Shown piece after piece: positions 1 to 64,000 of a stretch of 64,000 nt of DNA; position 1 is the stretch's first letter, and each line of letters begins with the position of its first letter. The notes under the pieces are model-generated. The model worked only from the letters and a program-made list of their open reading frames with translations. It did not search any database and had not been told where the DNA came from. The translations under genes were made by a program, and so were the position numbers. The DNA lies in the NCBI GenBank assembly GCA_030682375.1, contig JAUXOL010000016.1:18577-82576 (forward strand). The letters are read 5' to 3'. The stretch is from Gallionella sp. Lineage in GTDB: Bacteria; Pseudomonadota; Gammaproteobacteria; Burkholderiales; Gallionellaceae.

Positions 1-606
1 TGTCAGCGCCGTCGCGTCCATCACCTTGAGATTCTTGCTGATCGCCTCGTCAAAGCTCAGGCTCTGATAGCGGATCGCATTCGGATCCTTCTTCGGATCC
101 GCAGTGTAGATACCGTCCACCTTGGTGGCCTTGATCACCACATCGGCGGACATCTCCACGCCGCGCAACGCGGCGGCGGTGTCGGTGGTGAAGAACGGGC
201 TGCCGATGCCAGCCGCGAAGATCACCACCTTGCCGTCTTCCAGATAACGCAATGCCTTGCCGCGAATGAACGGCTCGGCGACTTGCTCCAGGCTCAGCGC
301 GGACTGCACGCGGCAGTCCAGCCCGGCGCGCTTCATCGCATCCTGAAGCGCCATCGAGTTCATCACCGTCGCCAGCATACCCATGTAATCGGCGGTCGCG
401 CGATCCATCCCCGCCGCGGCCGGAGCCACGCCGCGGAAGATATTGCCGCCGCCGATCACGATCGCCACTTCCACACCCAAGCCCACCACTTCGGCGATCT
501 CGCCGACGATGCGCTCGATCACCTCACGGTTGATGCCGTAGCTGTCCTCGCCCATCAGGGCTTCGCCGGACAACTTGAGCAGGATGCGTTTGTAGGCTGG
601 CTTCAT
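1..606 (-). CDS. pyrH: UMP kinase (3' end beyond window)
   Basis: Manual translation [19 protein letters not shown]...GGGNIFRG...[17 protein letters not shown]; sits downstream of tsf as usual. Confidence 0.97.
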
Positions 607-611
607 GACAA

Positions 612-1511
612 TTAACCCTGAGCGGCGGCAGCGGCAGCGGCCACTTCAGCTGCGTAGTCTTCCACCTTCTTCTCGATGCCTTCGCCGACCACGAACATCT
701 GGAACGCGGTCACCGTAGCGCCCTTGCTCTTCAGCAATTGCTCGATGGTCTGCTTGCCGTCTTCAGCCTTGACGAACACCTGGCCCAGCAGCGTCACTTC
801 CTTCAGGAACTTCTGCACGGTGCCTTCGGCGATCTTCTCCAGCATCGCTTCCGGCTTGCCGGATTCCTTGGCCTTCTCGATCGCGATACGACGCTCGGTC
901 GCGATGTCTTCTTGATTCACGCCGGATGCATCGATGGACTTCGGCTTGCTTGCAGCGATGTGCATCGCGATGTCGCGCCCCATGGCCTCGTCGCCGCCGG
1001 TGAAGTTCAGCAGCACGCCGATCTTGCTGCCGTGCAGGTAGCTGGACAGCGTGCCGGTGGAAGTCTCGTAACGCTCGAAGCGGCGGATCGTGAGGTTCTC
1101 GCCCAGCTTCATCACCAGCGCCTTGCGCACTTCTTCGACGGTGCCGGAGCCGTTAACCAGCGCCATGCCGGACAGCGCTTCGATATCGGCCGGATTGCTC
1201 TTCGTCACCGTCTCGGCGACGTTCTTGGCGAATGCGATGAAGTCGTCATTCTTGGCCACGAAGTCGGTCTCGCAATTCACTTCCACCACGGAGCCGGTCT
1301 TGCCGTCAGCCGCGATAAACGAGCTGACCAGGCCTTCGGCGGTCACGCGCGATGCGGCCTTGCTGGCCTTCGCGCCGCTCTTGATGCGCAGCTGCTCTTC
1401 AGCTTCCTTGAAGTCGCCGTTGGATTCGACCAGCGCCTTTTTGCATTCCATCATGCCGAGACCGGTAGCCTCGCGCAGTTCCTTGACCATTGCTGCGGTA
1501 ATTTCTGCCAT
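612..1511 (-). CDS. tsf: Elongation factor Ts
   Basis: [32 protein letters not shown]; rpsB-tsf-pyrH order. Confidence 0.99.
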
Positions 1512-1534
1512 GTTCTACTCCATAAAAAACTTAT

Positions 1535-1558
1535 AAAAAAAGGGGCTCGCGCCCCTTT
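1535..1558 (-). terminator. Intrinsic terminator/attenuator-like hairpin between rpsB and tsf
   Basis: AAAGGGGC-TCGC-GCCCCTTT stem with a T-tract on the minus strand. Confidence 0.6.
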
Positions 1559-1575
1559 CTGCGCGGTGCCGAAGC

Positions 1576-2301
1576 TTAAGCAGCCGCAGGCTCGGAAACT
1601 TCCTGAACCAGTTCGGTCAGCGCCTGAGCACGACCTTCCAGGATCGCGTCGGCGATGCCGCGAGCATACAGGCGGATAGCCTGAGTCGAGTCATCGTTGC
1701 CAGGGATCACATAGTCCACGCCCAGCGGGGAGTTGTTGGTATCGACGATGCCGATGACCGGGATGCCCAGCTTCTGCGCTTCGACGATGGTGCCCTTCTG
1801 GTAACCGACGTCGATCACGAAGATCGCTGCCGGCAGACCCTGCATGTCCTTGATGCCGCCCAGGCTACGATCCAGCTTTTCCAGTTCGCGCGACATCATC
1901 AGCGCTTCTTTCTTGGAATACTTCTCGGTCGCGCCTTCGGCAGTGATCTGCTCCAGATCGCGCAGACGCTTGATCGACAGTTGCACGGTCTTGTGGTTGG
2001 TCAGCATGCCGCCCAGCCAACGGTAGTTGACGAACGGGGAACCCGCGCGCACTGCCTCTTCCTGGATGATGTCGCGTGCCTGACGCTTGGTCGCCACGAA
2101 CAGGATGGTGCCCTTCTTGGCTGCCAGCTTGCGCACGAAGGCTTCAGCCTCGGCGAACTTGGCGACGGTCTTTTCCAGGTTGATGATGTGAATCTTGTTG
2201 CGATGGCCGAAGATGTACGGTGCCATCTTGGGATTCCAGAAACGGGTCTGGTGACCGAAGTGGACACCTGCCTCCAGCATTTGACGCATAGTTACAGCCA
2301 T
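1576..2301 (-). CDS. rpsB: 30S ribosomal protein S2
   Basis: [24 protein letters not shown] motif. Confidence 0.99.
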
Positions 2302-2400
2302 GATTACTCCTAACGTAAGGGTTATTAACTACCACTCGCCAGCCTGACCCACGGCGATTCCGTGAGCACCCCAACTTGCGCGAGCGGGAAATTAGCCCCG
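2302..2400 (-). promoter_or_regulatory. rpsB 5' leader (S2 autoregulatory RNA)
   Basis: Minus strand contains GGGGTG and TAACCC segments like the conserved proteobacterial S2 leader, directly before SD and ATG. Confidence 0.6.
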
Positions 2401-2434
2401 GAAGAAATTAAGAACCTGTTCCGAAGCGGCGCGC

Positions 2435-2443
2435 ATTCTAGCA
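2435..2443 (-). promoter_or_regulatory. Extended -10 promoter element for rpsB
   Basis: TGCTAGAAT (TGn + TAGAAT) on minus strand upstream of the S2 leader. Confidence 0.55.
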
Positions 2444-2582
2444 CCAAGCCCGGTTTCACTCAACCTGTACGACAAGACAGGGCGAACCGCCCTGCCGAAA
2501 CCGCACCCAGAGCATATTTCGAGTGATTTTCCTTAAACGCCATGCACATGGCGCGTTTTGATGTAGTGATTTAACACCAATC

Positions 2583-2609
2583 TAATCCGCGAGTTCTTTG
2601 CGTCGATAA
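2583..2609 (+). promoter_or_regulatory. Putative sigma28 (FliA) promoter
   Basis: TAAT-N15-GTCGATAA versus consensus TAAA-N15-GCCGATAA; 45 nt upstream of the ATG at 2655. Confidence 0.65.
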
Positions 2610-2654
2610 CCGGGTTATAGGCAAACCGACTCTACCGGCATGGAGGTGATTGTA

Positions 2655-3743
2655 ATGAAAATCGAAAATTCCACTATCGGCCTCACCGGCCAGCACGCCA
2701 GTTCGCGACAGCATACGGTCGAGGAATCCCTGCGTGCCTGGGTAGGCGAGCAACGCCCGGACTTCGAGCGGCGCAACGAAGCGCGCGCCCAGGACTTGCG
2801 GGCATGGGCAGGCCAGACCGTGGCGACGTTGTCCGATGCCGGGCGGCAGGCTGCGGCTCAAGCGTCAGCCAATGACGCCCAGGCCGCCTCCGCGACCGAA
2901 GAGGCGGCCGACCAGACCGCGAACGACCCCAAGATGCAACTGCTGATCGGCCTGATCGAGGCGCTGACCGGACACAAGGTGAAGCTGTTCAACGCCAGCG
3001 CGATGAAACGCGACGAAGCAGCCGCCCCCGTTGCAACAACCCACCAGGCGCCGGCCGCAGAGAACCGCCGCCAGGGCTGGGGCGTGGAATACGACAGGCG
3101 CGAGACACTGCACGAAGTGGAAGTCACGCGCTTCGATGCCGAGGGCGTCGTGAAGACCAGCGACGGGCGAGAGATCAGCTTCAAACTCTCGCTGGAGATG
3201 AGCCGCGAGTTCTATCAGGAGACCAATATTTCCATACGCGCAGGCGACGGTGTGAAGAAGGATCCGCTGGTGATTAACTTCGCAGGTGCCGCCGCCCAGC
3301 TCACCGACACCAAGTTCGAGTTCGACCTCGATTCCAACGGCAAGGCCGAACAGATGTCCTTCGTCGGCTCAGGCAGCGGTTTCCTCGCGCTGGACAAGAA
3401 CGGCAACGGCACTATCGACAACGGCTCCGAACTGTTCGGCACGCAGAGCGGCAACGGCTTCGCCGACCTGGCGGCCTACGACAGCGACGGCAACCAGTGG
3501 ATAGACGAGAACGACGCGGTGTATTCGAAACTGCGGATATGGAGCAAGGATGGCGGCGGGAACGACCTGTTGAGCACGCTGACGGAACGCAAGGTCGGCG
3601 CGCTCTACCTCGGCAACGTCGCCACCCCGTTCGACCTGAAGAACGGCGCGAACGACCTGCAAGGACAAGTGCGCAACAGCGGCGTCTATCTGAACGAAGA
3701 TGGCACGGCCGGTACTCTGCAACAAGTGGACTTGGTGGTTTAA
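2655..3743 (+). CDS. Hypothetical protein with C-terminal DxDxDG-like (Ca-binding/VCBS-like) repeats
   Basis: 362-aa ORF with GGAGG SD at 2642; motifs DLDSNGKAE, DKNGNGTIDNGSELFG, DSDGNQWIDEND. Confidence 0.8.
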   Translation: MKIENSTIGLTGQHASSRQHTVEESLRAWVGEQRPDFERRNEARAQDLRAWAGQTVATLSDAGRQAAAQASANDAQAASATEEAADQTANDPKMQLLIGLIEALTGHKVKLFNASAMKRDEAAAPVATTHQAPAAENRRQGWGVEYDRRETLHEVEVTRFDAEGVVKTSDGREISFKLSLEMSREFYQETNISIRAGDGVKKDPLVINFAGAAAQLTDTKFEFDLDSNGKAEQMSFVGSGSGFLALDKNGNGTIDNGSELFGTQSGNGFADLAAYDSDGNQWIDENDAVYSKLRIWSKDGGGNDLLSTLTERKVGALYLGNVATPFDLKNGANDLQGQVRNSGVYLNEDGTAGTLQQVDLVV

Positions 3744-3759
3744 AACCTACTGCACGACT

Positions 3760-3992
3760 CGATTTACCCGCAAGGGGCAGGCCGGTGGGTGCCCGGCGGC
3801 TTCGCCGCCACCCAACCGCTCGCGGCGTTGCGCGGTGTTGGTTTCGGCATCACGCGCTTTGCGCATGAGCCTGCACCGAAACTTCGTTTTCGAAATCCGG
3901 GGCCGCAAAGCGGCAAACTGAAAGTACATTCCGGTTTCTGTGCTCCGTGCGCCTTACACTCGAGCCGCTCGCTACGGTTTCGAAGCATCCTG
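3760..3992 (-). repeat. Compound ERIC-like palindromic element with internal hairpins
   Basis: Minus strand has TAAGGCG (3950-3956) ... CAACGCCG (3823-3830), as in the element before smpB, plus several hairpins. Confidence 0.45.
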
Positions 3993-4004
3993 TCAGCGTG
4001 TTTG

Positions 4005-6533
4005 TTACTCGCGCAAGATGGCTAAGGGCGGCAGCGACGCCAGCCGCCTAGTGCCCAGCCATCCGGCCAGCATCACCGCCGCCATACCGCCGAACACGCC
4101 TATAGCCCAGATCGCCGCATTCGGCTGGTATGGAATCTCCAGCACGCGCAGCGCCAGCACCCAGCCCAGCAACACCGCCCCCGCCGCCGCGAACAAGCCG
4201 CTCAACCCGCCCAGCACGGCGAACTCCGACAAGTGCAGCCGCCGCAGATAACGCCCGTCCGCGCCCAGCGTGCGCAGCACCGCCGCCTCGAAACTGCGCT
4301 CGTCTTGCGTCGCCAGCAGCGCGGCATACAGCACCGCGAAGCCGGACAGCAGCGTGAACAGGAACACTGCCCCCATCACCTGCGTGATCTGGTCCATGAT
4401 GTGGCGCACCTGATCGATGATGGAACCGGTGTCTATCACCAGCACGTTGGGAAACTCGCGCGCCAGCAGGTCGCCCGCGCGAATGCTGTCCGGCGGCAGG
4501 TAGAAACTGGTCAGGTAGCTCGCCGGATAGTCGCGCAGCAACTCCGGCGTCGCGATCACGAAAAAATTCACCCGCATCGAGTCCCACTCCACCTTGCGCA
4601 AACTGCTCACTCGCGCCGTGAAACGGCTGCCGGCCACGTCGTAGGTCAGCGTGTCGCCCAAGTGGATGCCCAGCGTCTCGGCGATACCCTCCTCGACCGA
4701 CAACTCCCCATTCGCCCCCGCAGTCCACCACTTGCCGCCGACCAGCTTGTTCCACTCCGGCATCTGCTCCATGTACGACAGATTGAACTCGCGCTCCACC
4801 AGACGGCTCGCGCGCGTATCGGCGTAGCTGTCGCCGCTGACCGGCCTGTCGTTGATTGCGACCAACCTACCGCGCACCATCGGCTGCAACTCCGGCGGCG
4901 GCAGCTTCTCGCGCGCAAAGAAATCGACCAGCGCCTGCTGCTGGTGCGGCTGGATGTTCACGACGAAACGATTGGGCGTGTCCGGCGGCAGCCTGTCCTG
5001 CCAGCCCTGCAGCAGGTCGGCGCGCACCAGCGTCAGCAGCAGCAAAGCCATGCCGCCCAGCGCCAGCGCGACGACCTGCAGCGCATTGCTGCGCCCGTGC
5101 CGCACCAGGTTGTTCACCGCATGCCGCCAGTGGCTGCCGAGATAGGGGAAATAGCGCGCCAGCCCATGCAGCATCAACCAGGCCAGGCCGCCGAACACCA
5201 CCAGTCCGGCGAGCAGGCCGCCCAGCATCGCCAACCCCAGCTTGGCCGAACCCGAGTGCCACAGGAACAGTCCTGCCAGCACCAGCAGCGCGACGCCATA
5301 GGCCAGCACGGTGTTCGGCTGCGGCGCGCCCAACTCGCGGCGCAGCACGCGCAACGGCGACACCCGGCGCAGTTGCAGCAGCGGCAGGAAGCCGAAGCCC
5401 AGCAGCAGCGCGAAACCGCTGACCGCAGCCTTCAGCGCGGGCAGCAGCGAAGGCTGCGGCAGCGCCGCATCGCGCATCGTTTCGATGAAGGAGATCAGCA
5501 TCGCCTGCGTGACGTAGCCCAGCAGACAACCGGCCAGCACCGCAAAGAAACCGAGCAGCAGGAACTGGTACAGGAACAGCCGCAGCACCTGAGCCTGCTG
5601 CGCGCCCAGACAGCGCATCACCGCGCAGCCATCGAGATGGCGCTGCACGAAACGCCGCGCCGCCAGCATGATCGCAGCTCCCGCGAGGATCGCCGCGGTC
5701 AGTGCCGCGAGGCCGAGGAAATGCTCGGCGCGCTCCAGCGCGCTACGTATCTCGGGCCGCGCGTCGCGCACGTCCTCCAGCCTCTCGTTGCCGGACAGCT
5801 TCGGCTTGAGTTCATCGCGCAGCGCGGTGACCTGCTGCGCCTCGCCCGCGACCATCAGCCGGTAGGTGATGCGGCTGCCCTCCTGCAGCAGCCCGGTCGC
5901 CGCGAGGTCCTGCGCGTTCATCAGCACGCGCGGCGCGAAGCTGGAGAAACCGATGGACTGGTCGATGTCCTTCACCACCCGCGCCGCGACGACGAAACGC
6001 ATCGCGCCTATGCCCACCTCGTCGCCGACCTGCAGGTCGAGCCGGCGCAGCAGCCGCTCGTCCGCCCACACCGTGCCACGCAATGGAATCGATCCAGCCG
6101 CCCCCTCCCCCTCGATGGGGGAGGGTTGGGGAGAGGGTGAAAACGTCGAATTCCCCCCAACCCCATTCCCTAAATCAATCGCTATCTTCCCCCGCAGCGG
6201 ATACCCCTCCTCCACCGCCTGCATTTCCGACAGCAACGCCTGCTCGCGCGACGACACCATGCTCGGAAAACTGCGGCTCTCGACCGCGCGCAACCCGCGC
6301 GCCTCGGCGCTCTTTCGATAGGCGGGAGGCAGCGGCCGCGTCGAGGTGATGCGCAAGTCCGCCCCGATCAGGCTGGTCGCCTCCTGCTGCAACGCCTGCC
6401 GCACGCGGTCGGCGAACATGCCGACCGTCGCGAGGCTGCCCACCGCCAGCACCAGCGCCAGCAACAGCACGCGCCACTCCCCGGCCCGCCAGTCGCGGCG
6501 CAACAGGTTGAGGGAGAGGCGGAGGAGATTCAT
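4005..6533 (-). CDS. ybbP: FtsX-family ABC permease, YbbP-like
   Basis: 842 aa, two multi-TM halves, PNRFVVNIQ and WDSMRVNFFVI motifs; next to ABC ATPase and tesA. Confidence 0.85.
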   Translation of the reverse strand: MNLLRLSLNLLRRDWRAGEWRVLLLALVLAVGSLATVGMFADRVRQALQQEATSLIGADLRITSTRPLPPAYRKSAEARGLRAVESRSFPSMVSSREQALLSEMQAVEEGYPLRGKIAIDLGNGVGGNSTFSPSPQPSPIEGEGAAGSIPLRGTVWADERLLRRLDLQVGDEVGIGAMRFVVAARVVKDIDQSIGFSSFAPRVLMNAQDLAATGLLQEGSRITYRLMVAGEAQQVTALRDELKPKLSGNERLEDVRDARPEIRSALERAEHFLGLAALTAAILAGAAIMLAARRFVQRHLDGCAVMRCLGAQQAQVLRLFLYQFLLLGFFAVLAGCLLGYVTQAMLISFIETMRDAALPQPSLLPALKAAVSGFALLLGFGFLPLLQLRRVSPLRVLRRELGAPQPNTVLAYGVALLVLAGLFLWHSGSAKLGLAMLGGLLAGLVVFGGLAWLMLHGLARYFPYLGSHWRHAVNNLVRHGRSNALQVVALALGGMALLLLTLVRADLLQGWQDRLPPDTPNRFVVNIQPHQQQALVDFFAREKLPPPELQPMVRGRLVAINDRPVSGDSYADTRASRLVEREFNLSYMEQMPEWNKLVGGKWWTAGANGELSVEEGIAETLGIHLGDTLTYDVAGSRFTARVSSLRKVEWDSMRVNFFVIATPELLRDYPASYLTSFYLPPDSIRAGDLLAREFPNVLVIDTGSIIDQVRHIMDQITQVMGAVFLFTLLSGFAVLYAALLATQDERSFEAAVLRTLGADGRYLRRLHLSEFAVLGGLSGLFAAAGAVLLGWVLALRVLEIPYQPNAAIWAIGVFGGMAAVMLAGWLGTRRLASLPPLAILRE
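6088..6172 (-). repeat. C/G-rich palindromic repeat inserted in frame in ybbP
   Basis: Minus strand CCCTCTCCCCAACCCTCCCCATCGAGGGGGAGGGG encodes SPSPQPSPIEGEG between YPLRG and GTVW. Confidence 0.65.
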
Positions 6534-6536
6534 TTT

Positions 6537-7058
6537 TTATTCACCGCAAACCCTACATTTCTCAAATTGACTTTGAAGCGTCTTCGGAAAATCGCTGTCA
6601 CCATCAACGAAAATCCATTTGAAATACCCAAGTACCTGGTCTCTCAATTCCCTCATGCTGAGTTTGTAATCGCCGAACTCGACATACAACATTGGGCCTG
6701 AAATGAAATATGCATGCCAATCATTGATACCTCGCTCGGGGGCTTTCGTGATTACTTGATTTTTCAAACTATGATCCTTCGTCATTTGCCAATGCTTGGC
6801 ACCATTAGAAAGATCCACAACGGCCTGCATGACCAACAATGCAAACTCGGGAAGAGCGGCCTTCTTATCTTTCGCCTCTTGACTACCGCAGTCCCGTATC
6901 CAATCAACATAAAGGTGATTGACCGTAACAACAAAATTGAAAGTGTCATAGACACTCCAGCCACATTCCAGTCTCTGCGATTCCCATTGCAGCTTTTCAT
7001 ACATATCAAGGCATGTTTCAAGGCCGGGCCGAGTTGATGGTTTATTGTGTTTCGTCAT
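6537..7058 (-). CDS. Low-GC hypothetical protein (possible HEPN-like fold)
   Basis: 173-aa ORF tightly packed between ybbA and ybbP; 26/60 GC in line 6541 versus 41/60 in line 4201; FNFVVTVNHLYVDW and DLSNGAKH motifs. Confidence 0.75.
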   Translation of the reverse strand: MTKHNKPSTRPGLETCLDMYEKLQWESQRLECGWSVYDTFNFVVTVNHLYVDWIRDCGSQEAKDKKAALPEFALLVMQAVVDLSNGAKHWQMTKDHSLKNQVITKAPERGINDWHAYFISGPMLYVEFGDYKLSMRELRDQVLGYFKWIFVDGDSDFPKTLQSQFEKCRVCGE

Positions 7059-7062
7059 GTTG

Positions 7063-7728
7063 TTACACCACCCTCCCCGCCTCCAGCCTCAACTGCCTGC
7101 CGCAGCGCCTCGCCAGCGCCTCGTCGTGGGTGACGAGGATCAGCGTCGTGCCCTGCGCGCGGTTGAGTTCCAGCATCAATTCGATAACCTGTGAACCCGT
7201 CGCCGCATCGAGGTTGCCGGTGGGTTCGTCGGCGAACAGAATCTTGGGGCGGGTGACGAAGGCGCGGGCGAGTGCGACGCGCTGCTGTTCTCCGCCGGAG
7301 AGGTGTTTGGGCAGGTGGTGCATGCGCTCGGTCAGCCCAACCTGGCGCAGCGAGTCGGCGGCGCGCTCGTGCGCGTCGGATGCGCCTTGCAGTTCCAGCG
7401 GCAGCATCACGTTTTCCAGCGCGCTCAAGGCGGGCAGCAGCTGGAACGACTGGAACACGAAGCCTGCCGCGGCGCCCCGCAGCCTTGCGCGTCCGTCTTC
7501 GTCCAGCGCAAACAGGTCCGCGCCGGCCAAGTGCACGCTGCCGCTGCTGGGTACGTCCAGCCCGGCCAGGAGGCCCAGCAGCGTAGACTTGCCGGAACCG
7601 GACGCGCCGAGGATCGCGAGGCTCTCGCCCGCCTCGACCGCGAAACTCACCTCGTGCAGGATGGTCAGCGGCTGGTCGCCGCTCTGCACTTGCTTGCCCA
7701 ATCCAACTGCCTGCACAATCGCTGCCAT
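7063..7728 (-). CDS. ybbA: ABC transporter ATP-binding protein, YbbA-like
   Basis: GASGSGKST, LSGGEQQRVALARA, ILFADEPTGNLD. Confidence 0.9.
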   Translation of the reverse strand: MAAIVQAVGLGKQVQSGDQPLTILHEVSFAVEAGESLAILGASGSGKSTLLGLLAGLDVPSSGSVHLAGADLFALDEDGRARLRGAAAGFVFQSFQLLPALSALENVMLPLELQGASDAHERAADSLRQVGLTERMHHLPKHLSGGEQQRVALARAFVTRPKILFADEPTGNLDAATGSQVIELMLELNRAQGTTLILVTHDEALARRCGRQLRLEAGRVV

Positions 7729-8545
7729 GAAAAATCCATTTTCGACAATGTTTGCTGGAAGCCCTCTCCCCTTCGATACGCCCGCTGTGCGGGCTACTCA
7801 GGGCGAACGGCCTGCTATTGCTCCGTTCGTGCTGATAACCAACCACTTGGCAACCGTTTTCTGGTTGCTTAGTGGGCTGGCTAGTTGCATCACCAGTGCC
7901 TTGCGCAGCAAGGCGTATCGAAGCATGAGCGGAGCGGGAACCACAACAATAAATTTTGTTTTGTTAATCGTAGCACTGGGTCTGCCCTGCACCGCCCACG
8001 CCGCGAAGAACATCCTAGTGTTCGGCGACAGTCTATCAGCCGGATACGGGATCGCAGTAGCGGAAAGTTGGCCGGCGCTGTTGCAGCAGGAACTGGTACG
8101 CAACGGCTCGAAATACCGCGTGGTCAACGCCAGCATCAGCGGCGAAACCACGCTGGGCGGACGGCAGCGCATCGCCCAGGCATTGCAGCAGCATCGCCCG
8201 GCGGTGGTGGTGATCGAGTTAGGCGCGAACGACGGGCTGCGCGGTTACGGCACGGCGGACATCGCGGCGAATCTGGGCGAGATCGTCGCCGCCGCGCAAC
8301 GGGTGCATGCCCGCGTGCTGCTGGTCGGCATGCGCTTGCCGCCGAACTACGGCGAGCCTTACGTCACGCAGTTCCGCAATCTCTATCCGCGCCTCGCGGA
8401 GAAACACCGCGTCAGGCTGATGCCGTTCCTGCTGGAAGGCGTGCCGCCGGAACAGTTCCAGCCGGACAACCTGCATCCGACCGCTGCGGCGCAACCGCTG
8501 CTGATGCGGAACGTGCTGAAGACGTTGAAACCGCTGCTGCGCTGA
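7727..8545 (+). CDS. tesA: GDSL arylesterase/acyl-CoA thioesterase I, TesA-like (start 7727 or 7925)
   Basis: VFGDSLSAGYG, NASISGET, ELGANDG, DNLHP; frame stays open from ATG 7727 through a repeat element. Confidence 0.88.
   Translation: MKNPFSTMFAGSPLPFDTPAVRATQGERPAIAPFVLITNHLATVFWLLSGLASCITSALRSKAYRSMSGAGTTTINFVLLIVALGLPCTAHAAKNILVFGDSLSAGYGIAVAESWPALLQQELVRNGSKYRVVNASISGETTLGGRQRIAQALQQHRPAVVVIELGANDGLRGYGTADIAANLGEIVAAAQRVHARVLLVGMRLPPNYGEPYVTQFRNLYPRLAEKHRVRLMPFLLEGVPPEQFQPDNLHPTAAAQPLLMRNVLKTLKPLLR
7769..7928 (+). repeat. Two-arm palindromic repeat (CCCTTCG...GAACGG / CCGTTCG...CATGA) carrying a nested 60-nt hairpin
   Basis: Arms match, in inverted orientation, the element at 58266-58432. 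Confidence 0.8.
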
Positions 8546-8571
8546 ACGCGCCGACTTGAAAGGGGCGACCG

Positions 8572-10589
<2,018 letters not shown>

Positions 10590-10593
<4 letters not shown>

Positions 10594-10664
10594 GTCGGGT
10601 TAGCCAAGGGCGTAACCCGACATTTTCGATGATCGTCGGATTACGCTACGCTAACCCGACCTAC
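10590..10664. repeat. GTAG-type REP doublet (REPIN), family 2
   Basis: GTAGGTCGGGTTAG...CGTAACCCGAC and inverted GTCGGATTACG...CTAACCCGACCTAC; overlaps the stop codon of the upstream gene. Confidence 0.8.
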
Positions 10665-10699
10665 GGAACTCACCTCGAACGGTGGGGTTCATTATTTCC

Positions 10700-11641
10700 T
10701 TACCGTAACGACACCCCGCCCTGCGCCGAATAGCCCAGCGCGCTCGCCACGCCCGCACCGAAGCGTTTCGCCAGGCGCTCAGTGAAGTCTTCCTTCATCG
10801 TGAAATCGACGATTTCCTCGGCCTTGATCACATCGCGCGCGACCGATTCGATGCTGCCGTAGCCGTCGGCCAGGCCCATCTCTACGCCGCGCTGGCCGTT
10901 CCACACCAGACCGCTGAAGGTGTCCGGCGTTTCTTTCAGGCGCTTGCCGCGCCCCTGGCGCACCACATCGATGAACTGCTGGTGAATCTCGCCCAGCATC
11001 TGCTGGGCATAGACCTGCTGCTCGGGATTCGCCGGCGAGAACGGATCGAGGAAGCCCTTGTTGGCACCCGCGGTCAACAGGCGGCGTTCGACGCCCAGCT
11101 TTTCCATCGCGCCAGTGAAGCCGAAGCCGTCCATCAACACCCCGATGGAGCCGATCAGGCTGGCCTTGTCGACGTATATCTTGTCGGCCGCCGCCGCGAC
11201 GTAATAGCCGCCGGAGGCGCAGATGTCCTCGACCACGACGTATAGCGGGATATCAGGATGCTTCGCGCGCAGGCGGCGGATCTCGTCGTTGATCTGTCCC
11301 GCCTGCACCGGGCTGCCACCGGGGCTGTTGATGCGCAGGATAACGCCTTGCGTGCGCTTGTCCTCGAACGCTTCCTGCATCGCGGGAATGATGAAATCGG
11401 CGCTCGCCGCAGAGTCCGGCGCGATCACGCCTTGCATGTCGATCAGCGCGGTGTGCTTGTCGCTGAGCACCGCTTCCTTGTTGTCGAACCAGCCCATGAT
11501 CAGAAATAACACCAGAAACAGATAGCCGAAGGTCAGCACCTTGAAGAAGATGCCCCAGTGCCGCGCGCGGCGCTGTTCCTGTATCGCCGACATCGCAAGC
11601 TTTTCGAGTACGCCGCGTTCCCAGTTGTTGTCTTCAGCCAT
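10700..11641 (-). CDS. S49 family signal peptide peptidase (SppA-like)
   Basis: RINSPGGS, CASGGYYVAAAAD, SLIGSIGV. Confidence 0.93.
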   Translation of the reverse strand: MAEDNNWERGVLEKLAMSAIQEQRRARHWGIFFKVLTFGYLFLVLFLIMGWFDNKEAVLSDKHTALIDMQGVIAPDSAASADFIIPAMQEAFEDKRTQGVILRINSPGGSPVQAGQINDEIRRLRAKHPDIPLYVVVEDICASGGYYVAAAADKIYVDKASLIGSIGVLMDGFGFTGAMEKLGVERRLLTAGANKGFLDPFSPANPEQQVYAQQMLGEIHQQFIDVVRQGRGKRLKETPDTFSGLVWNGQRGVEMGLADGYGSIESVARDVIKAEEIVDFTMKEDFTERLAKRFGAGVASALGYSAQGGVSLR

Positions 11642-11662
11642 GATGGTTCCTTTGAAAATTTT

Positions 11663-12319
11663 TTAAGCGTTGACCTTCAGCCATGCACGCAATTCGTCGA
11701 AATCGCCTACCAGCGCGAGCGGCTGCAGTTCCAGCAATTGTTCCGGCGGATGCGCGCCGTAGGCCACAGCGACCACATCCACGCCCGCATTCTGCGCCAG
11801 CTGCACGTCGTGCGTGGTGTCGCCTATCATCAGCGTGCGGTCAGGAGTGACCGCCAATTCGTCCATCAGTTCCATCAGCATTGCCGGATGCGGCTTTGAG
11901 AAGGTCTGGTCGGCGGTGCGCGTCGCGTGGAAATAATCCTTCATGCCGCTGGATTCCATCACCCGCTCCAGACCGGCGCGACTCTTGCCGGTGGCGACCG
12001 CCAGCCAGTAACCGGCATCGCGCAGCTCGGCGATAGTCTCGCGCGCGCCGTCGAACAGCGGGATCGCCAGATCCTGCGACAGAAAATGATAACGGTAGCG
12101 CTCGACCAGCGGCTCGTACATCGCTTCCGGCGCGTCCGGCACCGCATGGCGCAAGGCCTGCACCAACCCGAGCCCGATCACATGGCGCGCCGCCTCGTCG
12201 CTGGGCACATTCAAGCCAAGGTCGCGGCACGCGGCCTGGATCGAACCGGCGATCACCGCCGTCGAATCCATCACCGTGCCGTCCCAGTCGAACACTATCA
12301 GATCGTAACGCTTGGTCAT
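11663..12319 (-). CDS. HAD-IA hydrolase (phosphoglycolate phosphatase-like)
   Basis: FDWDGTVMDS, ATGKS, KPHP, IGDTTHD. Confidence 0.92.
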   Translation of the reverse strand: MTKRYDLIVFDWDGTVMDSTAVIAGSIQAACRDLGLNVPSDEAARHVIGLGLVQALRHAVPDAPEAMYEPLVERYRYHFLSQDLAIPLFDGARETIAELRDAGYWLAVATGKSRAGLERVMESSGMKDYFHATRTADQTFSKPHPAMLMELMDELAVTPDRTLMIGDTTHDVQLAQNAGVDVVAVAYGAHPPEQLLELQPLALVGDFDELRAWLKVNA

Positions 12320-12456
12320 GACAAACTGCCGAAAAAAGAGGCGCGGATATTACCACGCCGACCGCCTCCATCCGAATACTCCAGCCGAGCCGAATAGCGC
12401 ACGCGGAGAAACGCCCCGGCTCGTATAATGCGCCCCTCTGCCTCCTTGCCCGCGCC

Positions 12457-13068
12457 ATGAACCTGATCTACCTCCTCGACCTGTGTGCCGTCGCCGTCTG
12501 CGCGATCACCGCCACGCTCGAAGCTCGCCGACGCGAGCTGGATCTGTTCGGCGTGGTCGTGATTGCGGTGATCTCCGGCATCGGAGGCGGCACAGTGCGC
12601 GACCTGCTGCTGGGACGCCTGCCGGTTTACTGGGTGCACGACCCGATCTATGTCGTGGTCGGCATGGTCGCGGGTACGCTCACCTTCTTCCTCGTCCGCC
12701 GCCTGCGCCTGCCTAAGGACTTCTTCCTCGTCCCCGATGCGATCGGTCTGGCGCTGTTCACCGTGATCGGCACCAGCATCGCGCTGCAGCTCGATGTCCC
12801 CTGGCTGATCGCCGCACTGATGGGCGTGATCACCGGCGTGTTCGGCGGCGTGATCCGCGACATCCTGTGCAACGAAGTCCCGCTGATCTTCCGCACCGAC
12901 ATCTACGCCACCGCTTCGTTCGTCGGCGCGCTGCTGCTGATCGCGCTCGACCGTGCAGGCCTGCCACACAGCCAGGCTATCCTGTTCGCAATGGTCTGTA
13001 TCGTGACGATACGCTTGGCCGCGATACGCTGGCACATCCACCTTCCGCGCCTGCGCTCGGACGTTTAA
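12457..13068 (+). CDS. Trimeric intracellular cation channel family membrane protein (UPF0126/YadS-like)
   Basis: Duplicated GGGTVRD / GGVIRDIL motifs, about 7 TMs; TATAAT at 12424. Confidence 0.88.
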   Translation: MNLIYLLDLCAVAVCAITATLEARRRELDLFGVVVIAVISGIGGGTVRDLLLGRLPVYWVHDPIYVVVGMVAGTLTFFLVRRLRLPKDFFLVPDAIGLALFTVIGTSIALQLDVPWLIAALMGVITGVFGGVIRDILCNEVPLIFRTDIYATASFVGALLLIALDRAGLPHSQAILFAMVCIVTIRLAAIRWHIHLPRLRSDV

Positions 13069-13085
13069 CTTACACAGAGGCCCAT

Positions 13086-14162
13086 ATGCACAAACCCGAG
13101 ACCACCCACTGGCTGCTCTACTGCCGCCCCGGCTTCGAACAGGACTGCGCGCAGGAAGCGCTGCGTCAGGCTCGATTTCAAAAGCCTGTGATCGCCGACC
13201 AGCCGCCTGTCGTCAACGACAGCGGCTATGTCGTCGTCGTACTCAACGAACATAAGCCGAACTACCGCGAACTGGTGTTCGCGCGCCAGCTGATCCGGCT
13301 GCAATACATCATCGAGGAACTCTCCGAGCGCGACCGTCTGACGCCGCTAGTCGAAGCCATCGGGGCACTGCCCGACACCTTCGGCACGCTGTGGCTGGAG
13401 ACGCCGGACACCAACGACGGCAAGACACTGTCCTCGTTCACCCGTCGCTTCCAGCCGCTGCTGGAGGAACCATTGCGCGCGCAGGGCAAGCTGCCGGCCG
13501 AAGGGCTGGAGGTAGACCGCAAGCTGCCGCGCCTGCATGTGTTTTTCCCCGACAAGTCCACCGCGCTGATCGGTACCAGCGAACCCTACAACAGCGCGCC
13601 TTGGCACATGGGCATATTGCGCCAATCCATGCCCGCGGAAGCCCCCAGCCGCTCGACGCTGAAACTGGCCGAGGCCATCGAGATGTTCATGGACAAGAGC
13701 GAACAGACGCGCTTGATGCGGCAAGGCATGACCGCGGTCGATCTGGGCGCGGCCCCCGGCGGCTGGACCTGGCAACTGGTCAAACGCGGCATCCGCGTCA
13801 CTGCGGTGGACAACGGCCCGATGAAGGGCGTGCTGGCCAAGCACCCGTTGGTCGAACACCTGCGCGTAGACGGCTTCAAGTACGCGCCGCGCAAGGCGGT
13901 GGACTGGCTGGTGTGCGACATGGTGGAGAAGCCCGCCAAGGTCGGCGCGCTGATCGGCAACTGGTTCGTCGCCGGTTACGCGAAACACGCGATCTTCAAC
14001 CTCAAGCTGCCGATGAAACAGCGTCTCACTGCGGTGGACGGCGCGCTGAACGACATCCGCAAACAACTGGACGATGAAGGCATCAACTACCGCATGCAGG
14101 CCAAGCAGCTCTACCACGACCGCGAGGAAGTGACGGTGTTCCTGGTGCGGACGAAGGGATAA
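13086..14162 (+). CDS. rlmM: 23S rRNA C2498 2'-O-methyltransferase
   Basis: YCRPGFE, PSRSTLKL, DLGAAPGGWT, CDMVEKP. Confidence 0.93.
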   Translation: MHKPETTHWLLYCRPGFEQDCAQEALRQARFQKPVIADQPPVVNDSGYVVVVLNEHKPNYRELVFARQLIRLQYIIEELSERDRLTPLVEAIGALPDTFGTLWLETPDTNDGKTLSSFTRRFQPLLEEPLRAQGKLPAEGLEVDRKLPRLHVFFPDKSTALIGTSEPYNSAPWHMGILRQSMPAEAPSRSTLKLAEAIEMFMDKSEQTRLMRQGMTAVDLGAAPGGWTWQLVKRGIRVTAVDNGPMKGVLAKHPLVEHLRVDGFKYAPRKAVDWLVCDMVEKPAKVGALIGNWFVAGYAKHAIFNLKLPMKQRLTAVDGALNDIRKQLDDEGINYRMQAKQLYHDREEVTVFLVRTKG

Positions 14163-14227
14163 GCCACCCCATCTCCGACTCCAGATCCGGGGCCTATGGC
14201 GGGAGACTGCCGTTGAAATCGGAAATC

Positions 14228-14261
14228 AAAAACCGCCGGACTATCCCTAGTGACGGCGGTT
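14228..14261 (-). terminator. Intrinsic terminator of the chemoreceptor gene
   Basis: AACCGCCG...CGGCGGTT stem followed by TTTTT on the minus strand. Confidence 0.65.
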
Positions 14262-14287
14262 CTGACTAACAATCTCCTTAAGGAAGA

Positions 14288-16402
14288 CTATGCGATCTTG
14301 AATCGCCCGGCCAGTTCATCGAGCTGCTTGCTGAGATGAGCCATTTGCTTGGCCGATGCAGCGGTTTGCGAAGAAGCCATACTGTTTTCCTCCGTACCCT
14401 GAGCGATGCTCTCGATTCGACGCGCTATGTCACGAGCCGCCAGAGACTGCTCCTGAATAGCGATCGTAATATCATCGACCGCTCTTGCCGCCTGTTGTGC
14501 CGCATCCCGAATAGCACCGACAGAATCGCCTGCTTGCCTGGCAAGACCGACGCCTTCATTTACGCGCACTACACCGACCTCCATTTCCTTGACTGCCTGT
14601 TTGGTACCTTCCTGTATCTTCCCGATCATGCCGGTAATCTCGGTGGTCGAGCTTGCAGTACGCTCTGCCAGCTTACGAACCTCATCGGCGACTACAGCGA
14701 ATCCGCGCCCTTGTTCACCTGCGCGAGCGGCTTCGATAGCGGCATTCAATGCAAGCAGATTCGTTTGGTCGGCAATTTCACGTATCGAGCTGGCTATGCC
14801 GGATATCTGTGCAGAATAGTTCTCCAATCCGCGAATGGTCTCAGCGACATGATTCACAGCCGTAGCTATGTTTTCCATCTCTGTCGCTGCTCCGTGAATG
14901 ACACGACCGCCTTCGCTTGCCTGTTCGCTGGATCGCTGGCTGACCTGATGTGCATCGCCCGCATGTTCGCTCACTTGGTCGATAGAGACCGAAAGCTGTT
15001 CCATGGCCGCAGCCATACCTGACGCATCTTCAGACTGGCGCTCCGTCACTCTCGAACTATTTTGAGCAGAAACCGAAACGCTGGCGGAAGTCTTGTTCAA
15101 GGCAGAAATACCCTCACGAACACTGGCGATCAACTCATGGAGGTTGTTGCGCATCACTGAAAGCGCGGCAACCAAAGCTCCCATTTCATCTTTGGAAGCC
15201 GCAGGCAACTGACGCGTCAGATCGCCAGCTGCAATCGAGTTAGCCGCATCCTGAGCCTCTTGCAGTCCGGACTTTATCTTGCGGATGATCAGATAAGACT
15301 GCGTCAGCAAACCGATCGAACCTACTGCAATTAAAACTGCAAATAGCAACAAGCCAAGTTCTGATGTCCGGCGAGAATTTTCGTACTCAAATTTGGCGAT
15401 CTCGGTTTGATAGGCGATCAGCTTGTCCAAAGCATCATGCAAGGCTTGTTGCTCCTCCCTCCCCGCTTTGAGATAGGTCGCCAATATCGCCGGGCTAAAG
15501 TTTTTCGCCGCAAGAGCAGCAACGGCCTCGTCTTGCTTGGCACGCCATGCAGCTCGTTTTTGCACCACATCTGCCGCCAACATCTTCTCGTCTTCAGTCA
15601 GGAATGTCGCCATGTACTTATTCCATAGCGCATCCTCGGCAGTCCGTCGTTCGCTGATGGCGTTCAGATGCTTGTCGAGCGGATGGTCATGAATTCCCGC
15701 AACAGGCCCAGCGGGGTCATGTTGAAAACCCAGCAATATATCGGTGTAGGCTTTATGAGTATCGGCTTCGATTTGTCCCAAGTCATACATGGGTACCGCA
15801 CGGTCTTCATATACTGTTCTAAGTGCCGCGGATGACGAGGAAAGGCCATACCAACCGACTGCAATAGAAATCAGGAATCCCGCCAATCCGCTGCTTGCAA
15901 GCAGCCATAAGCGCGAGATGATACGCATGTCGTTAAACTTTCGAACCAGCTTCGCAAATATGTTGCTGCTGATCACCTGCCCCTCATCCAGCCTGATACT
16001 GGCATCTCCTCGCATACGGGCATACAAATCCTCGGCCGCACTGATCTCCTGACGAGTTGCAGCGACCCGAACCGAAACATATCCAGTCTGATCGGCCAAT
16101 GGCGATGCATATGCCCGGACCCAATAATGATCTCCATCCTTGCGACGATTTTTTACGATACCGCTCCACGGGCGTCCTTTTTTCAAGGTATCCCAAAGAT
16201 CCCGATATGCCTCAGGCGGCATATCCGGGTGACGCACCAGGTTGTGCGGCTGCCCAATCAACTCTTCTCGGGTAAATCCGGAAAGCTCGACGAAGGCATC
16301 ATTGGCACGAGTAATCTGTCCTTTCAGATTGGTGTAAGAGATTACCGTCTCCCCTTGAGGAAACGGATGTTCACGTCCGGTGTTCGGTTGATTGTTGCGC
16401 AT
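14288..16402 (-). CDS. Methyl-accepting chemotaxis protein: Aer-type PAS, TM, 4HB sensor, TM, HAMP, MA domain
   Basis: [13 protein letters not shown] motif; two hydrophobic segments; [34 protein letters not shown]; about 53% GC in the line counted. Confidence 0.95.
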
Positions 16403-16475
16403 CACACTCTCCTATGTTTCCATTTATTTTTGTTTGATTTTGCTATCTCTACCGTTTTGAATCCATAGCGAACCG

Positions 16476-16493
16476 CAATTACTTTCGTAATTG
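16476..16493. promoter_or_regulatory. Palindromic operator-like site upstream of the MCP
   Basis: CAATTAC-TTTC-GTAATTG, perfect 7-bp arms. Confidence 0.4.
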
Positions 16494-16673
16494 ATAATAT
16501 TCTAATGCTCAATCGGATATTTAGGGGGAAATCCGCAGGTTTGTGCGGATTAAGTGCAAGAGAAATCAAAAAGATACCTAAAAACGCTGCTGTACTGGAA
16601 TTGCCGGAGAGGCGGTCATAAATAGCACCTTGCAGACTATCGCATCACATGTACAGGATATGTGGAGGAAACG

Positions 16674-17339
16674 TTACCGGGATGCACCCGCACAAAACTC
16701 CGCCACCCTGACCAGCAGCCGCACCAGCGCCCGGTTGGCGGCGCGCACGCCGCCGTAGGCGTCTTCGCTCTCGCATTGCTCGGTCTCGTCGAATTCTGCG
16801 GTGGCGATCACGCGTTGCGTGGCGGTGTCGATGAGTTGTGCGCTCAGCGTGAAGCGCACTACGCTCGGCTTCACGGTGAAGTCCTGCTGCAGGCGGACGA
16901 GTTCGGTGTCCAGATGCAACTTCGCCGGTACGCCGGATGGCGACAGCACCACCGCATGGAACGCGCCGGAACGTTCCAGCGTCTGCTTGATCAGCGGTGC
17001 GAGCATGTGTGCCGGCGTGTCCGCCCAGCGATTGCGCGCATAGCTTTCGAGTCCGTGCGTCTGGCGCACCCAGATCATCTGCGCGGTATCGAAACCGGCG
17101 CGCGCGCGCGGCAGATCGACGGTGAGTACGACATCGCGCTTGGCCGATGCCTTGCCCGTCGCCTGCGATGTAGTCGCTTCCAGCACATAGATGTTGTCCG
17201 GCGGCGGTGCAGGAGGTAACGCCGTACAGCCGCCGACGACCAGCGCGAGGATCGCCGCGGTCGGTGCCAATGCGGCGATGCGCATAGGCCATGTCGTATC
17301 GTTGGATTTCATATGGTCGGCTCCGTTATCGGGATTCAT
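16674..17339 (-). CDS. ABC-type transport auxiliary lipoprotein (PqiC-like)
   Basis: Lipobox-like VVGGC, RWADTPAHML; ATGA-coupled to the MCE gene. Confidence 0.8.
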   Translation of the reverse strand: MNPDNGADHMKSNDTTWPMRIAALAPTAAILALVVGGCTALPPAPPPDNIYVLEATTSQATGKASAKRDVVLTVDLPRARAGFDTAQMIWVRQTHGLESYARNRWADTPAHMLAPLIKQTLERSGAFHAVVLSPSGVPAKLHLDTELVRLQQDFTVKPSVVRFTLSAQLIDTATQRVIATAEFDETEQCESEDAYGGVRAANRALVRLLVRVAEFCAGASR

Positions 17340-18172
17340 TCGCCCGGCCCCGGCTTCGCATTTCCCTTGCCCTGCACCAGCAGGCCGGGATTGCGCTCCA
17401 GCGCTTCGCTGAAGCGGCGCAGCGAGGCGGTGAGTTCGCGCAGTTCGGCGATGGCCTGGCGCGCTTCCGGCAGGGCTTCGGCGCGCACGCTGTCGGCGGC
17501 GTCCGCGGTACTCGCGCCAGCGCGGGCGGCCTCGTTGGCCATACGGTCGAAGGCATCGGCGCTACGCTGCAGGCGTTGCAGCAGTTGCGGCAATTCGGCG
17601 CCCGAAAGCGATCCGGACAGTCGTTCGAGATTGGCCAGCGTATGGCGCAACGCGACACGGTTATCCTGATCCAGCAAGGCGTTGATGTTCTCGCTGCTGC
17701 GGTTGAGGTTGGTCAGCAGCGCTGTGACCGCAGTATCCAGGCGCAACATCAGCGACGGGCCGGTGGCGATCACCGGATAGTCTTCGTCCGCTTTGGCCTT
17801 CAGCGGCGGCGAGTCGCGGCTGCCGCCGGAAAGATCGACATGGGCGATGCCGGTCAAGCCCTGCACCTGCAACACCGCCACGGTGTCCTGCTTCACCGGC
17901 GTGCCGCGTTCGATATCCAGCGTCAGCTGCACCAGCTCGACGTTGCCCGGCGCGAGCTCGATGCTGCGCACGCCGCCGACCTGCACGCCGCGATAGCGCA
18001 CCGGCGCATCCAGGCTCAGGCCGGACACCGATTCGCTCATGTAGACCCTATAGGTGTCGTAGGTCTTGCCGTAGGTCTTGCCTCCGGAAAGCCACAACAC
18101 ACCGCCGATCAGCAGCCCGCCGAGCACCAGCACGAAGAGTCCGACCACCGCGAGATTCACTTTCGATTCCAT
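17336..18172 (-). CDS. MCE/MlaD family protein
   Basis: N-terminal TM, SVSGLSLDAPVRYRGVQVG, GLTGIAHVDL. Confidence 0.9.
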   Translation of the reverse strand: MESKVNLAVVGLFVLVLGGLLIGGVLWLSGGKTYGKTYDTYRVYMSESVSGLSLDAPVRYRGVQVGGVRSIELAPGNVELVQLTLDIERGTPVKQDTVAVLQVQGLTGIAHVDLSGGSRDSPPLKAKADEDYPVIATGPSLMLRLDTAVTALLTNLNRSSENINALLDQDNRVALRHTLANLERLSGSLSGAELPQLLQRLQRSADAFDRMANEAARAGASTADAADSVRAEALPEARQAIAELRELTASLRRFSEALERNPGLLVQGKGNAKPGPGE

Positions 18173-18936
18173 GCCTGCTCCATCGCCCCTCGCCCCCTGG
18201 GGCCGTGAAAATATTCCCGTATCGTCGCGTCTTCGGAGAGCGAAAGTTCCTGCATCGTCCCCACACCCAGAATACGCCCTTCGCCCAGCACCGCAACCCG
18301 GTCGGCGACGCGCCACAACAGGTCGAGGTCATGCGTGACCATCATGATCGTCAGGCCGAGCGCATCGCGCAAGTTGCGCACGAGTTCGTCGATGCCGACC
18401 GCACTCAGCGGATCGAGGCCAGCCGTCGGTTCGTCCAGCAGCAACAGCTCCGGATCGAGCGCCAGCGCCCGTGCCAGCGCCGCGCGCTTCCTCATGCCGC
18501 CCGAGAGTTCGCTCGGACGCTTGCGTCCGGCGTCGGCCGGCAGGCCGGTAAGCGCGATCTTGAGCACAGCGATCTCATCGGCCAGCACCGGATCAAGGTC
18601 GGTGTGCTCGCGTATCACCATGGAGACGTTCTCCATCACCGTGAGCGAACTGAACAGCGCACCGCGCTCGAACATCACGCCCCAGCGGCGCCGGAACGGC
18701 AGCGCCTGCTCGTCGGAGAGCCCGACCACCTCGCCGCCAAATACCCGGATCGAGCCCGACACCGGCTGTTGCAGCATGATGATCTCGCGCAGCATGGTCG
18801 ACTTGCCGCAGCCGCTACCGCCGACCAGCGCGAATATCTCGCCGCGCAGCACCGCAAGGTTCACGTCGCGATGCACCACCGCATCGCCGAAACGCGTGTT
18901 CAGGCCAGTTATCTCGATGACGGTGTCGGCACTCAT
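18157..18936 (-). CDS. MlaF-like ABC ATPase
   Basis: GGSGCGKS, PSELSGGMRKRAALARALALDP, LDEPTAGLDP. Confidence 0.92.
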   Translation of the reverse strand: MSADTVIEITGLNTRFGDAVVHRDVNLAVLRGEIFALVGGSGCGKSTMLREIIMLQQPVSGSIRVFGGEVVGLSDEQALPFRRRWGVMFERGALFSSLTVMENVSMVIREHTDLDPVLADEIAVLKIALTGLPADAGRKRPSELSGGMRKRAALARALALDPELLLLDEPTAGLDPLSAVGIDELVRNLRDALGLTIMMVTHDLDLLWRVADRVAVLGEGRILGVGTMQELSLSEDATIREYFHGPRGRGAMEQAWNRK

Positions 18937-20087
18937 ATATCCAGCCAGCTGAACGCGATGGAGAACAGCGCATCGGCGAGGATCACCAGGAAGATCGCCT
19001 GCACCACGCTCTTCGTGGTCTGCCGCCCCACGCTCTCGGCGCTGCCGTTCACCTGGAATCCCTGATAGCAGCCGACCAGCGCGATGATCATCGCGAACAC
19101 CGGGGCCTTGCCGATGCCGATCAGGAACGAGGTCAGGCTGACCGCGTCGTCGAGCCGGTCGATGAAAGTGGAGTAACCCACGTCGAGCTGGGCGCGCGCC
19201 ATCACCATGCCGCCGAGTATGCCCATGATGTCGGTATAGACCGTCAGCAGCGGCAGCGCTATCACCAGCGCGATCACCTTGGGCAACACCAGCAGGTCAA
19301 TCGGAGCAATGCCTATGGTGCGCAGCGCATCGACCTCCTCGGTCACCTTCATCGTGCCTATCTGCGCCGCATAGGCCGAACCGGAACGGCCCGCGATGAT
19401 GATCGCGGTGATCAGCGGCGACAGCTCGCGCACCATCGACAGCCCGACCAGGTCGGCAATATAGATGTTTGCGCCGACACGGCTCAACTGCTCCGCGCCC
19501 TGATAAGCGATGACGATGCCAAGCAGGAAGGCGAGCAGGCCGGTGATCGGCAGCGCCGCGACGCCGGCGGTCTGCAAGTTGTACAGGATGGATTTCCAGC
19601 GGATGCGGCGCGGATGAAACAGTGCGCGCATCAACGCGATCGAGCTGGCGCCCAGAAAGGACAGCAATCCGAATGCGCCATGCAGGCTCTGCCATGTCTT
19701 GCCGCCGATATGGGCCAGCATGCCGGGCTCCGGCAACGGCGCGGTGACCGCGGGTGAAGTGCGTGCGGAGATCAATCGCAGCAACGCCTCGAACTCAGGA
19801 CGCAGGCCGGTGAAACGCACGGTGTATCCGCCCTGCTCCAGATCGCATTTTGTGCGATGCAACAGCCATGCGCCCGAGGTGTCCAGCGCGGTAACGGCCT
19901 GTGCATCGATCAGCATTTCTCCGCCGGTTGGCAGCGGCATCACGCTCAAGCAGGTATCGATGCGCACATCGATCCGCGCCGCCGACCGCAACAACCACTC
20001 GCCGGTGCAGCGCAGTTCGCGCGGATTTGCACCGGGCCGGATATCCGGCAATGCATTGGAGCGAGAGGTGATCGGCGCGTTTAACAT
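18933..20087 (-). CDS. MlaE-family permease with N-terminal STAS-like domain
   Basis: LDTSGAWLL STAS-like segment; RELSPLITAIIIAGRSGSAYAAQIGTMKVTEEVDALR. Confidence 0.92.
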   Translation of the reverse strand: MLNAPITSRSNALPDIRPGANPRELRCTGEWLLRSAARIDVRIDTCLSVMPLPTGGEMLIDAQAVTALDTSGAWLLHRTKCDLEQGGYTVRFTGLRPEFEALLRLISARTSPAVTAPLPEPGMLAHIGGKTWQSLHGAFGLLSFLGASSIALMRALFHPRRIRWKSILYNLQTAGVAALPITGLLAFLLGIVIAYQGAEQLSRVGANIYIADLVGLSMVRELSPLITAIIIAGRSGSAYAAQIGTMKVTEEVDALRTIGIAPIDLLVLPKVIALVIALPLLTVYTDIMGILGGMVMARAQLDVGYSTFIDRLDDAVSLTSFLIGIGKAPVFAMIIALVGCYQGFQVNGSAESVGRQTTKSVVQAIFLVILADALFSIAFSWLDI

Positions 20088-20216
20088 CCTGATGGTTCTA
20101 TCGGATTGGGATGCAGCACGGCGTGCTGGATATTGTCGATGCTGTCGCACGCCATGTGTCGCGACGAATCCTATGTCGCCGGGTATAGCGTGTCAAATGA
20201 ATGCTGGCAACTCGCG

Positions 20217-21413
20217 TCAGTTCGCTACCTGCGATAACGACATGATGAGCCGCATCAATTTTGCCCGGTTGTTGGTATTGGTCTTCATGTAGACGCTTTG
20301 CAGTTGCGTCTTCACCGTGTGCCGGCTGACACCCAGCCGTTCTGCTGTCTCTTCGAGTGTCAGACTCTCTGCCATCAGTTCCGCCAGGCGTATCTCGGCG
20401 GGCGTCAGGCCATAGGTCTTCCTGAGCAATTCTTCATCCAGCCGAATCGGCTCTGCATTGTCCGTGATGAACGCGATTGCGCGGGGAACATCGGCACCGG
20501 AGCCAAATTCGTTCTCGGCGGCCAGCGACGAAAAATTCATCGTGTATTCCTGCCGCCCGGAAAGACGCGACACCGTCATCGCACGCGAGAAATGGGCGGT
20601 CTCCAGAATGTCCGGTGAAACGGCGCTACGAATCGCTGAAGCCAGTTCGGCCTGGGATTTATTGTCCCCGGCAACAACTTCACCATGGGAAGAATCACCG
20701 AAGCGGTGGCGCAACTGCAGGCCATCGCCCTCCTCCAGAATACGATGGGCCGCGCGGTTGGCGAAAGTAACCAGTCCGCGCACATCGAACAGCAATACGC
20801 CGATACTCAACAGGTCTAGCGCAGCCAGACTGGAGGCGATCCTGAGTTCCATGTCGCGCAGACGGAGCATCACGCCGAGAGAACGGGAGATATGCGGAAT
20901 CAGCAAACGCAGGCGTTCCCGCTCGAACGAGGTGAAGCCGGGATCATTCACGCCTCTGGACCATGCACAGGCCACCCATGGCATGTTATTCGTCGACTCC
21001 ATGCCGAATACGACGCTGGTCAGCAGATGAGCGACATCGAACGGAGCAAACAGGTTCTGATAGATATCGGTGCGGCGTAATTCCTCGAAGGGGATCAGAT
21101 CCTCGTCGCCGATCACTACACTTCCTTCAAAGATCAGTCCGCGCTCGATAGCGCGGTTCGTCCAGATATCCTGGCCGATGTATTTCGTCGCCAGCAGCTG
21201 GAAGAAATGCTCCGGCGTATTGTGCAAAAAACAGAAGCCCCCATCGTCTGGGGTATGTTGCGGAGTGATGAGCATTCCCCTGGGTGCCTCGACCCAGTCC
21301 GCGATGGCCGGAAGGACATTGTTCCAGTGATCGGGGTCGGTCGCGCCCTGATAGATGGAGTCGATCAGTTCGCTCAGGCGGGCGAGCTCGGCGTTTGATG
21401 CGGCATTCTGCAC
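20217..21413 (-). CDS. LuxR-type HTH regulator with GAF/PAS-like N-terminus, no receiver domain
   Basis: C-terminal YGLTPAEIRLA...GVSRHTVKTQL; probable GTG start 7 nt after AGGAGA (ORF track uses TTG at 21455). Confidence 0.85.
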   Translation of the reverse strand: MQNAASNAELARLSELIDSIYQGATDPDHWNNVLPAIADWVEAPRGMLITPQHTPDDGGFCFLHNTPEHFFQLLATKYIGQDIWTNRAIERGLIFEGSVVIGDEDLIPFEELRRTDIYQNLFAPFDVAHLLTSVVFGMESTNNMPWVACAWSRGVNDPGFTSFERERLRLLIPHISRSLGVMLRLRDMELRIASSLAALDLLSIGVLLFDVRGLVTFANRAAHRILEEGDGLQLRHRFGDSSHGEVVAGDNKSQAELASAIRSAVSPDILETAHFSRAMTVSRLSGRQEYTMNFSSLAAENEFGSGADVPRAIAFITDNAEPIRLDEELLRKTYGLTPAEIRLAELMAESLTLEETAERLGVSRHTVKTQLQSVYMKTNTNNRAKLMRLIMSLSQVAN

Positions 21414-21494
21414 GTCAACTTCTCCTGACGAAATGAGGCCGTGATTGGCGTGCAAAAGTCTAATCGAGCATATGGCATGTGTCCATGAGTCCGC

Positions 21495-21510
21495 TCACCC
21501 GTTTTCCTGA
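21495..21510. promoter_or_regulatory. Putative operator TCACCCG-N6-TGA, copy 1
   Basis: Same 16-bp pattern as 22406-22421; lies upstream of the LuxR gene. Confidence 0.4.
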
Positions 21511-21521
21511 GAACGAGTGGA

Positions 21522-22346
21522 TCAGTCCGAGGGCAAAGTCATTTCCATCATGAAAATCGAGCCGACCCCGAGCTCGGAGCGGACATCCAGCCGCACTCCC
21601 AGCAGCGAGGCGATGCGGCGTACATTTGCCAACCCCAACCCCAGGTGGCAGCCGGATCGGATGCCATCAACCCGATAGAAATCATCGAAAATATGAGGAA
21701 TGTCCTCGACCGCGATTCCTATTCCTGTATCGACGATCTCGATGCTCAGCTTTCCCGGCAGTTGATGACAGCGCACAGTAATTTGTCCGCTTCGAGTATA
21801 GGTGACAGCGTTGGACACCAGGTTACTTATCGCGCGATAAAGCAGAACCTTGTCGCTGCGAACCAAAGCGGAACAGCGTTCGATCTCAAAACGCAGCCCC
21901 TTGCCCTGGACCTGCGGTTCGAAATCGTTTTCCACCTGGATCAGCACTTCACCAATAGAGAATTGAGTGATATCAGCTCGATATGCCGAGGCGTCTAGTT
22001 GCAGCATCATGAGCATCTGGTCGACCATGTCGTGCAGGATCCCGACCGATTGGCTAATTTTGTGCGATAGCACATGCTGAGGCGGGGTCGCAACTATCGA
22101 TTTCAGGCTTTCTGAAAAAAGCGACAAAGCCTGGAGAGGCTGCCGCATATCGTGGCATGCGGCAGCGATTAGCCTCGCCCTGTTCAGATATTCGACCTCA
22201 CTTACCCCGCCGGAATGGGGCATCGTGCCGCCACTTCCGGAATTCGCCTTTCTGCGCAGCAACGCGCGCAAACGCCCGAAGTGAAAACGAGTCGGAACGG
22301 AAATCACCTTTCCCTCGGTCGGGTTGGGCAAGGCGGCTGATGGCAT
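21522..22346 (-). CDS. Sensor-less histidine kinase (HisKA + HATPase_c)
   Basis: H box HDMRQPL, N box NLVSNA, DTGIGI, GLGLA; SD AAGGAG; about 55-aa N-terminus with no TM. Confidence 0.85.
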   Translation of the reverse strand: MPSAALPNPTEGKVISVPTRFHFGRLRALLRRKANSGSGGTMPHSGGVSEVEYLNRARLIAAACHDMRQPLQALSLFSESLKSIVATPPQHVLSHKISQSVGILHDMVDQMLMMLQLDASAYRADITQFSIGEVLIQVENDFEPQVQGKGLRFEIERCSALVRSDKVLLYRAISNLVSNAVTYTRSGQITVRCHQLPGKLSIEIVDTGIGIAVEDIPHIFDDFYRVDGIRSGCHLGLGLANVRRIASLLGVRLDVRSELGVGSIFMMEMTLPSD

Positions 22347-22405
22347 GGTCTATCTCCTTTCGGTAGCTGTGGAAGTCAGGCTACGAGTTTCCGGAAACGC
22401 CCGCA

Positions 22406-22421
22406 TCACCCGAACGGATGA
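22406..22421. promoter_or_regulatory. Putative operator TCACCCG-N6-TGA, copy 2
   Basis: TCACCCGAACGGATGA is near-palindromic; upstream of the kinase gene. Confidence 0.4.
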
Positions 22422-22581
22422 TTTTTGATGGCTGTCGGATATCGGCGAGACAGATTCGCCGCGAGGAAACGCAGATACTGCGCCACATTCAGGAATAACA
22501 ATCAGCAGCTATCGGCTTCAGGCCCGAATCTGCCGGTCAATATTAACCGCTAAGCTTCCGTGCCGTTCGACTGACGGCAAA

Positions 22582-22618
22582 TAAAAAAACGGCATCCGTC
22601 TCGCGAAGGATGCCGTTT
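22582..22618 (-). terminator. Intrinsic terminator of the ccm operon
   Basis: AAACGGCATCC...GGATGCCGTTT stem with T-tract on the minus strand. Confidence 0.75.
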
Positions 22619-22637
22619 CGATCTCTACCTTTGAGTC

Positions 22638-23900
22638 TTACTTCACGACCCGATCGATCACCAAGCTCAGGTTCTTGCTACCCGGCTTGACCGCCTGCAC
22701 GCTGCCTTCCAGGTCGCCGGGCTGAGCCATCGGGCTGCCGGACTTGGACACGCGGGCGATGACGACGACTTCGTCGAAGCCGGACAGTTTCAGTTCTGGC
22801 TGCATCGCCAGGCTGTCGTCCAGCGTGAATTCCAGCGGCAGATCCTTCACCTGTTTGCGCAACACGGCGAGCGGCATCTTCGGGCCGGACGCGGCGCGTG
22901 CGAGGATGAAAACGGTGTCGGTCGGCGACGCCATTCCGGCCATGCCCGCCGCGAACGATGCGCGGCCGGTGATCGCCTGCGCCGGATCGGCAGCCGGTTG
23001 CGCGGGAGCAGCACCCTTCATCTTTTCGAGCTGCGCCAGCTTCTGCTTGCCGCCCTTCTGCATGGACAGGAACTGCTTGGCTTGTTTTATGCCCTCATGG
23101 ATCATCTGAATATCGGGATAGTCCGGCGGCAGCAGTTCGACCAGTTTCTGCCAATGCAGGGCTGCGATGTAGTAGTCGCCGCGCTCCATCGCCGCCGAGC
23201 CGGACAATGCCAGCGCGGAGGTGTTGTCCGGATCGAGTTCCAGCGCCTTGTTAAGGTACTTGGTCGGCTCGCCCAGCAGGGACTGGTTGTTGTTCATCGC
23301 GGCCGCATCGGCGTAGTTGGTCCACAGCTGAGACTCGTTCGGCACCAGCTTGACCAGGTTACCGTAGGCGCGCACCGCATCGGCATAGCGCCCCATCTCG
23401 ACGTAAGAACGCGCCAGCATCACCCAGCCGTCCGGATTCTCCGGCAGACGCTCCATCTTCTTTTCCAGTTCCTGCAATGCCGCCTCGGAACGGATCACGC
23501 CGAAGCCGTCAGCAACGGCCAGTTCCTCCTGCGGCTGCAGCGCCTTGGTGTTGCCGACGACGAAGTAAAGCGACACGACGAACAGCGGCAGCAGCAAGGC
23601 CAGCGCGATCGCCAATTTACGCGCCGGGTTGTGCGCGAGCTTCTCGCCCTGCCCGGTGGTCTGGACTTCTTCCAGCAGGCGCGCCTGCAGTTCGAGTTTT
23701 CCCTGCTCGTAAGCTTCCTGCGTCAGCAAGCCGTTATGCAGGTCCTTATCCATTTCGGCGGCCTGGTCGCGCAGGATCTCGAGGTTGGCGGCATCGCGCA
23801 GCACGTCGTTGTTGTTGGAGGTCGCGCGCCACAGCGGCAACACCACGAATAGCAGTGCGATCACCAGCAGCACTGCGCAGACTATCCAGAATATGGTCAT
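22638..23900 (-). CDS. ccmI: Cytochrome c biogenesis protein CcmI (TPR)
   Basis: N-terminal TM, TPR region (PENPDGWVMLARSY), C-terminal LPLEFTLDDSLAM; last gene of ccm operon. Confidence 0.9.
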   Translation of the reverse strand: MTIFWIVCAVLLVIALLFVVLPLWRATSNNNDVLRDAANLEILRDQAAEMDKDLHNGLLTQEAYEQGKLELQARLLEEVQTTGQGEKLAHNPARKLAIALALLLPLFVVSLYFVVGNTKALQPQEELAVADGFGVIRSEAALQELEKKMERLPENPDGWVMLARSYVEMGRYADAVRAYGNLVKLVPNESQLWTNYADAAAMNNNQSLLGEPTKYLNKALELDPDNTSALALSGSAAMERGDYYIAALHWQKLVELLPPDYPDIQMIHEGIKQAKQFLSMQKGGKQKLAQLEKMKGAAPAQPAADPAQAITGRASFAAGMAGMASPTDTVFILARAASGPKMPLAVLRKQVKDLPLEFTLDDSLAMQPELKLSGFDEVVVIARVSKSGSPMAQPGDLEGSVQAVKPGSKNLSLVIDRVVK

Positions 23901-24388
23901 GCTTGCGGGTCTTTCTTCATCAGTTCTTCAGGCTTTTCCGATTGCTCCAGCAGTTCAGCCGCACGGTGTGCGTCTGCGTCGGAGAGTTGCGGTTCTGCGA
24001 TCTGGCTCCTGCGTTTGCGCAACTGGAAGACCAGCACGCCCGCGCCGATCAGCAGCAGCGCGAACGGGCCGTACCACAGCACCAGCGTGGAGGCCTTCAC
24101 CGGCGGGTCGTACAACACGAAGTCGCCGTAGCGCGAAACCAGATAGTCGATGATTTCCTGGTCCGTCATGCCCTTCTGCATCTGCTCGCGCACTTCGCGG
24201 CGCAAGTCCTCGGCAAGTTCGGCATGCGAGCTGGCCAGCGATTCGTTCTGGCAGACCAGGCAGCGCAGCTTCTCGGCAAGACCTATCATGCGCTGTTCCA
24301 GCACCGGGTCTGCGGCCATATCCTTGGCTTCGCCGGCATAGGAGAACGCCGGCAACAGGGTAAACAACAGTATCAGGAGATATTTCAT
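23897..24388 (-). CDS. ccmH: Cytochrome c biogenesis protein CcmH
   Basis: LRCLVCQNES, RYGDFVLYDPP. Confidence 0.95.
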   Translation of the reverse strand: MKYLLILLFTLLPAFSYAGEAKDMAADPVLEQRMIGLAEKLRCLVCQNESLASSHAELAEDLRREVREQMQKGMTDQEIIDYLVSRYGDFVLYDPPVKASTLVLWYGPFALLLIGAGVLVFQLRKRRSQIAEPQLSDADAHRAAELLEQSEKPEELMKKDPQA

Positions 24389-24912
24389 TTCGCTTGCAGC
24401 TCCGCTACCAAGGGAAGGATCTTTTCGGTCAGACTCTGTGGCGTCACCGGCCCGATCTGCTTGTACTGGATCACGCCCTGCTTGTCGATCACATAGGTCT
24501 CGGGTACGCCGTACACGCCGTAGTCGATGCCGATGCGGCCCTCGGTGTCAGCCACGCTGAGCACATACGGGTCGCCGCCCTTTTTCAGCCACAGTTCGGC
24601 ATCCGCCTGCTTGTCCTTGTAATCCAGGCCGTAGATCGGCACGATGTTCCGGCGCGACAGCTCCATCAGCACCGGATGCTCTTCCTTGCAGGACACGCAC
24701 CAGGACGCCCACACGTTCAGCAACCACACCTGGCCCTTCATGTCCGACGGCGAGAACTGCTTGGTCGACTCGTGCAGCTGCGGCAGCGTGAACGCGGGCG
24801 CGGGCTTGCCGACCAGCGGCGACGGCACTTCGCGCGGATTCAGGTTCAGGCCGATCGCAAGGAACACGGCGAGCACCACGAACACGACGAACGGCAATAT
24901 GAAACGCATCAT
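24385..24912 (-). CDS. ccmG: Thiol:disulfide oxidoreductase CcmG/DsbE
   Basis: NVWASWCVSC, YGVYGVPETY. Confidence 0.95.
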   Translation of the reverse strand: MMRFILPFVVFVVLAVFLAIGLNLNPREVPSPLVGKPAPAFTLPQLHESTKQFSPSDMKGQVWLLNVWASWCVSCKEEHPVLMELSRRNIVPIYGLDYKDKQADAELWLKKGGDPYVLSVADTEGRIGIDYGVYGVPETYVIDKQGVIQYKQIGPVTPQSLTEKILPLVAELQAK

Positions 24913-26882
24913 GCTGTCTTCTCCTCCAGTGGCGCCGCCGCCTTACGCTTGTTGTGGATACGATAGCGACGGTCGCTGATCGCCAGCACGCCGCCCAGCG
25001 ACATCAGCAAGCAGCCTGCCCAGATCCAGTCCACGAACGGCTTGATATAGACCCGAACGGCCCAGGCGCCGTTGCTGTCCGGGATGGGTTCGCCCAGCGA
25101 CACGTACAGGTCGCCTAGCACACCGGCGTCGATCGCCGCCTCGGTCATCGGCATGCCGGACACGTTGTACTGGCGCTTCTCCGGATACAGTTCGGTGACC
25201 ACCTTGCCGTCCTTGCTGATCGTCACATGACCGCGCCCGGCCACATAGTTCGGCCCCTGCTCCTCGGTCACGCCGTTGAAGCGGAACTCGTAGCCGCCGG
25301 TGTTCAATACGTCGCCGACATCCATGCGCACATCGCGCTCAGTCTCGTAGCCCTTCACCATCGTCACGCCGATGATGAACACCGCGACACCGAGGTGGGC
25401 GAGCTGCATGCCGTAATAGCTCAGCGACTGGCCGTGCAAACGTTGCATGAAATCGTCGCGACCGGCCAGGCGCTCGTACAGGCTCAGGCTCACCGAAGTG
25501 ATGATCCAGAACGCCAGCAGCAGCCCCAGCGAGACCATCACGTTCCACTCGCCCATCGTCAGCGGCAGCAGCAGCGCGATCACCAGTGCGGCGCCGAACG
25601 CCCAGCGCACGCGCTTGGCCAGCTCTGGCGCATCGACTTTTTTCCAGCGCGCCAGCGGCCCTAGGCCCATCATCAATATCATGGGAATCATCAGCGGCAC
25701 GAACACCGCCTCGAAATACGGCGGGCCGACAGAGAGCTTGCCCTGACCGAGCGCATCCATGAACAGCGGATACAGCGTGCCGATGAACACCGATGCAGCG
25801 GCCACCGACAACAGCACGTTGTTGGACAGTAGCAGCGATTCACGCGACAGCGGATCGAACTTGCCGCCCAGACCGATCTTGGGTGCGCGCCATGCGAACA
25901 GCAGCAACGACACGCCGATCACGATCACCAGGAAGGTCAGGATGAAGATGCCGCGCTTGGGATCTGAGGCGAACGAGTGCACCGAGGTCAGCACGCCGGA
26001 GCGAACCAGGAAGGTGCCCAGCAGCGACAGCGAGAACGCGGTGATCGCGAGCAGCACGGTCCAGCTCTTGAACGCGTTACGCTTCTCGGTGACCGCGAGC
26101 GAGTGCATCAGCGCGGTGCCGATCAGCCAAGGCATGAAGGATGCGTTCTCGACCGGGTCCCAGAACCACCAGCCGCCCCAGCCCAATTCGTAATACGCCC
26201 ACCAGCTACCGAGCGCGATGCCCAGCGTCATGAATACCCAAGCCACGGTCGTCCACGGACGCGACCAGCGCGCCCAGGTGGCATCCAGTCGGCCGCCCAG
26301 CAGTGCGGCGATGGCGAACGCGAACGCGACCGAGAAACCGACATAGCCCATGTACAGCATAGGCGGATGTATCACCAGACCGGGGTCTTGCAGCAGCGGA
26401 TTCAGGTCGCGCCCGTCGGCGGCGGCAGGCAGCAGGCGGTCGAACGGGTTCGACGTCAACAGCATGAACAGCAGGAAACCGACCGCGATCAAGCCCATTA
26501 CCCCGAGCACGCGCGCGACCATCTCTTCCGGCAGGTGCTTGCTGTACAAGGCGACGGCCAGCGTCCACACGGACAACAAGAATGCCCACAGCAGCAGCGA
26601 ACCTTCGTGGCCGCCCCAGACTGCAGAGATGCGGTAGATCGTCGGCAGCTGCGTATTGGAATGCTGCGCAACATACAGCACCGAGAAGTCGTTGGCGACG
26701 AAGGCGTAGGTCAGGCAGAGCAACGCGACACCGAGGAACACGAACTGCCCGGCGGCCAGCGGACGCGCGACGCCCATCAGAACCGCGTTGTTGCGCGCCG
26801 CGCCGACGATGGGCAGCACGCCCAGCGTGATCGCCAGAAACAGCCCGACGATCAACGCAAAATTGCCTATCTCTGGAATCAT
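24909..26882 (-). CDS. ccmF: Heme lyase CcmF
   Basis: WGGWWFWDPVENASFMPW, LVRSGVLTSVHSFA. Confidence 0.97.
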   Translation of the reverse strand: MIPEIGNFALIVGLFLAITLGVLPIVGAARNNAVLMGVARPLAAGQFVFLGVALLCLTYAFVANDFSVLYVAQHSNTQLPTIYRISAVWGGHEGSLLLWAFLLSVWTLAVALYSKHLPEEMVARVLGVMGLIAVGFLLFMLLTSNPFDRLLPAAADGRDLNPLLQDPGLVIHPPMLYMGYVGFSVAFAFAIAALLGGRLDATWARWSRPWTTVAWVFMTLGIALGSWWAYYELGWGGWWFWDPVENASFMPWLIGTALMHSLAVTEKRNAFKSWTVLLAITAFSLSLLGTFLVRSGVLTSVHSFASDPKRGIFILTFLVIVIGVSLLLFAWRAPKIGLGGKFDPLSRESLLLSNNVLLSVAAASVFIGTLYPLFMDALGQGKLSVGPPYFEAVFVPLMIPMILMMGLGPLARWKKVDAPELAKRVRWAFGAALVIALLLPLTMGEWNVMVSLGLLLAFWIITSVSLSLYERLAGRDDFMQRLHGQSLSYYGMQLAHLGVAVFIIGVTMVKGYETERDVRMDVGDVLNTGGYEFRFNGVTEEQGPNYVAGRGHVTISKDGKVVTELYPEKRQYNVSGMPMTEAAIDAGVLGDLYVSLGEPIPDSNGAWAVRVYIKPFVDWIWAGCLLMSLGGVLAISDRRYRIHNKRKAAAPLEEKTA

Positions 26883-26899
26883 CTCGAAACTTTCAGGAA

Positions 26900-27391
26900 T
26901 TATTTGACGGCGGATGCGGCTGCAGGCGCACTGGCGGCGCCAACTGCACTCGCGGCGGCGGCGTTGGCGACCCCTGCCTTCATCAAGGCATCGGCAGCCT
27001 CGGGCGGCATGTAGTTCTCGTCGTGCTTGGCCAGCACCTCGTCGGCTTTCATCACGCCGTCCGGTCCGACCGAGCCTTGCGCGACCACGCCCTTACCTTC
27101 CTTGAACAGGTCCGGAAGGATGCCCTTGTACACCACCGGGATGCGCTTGTGCGTATCGGTGATCGCGAAGTTGACCGTCAAGCCGTCTGCCTCACGCTTG
27201 ACGCTGCCCTCCTCGACCAGACCGCCGATACGGAAGCTGCGGCCATGGGGCGCTTCGTCGTTGAACACCTGCGTCGGCGTGAAATACAGGCTGACATTCT
27301 CATCCAGCGCATTCAGCACCAGCGCGACTGCCAGGCCCACGGCGGCGACGCCCACGGCGATGAATACGAATCTCTTCTGACGTGCTTTCAT
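26900..27391 (-). CDS. ccmE: Heme chaperone CcmE
   Basis: [20 protein letters not shown]. Confidence 0.96.
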
Positions 27392-27562
27392 TTATTCCTC
27401 GTCTCCTGCATCGCGCATCAGGCGTACCTGCTGCAAAGTGATTTTACGTTTGTGCCTGACCATCGCGATCTCGACCGCGAAAATCAGAAAAGCTACCGCG
27501 TAAGAACCCAGCACCACATAGGTGATCGGGTTCTCGCGCATCCAGATATCCAGACCATTCAT
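27392..27562 (-). CDS. ccmD: Heme exporter protein CcmD
   Basis: 56-aa single-TM ORF (MNGLDIW...YVVLGSYAV) between ccmC and ccmE; TGATG overlap with the ccmC stop. Confidence 0.85.
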   Translation of the reverse strand: MNGLDIWMRENPITYVVLGSYAVAFLIFAVEIAMVRHKRKITLQQVRLMRDAGDEE

Positions 27563-28299
27563 CAGTTTTTTACCTCCGGCAATTCGGTTATCCATTTGGT
27601 GTGGCGCTCGCGCTCCAGGATGATGCTGCGCACGCGTGCGAGTATCACGGCGATGGCATACAGCCAGCAGGCCACCAGTGTGATGAACATCGCCTGCTGC
27701 ATCGCGACATGCATGCTGGTGCCGCTGAACTTGATGGTCGAACCCTGGTGCAGGGTGTTCCACCACTGCACCGAGAAATAGATGATGGGCACGTTCACCG
27801 AACCGACGATGGCCAGCAAGGCGCTGGCGCGGTCAGCACGGCGCGGATCGTCGATGGACGCGTGCAGCGCGATGTAGCCCAGATACAGGAACAACAGGAT
27901 CAGTTCAGATGTCAGGCGCGCGTCCCACACCCACCATGCGCCCCACATCGGCTTGCCCCACAGCGCGCCGGTCCACAGCGAGATGAAAGCGAACAGCGCG
28001 CCGGTCGGCGCAATCGCGGTCGCCATCATCGACGACAGCCGCGTGTTGAAGATCAGGCCCATCGCCGCATACCCGGCCATGATCAGATACAGGAACATCG
28101 AAATGATCGAGGACGGCACGTGGATGAAGATGATGCGGTAGAACTCGCCCTGCTGGTAATCGGTCGGCGCGACGAAGAAGCCGATATACAGGCCAACAGC
28201 GAACAAGATCGCGGCGGAGATGCCGAACCACGGGATCAGCTTCCCGGCGAGGCCGTAGAACGTGGTGGGTGCGGAATACTTGAACCAGTTAATCGCCAA
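27562..28299 (-). CDS. ccmC: Heme exporter CcmC
   Basis: WGKPMWGAWWVWDARLT. Confidence 0.97.
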   Translation of the reverse strand: MAINWFKYSAPTTFYGLAGKLIPWFGISAAILFAVGLYIGFFVAPTDYQQGEFYRIIFIHVPSSIISMFLYLIMAGYAAMGLIFNTRLSSMMATAIAPTGALFAFISLWTGALWGKPMWGAWWVWDARLTSELILLFLYLGYIALHASIDDPRRADRASALLAIVGSVNVPIIYFSVQWWNTLHQGSTIKFSGTSMHVAMQQAMFITLVACWLYAIAVILARVRSIILERERHTKWITELPEVKN

Positions 28300-28303
28300 C
28301 TTA

Positions 28304-28987
28304 TCACTCCATCGAAATTCGCAATGCCTGCGCGGTCACCCAGGGGGTGAACGCCAAAGCCAACACCAGCAACGCACCCAGCAACGACAGGTGCGATGCC
28401 ACACTCAATCCGGTCGACACAGCTTCGACCGCGCCGGTGCCGAAGATCAGCACCGGTATGCACAGCGGCAGCACCAGCAACGACAGCAACACTCCGCCGC
28501 CGCGCAGTCCCAGCGTAAGCGCCGCGCCAATGCCGCCTATCATGCTCAGGATCGGCGTCCCCAACAGCAGGCCGACGATCAATATGCCCAGCGCTTCCGC
28601 CGACATATCGAACTGTATCCCCAGCACCGGTGCCATCAGCACCAGTGGCAGACCGGACACCATCCAGTGCGCGGCCATCTTGCCCAGCACCAGCATCGAA
28701 AGCGACTGCGGCGCCAGCATCATCTGTTCCAGCGTGCCGTCGAGATGGTCTGCCGAGAACAAACGTCCCAGCGACAGCATCGAGGACAGCAAGGCCGCAA
28801 CCCACAACACCCCCGGCGCCATCTTGCGCAGCATATCCATCTCGGGCCCCACACCCAGCGGGAACAGGCTCACCACCATCACGAAGAAGATCAGCGTGGT
28901 CAAAACGTCGGCGCGGCGGCGCATCGCCAGCATCAAGTCGCGCCGTATCACCAGCATAAACAAACCGGACATCGTTTCCTTCTTCAC
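28304..28987 (-). CDS. ccmB: Heme exporter permease CcmB
   Basis: FSADHLDGTLEQM, LLVLPLCIPVLIFG. Confidence 0.95.
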   Translation of the reverse strand: MKKETMSGLFMLVIRRDLMLAMRRRADVLTTLIFFVMVVSLFPLGVGPEMDMLRKMAPGVLWVAALLSSMLSLGRLFSADHLDGTLEQMMLAPQSLSMLVLGKMAAHWMVSGLPLVLMAPVLGIQFDMSAEALGILIVGLLLGTPILSMIGGIGAALTLGLRGGGVLLSLLVLPLCIPVLIFGTGAVEAVSTGLSVASHLSLLGALLVLALAFTPWVTAQALRISME

Positions 28988-29631
28988 GCCATCCTCCCGC
29001 CCGCTCCCGATCCAGCACGGGTCAGCGTCAGCGTGCGCATCTCCATCCCCGAGACCAGCAGCGGCTGGTGCGTGGTGAAGATCACCATCCCCTGCCGCGC
29101 CAGATGCTCGGCGATCAACTCTTGTATCAGCGCCACGGCTCCGACATCGAGTGCCGCCAATGGTTCATCCAGCACCCACAACTTTGCATCGCTGACCAGC
29201 AATCTCGCCAGCGCGACGCGGCGGCGCTGCCCCTGCGACAGCACCTTGGTCGGCAGCAGCTCGCGGCCTTTCAGCCCCATGCGGCGCAACGCAGCGATCG
29301 CTTCCTTCTCGTCAAGCTCGACGCCGGAAAGTCCTGCCGAGATACGCAGATTCTCCAGCCCGCTCAGTTCGTCCTTGATCGCGTTCAAATGGCCGAGATA
29401 CAGCATGTCGGCGTAATACTCTTCTTCCAGCTCGCGGATATCGCCCCCGTTCCAGAGGATGTCGCCCTCATCCGGCATCAGAAAGCCGCACAAGGTGCGC
29501 AGCAAGCTGGTCTTGCCGCTGCCGTTCTCGCCCTGCACCTGCATGATCTGTCCCGGATGCAGCTCGAAGCTCAACCCGGAGAACAGACGATGGTCACCGC
29601 GACTGCAGGCAAGATTGCTGACTTCCAGCAT
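28984..29631 (-). CDS. ccmA: Heme ABC exporter ATPase CcmA
   Basis: GENGSGKTSLLR, LSQGQRRRVALARL; first gene of ccm operon. Confidence 0.95.
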   Translation of the reverse strand: MLEVSNLACSRGDHRLFSGLSFELHPGQIMQVQGENGSGKTSLLRTLCGFLMPDEGDILWNGGDIRELEEEYYADMLYLGHLNAIKDELSGLENLRISAGLSGVELDEKEAIAALRRMGLKGRELLPTKVLSQGQRRRVALARLLVSDAKLWVLDEPLAALDVGAVALIQELIAEHLARQGMVIFTTHQPLLVSGMEMRTLTLTRAGSGAGGRMA

Positions 29632-29847
29632 GAGGAGAAGATCCGGAATTTGAACAGCGCGGGATTATATACGATGGTTCTTCCAAAAACCTACCGAACC
29701 GCTCGATTACCCTGTCACTGCAGGGCTTTTCAATGGGACAGGCAACGTTCTTGCGGGTACGACATGAACGCGCGGGTTTGGATAAACGGCAATTCAGGCT
29801 ATCATTGCACAGTGATTCAATCGTCAGATAAACGGAAGGCAGATTCT

Positions 29848-31167
29848 ATGAGTTCACGAGTTTCGTTGCGGGATATCCCCAAGACCAATATGTTCCGCAA
29901 GGGAGATGTCTTTGTGCTGTTTGGCGAGCTGTTCGGTCGAGGCTATGCCAACGGACTGATCGACGAAGCACGCAAGACGGGCATGACCATCGTCGGGATC
30001 ACCGTAGGTCGCCGCGACGAGAACAATGCCCTGCGACCGCTGACCGAAGAAGAGCTGGCTGTGGCCGAAGCCAATCTTGGCGGACGCATTATCAATGTTC
30101 CGCTGATGGCAGGATTCGATCTGGACGCGCCCGCCGGCGAGCCTACACCAACCGACATGCTCAGCGGCATGACGCTGAAGAGCTGGCAGGACGACAAGCT
30201 CGACTGGCCGCATATCGAGAAATGCCGCGAAGTGGGCGTGAAGCGCTTCAAGGACTCCGTGGCCGAAGTGATGGCCGAGCTGGACGGCATGATCCCGGAC
30301 GGCAGCAACGTGTTCTTCGCCCATACGATGGCGGGCGGCATTCCCAAGGTGAAGGTGTTCCTGGCGATCGCAAACCGCATTTACAAGGGACAGGGCGAGC
30401 GTTTCCTGTCTTCGCGCGCGCTGATCGACAGCGATCTGGGCAAACTGATCCTGATGAACTTCGACGAAGTCACCGCCAACACCTTCCAGTACCTGATCGA
30501 AGGCAGCGCCGCGATACGGGCGCGAGTGGAAAAGACCGGCGGACAGGTGCGCTATACAGCCTATGGTTATCACGGCACAGAGATACTGATCGACGGCCGT
30601 TACCAGTGGCAGACCTACACAAACTACACCCAGGGCCGTGCCAAGATGCGTCTCGAGCGCGTCGCCGAATCCGCCTGGGCCAACGGGATCAAGGCGACGG
30701 TATACAACTGCCCCGAGATCCGCACCAATTCCTCCGACATCTTCGTCGGTGTCGAACTCTCGCTGTTCCCGCTGCTGAACGCGCTGAAGAAGGAAGCCGG
30801 TGGCGCATGGGCCGAGTCCCAATGGCAGGCATGCCACGAGTTGCTGCAAGAAGGCTCCACGCTGGAAGGCCTGCTGCAGAAGATCGACGCCTACAACGCG
30901 AGCGACGTGATGACGGCGTTCCGGAATTACGAAGCCTGGCCGATGGACAACAGCCGTGAACTGGCCGACCTGATGATAGGCACCTCGGACGGGATCACCC
31001 AGATGCACAAGGATCGCAAAGCGCTGGTGACCGACCTGCTGAGCGCGCTGGTGCTGGAAGGAACCGGGCCGCTGATGTTCTACGAGACCTCGGCACCCGC
31101 AGCCCCGGTCATCTGGCTGAATCACGACATCATCGCCAAGCAGCTCGTCGAAATACACTGCAAGTAA
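29848..31167 (+). CDS. Probable FabMG-family enoyl-ACP reductase
   Basis: 439 aa; KGDVFVLFGELFGRGYANGL, HTMAGGIP, YTAYGYHGTE recalled as this family (not database-verified). Confidence 0.55.
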   Translation: MSSRVSLRDIPKTNMFRKGDVFVLFGELFGRGYANGLIDEARKTGMTIVGITVGRRDENNALRPLTEEELAVAEANLGGRIINVPLMAGFDLDAPAGEPTPTDMLSGMTLKSWQDDKLDWPHIEKCREVGVKRFKDSVAEVMAELDGMIPDGSNVFFAHTMAGGIPKVKVFLAIANRIYKGQGERFLSSRALIDSDLGKLILMNFDEVTANTFQYLIEGSAAIRARVEKTGGQVRYTAYGYHGTEILIDGRYQWQTYTNYTQGRAKMRLERVAESAWANGIKATVYNCPEIRTNSSDIFVGVELSLFPLLNALKKEAGGAWAESQWQACHELLQEGSTLEGLLQKIDAYNASDVMTAFRNYEAWPMDNSRELADLMIGTSDGITQMHKDRKALVTDLLSALVLEGTGPLMFYETSAPAAPVIWLNHDIIAKQLVEIHCK

Positions 31168-31201
31168 GGACGAAGTCTCCGGCAAATGCCGCGACATCGA
31201 C

Positions 31202-31233
31202 AAAAAGCCCACCGATCTCCGGTGGGCTTTTTT
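31202..31233. terminator. Bidirectional intrinsic terminator
   Basis: AAAAAGCCCACCG-ATCTC-CGGTGGGCTTTTTT between convergent genes. Confidence 0.85.
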
Positions 31234-31246
31234 ACGGCCTGAGAGG

Positions 31247-32053
31247 CTACTTCCCCAGCGCTTCCAGTTCCCGCTCGCTGAACCCAGCCGCGCGTCTCGC
31301 TTCCAAATTGAACGGTCCACGTTGCGGCGAGGCATGATGTTCGGCGGTGAGCCGGGCGTAGGTTGCGACAGGCTCCAGTCCGCGCTGATCGCAAAGGTAA
31401 TCGTACCAGCGGTTGCCTATCGCGACATGGCCGATCTCATCGCGCAGGATGATGTCCAGTATCGCGCCGACGGCGATATCTCCCGCCTGCACCAGCTTGG
31501 CGCGCAATCCCGGCGTGACATCCAGCCCGCGCGCCTCCATCGTCCGGGGCAGCAGCGCCATGCGCTCCAGCAAGTCGTGTTCGGTCTTGACTGCCATATC
31601 CCACAGACCGTTGTGCGCGGGGAAGTCGCCGTAGGCATAACCCAGTTCGTTCAGATGATCGGCCAGCAAGGTGAAATGCAGCGCCTCTTCGTCGGCAACC
31701 TGCAGCCAATCGGCGTAATACTGCCGCGGCATGCCGGGAAAACGCCAGATCGCGTCCAACGCGAGGTTGATCGCGTTGAATTCAATATGCACCAGCGCAT
31801 GGATCAAGGCCGCTCGTCCTTCCGGCGTGTTCATCGCGCGGCGCTTCACCTGCAGCGGCGACACCAGTTCGGGCTTTTTCGGGTGGCCGGGAATCGCCTG
31901 ATTCGCAGCCCATGCCGTCACGACATCCAGCTCGATCTCGTCCGCGATCCATGATTGCGCCAGAATGCGCACACCCAAGACTTTCCGCGGCGCATCGCAT
32001 TCCGCCAGCCAGTACAGCGCGGCCGATCTTAATTCCGGCGCCGTCCGTTCCAT
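31247..32053 (-). CDS. Ferritin-like DUF455 family protein
   Basis: HIEFNAINLALDA, EEALHF, EARGLD, DEIGHV; start at MERTAPE. Confidence 0.88.
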   Translation of the reverse strand: MERTAPELRSAALYWLAECDAPRKVLGVRILAQSWIADEIELDVVTAWAANQAIPGHPKKPELVSPLQVKRRAMNTPEGRAALIHALVHIEFNAINLALDAIWRFPGMPRQYYADWLQVADEEALHFTLLADHLNELGYAYGDFPAHNGLWDMAVKTEHDLLERMALLPRTMEARGLDVTPGLRAKLVQAGDIAVGAILDIILRDEIGHVAIGNRWYDYLCDQRGLEPVATYARLTAEHHASPQRGPFNLEARRAAGFSERELEALGK

Positions 32054-32055
32054 GC

Positions 32056-34053
32056 TTATTCCGCGACAGACTTGTTCAGCATCGCCTTCAGTCGCGCCAG
32101 CTTGTCCAGTCCCTCGTCCTTGGTCACGGTAGGCGCGGCTTCCGCATGGCCGCCGGCATAGACCAGCTCGCTTTCCGGCATCTCCTCCAGGAATCGGCTG
32201 GGCTCGCAGGCATTCCAGTCCTTGCCGCGACGGCGCCGGTTGCAATAGCTGATCTGCAGGCTGCGCTCCGCGCGGGTGACGCCGACGTACATCAGCCGGC
32301 GTTCCTCTTCGACGCCCTTTTCGTCGCTGTCGCGGAACGGCAGGATGTCTTCCTCCGCGCCAACGATGAACACATGCGGGAACTCCAGTCCCTTCGCGGC
32401 ATGCAGCGTGGACAGCGTGACCGCATCCTGTTCCTCGTTCTTGCCTTCTAGCATGTTGATCAGCGCGATGGTCTGCACCATGGCGATCAGGGATTTCTCG
32501 TCGGCTTCCGACTTGCGCTTCAGCCAGTCGATGAAGTCCGACACGTTCTTCCACTTGGTCTCTGCCTGCCTGGACTCGTGCGAATCGTACAGCCAGGTCT
32601 CGTAGTTGATCGCGCGCAGCAGTTCGTCCAGCAGCTCGCCGCAAGGGTCCTTATCGGCGCGATCCTCGATGCGATTGATGAAGTTACAGAACAGCATCAA
32701 GTCTTCGTACTGGCGCGGCGGCAACTCGTCGGCCATCGGCGACTCGAACGCCGCCTCGAACAGGCTGATCTTGCGCTTACCGGCATAGCTGCCCAGTTTC
32801 TCCAGCGTAGTGTTGCCGACGCCGCGTTTCGGCGTTGTGATCGCGCGGATGAAAGCCGGATCGTCGTCCGGGTTGGCGATCAGCCGCAGGTAGGAGGTGA
32901 TGTCCTTGATCTCCGCCTTATCGAAGAACGAGGTGCCACCGCTGACGGTGTAAGGCACGCGCTGGGCGCGCAACTGCTCCTCGAACGCGCGCGCCAGATA
33001 ATTGCTGCGATACAGGATCGCGTAATCGGCGAAGCGCGTTTGGTGTTCGAACTTGTGCGCCATCAGTTTCATCACCACGCTCTCGGCCTCGTGCTCGTCG
33101 TCGCGTGCCGCGTAGATGCGGATAGGGTCGCCGATGCCGTGCTCGCTCCACAGCTTCTTCTCGAACACCTTGGTGTTGTGGTTGATCAGGTGATTGGCCA
33201 CCTTGAGGATGCGCTGCGACGAACGATAGTTCTGCTCCAGCTTGATCACGCGCAAGTTGGGATAGTCGTTGCGCAGGTTGTGCAGATTCTCCACGCTGGC
33301 CCCCCGCCAGGCATAGATCGCCTGGTCGTCGTCGCCCACCGCGGTGAACGCCTCGCGCTTGCCGGCCAGCAGCCGGGTCAGCTGATACTGACAGTCGTTG
33401 GTATCCTGGTATTCGTCGATCAGCAGATAATGCAGCCGGTGCTGCCAGCGTTCAAGCGCTTCCTCATGTTCTCGGAACAGCACCACCGGCAAGTGGATCA
33501 GGTCGTCGAAATCCACCGCCTGGTAGGCGCGCAGCGTCTCCTGATAGCGCGCATAGATACGCGCCTGCACCTTGGCGACATCGTCCTCCACCTGTGCGCC
33601 CGCCTGCTCCGGCGAAACGAAGGCCGACTTCCAGTTCGATATCTGCGTCTGCAGGTCGCGTATCTCCTGCTTGTCGCCCGCGTTGGTCAGCTCGCTCAAT
33701 ATCTTCCAGCTGTCGCTGGAATCGAAGATCGAAAACTGCGGCTTGTAGCCCAGCAACCCCGCCTCGGCGCGCAGGATGTTCATCCCCAGCGAATGGAAGG
33801 TACTGACCACCAGCCCCTTGGCGCTGCCGCCCGGCAGCAGCGTGGCGACGCGCTCGCGCATCTCGTTGGCGGCCTTGTTGGTGAAGGTGATCGCCGCGAT
33901 ATTGCGCGCCGCATAGCCGCACTCCTCGACCAGATAGGCGATCTTGTGAGTGATCACGCGCGTCTTGCCGCTGCCTGCACCGGCCAGCACCAACAGGGGG
34001 CCACCAAGATAGGACGCGGCATCGCGCTGGACTTCATTGAGCTTGCTTAACAT
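32056..34053 (-). CDS. rep: ATP-dependent DNA helicase Rep
   Basis: LAGAGSGKTRVIT, DEYQDTN, LEQNYRS, EERRLMYVGVTRA; RQYEDL 2B segment. Confidence 0.92.
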   Translation of the reverse strand: MLSKLNEVQRDAASYLGGPLLVLAGAGSGKTRVITHKIAYLVEECGYAARNIAAITFTNKAANEMRERVATLLPGGSAKGLVVSTFHSLGMNILRAEAGLLGYKPQFSIFDSSDSWKILSELTNAGDKQEIRDLQTQISNWKSAFVSPEQAGAQVEDDVAKVQARIYARYQETLRAYQAVDFDDLIHLPVVLFREHEEALERWQHRLHYLLIDEYQDTNDCQYQLTRLLAGKREAFTAVGDDDQAIYAWRGASVENLHNLRNDYPNLRVIKLEQNYRSSQRILKVANHLINHNTKVFEKKLWSEHGIGDPIRIYAARDDEHEAESVVMKLMAHKFEHQTRFADYAILYRSNYLARAFEEQLRAQRVPYTVSGGTSFFDKAEIKDITSYLRLIANPDDDPAFIRAITTPKRGVGNTTLEKLGSYAGKRKISLFEAAFESPMADELPPRQYEDLMLFCNFINRIEDRADKDPCGELLDELLRAINYETWLYDSHESRQAETKWKNVSDFIDWLKRKSEADEKSLIAMVQTIALINMLEGKNEEQDAVTLSTLHAAKGLEFPHVFIVGAEEDILPFRDSDEKGVEEERRLMYVGVTRAERSLQISYCNRRRRGKDWNACEPSRFLEEMPESELVYAGGHAEAAPTVTKDEGLDKLARLKAMLNKSVAE

Positions 34054-34128
34054 GGGGGACTGCTGAAGTGTTGCCGGAAAGGCTGCCATGATACCAAAGG
34101 GAGGCCTCGAAATATCCGAAACGAGTGC

Positions 34129-34155
34129 TAAATTTCCACCGGCAGCGGCCGATAC
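34129..34155 (+). promoter_or_regulatory. Putative sigma28 (FliA) promoter
   Basis: TAAA-N15-GCCGATAC, one mismatch from consensus. Confidence 0.75.
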
Positions 34156-34208
34156 ATCTATCAAGAGCGGCGCATTTCGCGGCTCTCACCAGGCAACAGG
34201 AGGGCATC

Positions 34209-34418
34209 ATGAGCGTACTGACGATGGATATGAGCAGCTATGAGGTCGAACGCTGCGAGACTGCGGTTTCCGGGTATGGCGACGAAGTCATGAACGTCGG
34301 CTGGGTTCCCGCATTGGGATTGCGCGAAGTGGGCGCAGAACATGTGGAGATGCCGTCCGTACCGAGAATCATGGATGTGGATCTCTTCCTGCGCAAGATG
34401 TACCGCTTTCAGCGTTAA
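34209..34418 (+). CDS. Small hypothetical protein (69 aa)
   Basis: MSVLTMDMSSYEVE...DLFLRKMYRFQR; AGGAGG SD and a sigma28-like promoter. Confidence 0.7.
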   Translation: MSVLTMDMSSYEVERCETAVSGYGDEVMNVGWVPALGLREVGAEHVEMPSVPRIMDVDLFLRKMYRFQR

Positions 34419-35281
34419 GCCGAGACCCTGACCTCCAGCCCGAACCCGCGGATGCGATTGGCGAAACGCTGCATCGCATCTTCCGGCAGATTGGACAGGC
34501 GCGTGGCCTCAGGTTGCAGTGAGGGGCGCGCCAAACCATACAGCAACACCCCCTGCAACTTGTGCCCCTCGCGCAGCAGCGTTTCGATGAATTTCAGATA
34601 ATCTTCTTCGTCCTGCCCGGTCGGCGGGATGCCGTCCAGTGCGAACCAGCAGGTTTGCAGCCAAGTCGGACAGGCCTCGATTGCAGCGATCAAGTTGGCG
34701 CGCACCTTATCCAGACTGCTGCGGGTGTCGTTGACCCGTTGCATTCCCGCCTCGCTAGCGCGATCCAGCTTGAACCACACTTCGCCGTTGATGTTCGCCA
34801 ATTCGCGCAGACCGCACCGGACATCGTCGCGGTACAGCAGGCTGCCGTTGGTGATCAGTACGGTCTTAACTTCCTTTGGTAAATCTGTTTCGCGACGCAC
34901 GCGGGCGATCAGTTCGACGACCCCGGCGAACTCCGCGGCGCTGGTCGGTTCGCCGTTGCCGGACAGAGCGATGTCGTTGATGCGGCGCGCGCCTTCCGGC
35001 ACCCGTGCTTGCATGAAGTCGCCATGAAGCAGCTCGTGCAGGAAACCGCGCAACTCGCTTTCCAGCAGCGCCAGATCGACCGGCGGTGCAGTGCCGCGCA
35101 TCAGATCCGGCACCTGGCAATAGAGGCAACGCCAGTTGCAGGCACTGTTGGTGTTCAGGTTGATGCCGACAGAGACACCGCCGGCACGGCGTGAGACGAC
35201 CGGATAGACGTAGCGCAAATTCGCGCTGTCGCGGTCATGGTCGGTGGTGCTGAGTTTCGTATCGTTCAAGGAAGCCCCCAA
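34415..35281 (-). CDS. Radical SAM protein (start uncertain)
   Basis: CNWRCLYC (CxxxCxxC), SGNGEPT, TNGS. Confidence 0.9.
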   Translation of the reverse strand: MGASLNDTKLSTTDHDRDSANLRYVYPVVSRRAGGVSVGINLNTNSACNWRCLYCQVPDLMRGTAPPVDLALLESELRGFLHELLHGDFMQARVPEGARRINDIALSGNGEPTSAAEFAGVVELIARVRRETDLPKEVKTVLITNGSLLYRDDVRCGLRELANINGEVWFKLDRASEAGMQRVNDTRSSLDKVRANLIAAIEACPTWLQTCWFALDGIPPTGQDEEDYLKFIETLLREGHKLQGVLLYGLARPSLQPEATRLSNLPEDAMQRFANRIRGFGLEVRVSA

Positions 35282-35286
35282 AATTC

Positions 35287-35309
35287 ACAGGGGCACGGCG
35301 CGCCGTGCC
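35287..35309. repeat. REP-like hairpin, GGGC-stem variant
   Basis: ACAG-GGGCACGG-CGCG-CCGTGCC, same layout as the GTAG-GGGC REPs near the RAYT. Confidence 0.4.
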
Positions 35310-35337
35310 GATGCCGGAACAAATGTCTTTCGTGCCT

Positions 35338-36246
35338 TTATTTGAGGGAGAGGTATTTCGCCGGATCGACCGGCTTGCCGAAGCGGCGCACCTCGAAATG
35401 CAGCTTGACCTGATCCGCATCGGTGTTGCCCATCTCGGCGATCTTCTGGCCGCGCGTGACGCTCTGCCCTTCCTTGACCAGCACCTTGTCGTTGTGGGCA
35501 TAGGCACTGAGGAAAGTGTCGTTGTGCTTGATGATGACCAGCTTGCCGTAACCGCGCAGGCCGCTGCCGCTGTAAACCACTTTGCCGGGTGCGCTGGCGC
35601 TGACCGGCTGGCCCAGCTTGCCGGCGATGTCGATTCCCTTGCGATTGGCCGCTTCCGAGAATCCGGCGATCACCTTGCCTTGCGTCGGCTGGCTCCACTC
35701 GATATCGGCATCTGGCTCGACTTCGGCGCTGCCTTCGACGGGCTTGGCCGCAGCTTGCGGTTTGGGCTCGACCTTGGCAGGAGCGGCTAGCGGTTTCTCC
35801 GACTTGGCCGGCTGACTGAGCTTGGCGAGGGCGGTATCGTTATAAGCGTACTTCACCAGCTTGGGCTCGTCCTTGATCGCAGGCTCGGACGGCTTGCCCT
35901 CCACAGCGGGAACGGCGCGGGCTGCCGCGCCGGGGAACAGACGCAGCTGTTGTCCTATCGAGATCACGTTCGGATCGGCGATGGCATTCAGTTCGGCCAG
36001 CTCGTGATAATCGAAACCGTAATTAAAGGCGATGCTGTACAGCGTCTCGCCCTTCTGCACGACATGCACCTGCGGGCGCCAGTCCTTCTCGCGCGGCGCT
36101 TTCTTGCGCGCAGCCTCTGCAGCGACCGCGGCCTTCGAGGCTGCGCCGCTGCGCTCCTGCACCGGCGCGCGCTGCTTGCTCGATGCACAACCGGCCAAGA
36201 TGACCGCCGCAACCAGCAAGACAAATATACGGATCACTCTGCTCAT
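35338..36246 (-). CDS. nlpD: LysM/M23 lipoprotein NlpD
   Basis: Lipobox LAGC, LysM VQKGETLYSIA, YAHN and LHFE; surE-pcm-nlpD order. Confidence 0.92.
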   Translation of the reverse strand: MSRVIRIFVLLVAAVILAGCASSKQRAPVQERSGAASKAAVAAEAARKKAPREKDWRPQVHVVQKGETLYSIAFNYGFDYHELAELNAIADPNVISIGQQLRLFPGAAARAVPAVEGKPSEPAIKDEPKLVKYAYNDTALAKLSQPAKSEKPLAAPAKVEPKPQAAAKPVEGSAEVEPDADIEWSQPTQGKVIAGFSEAANRKGIDIAGKLGQPVSASAPGKVVYSGSGLRGYGKLVIIKHNDTFLSAYAHNDKVLVKEGQSVTRGQKIAEMGNTDADQVKLHFEVRRFGKPVDPAKYLSLK

Positions 36247-36265
36247 GCTTTTCCCATCAACCCGA

Positions 36266-36922
36266 TTATGCTTTTCCCATTAACAATGGCACGAACTTCA
36301 CCGGTTCCAACCTGGTCTCGCGGAAACCGCGCTCGTCGCGTTCGACCAAATACAGCCATTGTTCCTGCATTCCGACCGGGATCACCATTCTACCGCCGAC
36401 CGCCAGCTGTTCGCGCAAAGTAGCGGACAATGCCGGTGCGGCGCAAGCCATGATGATGCCGTCGAACGGACCGAGTTCCGGCAAGCCGGCGGTGCCGTCG
36501 GCATAGCGTACGCTGACGTTGCGCAGCTTCAGGTCGCGCAGCTGCTTCCTGGCTCGTTCGTACAGCGGCTGGATGCGCTCGACGGTATAGACCTCCTTCG
36601 CCACCGGCGCCAGCACCGCCGCCTGGTAACCGCAGCCGGTGCCGACCTCCAGCACGCGGCTGAGCTGCTTGCCGTTGCGCATGATCTCGATCATGCGCGC
36701 GACGATATAAGGCTGGGAGATGGTCTGGTTGTAATTGATCGGCAGCGACACATCGTCGTAGGCGCGACTCGCCAGCGCCTCGTCGATGAACAGGTGACGC
36801 GGCGTCTCGAACATCGCCGCCAGCACGACCTCGTCCTTGACCCCCTGCTCGCGCAAGCGCTCGATCATGCGCATCCGGGTGCGTTGCGAGGTCATACCGA
36901 TGCCGTTGATCCTCGCGCTCAT
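36266..36922 (-). CDS. pcm: Protein-L-isoaspartate O-methyltransferase
   Basis: [24 protein letters not shown]. Confidence 0.96.
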
Positions 36923-37665
36923 CGCTGCCCCATCCAGTCGCGCACCGCGTCCAGCTGACCGTATTGCGTCAGGTCGATCTGCAGCGGCGTTATCGATGCG
37001 CGTTGCTGCGCCAGCGCGTTGAAATCCGTACCCTCGCCTGCATCCTGCGCCTTGCCCGCCGCGCCCACCCAGTACACGGTCTCACCGTGCGGGTTGCTGG
37101 CCTTGATCACCGGCTCGGCCTTGTGACGCTTGCCCAGGCGGGTCACTTCGATACCCTGCAGGTCTTCGTACGCCACATCCGGCACGTTGACGTTCAACAG
37201 CCAGGGATGGCTATGCGTCTGCGCAGCAAAGCGCTGCACCAGCCCGGTCGCGACCCGCGCCGCAGTCTCATAATGGACGAGTTCCTTGCCGACCAGCGAA
37301 ACGGCAATGGAGGGAATACCGAGCAGGAATCCCTCAGTCGCCGCCGCCACCGTGCCGGAATAGATCGTGTCGTCGCCCATATTCGCCCCGGCATTGATGC
37401 CGGAAACCACCATGTCAGGCTGGTATTCCAGCATGCCGGTGACGGCCAGATGCACGCAATCGGTCGGCGTGCCGTTGACGTAGTAGAAGCCGTTGGGACT
37501 CTTGCGCAGCTTGAGCGGGCGATCCAGCGTCAGCGAATTGGAAGCGCCCGAACGGTCGCGCTCGGGGGCGACTACGACGACTTCTGCGACATAGGAAAGA
37601 TGTTCGGCCAGACAAGCCAGGCCGGGTGCGAAATAACCGTCGTCATTGCTGATCAGGATGCGCAT
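36919..37665 (-). CDS. surE: 5'/3'-nucleotidase SurE
   Basis: [28 protein letters not shown]. Confidence 0.97.
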
Positions 37666-37738
37666 CGGCTGGTGAGAGGCATTCGGAAATGCAGGGAAAG
37701 TTGAGATTGTGTCCGGAATTTAATCTGGGATTTTTATC

Positions 37739-37816
<78 letters not shown>

Positions 37817-37857
37817 GGGCGCGGATTATAGCAGAGCGGCGCGAATGAGCCAGCGTT

Positions 37858-38256
37858 TTATGCTCCCAGCAGCGAGATGATGTCGCGTATTTCGCGGCGC
37901 ACCGCGGCGAGATCGACATTCGCATATGCGGCGGATACGGCCGATGTAGCGGAGACGGCAGACGCGGAATCGTCGACTGCTCCGTGCGCCTGATTCTCCA
38001 GGCGATTGCGCGCACCGCTGATCGTGAATCCCTGTTCGTACAGCAGCTCGCGGATGCGGCGTATCAGCAGCACCTCGTGGTGCTGGTAATAGCGGCGGTT
38101 GCCGCTGCGCTTGACCGGCTTGAGCTGGGTGAACTCCTGCTCCCAGTAGCGAAGCACATGCGCCTTGACCCCGCACAACTCACTGACTTCGCCGATGGTG
38201 AAGTAGCGTTTGGCCGGGATCGGCGGGAGCTCGGAATTAGGCTTGTGGGGTTCCAT
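37858..38256 (-). CDS. MerR-family regulator downstream of ihfA
   Basis: [27 protein letters not shown]. Confidence 0.92.
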
Positions 38257-38548
38257 GATAGGACTTTTCCACCATGGTCTTCAGCTTCTGGCTGGGATGA
38301 AAGGTCACGACGCGACGCGCGGTGATCGGAATTTCTTCACCGGTCTTGGGATTGCGGCCCGGACGCTGCGGCTTGTCGCGCAGCTGGAAATTGCCGAAGC
38401 CGGAAAGCTTCACGCTCTCGCCCCTTTCGAGCTGGGAACGGATCTCCTCGAAGAATGCCTCCACCATATCCTTGGCCTCGCGCTTATTGAGCCCAACCTT
38501 GTCAAACAGCAAATCGGCCAGTTCGGCCTTGGTCAACGTCGAAATCAT
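38237..38548 (-). CDS. ihfA: Integration host factor alpha
   Basis: [39 protein letters not shown]. Confidence 0.97.
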
Positions 38549-38556
38549 TTTCTCCC

Positions 38557-40914
38557 CTACATGCGCAGCTGCGCACCATTCTGTTGCAACGCCGCTACCA
38601 GCAACGCGACGCTTGGCTCGATTTCCGAGTCCGTAAGTGTTTTTTGAGTATCTTGTAACAACACACGGAATGCAAGGCTTTTTTTGCCTTGCTCCACACC
38701 CTTGCCGCGATATACATCGAACAATCCGATATCGGCAACGTAAGGGGCGGAAGCACCCTGCATCGCATCCAGCAAGGTCTGTGCATCTATCGACTCGTCC
38801 ACCAGCACCGCCACGTCGCGACGCACCGGCGGGAAGCGGGAGATGTCCTTCGCCCTGGTCACATGCGACTGCATCAACGCCGGCAGCTCGACTTCGAACC
38901 AGACCACCGCCTGCGGCAAACCGTATTGCTGCTGCCATTGCGGATGCATCTCGCCTATCCAGCCGATTGCGCACCCGTCCACCAGGATGCGCGCCGAACG
39001 TCCGGGATGCGACGCCGGATGAGCTGCCGCCTGGATGCTCAGCGCACGCGGTGCGAACAGCGCCTCGACGTCGCCCTTGACGTCGTAGAAGTCCACGCTG
39101 CGCGCCGAGACGCCCCATTGTTCGGGCTGGACATCGCCATAGGCCAATCCGGCCAGACGCTCGTGCTGCATATAGCTTCCGGCCTCGGCAGCGAAACAGC
39201 CGCCGATTTCGAACAAACGCACGCGCGGCTGCTTGCGCGCCAGATTGGAACGCAACGCGCCGACCAGCCCGCCCAGCAGGCTGCTGCGCATCACACTCAT
39301 CTGACTGGCGATGGGATTCTTCAGCGCGACGGGCGCGCTATTGCCGCACAAGTCTCGTTCCCACTCGGCCTCGACGAACGCATAGTTGATCGCTTCCTGA
39401 TAGTCGCGCGACACCATCGTTTGGCGCAGCTTCGCCAGCGGACGCTCGGCCTCGACCCGCGGCAGGATGCTCATGCGCGCCTGGGTCTGCACTGCCGGGA
39501 TGTGCTCGTAGCCATGTACGCGCGCGATCTCCTCGACCAGATCTTCTTCGATCGCGATATCGAAACGATAGCTGGGCGGCATCACCGAGAACTCGTCACC
39601 CTGACGCTGGAAGGCCATGCCGAGACGCGACAGGATAGACGCGATCGCATCCGACTCCAGTGCGATGCCGAGCACGCGATGCACGCGCGACGTGCGCAGC
39701 TTCACCGAATGACGCGCAGGCAGCTCGCCCTGCGCTTTGGTCACCGCACCGGCCTGTCCGCCGCAGATGTCCAGTATCAATTGGGTCGCCCGGTCCAGCG
39801 CCACTTGCGTGGCAGCGAAGTCCACTCCGCGCTCGAACCGGTAGGACGAGTCCGATCCGAAGCCGATACGGCGCGACTTGCCGACGATCACGCTCGGCGC
39901 GAAGAACGCGCTCTCGAGAAAGATGTCGGTGGTCGCATCGTCGACCGCGCTGTCAGCACCGCCCATCACACCGGCCAGCGCAACCGGCCCCTTGCCGTCG
40001 GCGATCACCAGCATGTCGTCCTGCAGCTCCACCGTCTGCTCGTTCAACAGCTTCAGGCTCTCTCCGGCACGGGCGAAACGCACTTCGATATCGCCATTGA
40101 GCTTGTTCAGGTCGAAGGCGTGCAGCGGCTGCCCCAGTTCCAGCAGCACATAGTTGGTCACGTCGACCAGCGCGCTGATGCTGCGCAGGCCGCTGCGTTC
40201 CAGACGCTTGACCATCCAGGCCGGCGTCGCCGCCTTCGCGTTCACGCCGGAAATCTCGCGACCGATGTAACGCGGACAGGCCGCGGCAGCGCTGACCTTG
40301 ACCTTGCGGCCCTGGCTGCCTGTCTGGCTGAAAGAGCCCGCGGGCACCGCTTGCATCGCGGTGCCGGTCAGCGCGGCCACTTCGCGCGCAATGCCTTGCA
40401 GCGAAAGGCAATCGCTACGGTTCGGCGTGAGCTTGAGCGTGATCAGATGATCGTCCAGATCGAGGTGCTCGCGTATGCTCTGGCCCACCACCGCATCGGC
40501 AGCGAGCACCATCAAACCGTCGCTCTCTTCTGCCAGACCGAGTTCCTTGTCGGAACACATCATGCCGAAGGACGCGACACCGCGCACCTTGGCCTGCTTG
40601 ATGCTGAAGTCGCCAGGCAGCTTAGCGCCGACCAGCGCACAGGGGGCCTTCATGCCTACGGCCACATTGCCTGCGCCGCACACGATGGTCAGCGGCTCCG
40701 CCTGCCCAACGTTCACCGTCAGCACATTCAGCCTGTCCGCATCGGGATGCTTATCTTTAGTCAGCACCTCGGCCACGACGACCTTCTCGAAGACGGGAGC
40801 GACCGGAGTCATCTCCTCGACTTCCAGTCCGGCCATGGTCAACAGATGCGACAACTCCTCACTGGTGAGCGATGGATTGACGAGGGTGCGCAACCAGGAT
40901 TCGGAAAATTGCAT
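38557..40914 (-). CDS. pheT: Phenylalanine-tRNA ligase beta subunit
   Basis: [36 protein letters not shown]. Confidence 0.98.
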
Positions 40915-40915
40915 A

Positions 40916-42004
<1,089 letters not shown>

Positions 42005-42015
42005 TTAGCTTGCGC

Positions 42016-42375
42016 TTAAACGCCGAGGCTGGCTTTAGCTTGCACCACGAATTGTGCAAAGGCCGCCTTGTCGAATACGGCGATGTCTGCCAGTACCTTG
42101 CGGTCGACATCGATAGCCGCCTTCTTCAGGCCGTTCATGAATACGCTGTAGGTCATGCCCTGCTCGCGAGCCGCCGCATTGATACGGGCGATCCACAGTG
42201 TACGGAACTGACGCTTCTTCTGGCGACGGTCACGGTAGGCATACTGGCCTGCCTTCATCACCGCCTGCTTGGCGATGCGATAGACGTTCTTGCGACGACC
42301 GCGGTAACCCTTGGCCAGAGCCAGAACCTTCTTATGACTTGCGCGCGCTACTACACCACGTTTTACTCTTGGCAT
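42016..42375 (-). CDS. rplT: 50S ribosomal protein L20
   Basis: MPRVKRGV...[11 protein letters not shown]. Confidence 0.99.
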
Positions 42376-42385
42376 GTTCTACTCC

Positions 42386-42583
42386 TTATGCGTATGGCAT
42401 CATGGCGCGCACGGACGCCGTGTTGGTTTCATGGACACCGGTTGCACCGCGCAGTTGACGCTTGCTCTTGGTTGTCTTCTTGGTCAGGATGTGGCGCTTG
42501 AACGCTTGACCGCGCTTGATGCTGCCACCCGCGCGGACGACGAAACGCTTCTTCGCGCCGCTCTTGGTTTTCATCTTAGGCAT
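42386..42583 (-). CDS. rpmI: 50S ribosomal protein L35
   Basis: [14 protein letters not shown]...[10 protein letters not shown]. Confidence 0.99.
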
Positions 42584-42717
42584 GACTACTCCTTAAGTTA
42601 TGGTGGAAGGTGTTTTCCGATGGAAAAACTTGACGACCCGTACACCACTTTTTATCGGGGAACTATTGCTACATCATTCCGACCATCCCCTTGCTGTCGA
42701 AACAATTCATTCCTGAT

Positions 42718-42753
42718 GTCGGGTTACGCGCTTAAAGCGTACCTAATCCATAC
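42718..42753 (-). repeat. Decayed family-2 REP directly after the infC stop
   Basis: GTATGGATTAG...GCGTAACCCGAC resembles GTAGGTCGGGTTAG...CGTAACCCGAC at 10590. Confidence 0.4.
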
Positions 42754-43278
42754 TTATTTTTTCTTCGCCTTGGGCGACAGCACCATCACCATCTGACGGC
42801 CTTCCATCTTCGGATACTGCTCAACCACACCGTGCTCGTCCAGATCTGCCCTGATACGCTCGATCAGGCGCATGCCGATTTCCTGGTGCGCCATCTCGCG
42901 ACCGCGGAAACGCAGCGTGATCTTGGTCTTGTCGCCCTCGCCCAAGAACTTGATCAGGTTGCGCAACTTGATGTTGTAATCGCCCTCGTCGGTACCCGGA
43001 CGAAATTTGATTTCCTTGATCTGAACCTGTTTCTGCTTGAGCTTGGCTTCGTGCAGCTTCTTGCTTTCGGCATACTTGAACTTGCCGAAATCCATAATGC
43101 GACATACCGGAGGATCAGCCAGCGGCGAGATCTCTACCAGATCCAGCTCAGCTTCTTCCGCCAGACGCAATGCTTCCGCGCTAGACACAATCCCGAGGGG
43201 CTCTTTTTCTGCTCCAATGAGGCGCACCTGCGGTGCGGTAATCATCTCATTCAAGCGCTGCGATTTATCTTGTGCTAT
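42754..43278 (-). CDS. infC: Translation initiation factor IF-3 (non-AUG start, ATA)
   Basis: [29 protein letters not shown]; GGAG SD 6 nt before an in-frame ATA. Confidence 0.95.
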
Positions 43279-43299
43279 TGCTATCTCCGTTAGGCAAAA

Positions 43300-45213
43300 T
43301 TAAACCGTGCTGCCCGATTTCATCTCGGCCCCGAGTCGCTGCAACAATGCTTCCAGCGACATCTGTCCGAGATCTTCACCACTACGGGTACGCACGGCCA
43401 CCAATCTTCCAGCCATTTCCTTATCGCCGACGATCAGCTGATAGGGCAACTTCTGCAAGCTATGTTCACGTATTTTATAGGTAATCTTCTCGTTGCGCAA
43501 ATCCAGTTGCACGCGCAACCCAGCGTCGCGCAATATCTGCGCGACTTCCGCCGCATATTCCTCCTGCGCCTGCGAGATATTCATCAGCACCACCTGCATC
43601 GGCGACAGCCACAACGGGAACGCGCCAGCGTGGTGTTCGATCAGGATGCCGATGAAACGCTCCATCGACCCGAGAATCGCGCGATGCAGCATCACCGGAG
43701 GTTTGCGGCTGTTGTCCTCGTCGACGAACTCCGCATCCAGACGCACCGGCAAGTTGAAATCCAGCTGTATCGTACCGCACTGCCACAGACGACCGAGACT
43801 ATCCTTCAGCGTGAATTCGACCTTGGGGCCGTAGAACGCGCCCTCGCCCGGCTGAAGATCGTAGGCCAGCGCATTCTGCTGCAACGCGGCCGCCAGACCC
43901 GCCTCGGCCTTGTCCCAAGTCTCGTCGGAACCGACGCGCTTCTCCGGACGAGTCGACAACTTGACCAGCACCTCGTTGAAGCCGAAGTCGCGATACACCT
44001 CGTTCAGCATCACAATGAAATTCGACACTTCGGACTGCACCTGATCTTCGGTGCAGAAGATATGCGCATCGTCCTGGGTGAAACCGCGCACGCGCATCAG
44101 ACCGTGCAGCGAACCCGAGGTCTCGTTGCGGTGGCAGGAGCCAAACTCCGCGAGACGCAACGGCAGGTCCCGATAGCTGTGCAGGCCATGATTGAATATC
44201 TGCACATGGCCCGGACAGTTCATCGGCTTCACCGCGTAGTCGCGATTCTCCGATGCCGTCGTGAACATGTTGTCGCGATAGTTATCCCAGTGGCCGGACT
44301 TCTCCCACAGCGACCTGTCCATGATGGTCGGCGTACGCACTTCCTGATAGCCGTGACTGCGGAATTTGCGGCGCATGTATTGCTCGACTTCCTGCCACAG
44401 CGTCCAGCCCTTGGGATGCCAGAACACCATGCCGGGAGAAGAATCCTGCATATGGAACAACTCAAGCTGCTTGCCCAGCTTGCGGTGATCGCGCTTCTCC
44501 GCCTCTTCGAGCTGATGCAGATAGGCCTCGAGCTCTTCCTTCTTCGCCCAGGCCGTGCCGTAGATGCGCTGCAGCATCTCGTTCTTCGAATCACCGCGCC
44601 AGTAGGCACCGGCGACCTTCATCAGTTTGAACGCCTTGAGCTTGCCGGTGGATGGCACATGCGGACCGCGACACAGGTCGGTGAACTCGCCTTCGCTGTA
44701 CAGCGACACATCCTGATCTGCGGGAATGGACTCGATGATCTCGGCCTTGTACTGCTCGCCGATACGCTTGAAATAGCTGACTGCCTCGTCGCGCGGCAAC
44801 ACGCGACGTGCGACCGGCAGATCCAGCTTGGCGATCTCGGCCATGCGCTTCTCGATCGCCGCCAGATCTTCCGGCGTGAACGGTCGCTTGTAGGAGAAAT
44901 CGTAATAGAAGCCGTTCTCGATCACCGGACCGATAGTCACCTGCGCATCCGGAAACAGCTCCTTCACCGCATGCGCCAGCAAGTGAGCGGTCGAATGGCG
45001 AATGACTTCGACGCCGTCGGCATCCTTGTCGGTGATGATCGCGAGCTGCACATCCTGCTCGATCAGATGCGAGGTATCGACCACCTTGCCGTCCACTTTG
45101 CCCGCCAGCGCGGCGCGGGCGAGGCCAGCACCTATGCTGGCTGCGACATCGGCGACGGTGACGGATTGATCGAAACTGCGCTGCGAACCATCCGGCAAAG
45201 TGATGACTGGCAT
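43300..45213 (-). CDS. thrS: Threonine-tRNA ligase
   Basis: [33 protein letters not shown]. Confidence 0.99.
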
Positions 45214-45263
45214 GTTTTTGCTTCCTGAAAATACAAAGTGCGGCATTGCCGCACTCGAAGTGT

Positions 45264-45340
45264 TGGTAGGCACGATTGGACTCGAACCAACGACCCCTAC
45301 CATGTCAAGGTAGTGCTCTAACCAGCTGAGCTACGCGCCT
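45264..45340 (-). tRNA. tRNA-Val(GAC)
   Basis: AGGCGCG...CTACC TT GAC AT GGTAG...GTTCGAG...CGTGCCTACCA. Confidence 0.98.
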
Positions 45341-45418
45341 AAAGAGGCCGCATTGTACACAAAAGGATTTCGCGCTTCAAACTAAATCTCGCGTTTTTTT
45401 ACTGTGTCGAACAATGAC

Positions 45419-46795
45419 TCAATAATCCGCCGCAAGATTCTCGAAACGCGTGTACTCGCCGCGGAACGCCAACCCCACGGTACCGATAGGACCGTTACGC
45501 TGCTTGCCGATGATGATCTCGGCCTTGCCCTTGTCCGGAGAATCCTTGTTGTAGACTTCGTCGCGATAGATGAACAGGATCAAGTCAGCATCCTGCTCGA
45601 TAGCACCAGATTCGCGCAGGTCCGACATCACCGGGCGCTTGTTGGGACGCTGCTCCAGACTGCGGTTCAGCTGCGACAGCGCGATCACCGGCACACGCAA
45701 CTCCTTCGCCAGCGCCTTCAGCGAACGCGATATCTCAGAGATCTCGGTGGCGCGATTCTCGCTCGCCTTGCCGGCATTGCCGCTCATCAACTGCAGATAG
45801 TCCACCACGATCAAACCCAGCTCGCCCTGCTGCCGGTGCAGGCGGCGCGAACGCGCACGCAATTCCAGCGCGGACAAGCCCGGCGTCTCGTCGATAAAAA
45901 TAGGCGCATCGTTGAGCCTGCCCAGCGCATGGGTCAAACGCCCCCAGTCGTCGTCCTGCAGACGACCGGTGCGCAGGTCGTGCTGATTGAGCTTGCCGAC
46001 CGAGCCCAGCATACGCATCACCAACTGGGCCGCGCCCATTTCCATACTGTAGATCGCAACCGACTTGCCCTCCAACGCGACGTTCTCGGCGATATTGATC
46101 GAGAACGCGGTCTTGCCCATACTCGGACGCCCGGCGACGATGACCAGATCGCCCGCCTGCAACCCCGACGTCATCCGGTCCAGATCGGTGTACCCGGTGG
46201 CAGTGCCGGTCACTTCGCTGTGGTCTTCGCGACCATACAGCGTCTCGATGCGCTCGACCACCTGCGTCAACAGCGGCGGCATCGAGAAGAACCCCTGCTT
46301 GCCCTTGGACCCGGCCTCGGCGATCTCGAACACCTTGCTCTCAGCCTCATCTAGCAGTTGCGCGGCATCGCGCCCGGTCGGGTTGTAGGCACTGCTGGCG
46401 ATGTCGCTGCCGACCTCCACCAGCTTGCGCATGATCGAACGCTCCCGCACGATCTCGCCGTATCGGCGGATATTCGCGGCGGACGGCACGTTCTGCGCGA
46501 GACTGCCCAGATAAGGCAGACCGCCCACCTTGTCCAGCTCGCCATTGTTCTCCAGCGCCTCGGCGACGGTGATCACATCCACCGGCTTGGCCTGTTCGCT
46601 CAGACGCACGATCTGGCGATAGATCAAGCGGTGCTCGTGACGATAGAAGTCGCCATCGGTGATCAGATCGATGATCTTGTCCAACGCGCCCGACTCGAGC
46701 AGCAGACCGCCCAGCACCGATTGCTCCGCCTCCACCGAATGCGGGGGCAGTTTGATCTGGTCGAGTTGCGCGTCGGCGCCCGTGAAATTGTTCAT
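45419..46795 (-). CDS. dnaB: Replicative DNA helicase
   Basis: PPHSVEAEQSVLG, GRPSMGKT, VDYLQL, SDLRESGAIEQDAD. Confidence 0.98.
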   Translation of the reverse strand: MNNFTGADAQLDQIKLPPHSVEAEQSVLGGLLLESGALDKIIDLITDGDFYRHEHRLIYRQIVRLSEQAKPVDVITVAEALENNGELDKVGGLPYLGSLAQNVPSAANIRRYGEIVRERSIMRKLVEVGSDIASSAYNPTGRDAAQLLDEAESKVFEIAEAGSKGKQGFFSMPPLLTQVVERIETLYGREDHSEVTGTATGYTDLDRMTSGLQAGDLVIVAGRPSMGKTAFSINIAENVALEGKSVAIYSMEMGAAQLVMRMLGSVGKLNQHDLRTGRLQDDDWGRLTHALGRLNDAPIFIDETPGLSALELRARSRRLHRQQGELGLIVVDYLQLMSGNAGKASENRATEISEISRSLKALAKELRVPVIALSQLNRSLEQRPNKRPVMSDLRESGAIEQDADLILFIYRDEVYNKDSPDKGKAEIIIGKQRNGPIGTVGLAFRGEYTRFENLAADY

Positions 46796-46853
46796 TGTTG
46801 GATGTCGGCCTGAGGTGTAATCGGGATGCATTTTACCTTAGTTGCAAGGAGAC

Positions 46854-46875
46854 GTAGGGGCGCGATTCACGCCCC
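46854..46875. repeat. Degenerate family-1 REP upstream of dnaB
   Basis: GTAGGGGCGCGATTCA-CGCCCC; matches the RAYT-flanking REP apart from a short deletion. Confidence 0.55.
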
Positions 46876-46927
46876 CACTCTACTGTCATGCGACATCGAA
46901 GGCACGATATATCGCCCCGACAAAAAC

Positions 46928-46955
46928 AAAAAAGGACTGTCGCCAGTCCTTTTTT
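46928..46955. terminator. Intrinsic terminator after rplI
   Basis: AAAAAAGGACTG-TCGC-CAGTCCTTTTTT. Confidence 0.85.
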
Positions 46956-46978
46956 GCATTGCCGCGATACAAGACGAA

Positions 46979-47428
46979 TTAGTGTTCGCCCAGCACCGAG
47001 ACGGTGATGTCCACGACCACATCGGTGTGCAACGCAACGCTGACCGGGTAGTCGCCGATCTGCTTCAGGTGACCGCCAGCGATACGCACTTGCGACTTCT
47101 CCACAGCGTGGCCTTGAGCAACCAGCGCAGCAGCGACGTCGGCATTGGTGACGGAACCGAACAGCTTGCCGTCCACGCCTGCCTTCTGTGCGATCTGCAC
47201 GGTCAGACCGGCCAGCTTCTCGCCGCGAGCCTGTGCATCGGCCAGCTTGGCCTTGTCGGCTGCCTCGATCTCGACGCGACGCGCTTCGAACTCAGCCATG
47301 TTGGCGGCAGTTGCGCGCTTAGCCATGCCTTGCGGGATCAGGAAGTTACGGGCATAGCCGTTCTTGACCTTGACCACATCGCCCAATTGACCAACGTTGG
47401 CCACTTTTTCCATCAAAATGATTTGCAT
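46979..47428 (-). CDS. rplI: 50S ribosomal protein L9
   Basis: [20 protein letters not shown]. Confidence 0.99.
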
Positions 47429-47441
47429 GTTCTGCTCCTTC

Positions 47442-47717
47442 TTAATGCAGGTCGGTGTACGGCAGCAATGCCAGGAAACGAGCGCGCTTCACGGCGGTGC
47501 TCAATTGACGCTGGTAGCGTGTCTTGGTGCCGGTGATGCGAGCCGGGATCAGCTTGCCGTTTTCGGAGATGAATTCCTTGAGGATGTTCACATCCTTGTA
47601 ATCCACTTCCGCGATCTTATCTACCGTGAAGCGGCAGAACTTGCGGCGCTTGAACAGATTGTTGCGGGAAGAACGCTTGTTCTTGTCATCTTTCTTCTTG
47701 TCGGATGGACGAGCCAT
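47442..47717 (-). CDS. rpsR: 30S ribosomal protein S18
   Basis: [24 protein letters not shown]. Confidence 0.99.
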
Positions 47718-47726
47718 GATGTTTCC

Positions 47727-48023
47727 TTATTCCAAAATAATATCGTTGATATGCAAAACCAGTTGTCGACTGCGCATACTGCGCTGAGCCAGAAAACCTT
47801 TCACCTTGACGGTTTGCCCTATCGCGAATCCGGCGACCTTGTGGGCCGTTTCGGCGAATGCCAGTGCATCGATCTCGCACTGCACCTGCCTGCTTCCGTT
47901 CGCTTCGGGCTGTTGCGAGCTGTGACGTAACGTCAGTTCCACTCTCGCTACCCCAGCCGGGGTGTACCTCAAACCATCCAGTGCGATCAGCTCTCCGCCG
48001 ATGACGACCTGGTTACGCGCCAA
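47727..48023 (-). CDS. priB: Primosomal protein N
   Basis: RYTPAGV, LHIN; between rpsF and rpsR (TTG start). Confidence 0.93.
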   Translation of the reverse strand: MARNQVVIGGELIALDGLRYTPAGVARVELTLRHSSQQPEANGSRQVQCEIDALAFAETAHKVAGFAIGQTVKVKGFLAQRSMRSRQLVLHINDIILE

Positions 48024-48026
48024 TGC

Positions 48027-48413
48027 TTACGCTGCTGCCGCTTCTGCTGCCGGAGCAGCCGGTGCAGTCGCTTCGCTGGACATGGAACGGGGCTTCTCTT
48101 CCTTCATCATCGCGGAAGGCTCGGTGACGGCAGCCTTGGTCTTGACGGTCAGATGACGCAGCACCGCGTCGTTGAAGCGGAATGCATGCTCCAGCTCGTC
48201 CAGGGTCTCCTGGTTGCATTCGATGTTCATCAGCACGTAGTGTGCCTTGTGGATCTTTTGGATAGGATAGGCCAACTGGCGACGGCCCCAGTCTTCCAGA
48301 CGATGGATCAGACCGGTCTTGGAAGTGACCAGTGTGCGATAACGCTCGATCATCGCGGGCACTTGCTCGCTCTGATCGGGGTGCACGATAAACACGATTT
48401 CGTAATGACGCAT
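48027..48413 (-). CDS. rpsF: 30S ribosomal protein S6
   Basis: [30 protein letters not shown]. Confidence 0.99.
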
Positions 48414-48417
48414 TACA

Positions 48418-48464
48418 TCTCCTTACGGTTAAAGCCCCCCGCCATGCGTAGCGGTGGAGCAAGG
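48418..48464 (-). promoter_or_regulatory. S6:S18 leader RNA
   Basis: CCTTGC pairs with GTAAGG over the SD, with the conserved CCG immediately 5' of it; TATAAT at 48498-48503. Confidence 0.6.
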
Positions 48465-48536
48465 TCGAGAGCCGACCATCGGCTCTACGGGGCGCGCATT
48501 ATAACGAAAAAGCGAGACAGGTCAAGGACATCGAGC

Positions 48537-49319
48537 CTACGCGACGACCAGCGAACGCTGCCGAACCGCCTCGAACAGGCAGACCGCGGTCGCGGCGGCC
48601 GCGTTCAGCGACTCGACCTTGCCGGGCATCGGTATCGTGAAACGCCGTGTAGCCGCGTCCTGCAAGGCTTTGGACAGCCCTGCCCCCTCGTTGCCGACCG
48701 CAAAGGCGAGATCGCCGCCGAGGTCGCAATCGTACAGCCCGGCGTCGGCCTGCAACGAAGCCGCGAACACGGTTCCCGGCAGCGTCGCCGCGACCGCCAA
48801 CAAGTCCGATGCCTCGTAGATGGATAGCGCGAAATGCCCGCCCATCGCCGCGCGCAACACCCGAGGCGACCAGGCGTCGGCGCAGCCCTTGGACAGATAC
48901 ACCGCATCGCAGCCCGCCGCCGCCGCCGAGCGCAGCATCGAACCGAGGTTGCCCGGGTCCTGAATGTCTTCCAGCAACAACGCGAAGCGGCTGTCGGCCG
49001 GCAGCGGCTGCGGGATATCGACCAGCGCGAGTATGCCGGTCGGCGTCTTCAGCTCGGTGAGTTCGGCGAACAGCTTGTCGTCCAGCTGCGTCATAGCCAC
49101 GCCGGAGGCTCGCTTCAGCAAGGCCTCGACCTCATCGTCCTTCAGCGCCGCACTGTTCAGCAGGATATTCAGCGGCAGCTTGCCCGAATCCAGATACGCC
49201 GCAAGGAGATGCGTTCCATCCAGCAGCGTCTGCCCGGCCTTGCCGCGCTGACGCGCCGAACCGGCGAGTTTGACGAGTTCTTTAAAAAAGGGATTGTCGT
49301 GCGACTGGATCAGTTTCAT
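48537..49319 (-). CDS. TrmH/SpoU family RNA methyltransferase
   Basis: IQDPGNLGSMLRSA, VGNEGAGL, ESLNAAAA. Confidence 0.95.
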   Translation of the reverse strand: MKLIQSHDNPFFKELVKLAGSARQRGKAGQTLLDGTHLLAAYLDSGKLPLNILLNSAALKDDEVEALLKRASGVAMTQLDDKLFAELTELKTPTGILALVDIPQPLPADSRFALLLEDIQDPGNLGSMLRSAAAAGCDAVYLSKGCADAWSPRVLRAAMGGHFALSIYEASDLLAVAATLPGTVFAASLQADAGLYDCDLGGDLAFAVGNEGAGLSKALQDAATRRFTIPMPGKVESLNAAAATAVCLFEAVRQRSLVVA

Positions 49320-49337
49320 TGCTTGTCATCTTTCTCT

Positions 49338-49408
49338 GTAGGGGCGCGATTTATCGCGCCCGATTTCATCGCCCCATCGTCATTGGGCGCGATAAATCGC
49401 GCCCCAAC
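49338..49408. repeat. Family-1 REP doublet inside the RAYT C-terminus
   Basis: GTAGGGGCGCGATTTATCGCGCCC ... GGGCGCGATAAATCGCGCCCCAAC. Confidence 0.9.
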
Positions 49409-49610
49409 GGGGGCATCTGGATTTTCGCGGTCGATTGCCCATTGCGCTGGATTATTGGCAATGTACTCGCGAATCTCCTGCAGCGAGGATTCGCTGCGGA
49501 TGATGTGCTCGTAATAATTGCGCTGCCAAATCGATACGCTTTGCATACCGCGCAACCTATTAATGCCATGAGTACAACGCGCCTTGTATGCCCGGACGAT
49601 ATCCCCAACC

Positions 49611-49634
49611 GTAGGGGCGCGATTCATCGCGCCC
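49611..49634. repeat. Single family-1 REP inside the RAYT coding region
   Basis: GTAGGGGCGCGATTCATCGCGCCC encodes GAMNRAPT on the minus strand. Confidence 0.9.
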
Positions 49635-49938
49635 AAATCGTTCAGCACCACAACACCATGAACATGATTCGGCATCACCACGAACGCATCCAGTTCGATA
49701 CCCGAAAAATATTCAGGCAATTGATCCCAAAGACGCTGCACCAAATGTCCGGCCTCGTTCAACCTCACGACATCACCATCCACCGCACCGAATAAACAGG
49801 CCCGTTCATGGGCGCACAATGTGACGAAATACGCCCCAGCCTGCGAATAATCGTAACCGCGCAGACGGATTGAACGGCGATGGTGAATGCAAGGATCGAA
49901 TGATGGCGTATCGGGCATGCTAAATCGCACAGGGGGTT

Positions 49939-49962
49939 GGGCGTGATGAATCACGCCCCTAC
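49939..49962. repeat. Family-1 REP variant upstream of the RAYT
   Basis: GGGCGTGATGAATCACGCCCCTAC; compensatory C-G to T-A stem change. Confidence 0.85.
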
Positions 49963-50005
49963 GGATGCTGGGATTCGCATTTCCATGTGCAAGACATTCC
50001 TCCTT

Positions 50006-50093
50006 GTAGGGGCGCGATTCATCGCGCCCGGATTCGTGAATACATCAATTTGCGTATCGTGATTATTATGGGCGCGATAAATCGCGCCCCTAC
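50006..50093. repeat. Family-1 REP doublet between scpB and the RAYT
   Basis: GTAGGGGCGCGATTCATCGCGCCC ... GGGCGCGATAAATCGCGCCCCTAC. Confidence 0.92.
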
Positions 50094-50096
50094 GGT

Positions 50097-50897
50097 TCAC
50101 GATCGGTCGGTCGCCGCGTCGTCAGGACCGAAAGGCCAACCTTCGGGGGCATCCGTCTCCGCATGCGGCAGGCTAGGGATCGGCACCGAGGCGGATGCCG
50201 GTATCGCGACGGATTCGGGTTCCGCCATCTGCTCAGGAGCAGGCGCGGGCGCGGCTTCGATCCTTGCTTCCTGCTCCAGCAGCGAACCTATCTCCTGCAG
50301 CGACGGCAGATCGCTCAACATGCGCAGATTCAGGTCGTCCAGCATCTGCTTCGTGGTCGCGAACAGCTCCGGCTTGCCGGGCGCATCGCGGGTGCCGACG
50401 ACCTCGACCCAGCCGCGCGCCTCCAGTGTTTTCAATATCTGCGATGACACCGCGACGCCGCGGATTTCCTCGATGTCGCCGCGCGTGACCGGCTGGTGGT
50501 AGGCGATAATCGCCAGCGTCTCCAGCACCGCGCGCGAATAGCGCGGCGGCTTCTGGGGATTCAGGCGATCGAGGTATTGCTGCATCTCGGGCCTGGCGCG
50601 GAAGCGCCAACCGCTGGCGACGCGAGTCAGTTCGACGCCGCGCCTCTGCCAGTCCAGCGCCAGCGATTCGAGCAAGGCTTCCATCTGACGAGTGTCCAGC
50701 GACACGTCGCTGAGCTTCTTCAGTTCGGATACCGACAACGGTTCGGTCGTGGTCAGCAGCGCGGTTTCGAGCACGATCTTGAACTGCTCGGTGTTCATCT
50801 TCCCGCCGAACAGATCGACGCTGATCGCGCTGGCATCATCACCCCCTGCGGGAGCGACGTCACTCTGCTGCTTCAATGGCTCGGCTTGTTCGGACAT
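50097..50897 (-). CDS. scpB: SMC-Scp complex subunit ScpB
   Basis: [34 protein letters not shown]. Confidence 0.95.
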
Positions 50898-51669
50898 AGA
50901 TACTCCCAAATGTTTCGCTTTGCTGGATTTCCACCAGATATTCCTTCGCCAGTTCGAGCACGGCGATGAAAGTCACCACCAGTTTCGGCACGCCGCCATC
51001 CAGATCGAACAACTTATCGAAGAGCACGAACTCGCCGCCCTGCAAACAGCGCAGCACATGCGTCATCTGCTCGCGCACCGACAGTTGTTCGCGGCGCACC
51101 TTATGGTGCTTGTTCAGCTTGGCTCGCGCCAGCAGCCCCATCCAGGTCTGGCGCAAATCTTCGACGCTGACCTCGGGCAGGCGCTCCTGCACGGTGCGTT
51201 CGATCAGCACCTGCACGATCTGGAAATCGCGCCCGGCCTGCGGCAGCTCGTTGAGTTTCTGCGCGGCCTCCTTCATCTGCTCGTATTCGAGCAGGCGGCG
51301 CATCAGTTCGGCGCGCGGATCTTCCGGCCCCGTCTCGCTGAGCTTGGGCTGCCGCGGCAGCAGCATGCGCGACTTGATCTCGATCAGCACAGCGGCCATC
51401 AGCAGATATTCCGCGGCCAGCTCCAGCCGGTTCTGCTGCATCAGCTCGATGTAACTCATGTACTGCCGGGTCAGCTCCGCCATCGGGATGTCGAGCACAT
51501 CGAGGTTGTGCCTGCGGATCAAGTACAGCAGCAGGTCGAGCGGCCCCTGAAAGCTTTCCAGCACCAGTTCCAGCGCATCCGGCGGGATGTACAGGTCCAG
51601 CGGCATCTCCAGCAGCGGCTCGCCGTGGATATGCGCGATGGGATGCAATGGCAGCTGGGTTCCGCTCAT
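50860..51669 (-). CDS. scpA: Segregation/condensation protein ScpA
   Basis: [34 protein letters not shown]. Confidence 0.95.
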
Positions 51670-51674
51670 AGCGC

Positions 51675-52877
51675 CTAGCTGTAGCTCAGCCCCATCGCCT
51701 CGCGCACGTCGCGCATGGTCTCGCGCGCCAGTTCGCGCGCCTTCTCGCAGCCGTCGGCGATGATGTTGCGCACCAGCGCCGGATCGTCCAGATACAACTG
51801 CGCGCGTTCGCGCATCGGGCGCTGTTCTTCCAGCACCGCCTCGATCACCGGCTGCTTGCATTCGATGCAGCCTATGCCCGCACTCTTGCAGCCCTGCTGC
51901 ACCCATTGCTTCGTGTCGTCGCCGGAATACACCTGATGCAGCTGCCAGACCGGGCAGCGCTCCGGATCGCCCGGATCGGTGCGGCGTATGCGCGCCGGAT
52001 CGGTCGGCATGGTGCGTATCTTCTTGCCGACGCTGACCTCGTCTTCGCGCAGCGTGATGGTGTTGTTGTAAGACTTGGACATCTTCTGGCCGTCCAGCCC
52101 CGGCATCTTGGAAGCGACTGTCAGCATCGCTTGCGGCTCTGACAGGATCATCTTGCCGCCGCCTTCCAAGTAGCCGAACAGGCGCTCGCGGTCGCCGTGG
52201 GAGAGGCTCTGCTGTTCGTCCAGCAACGCCTTGGCGGACAGCAGCGCCTCGTCGTCGCCCTGTTCCTGGAAGCGCACGCGCAATTCGCTGTAGAGCTTGG
52301 CCTTCTTGCTGCCCAGTTTCTTCACCGCGGCTTCGGCCTTCTCCTCGAAGCCCGGCTCGCGGCCGTAGATGTGGTTGAAACGGCGCGCGATCTCGCGGGT
52401 GAATTCGATGTGCGGCACCTGGTCCTCGCCCACCGGCACCTGGGTCGCGCGGTAAATGAGAATATCCGCGCTCTGCAGCAGCGGATAGCCGAGAAAGCCG
52501 TAAGTGGAAAGGTCCTTGCCGGACAGTTTCTCCTGCTGGTCCTTGTAGGTCGGCATGCGCTCCAGCCAGCCCAGCGGCGTGATCATCGACAGCAGCAGGT
52601 GCAGCTCGGCATGCTCGGGCACGCGCGACTGGATGAACATCGTCGCATGAGCCGGATCGACGCCGGCGGCGAGCCAGTCCACCACCATGTCCCACACGCT
52701 CTGCTCGATCACCTGCGGGGTATCGTAGTGCGTGGTCAACGCGTGCCAGTCGGCCACGAAGAACAGGCACTCGAATTCGTGCTGCATCTGCACCCAGTTC
52801 TTCAACACCCCGTGGTAATGGCCCAGATGCAAACTGCCCGTGGGGCGCATACCCGATAAAACCCTATCCGCAAACAT
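51675..52877 (-). CDS. trpS: Tryptophan-tRNA ligase
   Basis: SGMRPTG, HLGH, KMSKS. Confidence 0.97.
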   Translation of the reverse strand: MFADRVLSGMRPTGSLHLGHYHGVLKNWVQMQHEFECLFFVADWHALTTHYDTPQVIEQSVWDMVVDWLAAGVDPAHATMFIQSRVPEHAELHLLLSMITPLGWLERMPTYKDQQEKLSGKDLSTYGFLGYPLLQSADILIYRATQVPVGEDQVPHIEFTREIARRFNHIYGREPGFEEKAEAAVKKLGSKKAKLYSELRVRFQEQGDDEALLSAKALLDEQQSLSHGDRERLFGYLEGGGKMILSEPQAMLTVASKMPGLDGQKMSKSYNNTITLREDEVSVGKKIRTMPTDPARIRRTDPGDPERCPVWQLHQVYSGDDTKQWVQQGCKSAGIGCIECKQPVIEAVLEEQRPMRERAQLYLDDPALVRNIIADGCEKARELARETMRDVREAMGLSYS

Positions 52878-52883
52878 ATGTGC

Positions 52884-53525
52884 CTATATCCCAAACAAAA
52901 CAGAAATCAATTTATAAACCAGCCTCACCAGCGGCAGCAGTATCCAGCCCAACACCGGCGTGACCGCCATGAAGATCAGGATGAACATGCCGTACGGCTC
53001 CACCTTCGACAGCTGGAACGCCTGCCGGTACGGCAGCAGGCTGACCGCGACGCGCCCGCCGTCCAGCGGCGGCAGCGGCAACAGATTCAGCACCATCAGC
53101 ACCGCGTTGATCTTGATGCCCCACTCGGCCATGCCCAGCATCGGCTCGGCGAAATAATTGTCGGGGAACGTCCATGCGAGCTTGTAGACCAGCGCCCAGC
53201 CCAGCGCCATCACCAGGTTCGATGCCGGACCGGCGAGTGCCACCCACAGCATGTCCTGCTTGGGTCGCCGCAGCGCGGCGAAATTCACCGGCACCGGCTT
53301 GGCCCAGCCGAACAGGATGCCGCCGACCAGCATCGTCAGCAACGGCACCAGCACCGTGCCTATCGGGTCGATATGGCGTATCGGGTTCAGGCTGATGCGC
53401 CCCTGCTGGTAAGCCGTCATGTCGCCGAAGTGGCGTGCCACATAGCCGTGCGCCGCCTCGTGCAACGTGATCGCGAACAGCACCGGGATCGCCGCGAGGC
53501 TGATGGTCTGGATCAGTTCGTCCAT
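52884..53525 (-). CDS. Site-2 protease family (M50) metalloprotease
   Basis: HEAAH and NLLPLPPLDG. Confidence 0.93.
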   Translation of the reverse strand: MDELIQTISLAAIPVLFAITLHEAAHGYVARHFGDMTAYQQGRISLNPIRHIDPIGTVLVPLLTMLVGGILFGWAKPVPVNFAALRRPKQDMLWVALAGPASNLVMALGWALVYKLAWTFPDNYFAEPMLGMAEWGIKINAVLMVLNLLPLPPLDGGRVAVSLLPYRQAFQLSKVEPYGMFILIFMAVTPVLGWILLPLVRLVYKLISVLFGI

Positions 53526-53529
53526 CGCC

Positions 53530-54159
53530 TTATTCCACGATGCCGAACGGGACGATGTCGCCGCGGCCGCGTCGCAGCAGCACCGGCGCATCGCCGGTCA
53601 GATCTATCACTGTGGTCGGGTCCAGCCCCACCGCGCCGCCCTCGACGACCAGCTCGACGCTGCGCTCCACATACTCGCGTATCTCGTCCACATCGGTCAG
53701 CGGATGATGCGCGTCCGGCAGGATCAGCGTCGTGCTCACCAGCGGCTCGCCCAGTTCCTCCAGCAGCGCCAGCGCCACCGGATGATCGGGAACGCGGATG
53801 CCTATCGTGCTGCGCTTGGGGTGCTGCAAGCGGCGCGGCACTTCCTTGGTCGCATCCAGGATGAAGGTATAGCTGCCCGGCGTATTGTTCTTCAGCAGGC
53901 GGAACTTGACGTTGTCCACCCGCGCATAGCGCGATATCTCCGACAAGTCGCGGCATACCAGCGTCATGTGGTGATGATCGTCGAGCTGGCGTATCTGGCG
54001 GATGCGCGCCACCGCGTCCTTGTCGTCGAGATGGCAACCCAGCGCATAGCCGGAATCGGTCGGATAGACGATCACCGCGCCGTCGCGCAGCATCTCCGCT
54101 GCCTGACGGATCAGGCGCATGTTGGGGTTGTCCGGATGGATCACGAAATGTTGCGACAT
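53530..54159 (-). CDS. yciO: Sua5/YciO/YrdC family protein
   Basis: YPTDSGYALGC, PGSYTFIL, TIGIRVPDHP. Confidence 0.85.
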   Translation of the reverse strand: MSQHFVIHPDNPNMRLIRQAAEMLRDGAVIVYPTDSGYALGCHLDDKDAVARIRQIRQLDDHHHMTLVCRDLSEISRYARVDNVKFRLLKNNTPGSYTFILDATKEVPRRLQHPKRSTIGIRVPDHPVALALLEELGEPLVSTTLILPDAHHPLTDVDEIREYVERSVELVVEGGAVGLDPTTVIDLTGDAPVLLRRGRGDIVPFGIVE

Positions 54160-55040
54160 CAAGCCACCTTCTGTATCGGGGACGACAGCGTCGTCGCCCA
54201 GTTATCCCACACCGGACGGCAGCTCATCGGCAGGTCCGGCAAACGTCCCATGTCTCGATAGCTCTCGTTCGGGCTATGAAAGTCGGAACCGCAGGAACAC
54301 AGCAACCCGAACTCCTCCGCATAGCGCGCAAACTCGGCGTATTGCTCCTGCGTGTGACTGCCGGTCACCACCTCCAGCGCCTGCCCGCCGCACTCGACGA
54401 ACTCGACCAGCAGCTCGTGCATGGTCTTCTTGCCCATGCTATGGCGCCCGACCATGTAGCGACCCGGATGCGCCAGCACCGCAACGCCGCCGCTGCCGCG
54501 TATCCAGCTGATCGCATCCGGCAGGCTGGCCCATTCGTGCGGCACATAGCCGGGCTTGCCCTTCGCCAGATAGCGGTTGAACACGCTCTTCACGTCCTTG
54601 CAGTGCCCGGCCTCGACCAGATAGCGCGCGAAATGCGTGCGCCCGATGATGTTGGGATTGGCCGCATAGCGATATGCGCCCTGCAACGTGCCGCCGATAC
54701 CGGCCTTGGCCAGCTCGTCGGCCATCTGCTGCGCGCGTGCGCCGCGTCCGCTGCGCACGGCCTGCAGCCCCGCCACCAGCGGCGGATAGCGCGGATCGAT
54801 GGCCAGGCCGACGACATGCAGCGTGTGCGTGCGCCAGGTCACCGAGATCTCCACGCCGTTGACGAAGCCCATGCCGTGCCGCGCCGCTGCGGCGCGCGCC
54901 TCCTCCAGACCGTCCACATCGTCGTGATCGGTCAGCGCCAGCACCTTCACGCCGCGCCCGGCCGCGCGCTCGACCAGTTCGGTCGGCGTCAGCGTGCCGT
55001 CGGATACGTTGGAATGGCAATGCAGGTCATAGTCGAGCAT
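54159..55040 (-). CDS. PHP-domain phosphoesterase (TrpH/YciV-like)
   Basis: DLHCHSNVSDG, LTDHD, GSDFH. Confidence 0.92.
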   Translation of the reverse strand: MLDYDLHCHSNVSDGTLTPTELVERAAGRGVKVLALTDHDDVDGLEEARAAAARHGMGFVNGVEISVTWRTHTLHVVGLAIDPRYPPLVAGLQAVRSGRGARAQQMADELAKAGIGGTLQGAYRYAANPNIIGRTHFARYLVEAGHCKDVKSVFNRYLAKGKPGYVPHEWASLPDAISWIRGSGGVAVLAHPGRYMVGRHSMGKKTMHELLVEFVECGGQALEVVTGSHTQEQYAEFARYAEEFGLLCSCGSDFHSPNESYRDMGRLPDLPMSCRPVWDNWATTLSSPIQKVA

Positions 55041-55351
55041 CAGATGTCGCCGCCGCCTTTTTTCATGACCTTGCCCTCTTCGGCACGCTTGCGGCGCACC
55101 TCCTTGGGGTCGGCGATCAACGGACGATAGATTTCGATGCGGTCCTTGTCACGCAGCACCGCATCGGCCTTGGTCAGCTTGCCGAAGATGCCCAGCTTGC
55201 TGGCCGCCAGATCGATCTCGGGGTGTTTCTGCAGGATGCCGCTGCCCTGGATCGCATCGGCCACGGTCGTGCCGACGGGAACGCTCTTCCGCAGCAAGGC
55301 CTGCTCGTGCGGCAATGCGTACACCACTTCGATGTTGATGGTCTCGTTCAT
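55040..55351 (-). CDS. rnfH: RnfH/RatB family protein
   Basis: DRIEIYRPLIADPKEVRR. Confidence 0.9.
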   Translation of the reverse strand: MNETINIEVVYALPHEQALLRKSVPVGTTVADAIQGSGILQKHPEIDLAASKLGIFGKLTKADAVLRDKDRIEIYRPLIADPKEVRRKRAEEGKVMKKGGGDI

Positions 55352-55785
55352 ATCTCTGGATAAATCTTTTCCGCACGGTGGATGAAAGCATCCACGAAAC
55401 TGTTTGCGATGTAATGGAACACCGGCCCAACCAGCTTCTCCAGCAACTTGCTGGAGAACTCGTAATGCAGGCGGAATTCTATTTTACAGGCCGAATCGCT
55501 CAGCGGGATGAAATGCCAGCTGCCGTCGAGCTGCTGGAACGGCCCGTCCTTCAGCGTCATGTCTATCCGGTGCGGCGGCGTGCGCCTGTTCTCGGTGGTG
55601 AAATGCTGCTTGATATGGTGATAGTCGATATGCACCGTGGCATGCACCAACTCCCCGTCCAGCTCGGAGACGCTCGCGCCGCCGCACCAGGGCAGAAACT
55701 GCGGGTATTCCTCCACGCGATCCACCAGGTTGAACATCTGTTCCGCGCTGTGCGAAACCAGTACCGTTTTCTCCACCAGTGCCAT
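55348..55785 (-). CDS. ratA: RatA/PasT (SRPBCC) protein
   Basis: MFNLVDRVEEYPQFLPWC, GPFQQLDGSW; divergent from smpB. Confidence 0.92.
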   Translation of the reverse strand: MALVEKTVLVSHSAEQMFNLVDRVEEYPQFLPWCGGASVSELDGELVHATVHIDYHHIKQHFTTENRRTPPHRIDMTLKDGPFQQLDGSWHFIPLSDSACKIEFRLHYEFSSKLLEKLVGPVFHYIANSFVDAFIHRAEKIYPEI

Positions 55786-55855
55786 TGCTTACCGAAGCTG
55801 CCTAATCAAAGGCTGGTAGAATAGCCGAACACACCGCAAAACTCACCTAATTCAT

Positions 55856-55979
55856 ATTCCAATTCGATTTCGAAGGTCAGACAAGGCGATGACGAGCGAA
55901 CGAGGCGGGCAGTGCTGATGCACGACTAGGAGTGAGCGAGGAAATCAACGCCGTATCACCGAAGAAATTGGATTGGAAT
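55856..55979 (+). repeat. ERIC-like MITE in the smpB 5' region
   Basis: 124 bp; imperfect terminal IRs ATTCCAATTCGATTTC / GAAATTGGATTGGAAT; internal CAAGGCG, GTGAGCGA and CAACGCCG at ERIC-like positions. Confidence 0.65.
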
Positions 55980-55980
55980 C

Positions 55981-56430
55981 ATGAGTATCGTCCAGAACAA
56001 AAAGGCCTTCCACGACTTCTTCATCGAAGATAAATACGAGGCCGGCCTCATGCTCCAAGGCTGGGAGATCAAGGCCATCCGCGCCGGGCGCGTGCAACTC
56101 AAGGAAGCCTACGTCGTCGTCAAGGACGGCGAACTCTGGCTGATCGGCTCGCACATCAGCCCGCTGACCAGCGCCTCCACCCACATCCTCCCCGACCCCA
56201 CCCGCACCCGCAAACTGCTGCTGCACGCCAGCGAGATCGACAAGATCATCGGCAAGGTCCAGCGCGCCGGCTACACGCTGATGCCGCTGGACATGCACTA
56301 CAAGGGCGGCCGCGCAAAACTCGAGATCGGCCTCGCCAAGGGCAAGAAGCAGCATGACAAGCGCGCAACGGAAAAGGAAAAGGACGCGAAACGCGAGGCT
56401 GCTGCGGCGATGAAGAAGGAACGCCGGTAG
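55981..56430 (+). CDS. smpB: SsrA-binding protein
   Basis: [29 protein letters not shown]. Confidence 0.98.
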
Positions 56431-56469
56431 GCAAGACTCGCTCTCTTACGGCGTAGGCTATTGGCTCCG

Positions 56470-56605
56470 ACATAACCTGAAGGTTAGTCTCCGCCGCAAC
56501 AAGCCTGCGGCGTGTTGTTTGCGCTTGCGCAGATTAAGCCCGCAAAGCGGGCGGCCGTAGCCACAAGCGCCCATGCGTACCGAAGCCCCAGTGACTGTGT
56601 TATGT
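56470..56605 (+). mobile_element. Degenerate integron attC-like site
   Basis: ACATAAC...GTTATGT perfect outer IR 136 bp apart, internal hairpins, followed by a low-GC ORF; L boxes not recognisable. Confidence 0.35.
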
Positions 56606-56714
56606 TTTGCTCCACCGAAACAATCAATGGGATGCAAACCATGAAACAGCTTATGCGACAGTTCATTCCTGAATATCTGGCGTTTTTGCCACCTACTTTA
56701 CGGTAGAGGTGCAC

Positions 56715-57110
56715 ATGCGAATAGCTCTCACAATTTTGCTCATAGCGCTTGGTTCGTTCAGTCAGCAGGTTGCCGCCGAGAACGAGGTCGACTGTCAAGA
56801 AAATCAACTAAGTGCCAATATGTGCGCCTCATTTTCGGCAGCAAAGGCTGACGAGCTACTAAACGAACGTTATCAGCAGCTTTACGAACAGCTCACGAAG
56901 AGCAGCAACAAAAAACGCTTACTTGCCGCACAGAGAGCGTGGTTGAAGTTTCGTGATGCCAACTGCTTATATGAAGCACAAGGCTCGAGTGAAGAGGGGG
57001 GCTCGAAATTTCCTATGGAATACGACCAATGCGTAGAGCGCTTAACAATGCAGCGGGCTGCCAAAATTGAAGAGTTTCTTGAATGCACCGTTAATGGCTG
57101 CCCTGAATGA
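56715..57110 (+). CDS. LprI/DUF1311-like secreted protein
   Basis: Signal peptide; C...ADELLNERYQQL, AQRAWLKFRDANC; about 49% GC in lines counted. Confidence 0.8.
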   Translation: MRIALTILLIALGSFSQQVAAENEVDCQENQLSANMCASFSAAKADELLNERYQQLYEQLTKSSNKKRLLAAQRAWLKFRDANCLYEAQGSSEEGGSKFPMEYDQCVERLTMQRAAKIEEFLECTVNGCPE

Positions 57111-57121
57111 CTTCTAAGCTC

Positions 57122-57152
57122 GTAGGCTGCAATAAGCCCAGCGCATTGCACC
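57122..57152. repeat. Single GTAG REP, family 3
   Basis: GTAGGCTGCAAT...ATTGCACC hairpin. Confidence 0.55.
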
Positions 57153-57228
57153 GAATGCTGGCAACTCATATGGACTCTTTTTTCGGAGTAAACTCCCGCC
57201 AGTTGCTCGACTCATACAGGAGACGCCA

Positions 57229-57438
57229 ATGAACTTCACCATCGAACACGAACAGGAAGCCGATGGCCGATGGCTGGCCGAGGTGATGGAGTTGCCGGGC
57301 GTGATGGCCTACGGCGCATCCGCCGCCGATGCCGTTTCCAAGGTCGAAATTCTTGCGCTGCGCGTGATTGCAGAGCGTCTTGAGAACAACGAGAGCAAAC
57401 CGCTCTCGATCAATATCTCCATCCCCATTGCAGCATGA
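57229..57438 (+). CDS. hicB: Short HicB-family antitoxin
   Basis: EADGRWLAEVMELPGVMAYG; RNase H-like part only, 69 aa. Confidence 0.85.
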   Translation: MNFTIEHEQEADGRWLAEVMELPGVMAYGASAADAVSKVEILALRVIAERLENNESKPLSINISIPIAA

Positions 57439-57647
57439 GCGTATGGCCTTCGGTCAAGGCGAAGCGCCTGCTGGCGGCGCTACGCCGACTCGGCTGGCAG
57501 GTAAAACGCCAGAGCGGTTCGCATAAAACACTTTCCCGCGACGACTGGCCGGATTACGTTTTCGCCTTCCACGATGGCGACGAGGTCGGGCCGAAGATGC
57601 TGGCGCGCATCGCCAAGCATACGGGGCTCGCCCCGGACGATTTGTAA
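57435..57647 (+). CDS. hicA: HicA-family mRNA interferase toxin
   Basis: [27 protein letters not shown]. Confidence 0.88.
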
Positions 57648-58225
57648 TGCGCCGCCTCGCGCTGTTCATCCTGCCGCTGTTCTTCTCGCTCATCCCCACC
57701 GCCCAAGGAGCCCCCATGCCCACACCCACCCAAACCGCATACCTCTCCGGCGGCTGTTTCTGGGGGATGGAGGAACTGGTGCGCCAGATTCCCGGCGTGC
57801 TGGAGACCGAGGTCGGCTATACCGGCGGCGAGACGCCGAACGCGACCTATGAGGTCGTGAAGAACGGGCATACCGGCCACGCCGAATCGCTGAAAATCGT
57901 GTTCGACCCGAACAGGCTGACCTATCGCCACCTGCTGTTCGAGTTCTTCCGCATGCACAACCCGACCACGAAGAACCGCCAGGGCAACGACTTCGGCACG
58001 CAATACCGTTCGGCGATTTTCTATGTGAGCGAGGAACAGAAACGCACCGCCGAGGAAGTCATCCGCACCGTGGAGTCGTCGGGCGAATGGCAGGCAAAGA
58101 TCGTCACCGAGGTCGTGCCGTTCAAGGCGTTTTACCGCGCCGAGGAATATCACCAGGACTATCTGGTCAAGCATCCGCAGGGCTATACCTGCCATTACAT
58201 CCGGCGGATGAACCTCGGTGAATAG
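57647..58225 (+). CDS. msrA: Peptide-methionine (S)-S-oxide reductase with signal peptide
   Basis: [26 protein letters not shown]; N-terminal [13 protein letters not shown]...AQGA. Confidence 0.93.
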
Positions 58226-58265
58226 TGCTCAGACCCGAGCCTGAATAACGCCGCTTCCACTCCAT

Positions 58266-58432
58266 TCATGGTTCGATACACCTTGCTACGCAAGGCACTC
58301 ACCACGAACGGAGTGGAGAGCATTCGAATAAATGGCCCGTTCGCCCTGATAACCAGCGACTTGCCAGCTTGCTGGCTTAGTCGAATGGCTAGTAGCTTTA
58401 TCAGGAGCCCGCATCGCGGGCGTATCGAAGGG
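58266..58432 (-). repeat. Second copy of the two-arm repeat with a nested 54-nt hairpin
   Basis: TCATGGTTCG...GAACGG / CCGTTCGCCCTGA[insert]...TCGAAGGG; inverted relative to 7769-7928. Confidence 0.8.
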
Positions 58433-58447
58433 GCCGCCCCGTAAGGA

Positions 58448-58939
58448 TTAACGAGATAAGTGCCTTTCCCGGATATGCTGCAGCAACCCTTCCGCCGCAT
58501 CTTCCACCATGTCCAGCACACGCTCGAAGCCGTCCGCACCGCCGTAATAAGGATCGGGTACTTCGCGCTCCTGGTGGTGGCGGGCGTATTCGAGGAACAG
58601 GTGCGGATTGCCGTGGCCCTGCTTCGCGAGGCTTTGCAGGATAGCCAGGTTGGCATGGTCCATCGCCAGCACGTAGTCGAATCGGTCGAAGTCCGCCGCC
58701 TCCACCTGCCGCCCGCGCAACGCGCTCATGTCGTAGCCGCGCTGCTCTGCAGCGCGCTGGGTGCGCAGGTCAGGCGGCGCGCCGATGTGGTAGTCGTGCG
58801 TGCCGGCCGAGTCGATCCGGATACGGCCAGACAGGCCCGCGCTCTCGACATAATGGCGGAACACCGCCTCGGCAGTGGGCGATCTGCAGATGTTGCCCAT
58901 GCAGACGAAAATCACCGAAACCATCTTGTCTTTACCCAT
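58448..58939 (-). CDS. Low-molecular-weight protein-tyrosine phosphatase
   Basis: FVCMGNICRSPTAE, VPDPYYG. Confidence 0.95.
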   Translation of the reverse strand: MGKDKMVSVIFVCMGNICRSPTAEAVFRHYVESAGLSGRIRIDSAGTHDYHIGAPPDLRTQRAAEQRGYDMSALRGRQVEAADFDRFDYVLAMDHANLAILQSLAKQGHGNPHLFLEYARHHQEREVPDPYYGGADGFERVLDMVEDAAEGLLQHIRERHLSR

Positions 58940-58962
58940 ATTCGTATCGTTCAAATGCCCAT

Positions 58963-59682
58963 TCAGAAAGGAAGAAAAAGCGCCGACGCCATCGTCTGCA
59001 CCGCCTGAACCAGCTTGCGACTCGACTTCTCCGCCAGCGTCGCGGCCATCAGGTCCAGGCGGCCCACGATCTTGCCGAACTCGCGCTCGAAGCTCAGGTT
59101 GCGGTCCGTCTCGCTGATCTCGTTGGTCAGCAACAGCAGTTGCCCCTGCTCGTCCCTTGCGTTGGAAAGCTTCCACACGGCGATCTCGACGTTGCGGGCC
59201 ACATTGTAAAGGGACTGGGGATCGATGGAATCGGTCAGGTAGAACTCCGACTTCCCGCCGTGCGCCTTGATCAGCATGGTCTGCAGGCCGACGATCAGAG
59301 ATAGCACGCGATCCCCGGCATAGTCCGGGCGGAAAGACTGGTGGATCGCCGCGATCTCCTGCTCGCCATTCAGCTCGGCCATGCGCCAGTCCGTGCGCCC
59401 GTCGAATATCGCGCTCACCCGCTCTTCGGCGCTGGCCGCATCGCTCTTTTTCCATTCACGCGGGTTGCGCTTGTAGAGCTTAAGCATCAGGCGGCGCAAG
59501 CTGGCGGTGTTCTCGTTCATCTCGATATCGGCCAGCCTGTCCATGTCGGTCTTGGCCAACTGGCCTAGCATCCCGGTATCCGCATTCTGCGGAACGACCT
59601 TGCCGTCGATGGGCGGAGCCGTCGTCGTACACGCGACCAGACCCGACAACAGGAGCGCCAACCCCAGACGGACTATCCGCAT
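58963..59682 (-). CDS. Conserved hypothetical lipoprotein
   Basis: Lipobox LVAC; LYKRNPREWKK, NLSFEREFGK. Confidence 0.75.
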   Translation of the reverse strand: MRIVRLGLALLLSGLVACTTTAPPIDGKVVPQNADTGMLGQLAKTDMDRLADIEMNENTASLRRLMLKLYKRNPREWKKSDAASAEERVSAIFDGRTDWRMAELNGEQEIAAIHQSFRPDYAGDRVLSLIVGLQTMLIKAHGGKSEFYLTDSIDPQSLYNVARNVEIAVWKLSNARDEQGQLLLLTNEISETDRNLSFEREFGKIVGRLDLMAATLAEKSSRKLVQAVQTMASALFLPF

Positions 59683-59717
59683 GCCGCACCGCCTTTCATT
59701 GCAAGCATCCATCCCTA

Positions 59718-61742
<2,025 letters not shown>

Positions 61743-61884
61743 GATGAACCGCGCATTGTACGGGGAAAGGCATGATTGCCAAACTGCGAGACGGGAGGTG
61801 CTTTTGCATGATGTCTGTCCTGAAAGCCCGCGCGGCGTATAATGCCGCCAACCCCATGATTGCTATCCGATAAGAGACACTACA

Positions 61885-63234
61885 TTGAGCACCGTCAGTT
61901 TTGCCGATCTGAAACTCGCGCCCGAGATCCTCAAGGCGCTCACCGAGTCCGGTTACACCACGCCCACCCCCATTCAGGAACAGGCCATTCCGCTGGTGCT
62001 GGAGGGACACGACCTGATGGCCGGCGCGCAGACGGGCACCGGCAAGACCGCGGCGTTCGCCTTGCCTATGCTGCAGAAGCTGTTGCCGCATGCCAGTTCC
62101 AGCACCTCGCCGGCGCGCCATCCGGTGCGCGCGCTGATCCTGGTGCCGACGCGCGAACTGGCGATCCAGGTGGAAGCGAGCGTCAAGGCTTACGCGAAAC
62201 ACTCCAAGCTGCGTTCGCTGGTGGTGTTCGGCGGCGTGGATATCAAGACCCAGACGCCGCACCTGAAGAACGGCGTGGAGATACTGGTGGCGACGCCGGG
62301 ACGATTGCTGGATCACATCGAGCAGAAGACCGTGCAACTGGGCACGGTGCAGATGCTGGTACTGGACGAGGCCGACCGCATGCTGGATATGGGCTTCATG
62401 CCCGCGCTGAAGCGCATCCTCGCGCTGCTGCCGCGCCAGCGCCAGAGCCTGATGTTCTCCGCGACATTCTCCGACGAGATCAAGAAGCTGTCGGAAGATT
62501 TCATGAATTACCCGACGCTGATCGAAGTGGCGCGCAGCAACGCCTCCGCCGAGAACATCGCACAGAAGGTCTATCTGGTCGGGCACGAAGACAAGCACGC
62601 CTTGCTGACGCAGTTGCTGCGCGGCGACGACGCCAAGCAGGTGATCGTGTTCACCAAGACCAAACTCACGGCCAGCCGCCTGTCCAAGCAGTTACAGCGC
62701 GAAGGCGTCGCCGCCGACGCGATCCACGGCGACAAGACCCAGTCCGAACGCATCCAGGCACTGGACGCATTCAAGCAGGGCAAAATCAGCGTGCTGATCG
62801 CCACCGACGTCGCCGCGCGCGGCCTGGACATCGACAGCCTGCCGATGGTGATCAACTACGAGATCCCGCATGCCGCGGAAGACTATGTGCACCGCATCGG
62901 CCGCACCGGTCGCGCCGGCGCCTCCGGCACCGCGATCTCGCTGGTATCGCCGGACGAGGAAAGATATTTGCAGGACATCGAGAAGCTGATCAACAAGGAG
63001 ATCAAGCGCGAGACGCTGCCTGCGCTGGCGAAACCGCCACGCCCACCGCGCGCCGAACAGCAGGAACACCACCGCGAATTCCACAAGCCGCAACCGCAAA
63101 AACCCAGCCATGACCAGTGGTTCGACAAGCCCTATGTGCCTAACATGGCTCATGCCATAGCAGCGAGCGAACCGGAAAAGCCGGAAAGCAAACCGAAGGC
63201 ACAGATACCGGCGCTGTTCCGCAAGCCGGGTTGA
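61885..63234 (+). CDS. rhlE: DEAD-box RNA helicase, RhlE-like
   Basis: AQTGTGKT, LDEADRMLDMGF, HRIGRTGRAG; TATAAT upstream. Confidence 0.88.
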   Translation: MSTVSFADLKLAPEILKALTESGYTTPTPIQEQAIPLVLEGHDLMAGAQTGTGKTAAFALPMLQKLLPHASSSTSPARHPVRALILVPTRELAIQVEASVKAYAKHSKLRSLVVFGGVDIKTQTPHLKNGVEILVATPGRLLDHIEQKTVQLGTVQMLVLDEADRMLDMGFMPALKRILALLPRQRQSLMFSATFSDEIKKLSEDFMNYPTLIEVARSNASAENIAQKVYLVGHEDKHALLTQLLRGDDAKQVIVFTKTKLTASRLSKQLQREGVAADAIHGDKTQSERIQALDAFKQGKISVLIATDVAARGLDIDSLPMVINYEIPHAAEDYVHRIGRTGRAGASGTAISLVSPDEERYLQDIEKLINKEIKRETLPALAKPPRPPRAEQQEHHREFHKPQPQKPSHDQWFDKPYVPNMAHAIAASEPEKPESKPKAQIPALFRKPG

Positions 63235-63256
63235 TGCAAAGCATCCACTGCATGCC

Positions 63257-63748
63257 ATGCGGTGGACGCGCTCCTCACCTGAAAGAGTCATCTTGAAAAC
63301 CATCCCTCAATACCTCGCGGCATTGGCTATCGTCGTTTGGGTCGGCGGTCTGTGGGCCATCGGCTATCTGGCCGTTCCCGTGCTGTTCCACGGCCAGCCG
63401 GACAAGCAACTCGCGGGGATGCTCGCCGGGCAGATGTTTGTCGCGCTGGGCTATGTCGGGATGATTAGCGGAACCTATCTGTTGCTGCTGCGCTTGGGCA
63501 TATCCGGCCAAGCAGCGTTGCGCGAGCCGCTGTTTTCGGCGATTGCGGCGATGCTCGTCATCTCCCTGTTCATTCAGTTCGGCATCCAGCCGCTGATGGC
63601 CGATTTGAAAATTCAGGCGTTGCCGCTGGATGTAATGCAAAGCGCTTTCGCGGAAAGGTTCCGGATGTGGCACGGGCTGTCCAGCATCCTCTATCTGACG
63701 GAAAGCCTGCTCGGTGCCTGGCTTGTCGCCAAGACCTTCCGCGCGTGA
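63257..63748 (+). CDS. DUF4149-like membrane protein (start uncertain)
   Basis: WVGGLWAIGYLAVPVLF, four TMs, F..WHGLSSILY. Confidence 0.75.
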   Translation: MRWTRSSPERVILKTIPQYLAALAIVVWVGGLWAIGYLAVPVLFHGQPDKQLAGMLAGQMFVALGYVGMISGTYLLLLRLGISGQAALREPLFSAIAAMLVISLFIQFGIQPLMADLKIQALPLDVMQSAFAERFRMWHGLSSILYLTESLLGAWLVAKTFRA

Positions 63749-63840
63749 TCTGCACGCGAAATTCCCTTCTGTTCGCCGATTCACTCTTTCCACGGCATCG
63801 GTATAATTCTCCCCAACCTCAAACCTGATCAGGAAAAATC

Positions 63841-64000
63841 GTGTCTCTCTCCACTCGCGTACAAGCCATCAAGCCCTCCCCCACCCTTGCCGTCGCCGCC
63901 CGCGCCGCGAAGCTGAAGGCCGAAGGCAAGGACATCATCGGGCTGGGCACCGGCGAGCCGGATGTCGATACGCCGCAGCACATCAAGGATGCCGCGATCG
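63841..64000 (+). CDS. aspC: Class I/II aminotransferase, aspartate aminotransferase-like (5' part only)
   Basis: GTG start; [40 protein letters not shown]. Confidence 0.85.

Follow-up and report, generated by a model that had tools for sequence, protein, structure and literature searches.

A miniature hairpin of Gallionellaceae that probably moves by exact insertion at N^AG

The window, i.e. the whole stretch of 64,000 nucleotides of Gallionella DNA under analysis, holds two copies of a small imperfect hairpin, and we put at roughly 0.7 the probability that this hairpin is a miniature mobile element of Gallionellaceae, 54 or 60 nt long and exact in its entry, which an enzyme of the HUH type mobilises in trans in single-stranded form. 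That it is a mobile element inserting exactly at N^AG, whatever the enzyme, appears very probable. The features discussed below are collected in Table 1.

Two insertions in opposite arms of one host repeat

The original prediction described two distant regions of the window as inverted copies of one two-arm repeat, here called H1, each interrupted independently by a homologous insert. Indeed, copies A and B of H1 were recovered as inverted pairs (I1 and I5) with 86-90% complementarity, and CCGTTCGnnCTG^AG is the exact site of both inserts, which interrupt opposite arms of the inverted copies. The uninterrupted form of each arm was also found in the other copy, as had been claimed: the arm CCGTTCGTGCTG^AGTGCCTTGCG, split by the 60-nt insert of copy A, is intact as CCGTTCGTGGTGAGTGCCTTGCG in copy B, and the arm CCGTTCGCCCTG^AGGAGCCCGC, split by the 54-nt insert of copy B, is intact as CCGTTCGCCCTGAGTAGCCC in copy A. 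Since the element starts with A and another A comes after it, the junction of copy A is movable by one base, and placements at 7836-7895 for copy A and at 58350-58403 for copy B are equally valid.

The two inserts adopt one common imperfect hairpin shape (DNA folds of -12.5 kcal/mol, z -3.5, for copy A and -10.8 kcal/mol, z -3.1, for copy B), with inner stems that differ, GCAACC/GGTTGC in copy A versus GCCAG/CTGGC in copy B, and with a compensatory change in the second stem, CCACT/AGTGG versus CGACT/AGTCG. In nhmmer searches of the 2.78-Mb genome they reached E-values of 2e-15 and 3e-17, respectively, and their likeness is far above chance; homology, a shared fold and unlike inner stems, all three part of the prediction, are thus borne out by folding and profile search together. 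Copy A is of the AACCAC..GTGGG long-loop type, near-identical copies of which are present in several other genomes, and copy B of the AGCGAC..GTCGA short-loop type. As the two occupy opposite arms and belong to different sub-lineages, they represent independent insertions.

The host itself is rich in structure. A closing stem, CTTCGATAC/GTATCGAAG, is accompanied by two small variable hairpins (GCCCGC..GCGGGC before the central hairpin and GCCTTGC..GCAAGGC after the element in copy A) and by a central hairpin, CAGGGCGAACGG..CCGTTCGYSCTG, which in copy A runs CAGGGCGAACGG..CCGTTCGTGCTG and is then followed by the inserted element. Folded as single-stranded DNA, the whole of H1 copy A reaches -44.6 kcal/mol (z -7.1). 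Copy B lies between the converging ends of two genes, MsrA-like and low-molecular-weight phosphatase-like as named by reading their translations.

Table 1. Positions of the hairpin element, its host repeat and associated genes. Plain positions are those of the window; positions with a contig prefix lie elsewhere in the same genome.
Feature	Position	Strand	Remarks
Hairpin element copy A	7835..7894	+	60 nt, ATAACCAACCACTTGGCAACCGTTTTCTGGTTGCTTAGTGGGCTGGCTAGTTGCATCACC; long-loop sub-lineage
Hairpin element copy B	58349..58402	+	54 nt, ATAACCAGCGACTTGCCAGCTTGCTGGCTTAGTCGAATGGCTAGTAGCTTTATC; short-loop sub-lineage
Host repeat H1 copy A	7769..7928	+	
Host repeat H1 copy B	58266..58432	-	inverted vs copy A
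Copy A left junction	7833..7836		..CTG/ATAACC; defined against the intact arm of copy B
Copy A right junction	7893..7897		..CACC/AGT, AG being host
Y1_Tnp (RAYT) domain	49451..49702	-	one of three RAYT genes in the genome; trans-acting candidate only
NifN	C15:152216		element in frame, together with an H2 repeat
MutS	C14:55045		element in frame, within MutS domain III, before domain IV
FGGY sugar kinase	C13:123114		element in frame

A family with constant ends and a variable centre

Spread over all contigs, about 30 copies are present in the genome (30 nhmmer matches). Seventeen of them form subfamily 1, to which both window copies belong and which reads ATAACCAGCGACTT-(inner stem-loop)-YTAGTCGAATGGCTAGTAGTTYCATC, with the 5' and 3' ends conserved and the inner stem-loop between them varying freely yet always paired. 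The remaining copies, subfamily 2, have the same hairpin core with another tail, ..TGGCYATGCAAAGCT, their hosts being GTAG-type REPs, where they occupy the loop, and a 150-nt repeat. Congruent with the claim of a tiny, non-autonomous unit, the element is non-coding at its 54 or 60 nt.

Ends and lengths were tallied over 139 distinct subfamily-1 copies, from this and other genomes, that retain both ends. The lengths of the window copies, which had been singled out as multiples of three, are typical of the family: 87 copies measure 60 nt, 34 measure 54 nt, ten 59 nt, five 57 nt, two 53 nt and one 61 nt, so that 126/139 (91%) are divisible by 3. The base 3' of the element is A in 139/139 copies and the next one G in 121 (87%) or A in 18, a tally for which the extraction pattern itself demanded A followed by A or G; the unfiltered nhmmer list displays the same downstream bases, save for a few truncated copies. 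On the 5' side the adjacent base is G in 63, C in 50, T in 25 and A in one, with about 90% G or C at positions -3 and -4.

The whole element folds as one imperfect hairpin with conserved bulges, separated from one of the ends by a tail of 11-12 nt. The stems covary in each of the two main length classes, of which 85 distinct sequences of 60 nt and 31 of 54 nt were compared: the second stem occurs with the pair types CG/TA and GC/CG, and up to five pair types are found per position of the inner stem. Reading of the listed copies suggests that the internal loop retains a purine-purine mismatch, either G.A or A.G, plus an extra A. Conserved irregularities of this kind are read by hairpin-binding DNA enzymes such as IS608 TnpA, RAYTs and integron integrases (PMC8266576). 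Covariation alone is nevertheless indecisive between DNA and RNA, as an RNA would show the same pattern.

Gallionellaceae are iron-oxidising bacteria, and the element is essentially confined to them. A pattern scan of public genomes, with one genome per species, yielded at least 119 loci, and among the matches listed nearly all were titled Gallionella, Gallionellaceae, Sideroxydans, Sideroxyarcus or Ferrigenium. All four genomes sampled from the own family contain strict matches (7-21 each), as do only 2/147 genomes from the other families of the order (about 60), with one or two each; the reversed pattern gave 0 matches in the same order-wide sample. Genomes of the same genus hold 0-37 strict matches each. 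The plasmid collection returned no match to the element, and the literature search no description of it.

A short target in many unrelated hosts

Comparison with unoccupied paralogous sites demonstrates that the AG at the junction is target sequence and that nothing is duplicated. Entry is 5' of AG or, less often, of AAG. Viewed on the other strand, insertion takes place directly 3' of CT (87%) or TT, and many insertions abut a GC-rich hairpin on its 5' side or fall in its loop. The target sequence upstream is GC-rich, and the 3' foot of a hairpin is commoner there than by chance. Unoccupied sites read CGTTCGnnCTG^AG in H1 (5 filled and 27 empty in this genome), TTCGAC^AAGCTCAGG in H1b (2 filled, 4 empty), CCCGCTTGCGGG^AGAGGG in H2 and TCGCGGGC^AGGGCCCGCTCCTAC in H3, a GTAG-type REP (2 filled, 8 empty).

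The element had been thought to target a single repeat family, and this part of the prediction does not hold, as only about 13% of the 139 distinct copies reside in an H1-type host. Assigned by simple patterns, the contexts comprise H2 (41/139), three different H1-type sites (18/139), the inside of another copy of the element (at least 12/139), a GGGTGCCCGGCC^AAAAG hairpin (6/139), a CACAGAG repeat (4/139) and H3 (2/139), leaving 56/139 in other repeats or unique sequence, a class that still includes some nested or repeat-borne copies. Hosts thus extend to at least six unrelated repeat families, unique DNA, genes and the element's own copies. What survives of the proposed site specificity is the short motif N^AG, which is constant, whereas the host repeat varies.

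Nested copies make use of two fixed internal sites, ..ATGGCT^AGTAG.. and ..GCTT^AGTCG.., and the outcome is a stack of hairpins followed by a stack of tails. Sites with the target properties given above are plentiful in REP-like palindromes as well as in the element, which accounts for its nesting in other repeats and in its own copies. When empty sites were reconstructed and compared with control N^AG sites, the median fold was -9.05 versus -7.2 kcal/mol (p 4e-7), and a perfect stem of at least 5 bp ending no more than 3 nt from the site was found in 21% versus 8% of controls; the enrichment of adjacent hairpins at the target is modest.

Filled and empty sites

Flanks of copies in other genomes were matched against this genome to recover pairs of filled and empty sites. 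Four such pairs were obtained: L108, with GCGTC/element/AGTACGG versus our empty GCGTCAGTATCG; L018 (other strand), with CCTCT/element/CCCGCAAGCGGG versus an H2 copy here that lacks the element; L007, with CCCGCCT/element/GCGCGGGAATGAC versus a hairpin here that lacks it; and L074, likewise filled there and empty here. The mutS gene offers the converse arrangement. Here an H1b host carries the element, CCTTCGAC/element/AAGCTCAGGACGAACGG, the right flank beginning with AAGCTCAGG, while the same host repeat lies in the same place with an empty site in G013 (CCTTCGAC^GAGCTCAGG) and in G024 (CCTTCGAC^ATGCTCAGG), and G011, G017 and G010 have neither host repeat nor element. This order, in which most species are without the host, two have the host only and one has both, fits stepwise insertion. 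Orthologous empty sites of this kind uphold the claim of exact insertion, and we infer the direction of each single difference from the overall pattern.

The same distribution bears on a competing explanation, namely that the hairpin entered a host repeat once, in a rare event, and was thereafter passed on to other host repeats mainly through gene conversion or homologous recombination. Such exchange would be in line with a position that is constant within each host family and with the correlation between element sub-lineage and host type, and copy B and the copy at C15:150749 share both the element and the flanking host arm, with 96% identity over 96 nt (C15:150738-150833). It leaves unexplained, however, the occurrence in at least six unrelated repeat families, at unique sites and in coding sequence, always at N^AG, as well as the self-nesting at defined sites, the different sub-lineages in copies A and B, and the mutS site that is filled here and empty in two species, with host copies that differ. 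We therefore consider it improbable as the main route, while exchange between host copies by gene conversion could have contributed to the spread inside a host family.

Candidate enzymes and a possible mechanism

The exact insertion free of duplication, the two-base target read on one strand, the hairpin-rich context, the conserved mismatches and the tail together point to a single-strand route of the HUH type, and some route of this kind has, in our estimate, slightly better than even odds. The element would then be moved in trans as single-stranded DNA by an enzyme that recognises the hairpin, and the most plausible movers would be the resident RAYT Y1 transposases, acting at CT beside hairpins. 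CT is the dinucleotide at which RAYTs cleave single-stranded DNA, on the 5' or the 3' side of a hairpin, and the mode by which REP-type hairpins spread is described as poorly understood (PMC8266576). By analogy with IS200/IS605, where insertion is 3' of a short target and leaves no duplication, the active strand may be CT^GATGAAACTAC-(hairpin)-T, and with a RAYT as the enzyme the other end of the element would be cut after AT rather than CT, which speaks against this candidate, as does the missing GTAG before the hairpin. A RAYT as the mover is a possibility raised by analogy, to which we assign about one chance in three. Somewhat more tentative is the full proposal of a complete single-hairpin transposable unit, moved by a domesticated RAYT or another single-strand enzyme, with CT beside hairpins as its target.

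The genomic evidence on RAYTs is mixed. The original prediction had proposed to look for HUH or GIY-YIG nuclease genes flanked by the same repeats, and none flanked by the element was found. None of the three RAYT genes of the genome has the element at its sides; each has its own GTAG REP family, the gene in the window being flanked by REPs of its own, GTAGGGGCGCGATTCATCGCGCCC. Likewise, no RAYT gene was detected near the element in 0.8 Mb of related loci, save for one weak match that has its own REP. Across 25 genomes of the same genus, the number of elements correlates with that of Y1_Tnp matches (Spearman 0.66, p 3e-4, ignoring phylogeny), which may be no more than a sign that RAYT-rich genomes offer a larger number of REP targets, and near-complete genomes devoid of a Y1_Tnp match still hold copies (three in G012, six in G015). 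Orientation bias relative to GC skew is known for some single-strand transposons; the orientation of the element displayed no bias of this kind (15/30).

Several other candidates were considered and rejected. No gene recurs between neighbouring copies that could qualify as an autonomous parent, and the genome contains neither a longer version of the element nor orphan half-elements. An IS110 or bridge-RNA type of movement was discarded, the genome having no DEDD transposase and the two sides of the element no shared core. For an IS91 type there is one Y2 transposase gene, and the end motifs of the element (TAACCA, GGCTAGT or their complements) are absent within about 3 kb of it. A hammerhead-like reading of the reverse strand (CTGATGA...) was dropped, as the copies do not conserve this heptamer. 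That the inner stem-loop is templated from the neighbouring host hairpin is no more than a possibility: several H2 sites are alike (CCCGCTTGCGGG in both), many are not, and one inner stem-loop type occurs in unrelated sites.

The element might instead be the cognate repeat of a GIY-YIG nuclease of the Ssn type, or of another dedicated nuclease or recombinase. Repeats resembling NTS, the partner repeats of SsnA, are present in these genomes (GTCATTCCCGCGAAAGCGGGAAT). Moreover, Ssn genes accompany hairpin repeats of 20-50 nt and cut single-stranded DNA beside them, a gene association that would speak for this idea (PMC11893778). The sole small GIY-YIG gene of the genome (C13:24491-24700) and a truncated copy of it are, however, not flanked by the element, and no gene recurs between pairs of elements. 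To our knowledge, Ssn enzymes are nucleases that are not known to insert DNA, and overall we find such a partnership very unlikely.

Copies within genes

Three of the six frames of the element are stop-free, and with a usual length of 54 or 60 nt copies are thus able to survive in genes as 18-20 extra residues. The remark in the original prediction that the insert preserves the reading frame is in this sense well founded, in-frame copies being present in nifN, mutS and an FGGY kinase gene. These three genic copies of the genome all use the same reverse-strand frame, ..DGTTSHST..QVAGY.., and Pfam domains span all three insertions. The insertion in NifN also occurs in another species (L047), and the one in mutS is absent from relatives. 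Around C15:150.8-152.2 kb, two copies enclose nif genes.

Copy A concerns the start of tesA. In relatives, the start codons of ybbA and tesA overlap at this locus (CCATG) and no repeat is present, while in the window copy A and H1 keep the frame open from the ancestral tesA ATG (7727) to a further ATG (7925) supplied by H1 itself. Copy A with H1 could form a 66-residue N-terminal extension of the tesA product, or be untranslated. The same positions in mutS and tesA gather different repeats in different species.

The contexts bear on whether the hairpin is a selected structured RNA or regulatory element (a stabiliser, a terminator or a protein-binding motif) that is kept for its function. Strong covariation of the stems and conserved internal loops are what such a role would predict, but covariation is equally expected of a DNA hairpin that is recognised by a protein. 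Moreover, Rfam returned no match even at permissive thresholds (none to the element up to E = 10, and none to the 150-nt repeat that holds subfamily 2), the contexts range from diverging and converging genes to coding sequence and nests in repeats, and presence and absence differ exactly between species, all of which render such a role most unlikely. That the hairpin is ancestral to the longer repeats and was precisely deleted from the 'empty' copies, a refuting scenario raised with the original prediction, can hardly be correct: although presence or absence alone gives no direction at a single site, deletion would need a same-ended 54- or 60-nt unit to have been an original part of many unrelated repeats, of unique genic sites and of the element itself, in which it nests, and the mutS distribution (none, host only, host with hairpin) fits stepwise insertion.

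Relation to known repeats and mobile elements

The insertion of a mobile hairpin, which we favour, invites comparison with several known systems. Similar to REPs and REPINs, the element is a short, abundant and vertically kept hairpin with a conserved bulge or mismatch, and its junction at CT (87%) or TT is compatible with the CT at which RAYTs cut (PMC8266576). It differs in having no GTAG 5' of the hairpin, where ATAA (+) or CNAC (other strand) is found instead, in flanking no RAYT gene, so that the REPtron arrangement is absent, and in being a single 54- or 60-nt hairpin with a 12-nt tail that is often located inside genes. On the 3' side of the hairpin, GTAG is present in 66/139 copies, the rest having GTTG, GTGG or GTCG. 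Clean insertion junctions and self-nesting are features that we have not seen reported for REPs.

With IS200/IS605 and their miniature derivatives, the palindrome-associated transposable elements, it shares the lack of classical terminal inverted repeats, the insertion 3' of a short fixed sequence with no duplication, and an imperfect hairpin of the type recognised in single-stranded DNA. IS200/IS605 elements have two different subterminal hairpins and a target of 4-5 nt, whereas the element has one hairpin and a 2-nt target, and no IS200-type transposase is associated with it. In contrast to classical MITEs, there is no target-site duplication, and the arms pair along the whole length, not only at the termini.

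Small dispersed repeats, SDR4-6, have reportedly been described in Nostoc-type cyanobacteria by Elhai and colleagues in 2008. As in our case, these are very small, mobile-looking units that have no coding partner, are often nested and extend hairpins; however, they measure 21-27 nt, stem from another phylum and have no sequence similarity to the element, and neither a fixed CT/AG junction nor in-frame genic copies are known SDR hallmarks. The Rickettsia palindromic elements (RPE), said to have been reported by Ogata and colleagues in 2000, are likewise palindromic and lie in frame inside protein genes, including housekeeping genes, where they add a peptide, as the element does; they differ by their size of about 100-150 bp and their unrelated lineage. 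We know of no description of a defined dinucleotide target or of self-nesting for RPEs.

Integron attC sites resemble the element as imperfect hairpins, used single-stranded, whose ends are conserved, whose centre varies and some of whose bases are extra-helical, but the RYYYAAC/GTTRRRY cores are absent, the ends being NATAACC and GTTYCATC, and the element is dispersed rather than arranged in cassette arrays, with AG and not GTT as its site. Aggregated, the element combines traits of REPs and REPINs, IS200/IS605 miniature derivatives, small dispersed repeats and RPEs, and is closest to REPINs, RPEs and small dispersed repeats. It shares with RPEs, as a functional class, the palindromic repeat read in frame in conserved protein genes, and lacks defining features of the sequence families.

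Implications

RAYTs cut and rejoin single-stranded DNA in vitro, and the products of genomic integration are so far undefined. The copies described here provide a natural record in which the junction is a fixed dinucleotide corresponding to the one that RAYTs cut, with no duplication, nesting, and sites that are filled or empty at the level of species; a record this clear turns the question of how REP hairpins multiply into an experiment. If the single-hairpin unit is moved by a RAYT or another single-strand enzyme and aimed in this way, its hundreds of clean junctions, together with the self-nesting and the filled and empty sites, would be the first natural record of the integration of REP-type hairpins, and the unit would also supply essential proteins with insertions of 18-20 residues. 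That proteins such as MutS, NifN and a sugar kinase have repeatedly gained 18-20 residues bears on how insertions in loops are tolerated and acquired, and the copies are of concern for the annotation of Gallionellaceae genomes.

Hairpin copies in REP loops and other repeats

Three REPtrons were recovered in the genome that carries the window (G000), with each RAYT gene positioned between REPs of its own, differing GTAG family. The REP family GTAGGAGCGGGCCCTGCCCGCGA, which is close to the REPs surrounding the RAYT at C5:284593, is itself a target of the hairpin element, which is inserted after the CT of the REP loop. In GTAG-type REPs, moreover, hairpins of subfamily 2, with the same core and the tail ATGCAAAGCT, occupy the loop's 3' end, with the apparent junctions GCGAT^ACCCATC and GCGCT^AACCCGAC, and here the upstream loop sequence is partly complementary to the subfamily-2 tail. 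This subfamily is also contained in a repeat of ~150 nt, GAAATCCGGGGCCGCGTAGCGGCA..[subfamily-2 hairpin]..CCGTGCGCCTTGCACTCAAGCCGCTCGCTACGG, present in four copies in G000 and without any Rfam match; one of these copies is found ~110 nt away from the SRP RNA gene.

Additionally, the Gallionellaceae repeats GTCATTCCCGCGAAAGCGGGAATCCAG are of the Neisseria dRS3/NTS type, and one of them has the hairpin element inserted after the CT of its loop. The sole IS91-type Y2 transposase gene of G000 adjoins a tyrosine recombinase-like gene, and the pair may form part of a genomic island; a search for the end motifs of the hairpin element within ~3 kb of the IS91-type gene returned none.

Locations of the repeats, insertions and genes (C, contigs of G000; L, compared loci)
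Feature	Window or G000	Compared loci
REPtrons	window 49316-50100; C5:284400-285080; C15:48200-49060	
Subfamily-2 hairpin in GTAG-type REP loops	C13:66037, 99789, 209690; C15:114915; C5:381637; C2:319864	
~150-nt repeat with subfamily-2 hairpin	C20:80640; C5:288196; C15:191464; C15:178162	L196-L199
dRS3/NTS-type repeats	C2:238455-238660	L121, L124, L007
IS91-type gene and neighbor	C5:362912-364995	
tesA insertion	window 7727-7927	
ybbP-like palindrome	window 6088-6172	
nifN insertion	C15:152150-152330	L047:5648
mutS hot spot	C14:54946-55146	L166-L188
Nested elements		L068:4090-4215
..GCGCAACGCCGC^AGA.. site	C5:507173-507235	L049:3141, L041:3820

Insertions within genes

Among the compared loci L121-L138, the start codons of ybbA (lolD-like) and tesA overlap as CCATG in most relatives. 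Differing repeats are present directly after the tesA ATG in G000 and at least three relatives (G014, G022 and G023), the G000 insertion being in frame over its full length, with a second ATG supplied by the conserved host-repeat end ..CGAAGCATGA. The nifN gene accommodates an H2 host repeat and a 54-nt hairpin in frame (..LPLPNPDGTTSHSTKPASGQVAGYLPQAGEGANAK..), an insertion that is kept in another Gallionella genome. The ybbP-like permease gene holds an in-frame, H2-type C/G-run palindrome (..SPSPQPSPIEGEGAAG..); the H2 family is the site of 29% of the hairpin copies.

Domain III of mutS contains one position that is a repeat-insertion hot spot. Depending on the species, this position is occupied by an H1b host repeat with or without the hairpin element, by an H2 repeat with the element in opposite orientation, or by REP doublets of GTAGGTCGGGTT or of GTAGGGTGGGCAC, and in some species it is empty of any repeat.

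Nesting and differing occupants of one site

Hairpin elements are nested to three levels at one locus (L068), where the outer element is interrupted by a second copy at its inner ..GCTT^AGT site; the inner loop of this outer element also houses a 20-nt palindrome of unrelated sequence. Furthermore, three species have the element at the orthologous site ..GCGCAACGCCGC^AGA.., but its sub-lineage differs among them (long loop versus short GCCCGC loop), suggesting that this site was either hit by insertion more than once, or that one copy was swapped for another.

Follow-up and report, generated by a model that had tools for sequence, protein, structure and literature searches.

The window, by which we mean the whole 64-kb stretch of DNA analysed here, carries a locus that is very probably a REPtron of TnpAY1 subclass 2.4, the RAYT Group 4: a single-copy, domesticated Y1 HUH nuclease/strand-transferase gene (RAYT) accompanied by flanking cognate REPs. 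One REP is translated inside the RAYT reading frame, as an eight-residue coil in a variable loop past the HUH strand, and this internal REP is an inherited trait of the whole subclass. The central observation is already published (Quentin, Siguier, Chandler & Fichant 2018, BMC Genomics 19:475, PMC6006769), and the locus, a well-resolved further case of subclass 2.4, adds little as a discovery. Its local additions, absent from that paper, are an insertion at the scpB-trmH junction with corresponding empty sites, an ATGA overlap between the stop of RAYT and the start of trmH, and a REPIN tail produced by read-through.

The features of the locus are collected in Table 1. A first, sequence-only reading had given the RAYT the range 49316-50093; this range is that of the entire REP-RAYT-REP cassette, and the open reading frame itself occupies 49316-49918 on the minus strand. 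The ATG start reads MPDTPSFD and is kept in both orthologues, L101 and L102, which come from two metagenomic relatives; an alternative GTG start at 49954, within a REP, would give a protein of 212 aa. The HUH and Tyr motifs had been described as intact, and NHVH, WQRNYYEH and YIANNP are indeed all present in RAYT, with Y152 as the presumed catalytic tyrosine. RAYT scores 25.1 bits against Pfam Y1_Tnp (cut-off 23, E=2e-5) and 65 bits against NCBIfam REP_Tyr_transpos (NF047646, E=6.7e-18), the latter below the equivalog cut-off of 80, so that on this one model RAYT does not qualify as an equivalog. E. coli TnpA-REP (PDB 4ER8) aligns with a profile built from RAYT homologues over both the HUH and the Tyr region. 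The AF2 model of RAYT has a mean pLDDT of 77, rising above 90 in the core, and Foldseek, with E-values between 1e-5 and 1e-4, matches it to 4er8_A, 2xma, 2vjv and 2f4f (4ER8 and the transposases of ISDra2, IS608 and IS200); against 4ER8 the rmsd is 3.4 over 140 columns. As modelled, RAYT has the Y1 HUH transposase fold.

Table 1. Coordinates of the RAYT gene, its REPs and the neighbouring genes, numbered within the window
Feature	Position	Strand	Description	Basis
SpoU/TrmH-family RNA 2'-O-methyltransferase gene	48537..49319	-	downstream of the cassette	Pfam SpoU_methylase E=1e-32
ATGA overlap	49316..49319	-	RAYT stop TGA 49316-18 / trmH-like ATG 49317-19	
RAYT / TnpA-REP ORF	49316..49918	-	200 aa from ATG	ORF list, Pfam, NCBIfam, AF2 model, dN/dS
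Inverted REP pair (REPIN)	49338..49408		49338-61 (+, GTAG foot) and 49385-408 (-, GTTG foot); translated as RAYT C-terminal tail	
Tyr motif YIANNP	49448..49465	-	residues 152-157	aligned with YIYINP of E. coli TnpA-REP 4ER8
WQRNYYEH motif ('WQ' signature, subclass 2.4)	49505..49528	-	residues 131-138	invariant in alignment A1; motif table PMC6006769
Intragenic REP	49611..49634	+	translated on minus strand as GAMNRAPT, residues 96-103	
HUH motif NHVH	49658..49669	-	residues 84-87	read from sequence; H85 and H87 invariant in alignment A1
Upstream REP, GCGTGAT/ATCACGC stem variant	49939..49962	-	21-44 nt before RAYT ATG; contains alternative GTG start	
Upstream inverted REP pair	50006..50093		50006-29 (+) and 50070-93 (-); begins 3 nt past scpB stop	
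scpB	50097..50909	-	upstream of the cassette; start codon uncertain	Pfam SMC_ScpB E=4e-47
Six REP copies	49338-61, 49385-408, 49611-34, 49939-62, 50006-29, 50070-93	+, -, +, -, +, -		pattern match

The REP pattern GTAGGGGCG[C/T]GATT[C/T]ATC[G/A]CGCCC occurs exactly six times in the window, every time between 49338 and 50093, versus 0 matches in 100 shuffles of the window, which rules out a chance origin of the REPs. Taken singly, the REPs, with their GGGCGCGA/TCGCGCCC stem, form DNA hairpins of 8 bp whose folding energies range from -9.7 to -11.2 kcal/mol. The 178-nt gap from the scpB stop to the RAYT ATG is filled by three copies, one of them carrying the compensatory GCGTGAT/ATCACGC stem. 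Three upstream REPs of which one has such a change had been reported from the sequence, and they are present; the variant is not unique to the locus, as it belongs to a small sub-family with at least four sites elsewhere in the genome. At the orthologous position L101 and L102 both retain the GCGTGAT/ATCACGC stem with further point changes, which give a GTAA foot in L101 and amount to two further substitutions in L102. The GTAG foot attributed to the REPs is likewise there, save that one tail REP (49385-408) has a GTTG foot.

A genome-wide count, one of the checks put forward with the sequence-only reading, finds the REPs dispersed beyond the locus: in the assembly (2.78 Mb in 22 contigs), about 20 sites spread over 7 contigs together carry about 39 REP units. 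The majority have the customary REPIN arrangement, an inverted dimer facing head-out across a spacer of 18-51 nt, and 21 units are identical to GTAGGGGCGCGATTCATCGCGCCC, the commonest genomic sequence and also that of the intragenic copy. Outside RAYT the units are intergenic or lie at gene termini, near the ends of stop-to-stop frames, with one ambiguous case (C13:131842). RAYT is the only subclass 2.4 gene of the genome. The genome's two other Y1 paralogues depart from it in motif type (PDHAH...YVVSNP and PDHLH...YVHYNP), and no RAYT-type REPs were found near either of them. The genome therefore holds what is expected of a RAYT, dispersed cognate REPs and a single-copy gene. The small size of the REP family, at about 39 units, counts against the REPtron reading as far as current activity is concerned.

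Subclass 2.4, which Bertels et al. 2017 (PMC5581495) call RAYT Group 4, is defined by an NH[IFV]H HuH motif and by WQ and YIxNNP motifs, in proteins of about 194 aa whose REPs are of the 'long' or 'double foot' type (PMC6006769). [quoted passage not shown] In RAYT, NHVH (residues 84-87) corresponds to the HuH motif, WQRNYYEH and YIANNP to the WQ and YIxNNP motifs, and GAMNRAPT, made from the REP at 49611-34, to the insert between beta3 and alphaC, while the three upstream and two downstream REPs are of the long, GT[AG]G-footed kind with three G-C pairs at the stem base. Assigned by its motifs and architecture, RAYT fits subclass 2.4 motif for motif. The intragenic REP of RAYT is unmentioned in Nunvar 2010, Di Nocera 2013 (PMC3733652) and Bertels 2017 (PMC5581495), and the loop peptide strings had no match in papers; that the phenomenon is undescribed is nevertheless ruled out, because PMC6006769 states the in-frame REPs of subclass 2.4 plainly.

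The REP read in frame just past the HUH motif was correctly recognised from the letters alone, with 49611-34 translated as GAMNRAPT. The coding strand carries the complement of this REP, the GTAG form being on the template strand, and in the model the peptide is a coil preceded by a strand (85-92) and followed by a helix (104-123). In an alignment of 26 RAYT homologues, from Gallionella, gamma proteobacterium HdN1, Desulfuromonas, Serpentinimonas, Methylohalobius, Desulfosoma and others, VGAxFIAP and GAMNRAPT peptides appear in the same loop, that is, the REP is translated in two orientations; the copy number of the loop REP peptides varies and 'APT' is invariant. The homologue alignment also bore out the suspicion that the REP-encoded loop and tail are hypervariable: nothing else in the protein varies as much from one homologue to another.

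How widely is this arrangement shared? We surveyed 80 loci of the family in species-representative genomes from more than 12 phyla, the PNHxH...WQRNYYE segment being readable in 78. A loop hairpin of at least 8 bp is found in 64 of these 78, versus 6/78 and 1/78 for control coding segments of the same genes, and any trace of it is missing in 6. Given this count and the published hallmark of subclass 2.4 (PMC6006769), the layout is not peculiar to this gene. Loop length varies widely among the 78 homologues, and a GT[AG]GGG-footed arm is present in 67 of the loops. The 14-nt arm of the loop is repeated, with no more than one mismatch, in the flanks of 34 loci, mostly about 230-680 nt before and 290-480 nt after the HUH codons. 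A matching REP copy within 3 kb is missing in about half of the loci, and the internal hairpin is nonetheless near-universal.

In many loops the hairpin is one 'double-foot' palindrome, GTAGGGGC-core-GCCCCTAC, with a stem of 13 bp, and from locus to locus its core varies by compensatory changes (for example ...ACGGCATGCCGT..., ...GGTTCGCGAACC..., ...GTATTGCAATAC... and ...GAAAAATTTTTC...). The peptides that result include VGAGLKPAPT, GRGTACRAPT, CRGGSRTAPT and VGAKNFSPL, among others, all from GTAGGGGC...GCCCCTAC palindromes read in two frames; since the loop peptides differ across the family, protein-level conservation of GAMNRAPT as the sole cause is ruled out. The foot of the loop REP is read as GTA GGG in 44 cases and as xGT AGG in 14. 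The remaining frame would turn TAG into a stop codon, and there the foot is GTTG in 8 of 8 cases and never GTAG, so selection protects the reading frame at the foot's expense. In the two close relatives, the internal REP is the same as in the window in L101, and in L102 both arms are intact around a hairpin loop lengthened in frame by 30 nt; the arms are identical in the three orthologous loci despite a dS of 0.3-0.4.

The chromosomal setting of the cassette is that of a housekeeping operon. RAYT is co-oriented inside a trpS-scpA-scpB-trmH gene string, and its position between scpB and trmH on the same strand, as first read, is confirmed by three co-oriented minus-strand genes at 48.5-50.9 kb. 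A promoter/terminator scan, in which counts were at shuffle level, found no terminator-like site on the minus strand between trpS and trmH, no convincing promoter before RAYT, and one weak 9/12 promoter-like site inside it. This makes operon read-through the simplest expression model, and we infer from the gene context that RAYT is probably transcribed in this way.

Within a Gallionella-like genus, a sub-lineage acquired the cassette between scpB and trmH and has since passed it on vertically. The site is empty in four same-genus genomes, where trmH follows scpB after gaps of 3 to about 100 nt without RAYT or REP, and filled at the same junction in L101 and L102, whose RAYT is about 82% identical. 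The inserted block is about 49337-50094, and the REP-RAYT-REP cassette measures ~780 bp. In one of the two filled relatives an extra 558-aa gene lies between scpB and RAYT. Against its orthologues the RAYT core has a dN/dS of 0.17-0.27 at a dS of 0.31-0.42, and the neighbouring trmH a dN/dS of 0.09-0.15 at a similar dS of 0.41-0.68. These substitution rates indicate purifying selection on the RAYT core, and the values fit vertical co-inheritance and continued function. RAYT is patchy in the genus, with a match better than E=1e-20 in 6 of 24 genomes; these six matches are only 49-57% identical and go with other REP types. A truncated RAYT homologue of the genus, L006, abuts a convergent transporter gene.

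At its downstream end the cassette has become part of the protein. A REP doublet had been said to encode the C-terminal ~30 aa, and this is true here, where the tail consists of VGARFIAPNDDGAMKSGAINRAPT (VGARFIAP...GAINRAPT) and six trmH-leader codons (EKDDKQ), the REP pair encoding the last ~28 residues; it is not a built-in part of the enzyme, as L102 is without the tail. In L102 RAYT ends ...ENPNAP, stopping at the TAG of the GTAG foot of the downstream REP, which is the only one there, and the start of trmH lies 50 nt further on. The window and L101 differ from this by 1-3 nt just before the REP, which gives an open frame; both have the second inverted REP, and translation reaches the ATGA; the L101 tail has an extra 15-nt duplication. 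The overlap of the RAYT stop with the TrmH start had been noticed from the outset and holds, as ATGA at 49316-49319; it is kept in L101, where L102 has instead the 50-nt gap. Together the two tail REPs form a single long hairpin (-31.5 kcal/mol), and the tail itself has a pLDDT below 50 in the AF2 model and is predicted to be disordered. Comparison of the three loci shows a lineage-specific tail, made where translation reads through the downstream REP pair and on into the leader of trmH: small indels put the open frame of the pair in register, and the protein ends at the ATGA. At the empty sites of two genomes trmH starts 3-10 nt past the scpB stop, and we infer from this proximity that the ATGA overlap may restore the translational coupling of trmH.

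What RAYT would do with its REPs can be predicted by analogy. The GTAG foot is essential for cleavage in tested RAYTs (PMC8266576). On the model of 4ER8 and of the enzymes studied in PMC8266576, RAYT is predicted to recognise single-stranded REPs, and not their complement, by the GTAG foot and the stem, to cleave at a nearby dinucleotide with formation of a 5'-phosphotyrosine link, and then to transfer the strand. Such processing would maintain the about 39 REP units of the genome, mostly as inverted pairs.

Why does nearly every subclass 2.4 RAYT retain its own target hairpin in frame? A hairpin that is near-universal even without a matching copy within 3 kb exceeds what a neutral passenger model needs, and this leaves room for function. 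One proposal is that the REPs within the gene and in its tail serve the enzyme as functional substrates, RAYT binding or nicking its own gene or mRNA hairpin with self-limitation, autoregulation or diversification of the loop and tail as the outcome. Several features point this way: the internal hairpin of the 64 homologues is often found without a flanking copy; its arms are unchanged in the three orthologous loci (dS 0.3-0.4), where the upstream extragenic copy is mutated in two; and the internal copy is the commonest genomic REP. The REP-encoded parts also vary in close relatives, through the 30-nt loop insertion of L102 and the 15-nt tail duplication of L101, a second tail REP is gained or lost between close relatives, and the same-genus homologue L006 is a gene that ends just past its internal double-foot REP. 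Against this, the insert is far from the DNA-binding and catalytic sites and has been treated as tolerated (PMC6006769), the stop-frame feet are always GTTG, so that the foot essential for cleavage (PMC8266576) is sacrificed for the frame, 6 of the 78 loci are without a trace of the hairpin, and the identical arms concern few sites and could reflect homogenisation. Weighing both sides, we regard the proposal as unlikely. We are similarly doubtful that the internal REP is a working cis element, in the sense of a protected anchor copy and/or a self-limiting site bound or cut by the enzyme, even though such a role would explain both its persistence where flanking copies are gone and the truncation of L006. 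To the cis-element idea belongs the suggestion that the read-through REPIN tail has been retained for restoring tight trmH stop/start coupling; we take the two jointly, and give them a low probability together.

It is less probable again, to the point of being improbable, that RAYT and its REPs are inactive fossils of a past invasion, with the in-frame REPs as scars that spared the frame. The low copy number of about 39 units, several degenerate copies, including the GTTG foot in the tail, and the patchiness of orthologues in the genus (the 6 of 24 genomes matching better than E=1e-20) would all suit such a history. The motifs, however, are intact, the dN/dS of 0.17-0.27 over a dS of about 0.3-0.4 argues for continued purifying selection, and 21 units identical to the consensus are not what one would expect of intergenic repeats that had long gone unmaintained. 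A one-off recent self-insertion of a REP into the RAYT gene, or a chance resemblance, has next to nothing in its favour, given 0 matches by chance, REPs in the same loop across more than 12 phyla and the same internal REP in orthologues at a dS of about 0.4, and self-insertion is ruled out by the 78-locus family survey together with L101 and L102.

Read as a subclass 2.4 REPtron, the locus is a clean, dated example of a REP-RAYT cassette settling inside an essential operon, and it combines empty sites, filled sites at two orthologous loci and a measurable degree of purifying selection. REPs are also seen here to add translated sequence to a protein, either as a loop or as a tail. With its single, simple internal REP, the Gallionella RAYT would be a handy subject for testing the role of the internal hairpin.

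Among known systems, RAYT is closest to the other members of subclass 2.4, and no subclass-defining feature differs. It shares with them a low REP abundance, a gene copy number of about 1.5 per genome, a scattered taxonomy and a length of ~194 aa (PMC6006769). The subclass is richest in Cyanobacteria and Bacteroidetes (PMC6006769), whereas the host here is a Gallionella-like betaproteobacterium. With the E. coli REPtron TnpA-REP (YafM/RayT, 4ER8; subclass 2.2, Group 2) the locus has in common the Y1 HUH fold, GTAG-footed flanking REPs, and a single, domesticated gene copy. The E. coli enzyme differs in its DHLH, WE and YIHYNP motifs and in its bulged long REPs, whose copy number is high; its gene contains no REP, and its sequence similarity to the Gallionella RAYT is only about 21%.

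The RAYT-REPIN systems of Group 3 / subclass 2.5 in Pseudomonas and Stenotrophomonas (Bertels & Rainey 2011; Nunvar 2010; Corneloup 2021, PMC8266576) resemble the locus in their mostly inverted dimers, perfect 8-bp palindromes, GTAG foot and RAYT-REP co-evolution, but they have hundreds of REP copies and DH[LF]H motifs, and an intragenic REP is not reported for them. The TnpA proteins of IS200/IS605 elements (IS608, ISDra2) share the fold, the recognition of single-stranded hairpins and a guide tetranucleotide 5' of the hairpin; they are mobile and multi-copy, with hairpins that are the element ends, whereas the Gallionella RAYT is fixed at one chromosomal site. Finally, the Rickettsia RPEs and the intragenic GTAG/CGTC REPs (Di Nocera et al. 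2013, PMC3733652), which lie in unrelated genes, are, like the internal REP of RAYT, short palindromes tolerated in frame and translated as surface loops. Unlike those elements, the REP described here lies in the gene of the very enzyme presumed to act on it, at a position conserved throughout the subclass.

In the loops of RAYT homologues at the survey loci, the sequence of the REP foot follows the reading frame in which the foot is read. Where TAG would be a stop, the foot is GTTG in all eight cases (8/8, survey loci L021-L100), and in the two open frames of the same loci it is GTAG in 58 of 65. This split by frame is a neat sign that keeping the frame open takes precedence over the foot sequence. 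REP-encoded residues may also finish further genes of the Gallionella sp. genome, where two long open frames carry a REP at the 3' end.

Features discussed in the text; C3, C5 and C15 are contigs of the same Gallionella sp. genome, outside the window
Feature	Location	Strand	Remarks
REP at 3' end of long open frame	C5:158724-158747		Read as VGARFIAP, positions 472-480 of 490
REP at 3' end of long open frame	C3:166676-166743		Read as VGARFIAP, position 255 onward of 267
Same-genus subclass-2.4 RAYT homologue	L006 (G022:C42), ~1450-1833	minus	Truncated, 127 aa
Y1 HUH paralogue	C5:284692-284946	plus	Other motif type, PDHAH...YVVSNP
Y1 HUH paralogue	C15:48528-48941	minus	Other motif type, PDHLH...WQHRYWEH...YVHYNP
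Strong Shine-Dalgarno-like AAGGAGG	window 49999-50005	minus	Between upstream REPs
13-codon ORF	window, TTG 49990-49992 to TGA 49951-49953	minus	TTG 6 nt past AAGGAGG
Sigma-70-like promoter match	window 48498-48525	minus	11/12, TTGACC-16-TATAAT

The truncated homologue has a frame that stops 8 codons past its own internal double-foot REP (GCAGGGGCACGGCGCGCCGTGCCCCTAC). Its 3' half is missing, the next feature is a convergent ORF of 408 aa that is membrane-transporter-like, and the C-terminal half was not found elsewhere in its genome. No GTAGGGGC-type REP lies closer than 400 nt to either of the two Y1 HUH paralogues.

In the leader of the window RAYT, the TGA of the 13-codon ORF overlaps (GTGA) an alternative GTG start at 49952-49954, which gives a 212-aa form. 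The AAGGAGG may be fortuitous, because it is missing from the orthologous locus L101 of a relative. The sigma-70-like match stands just past the downstream end of the trmH-like gene, ahead of rpsF, and suggests that the rpsF-priB-rpsR-rplI string has a promoter of its own.
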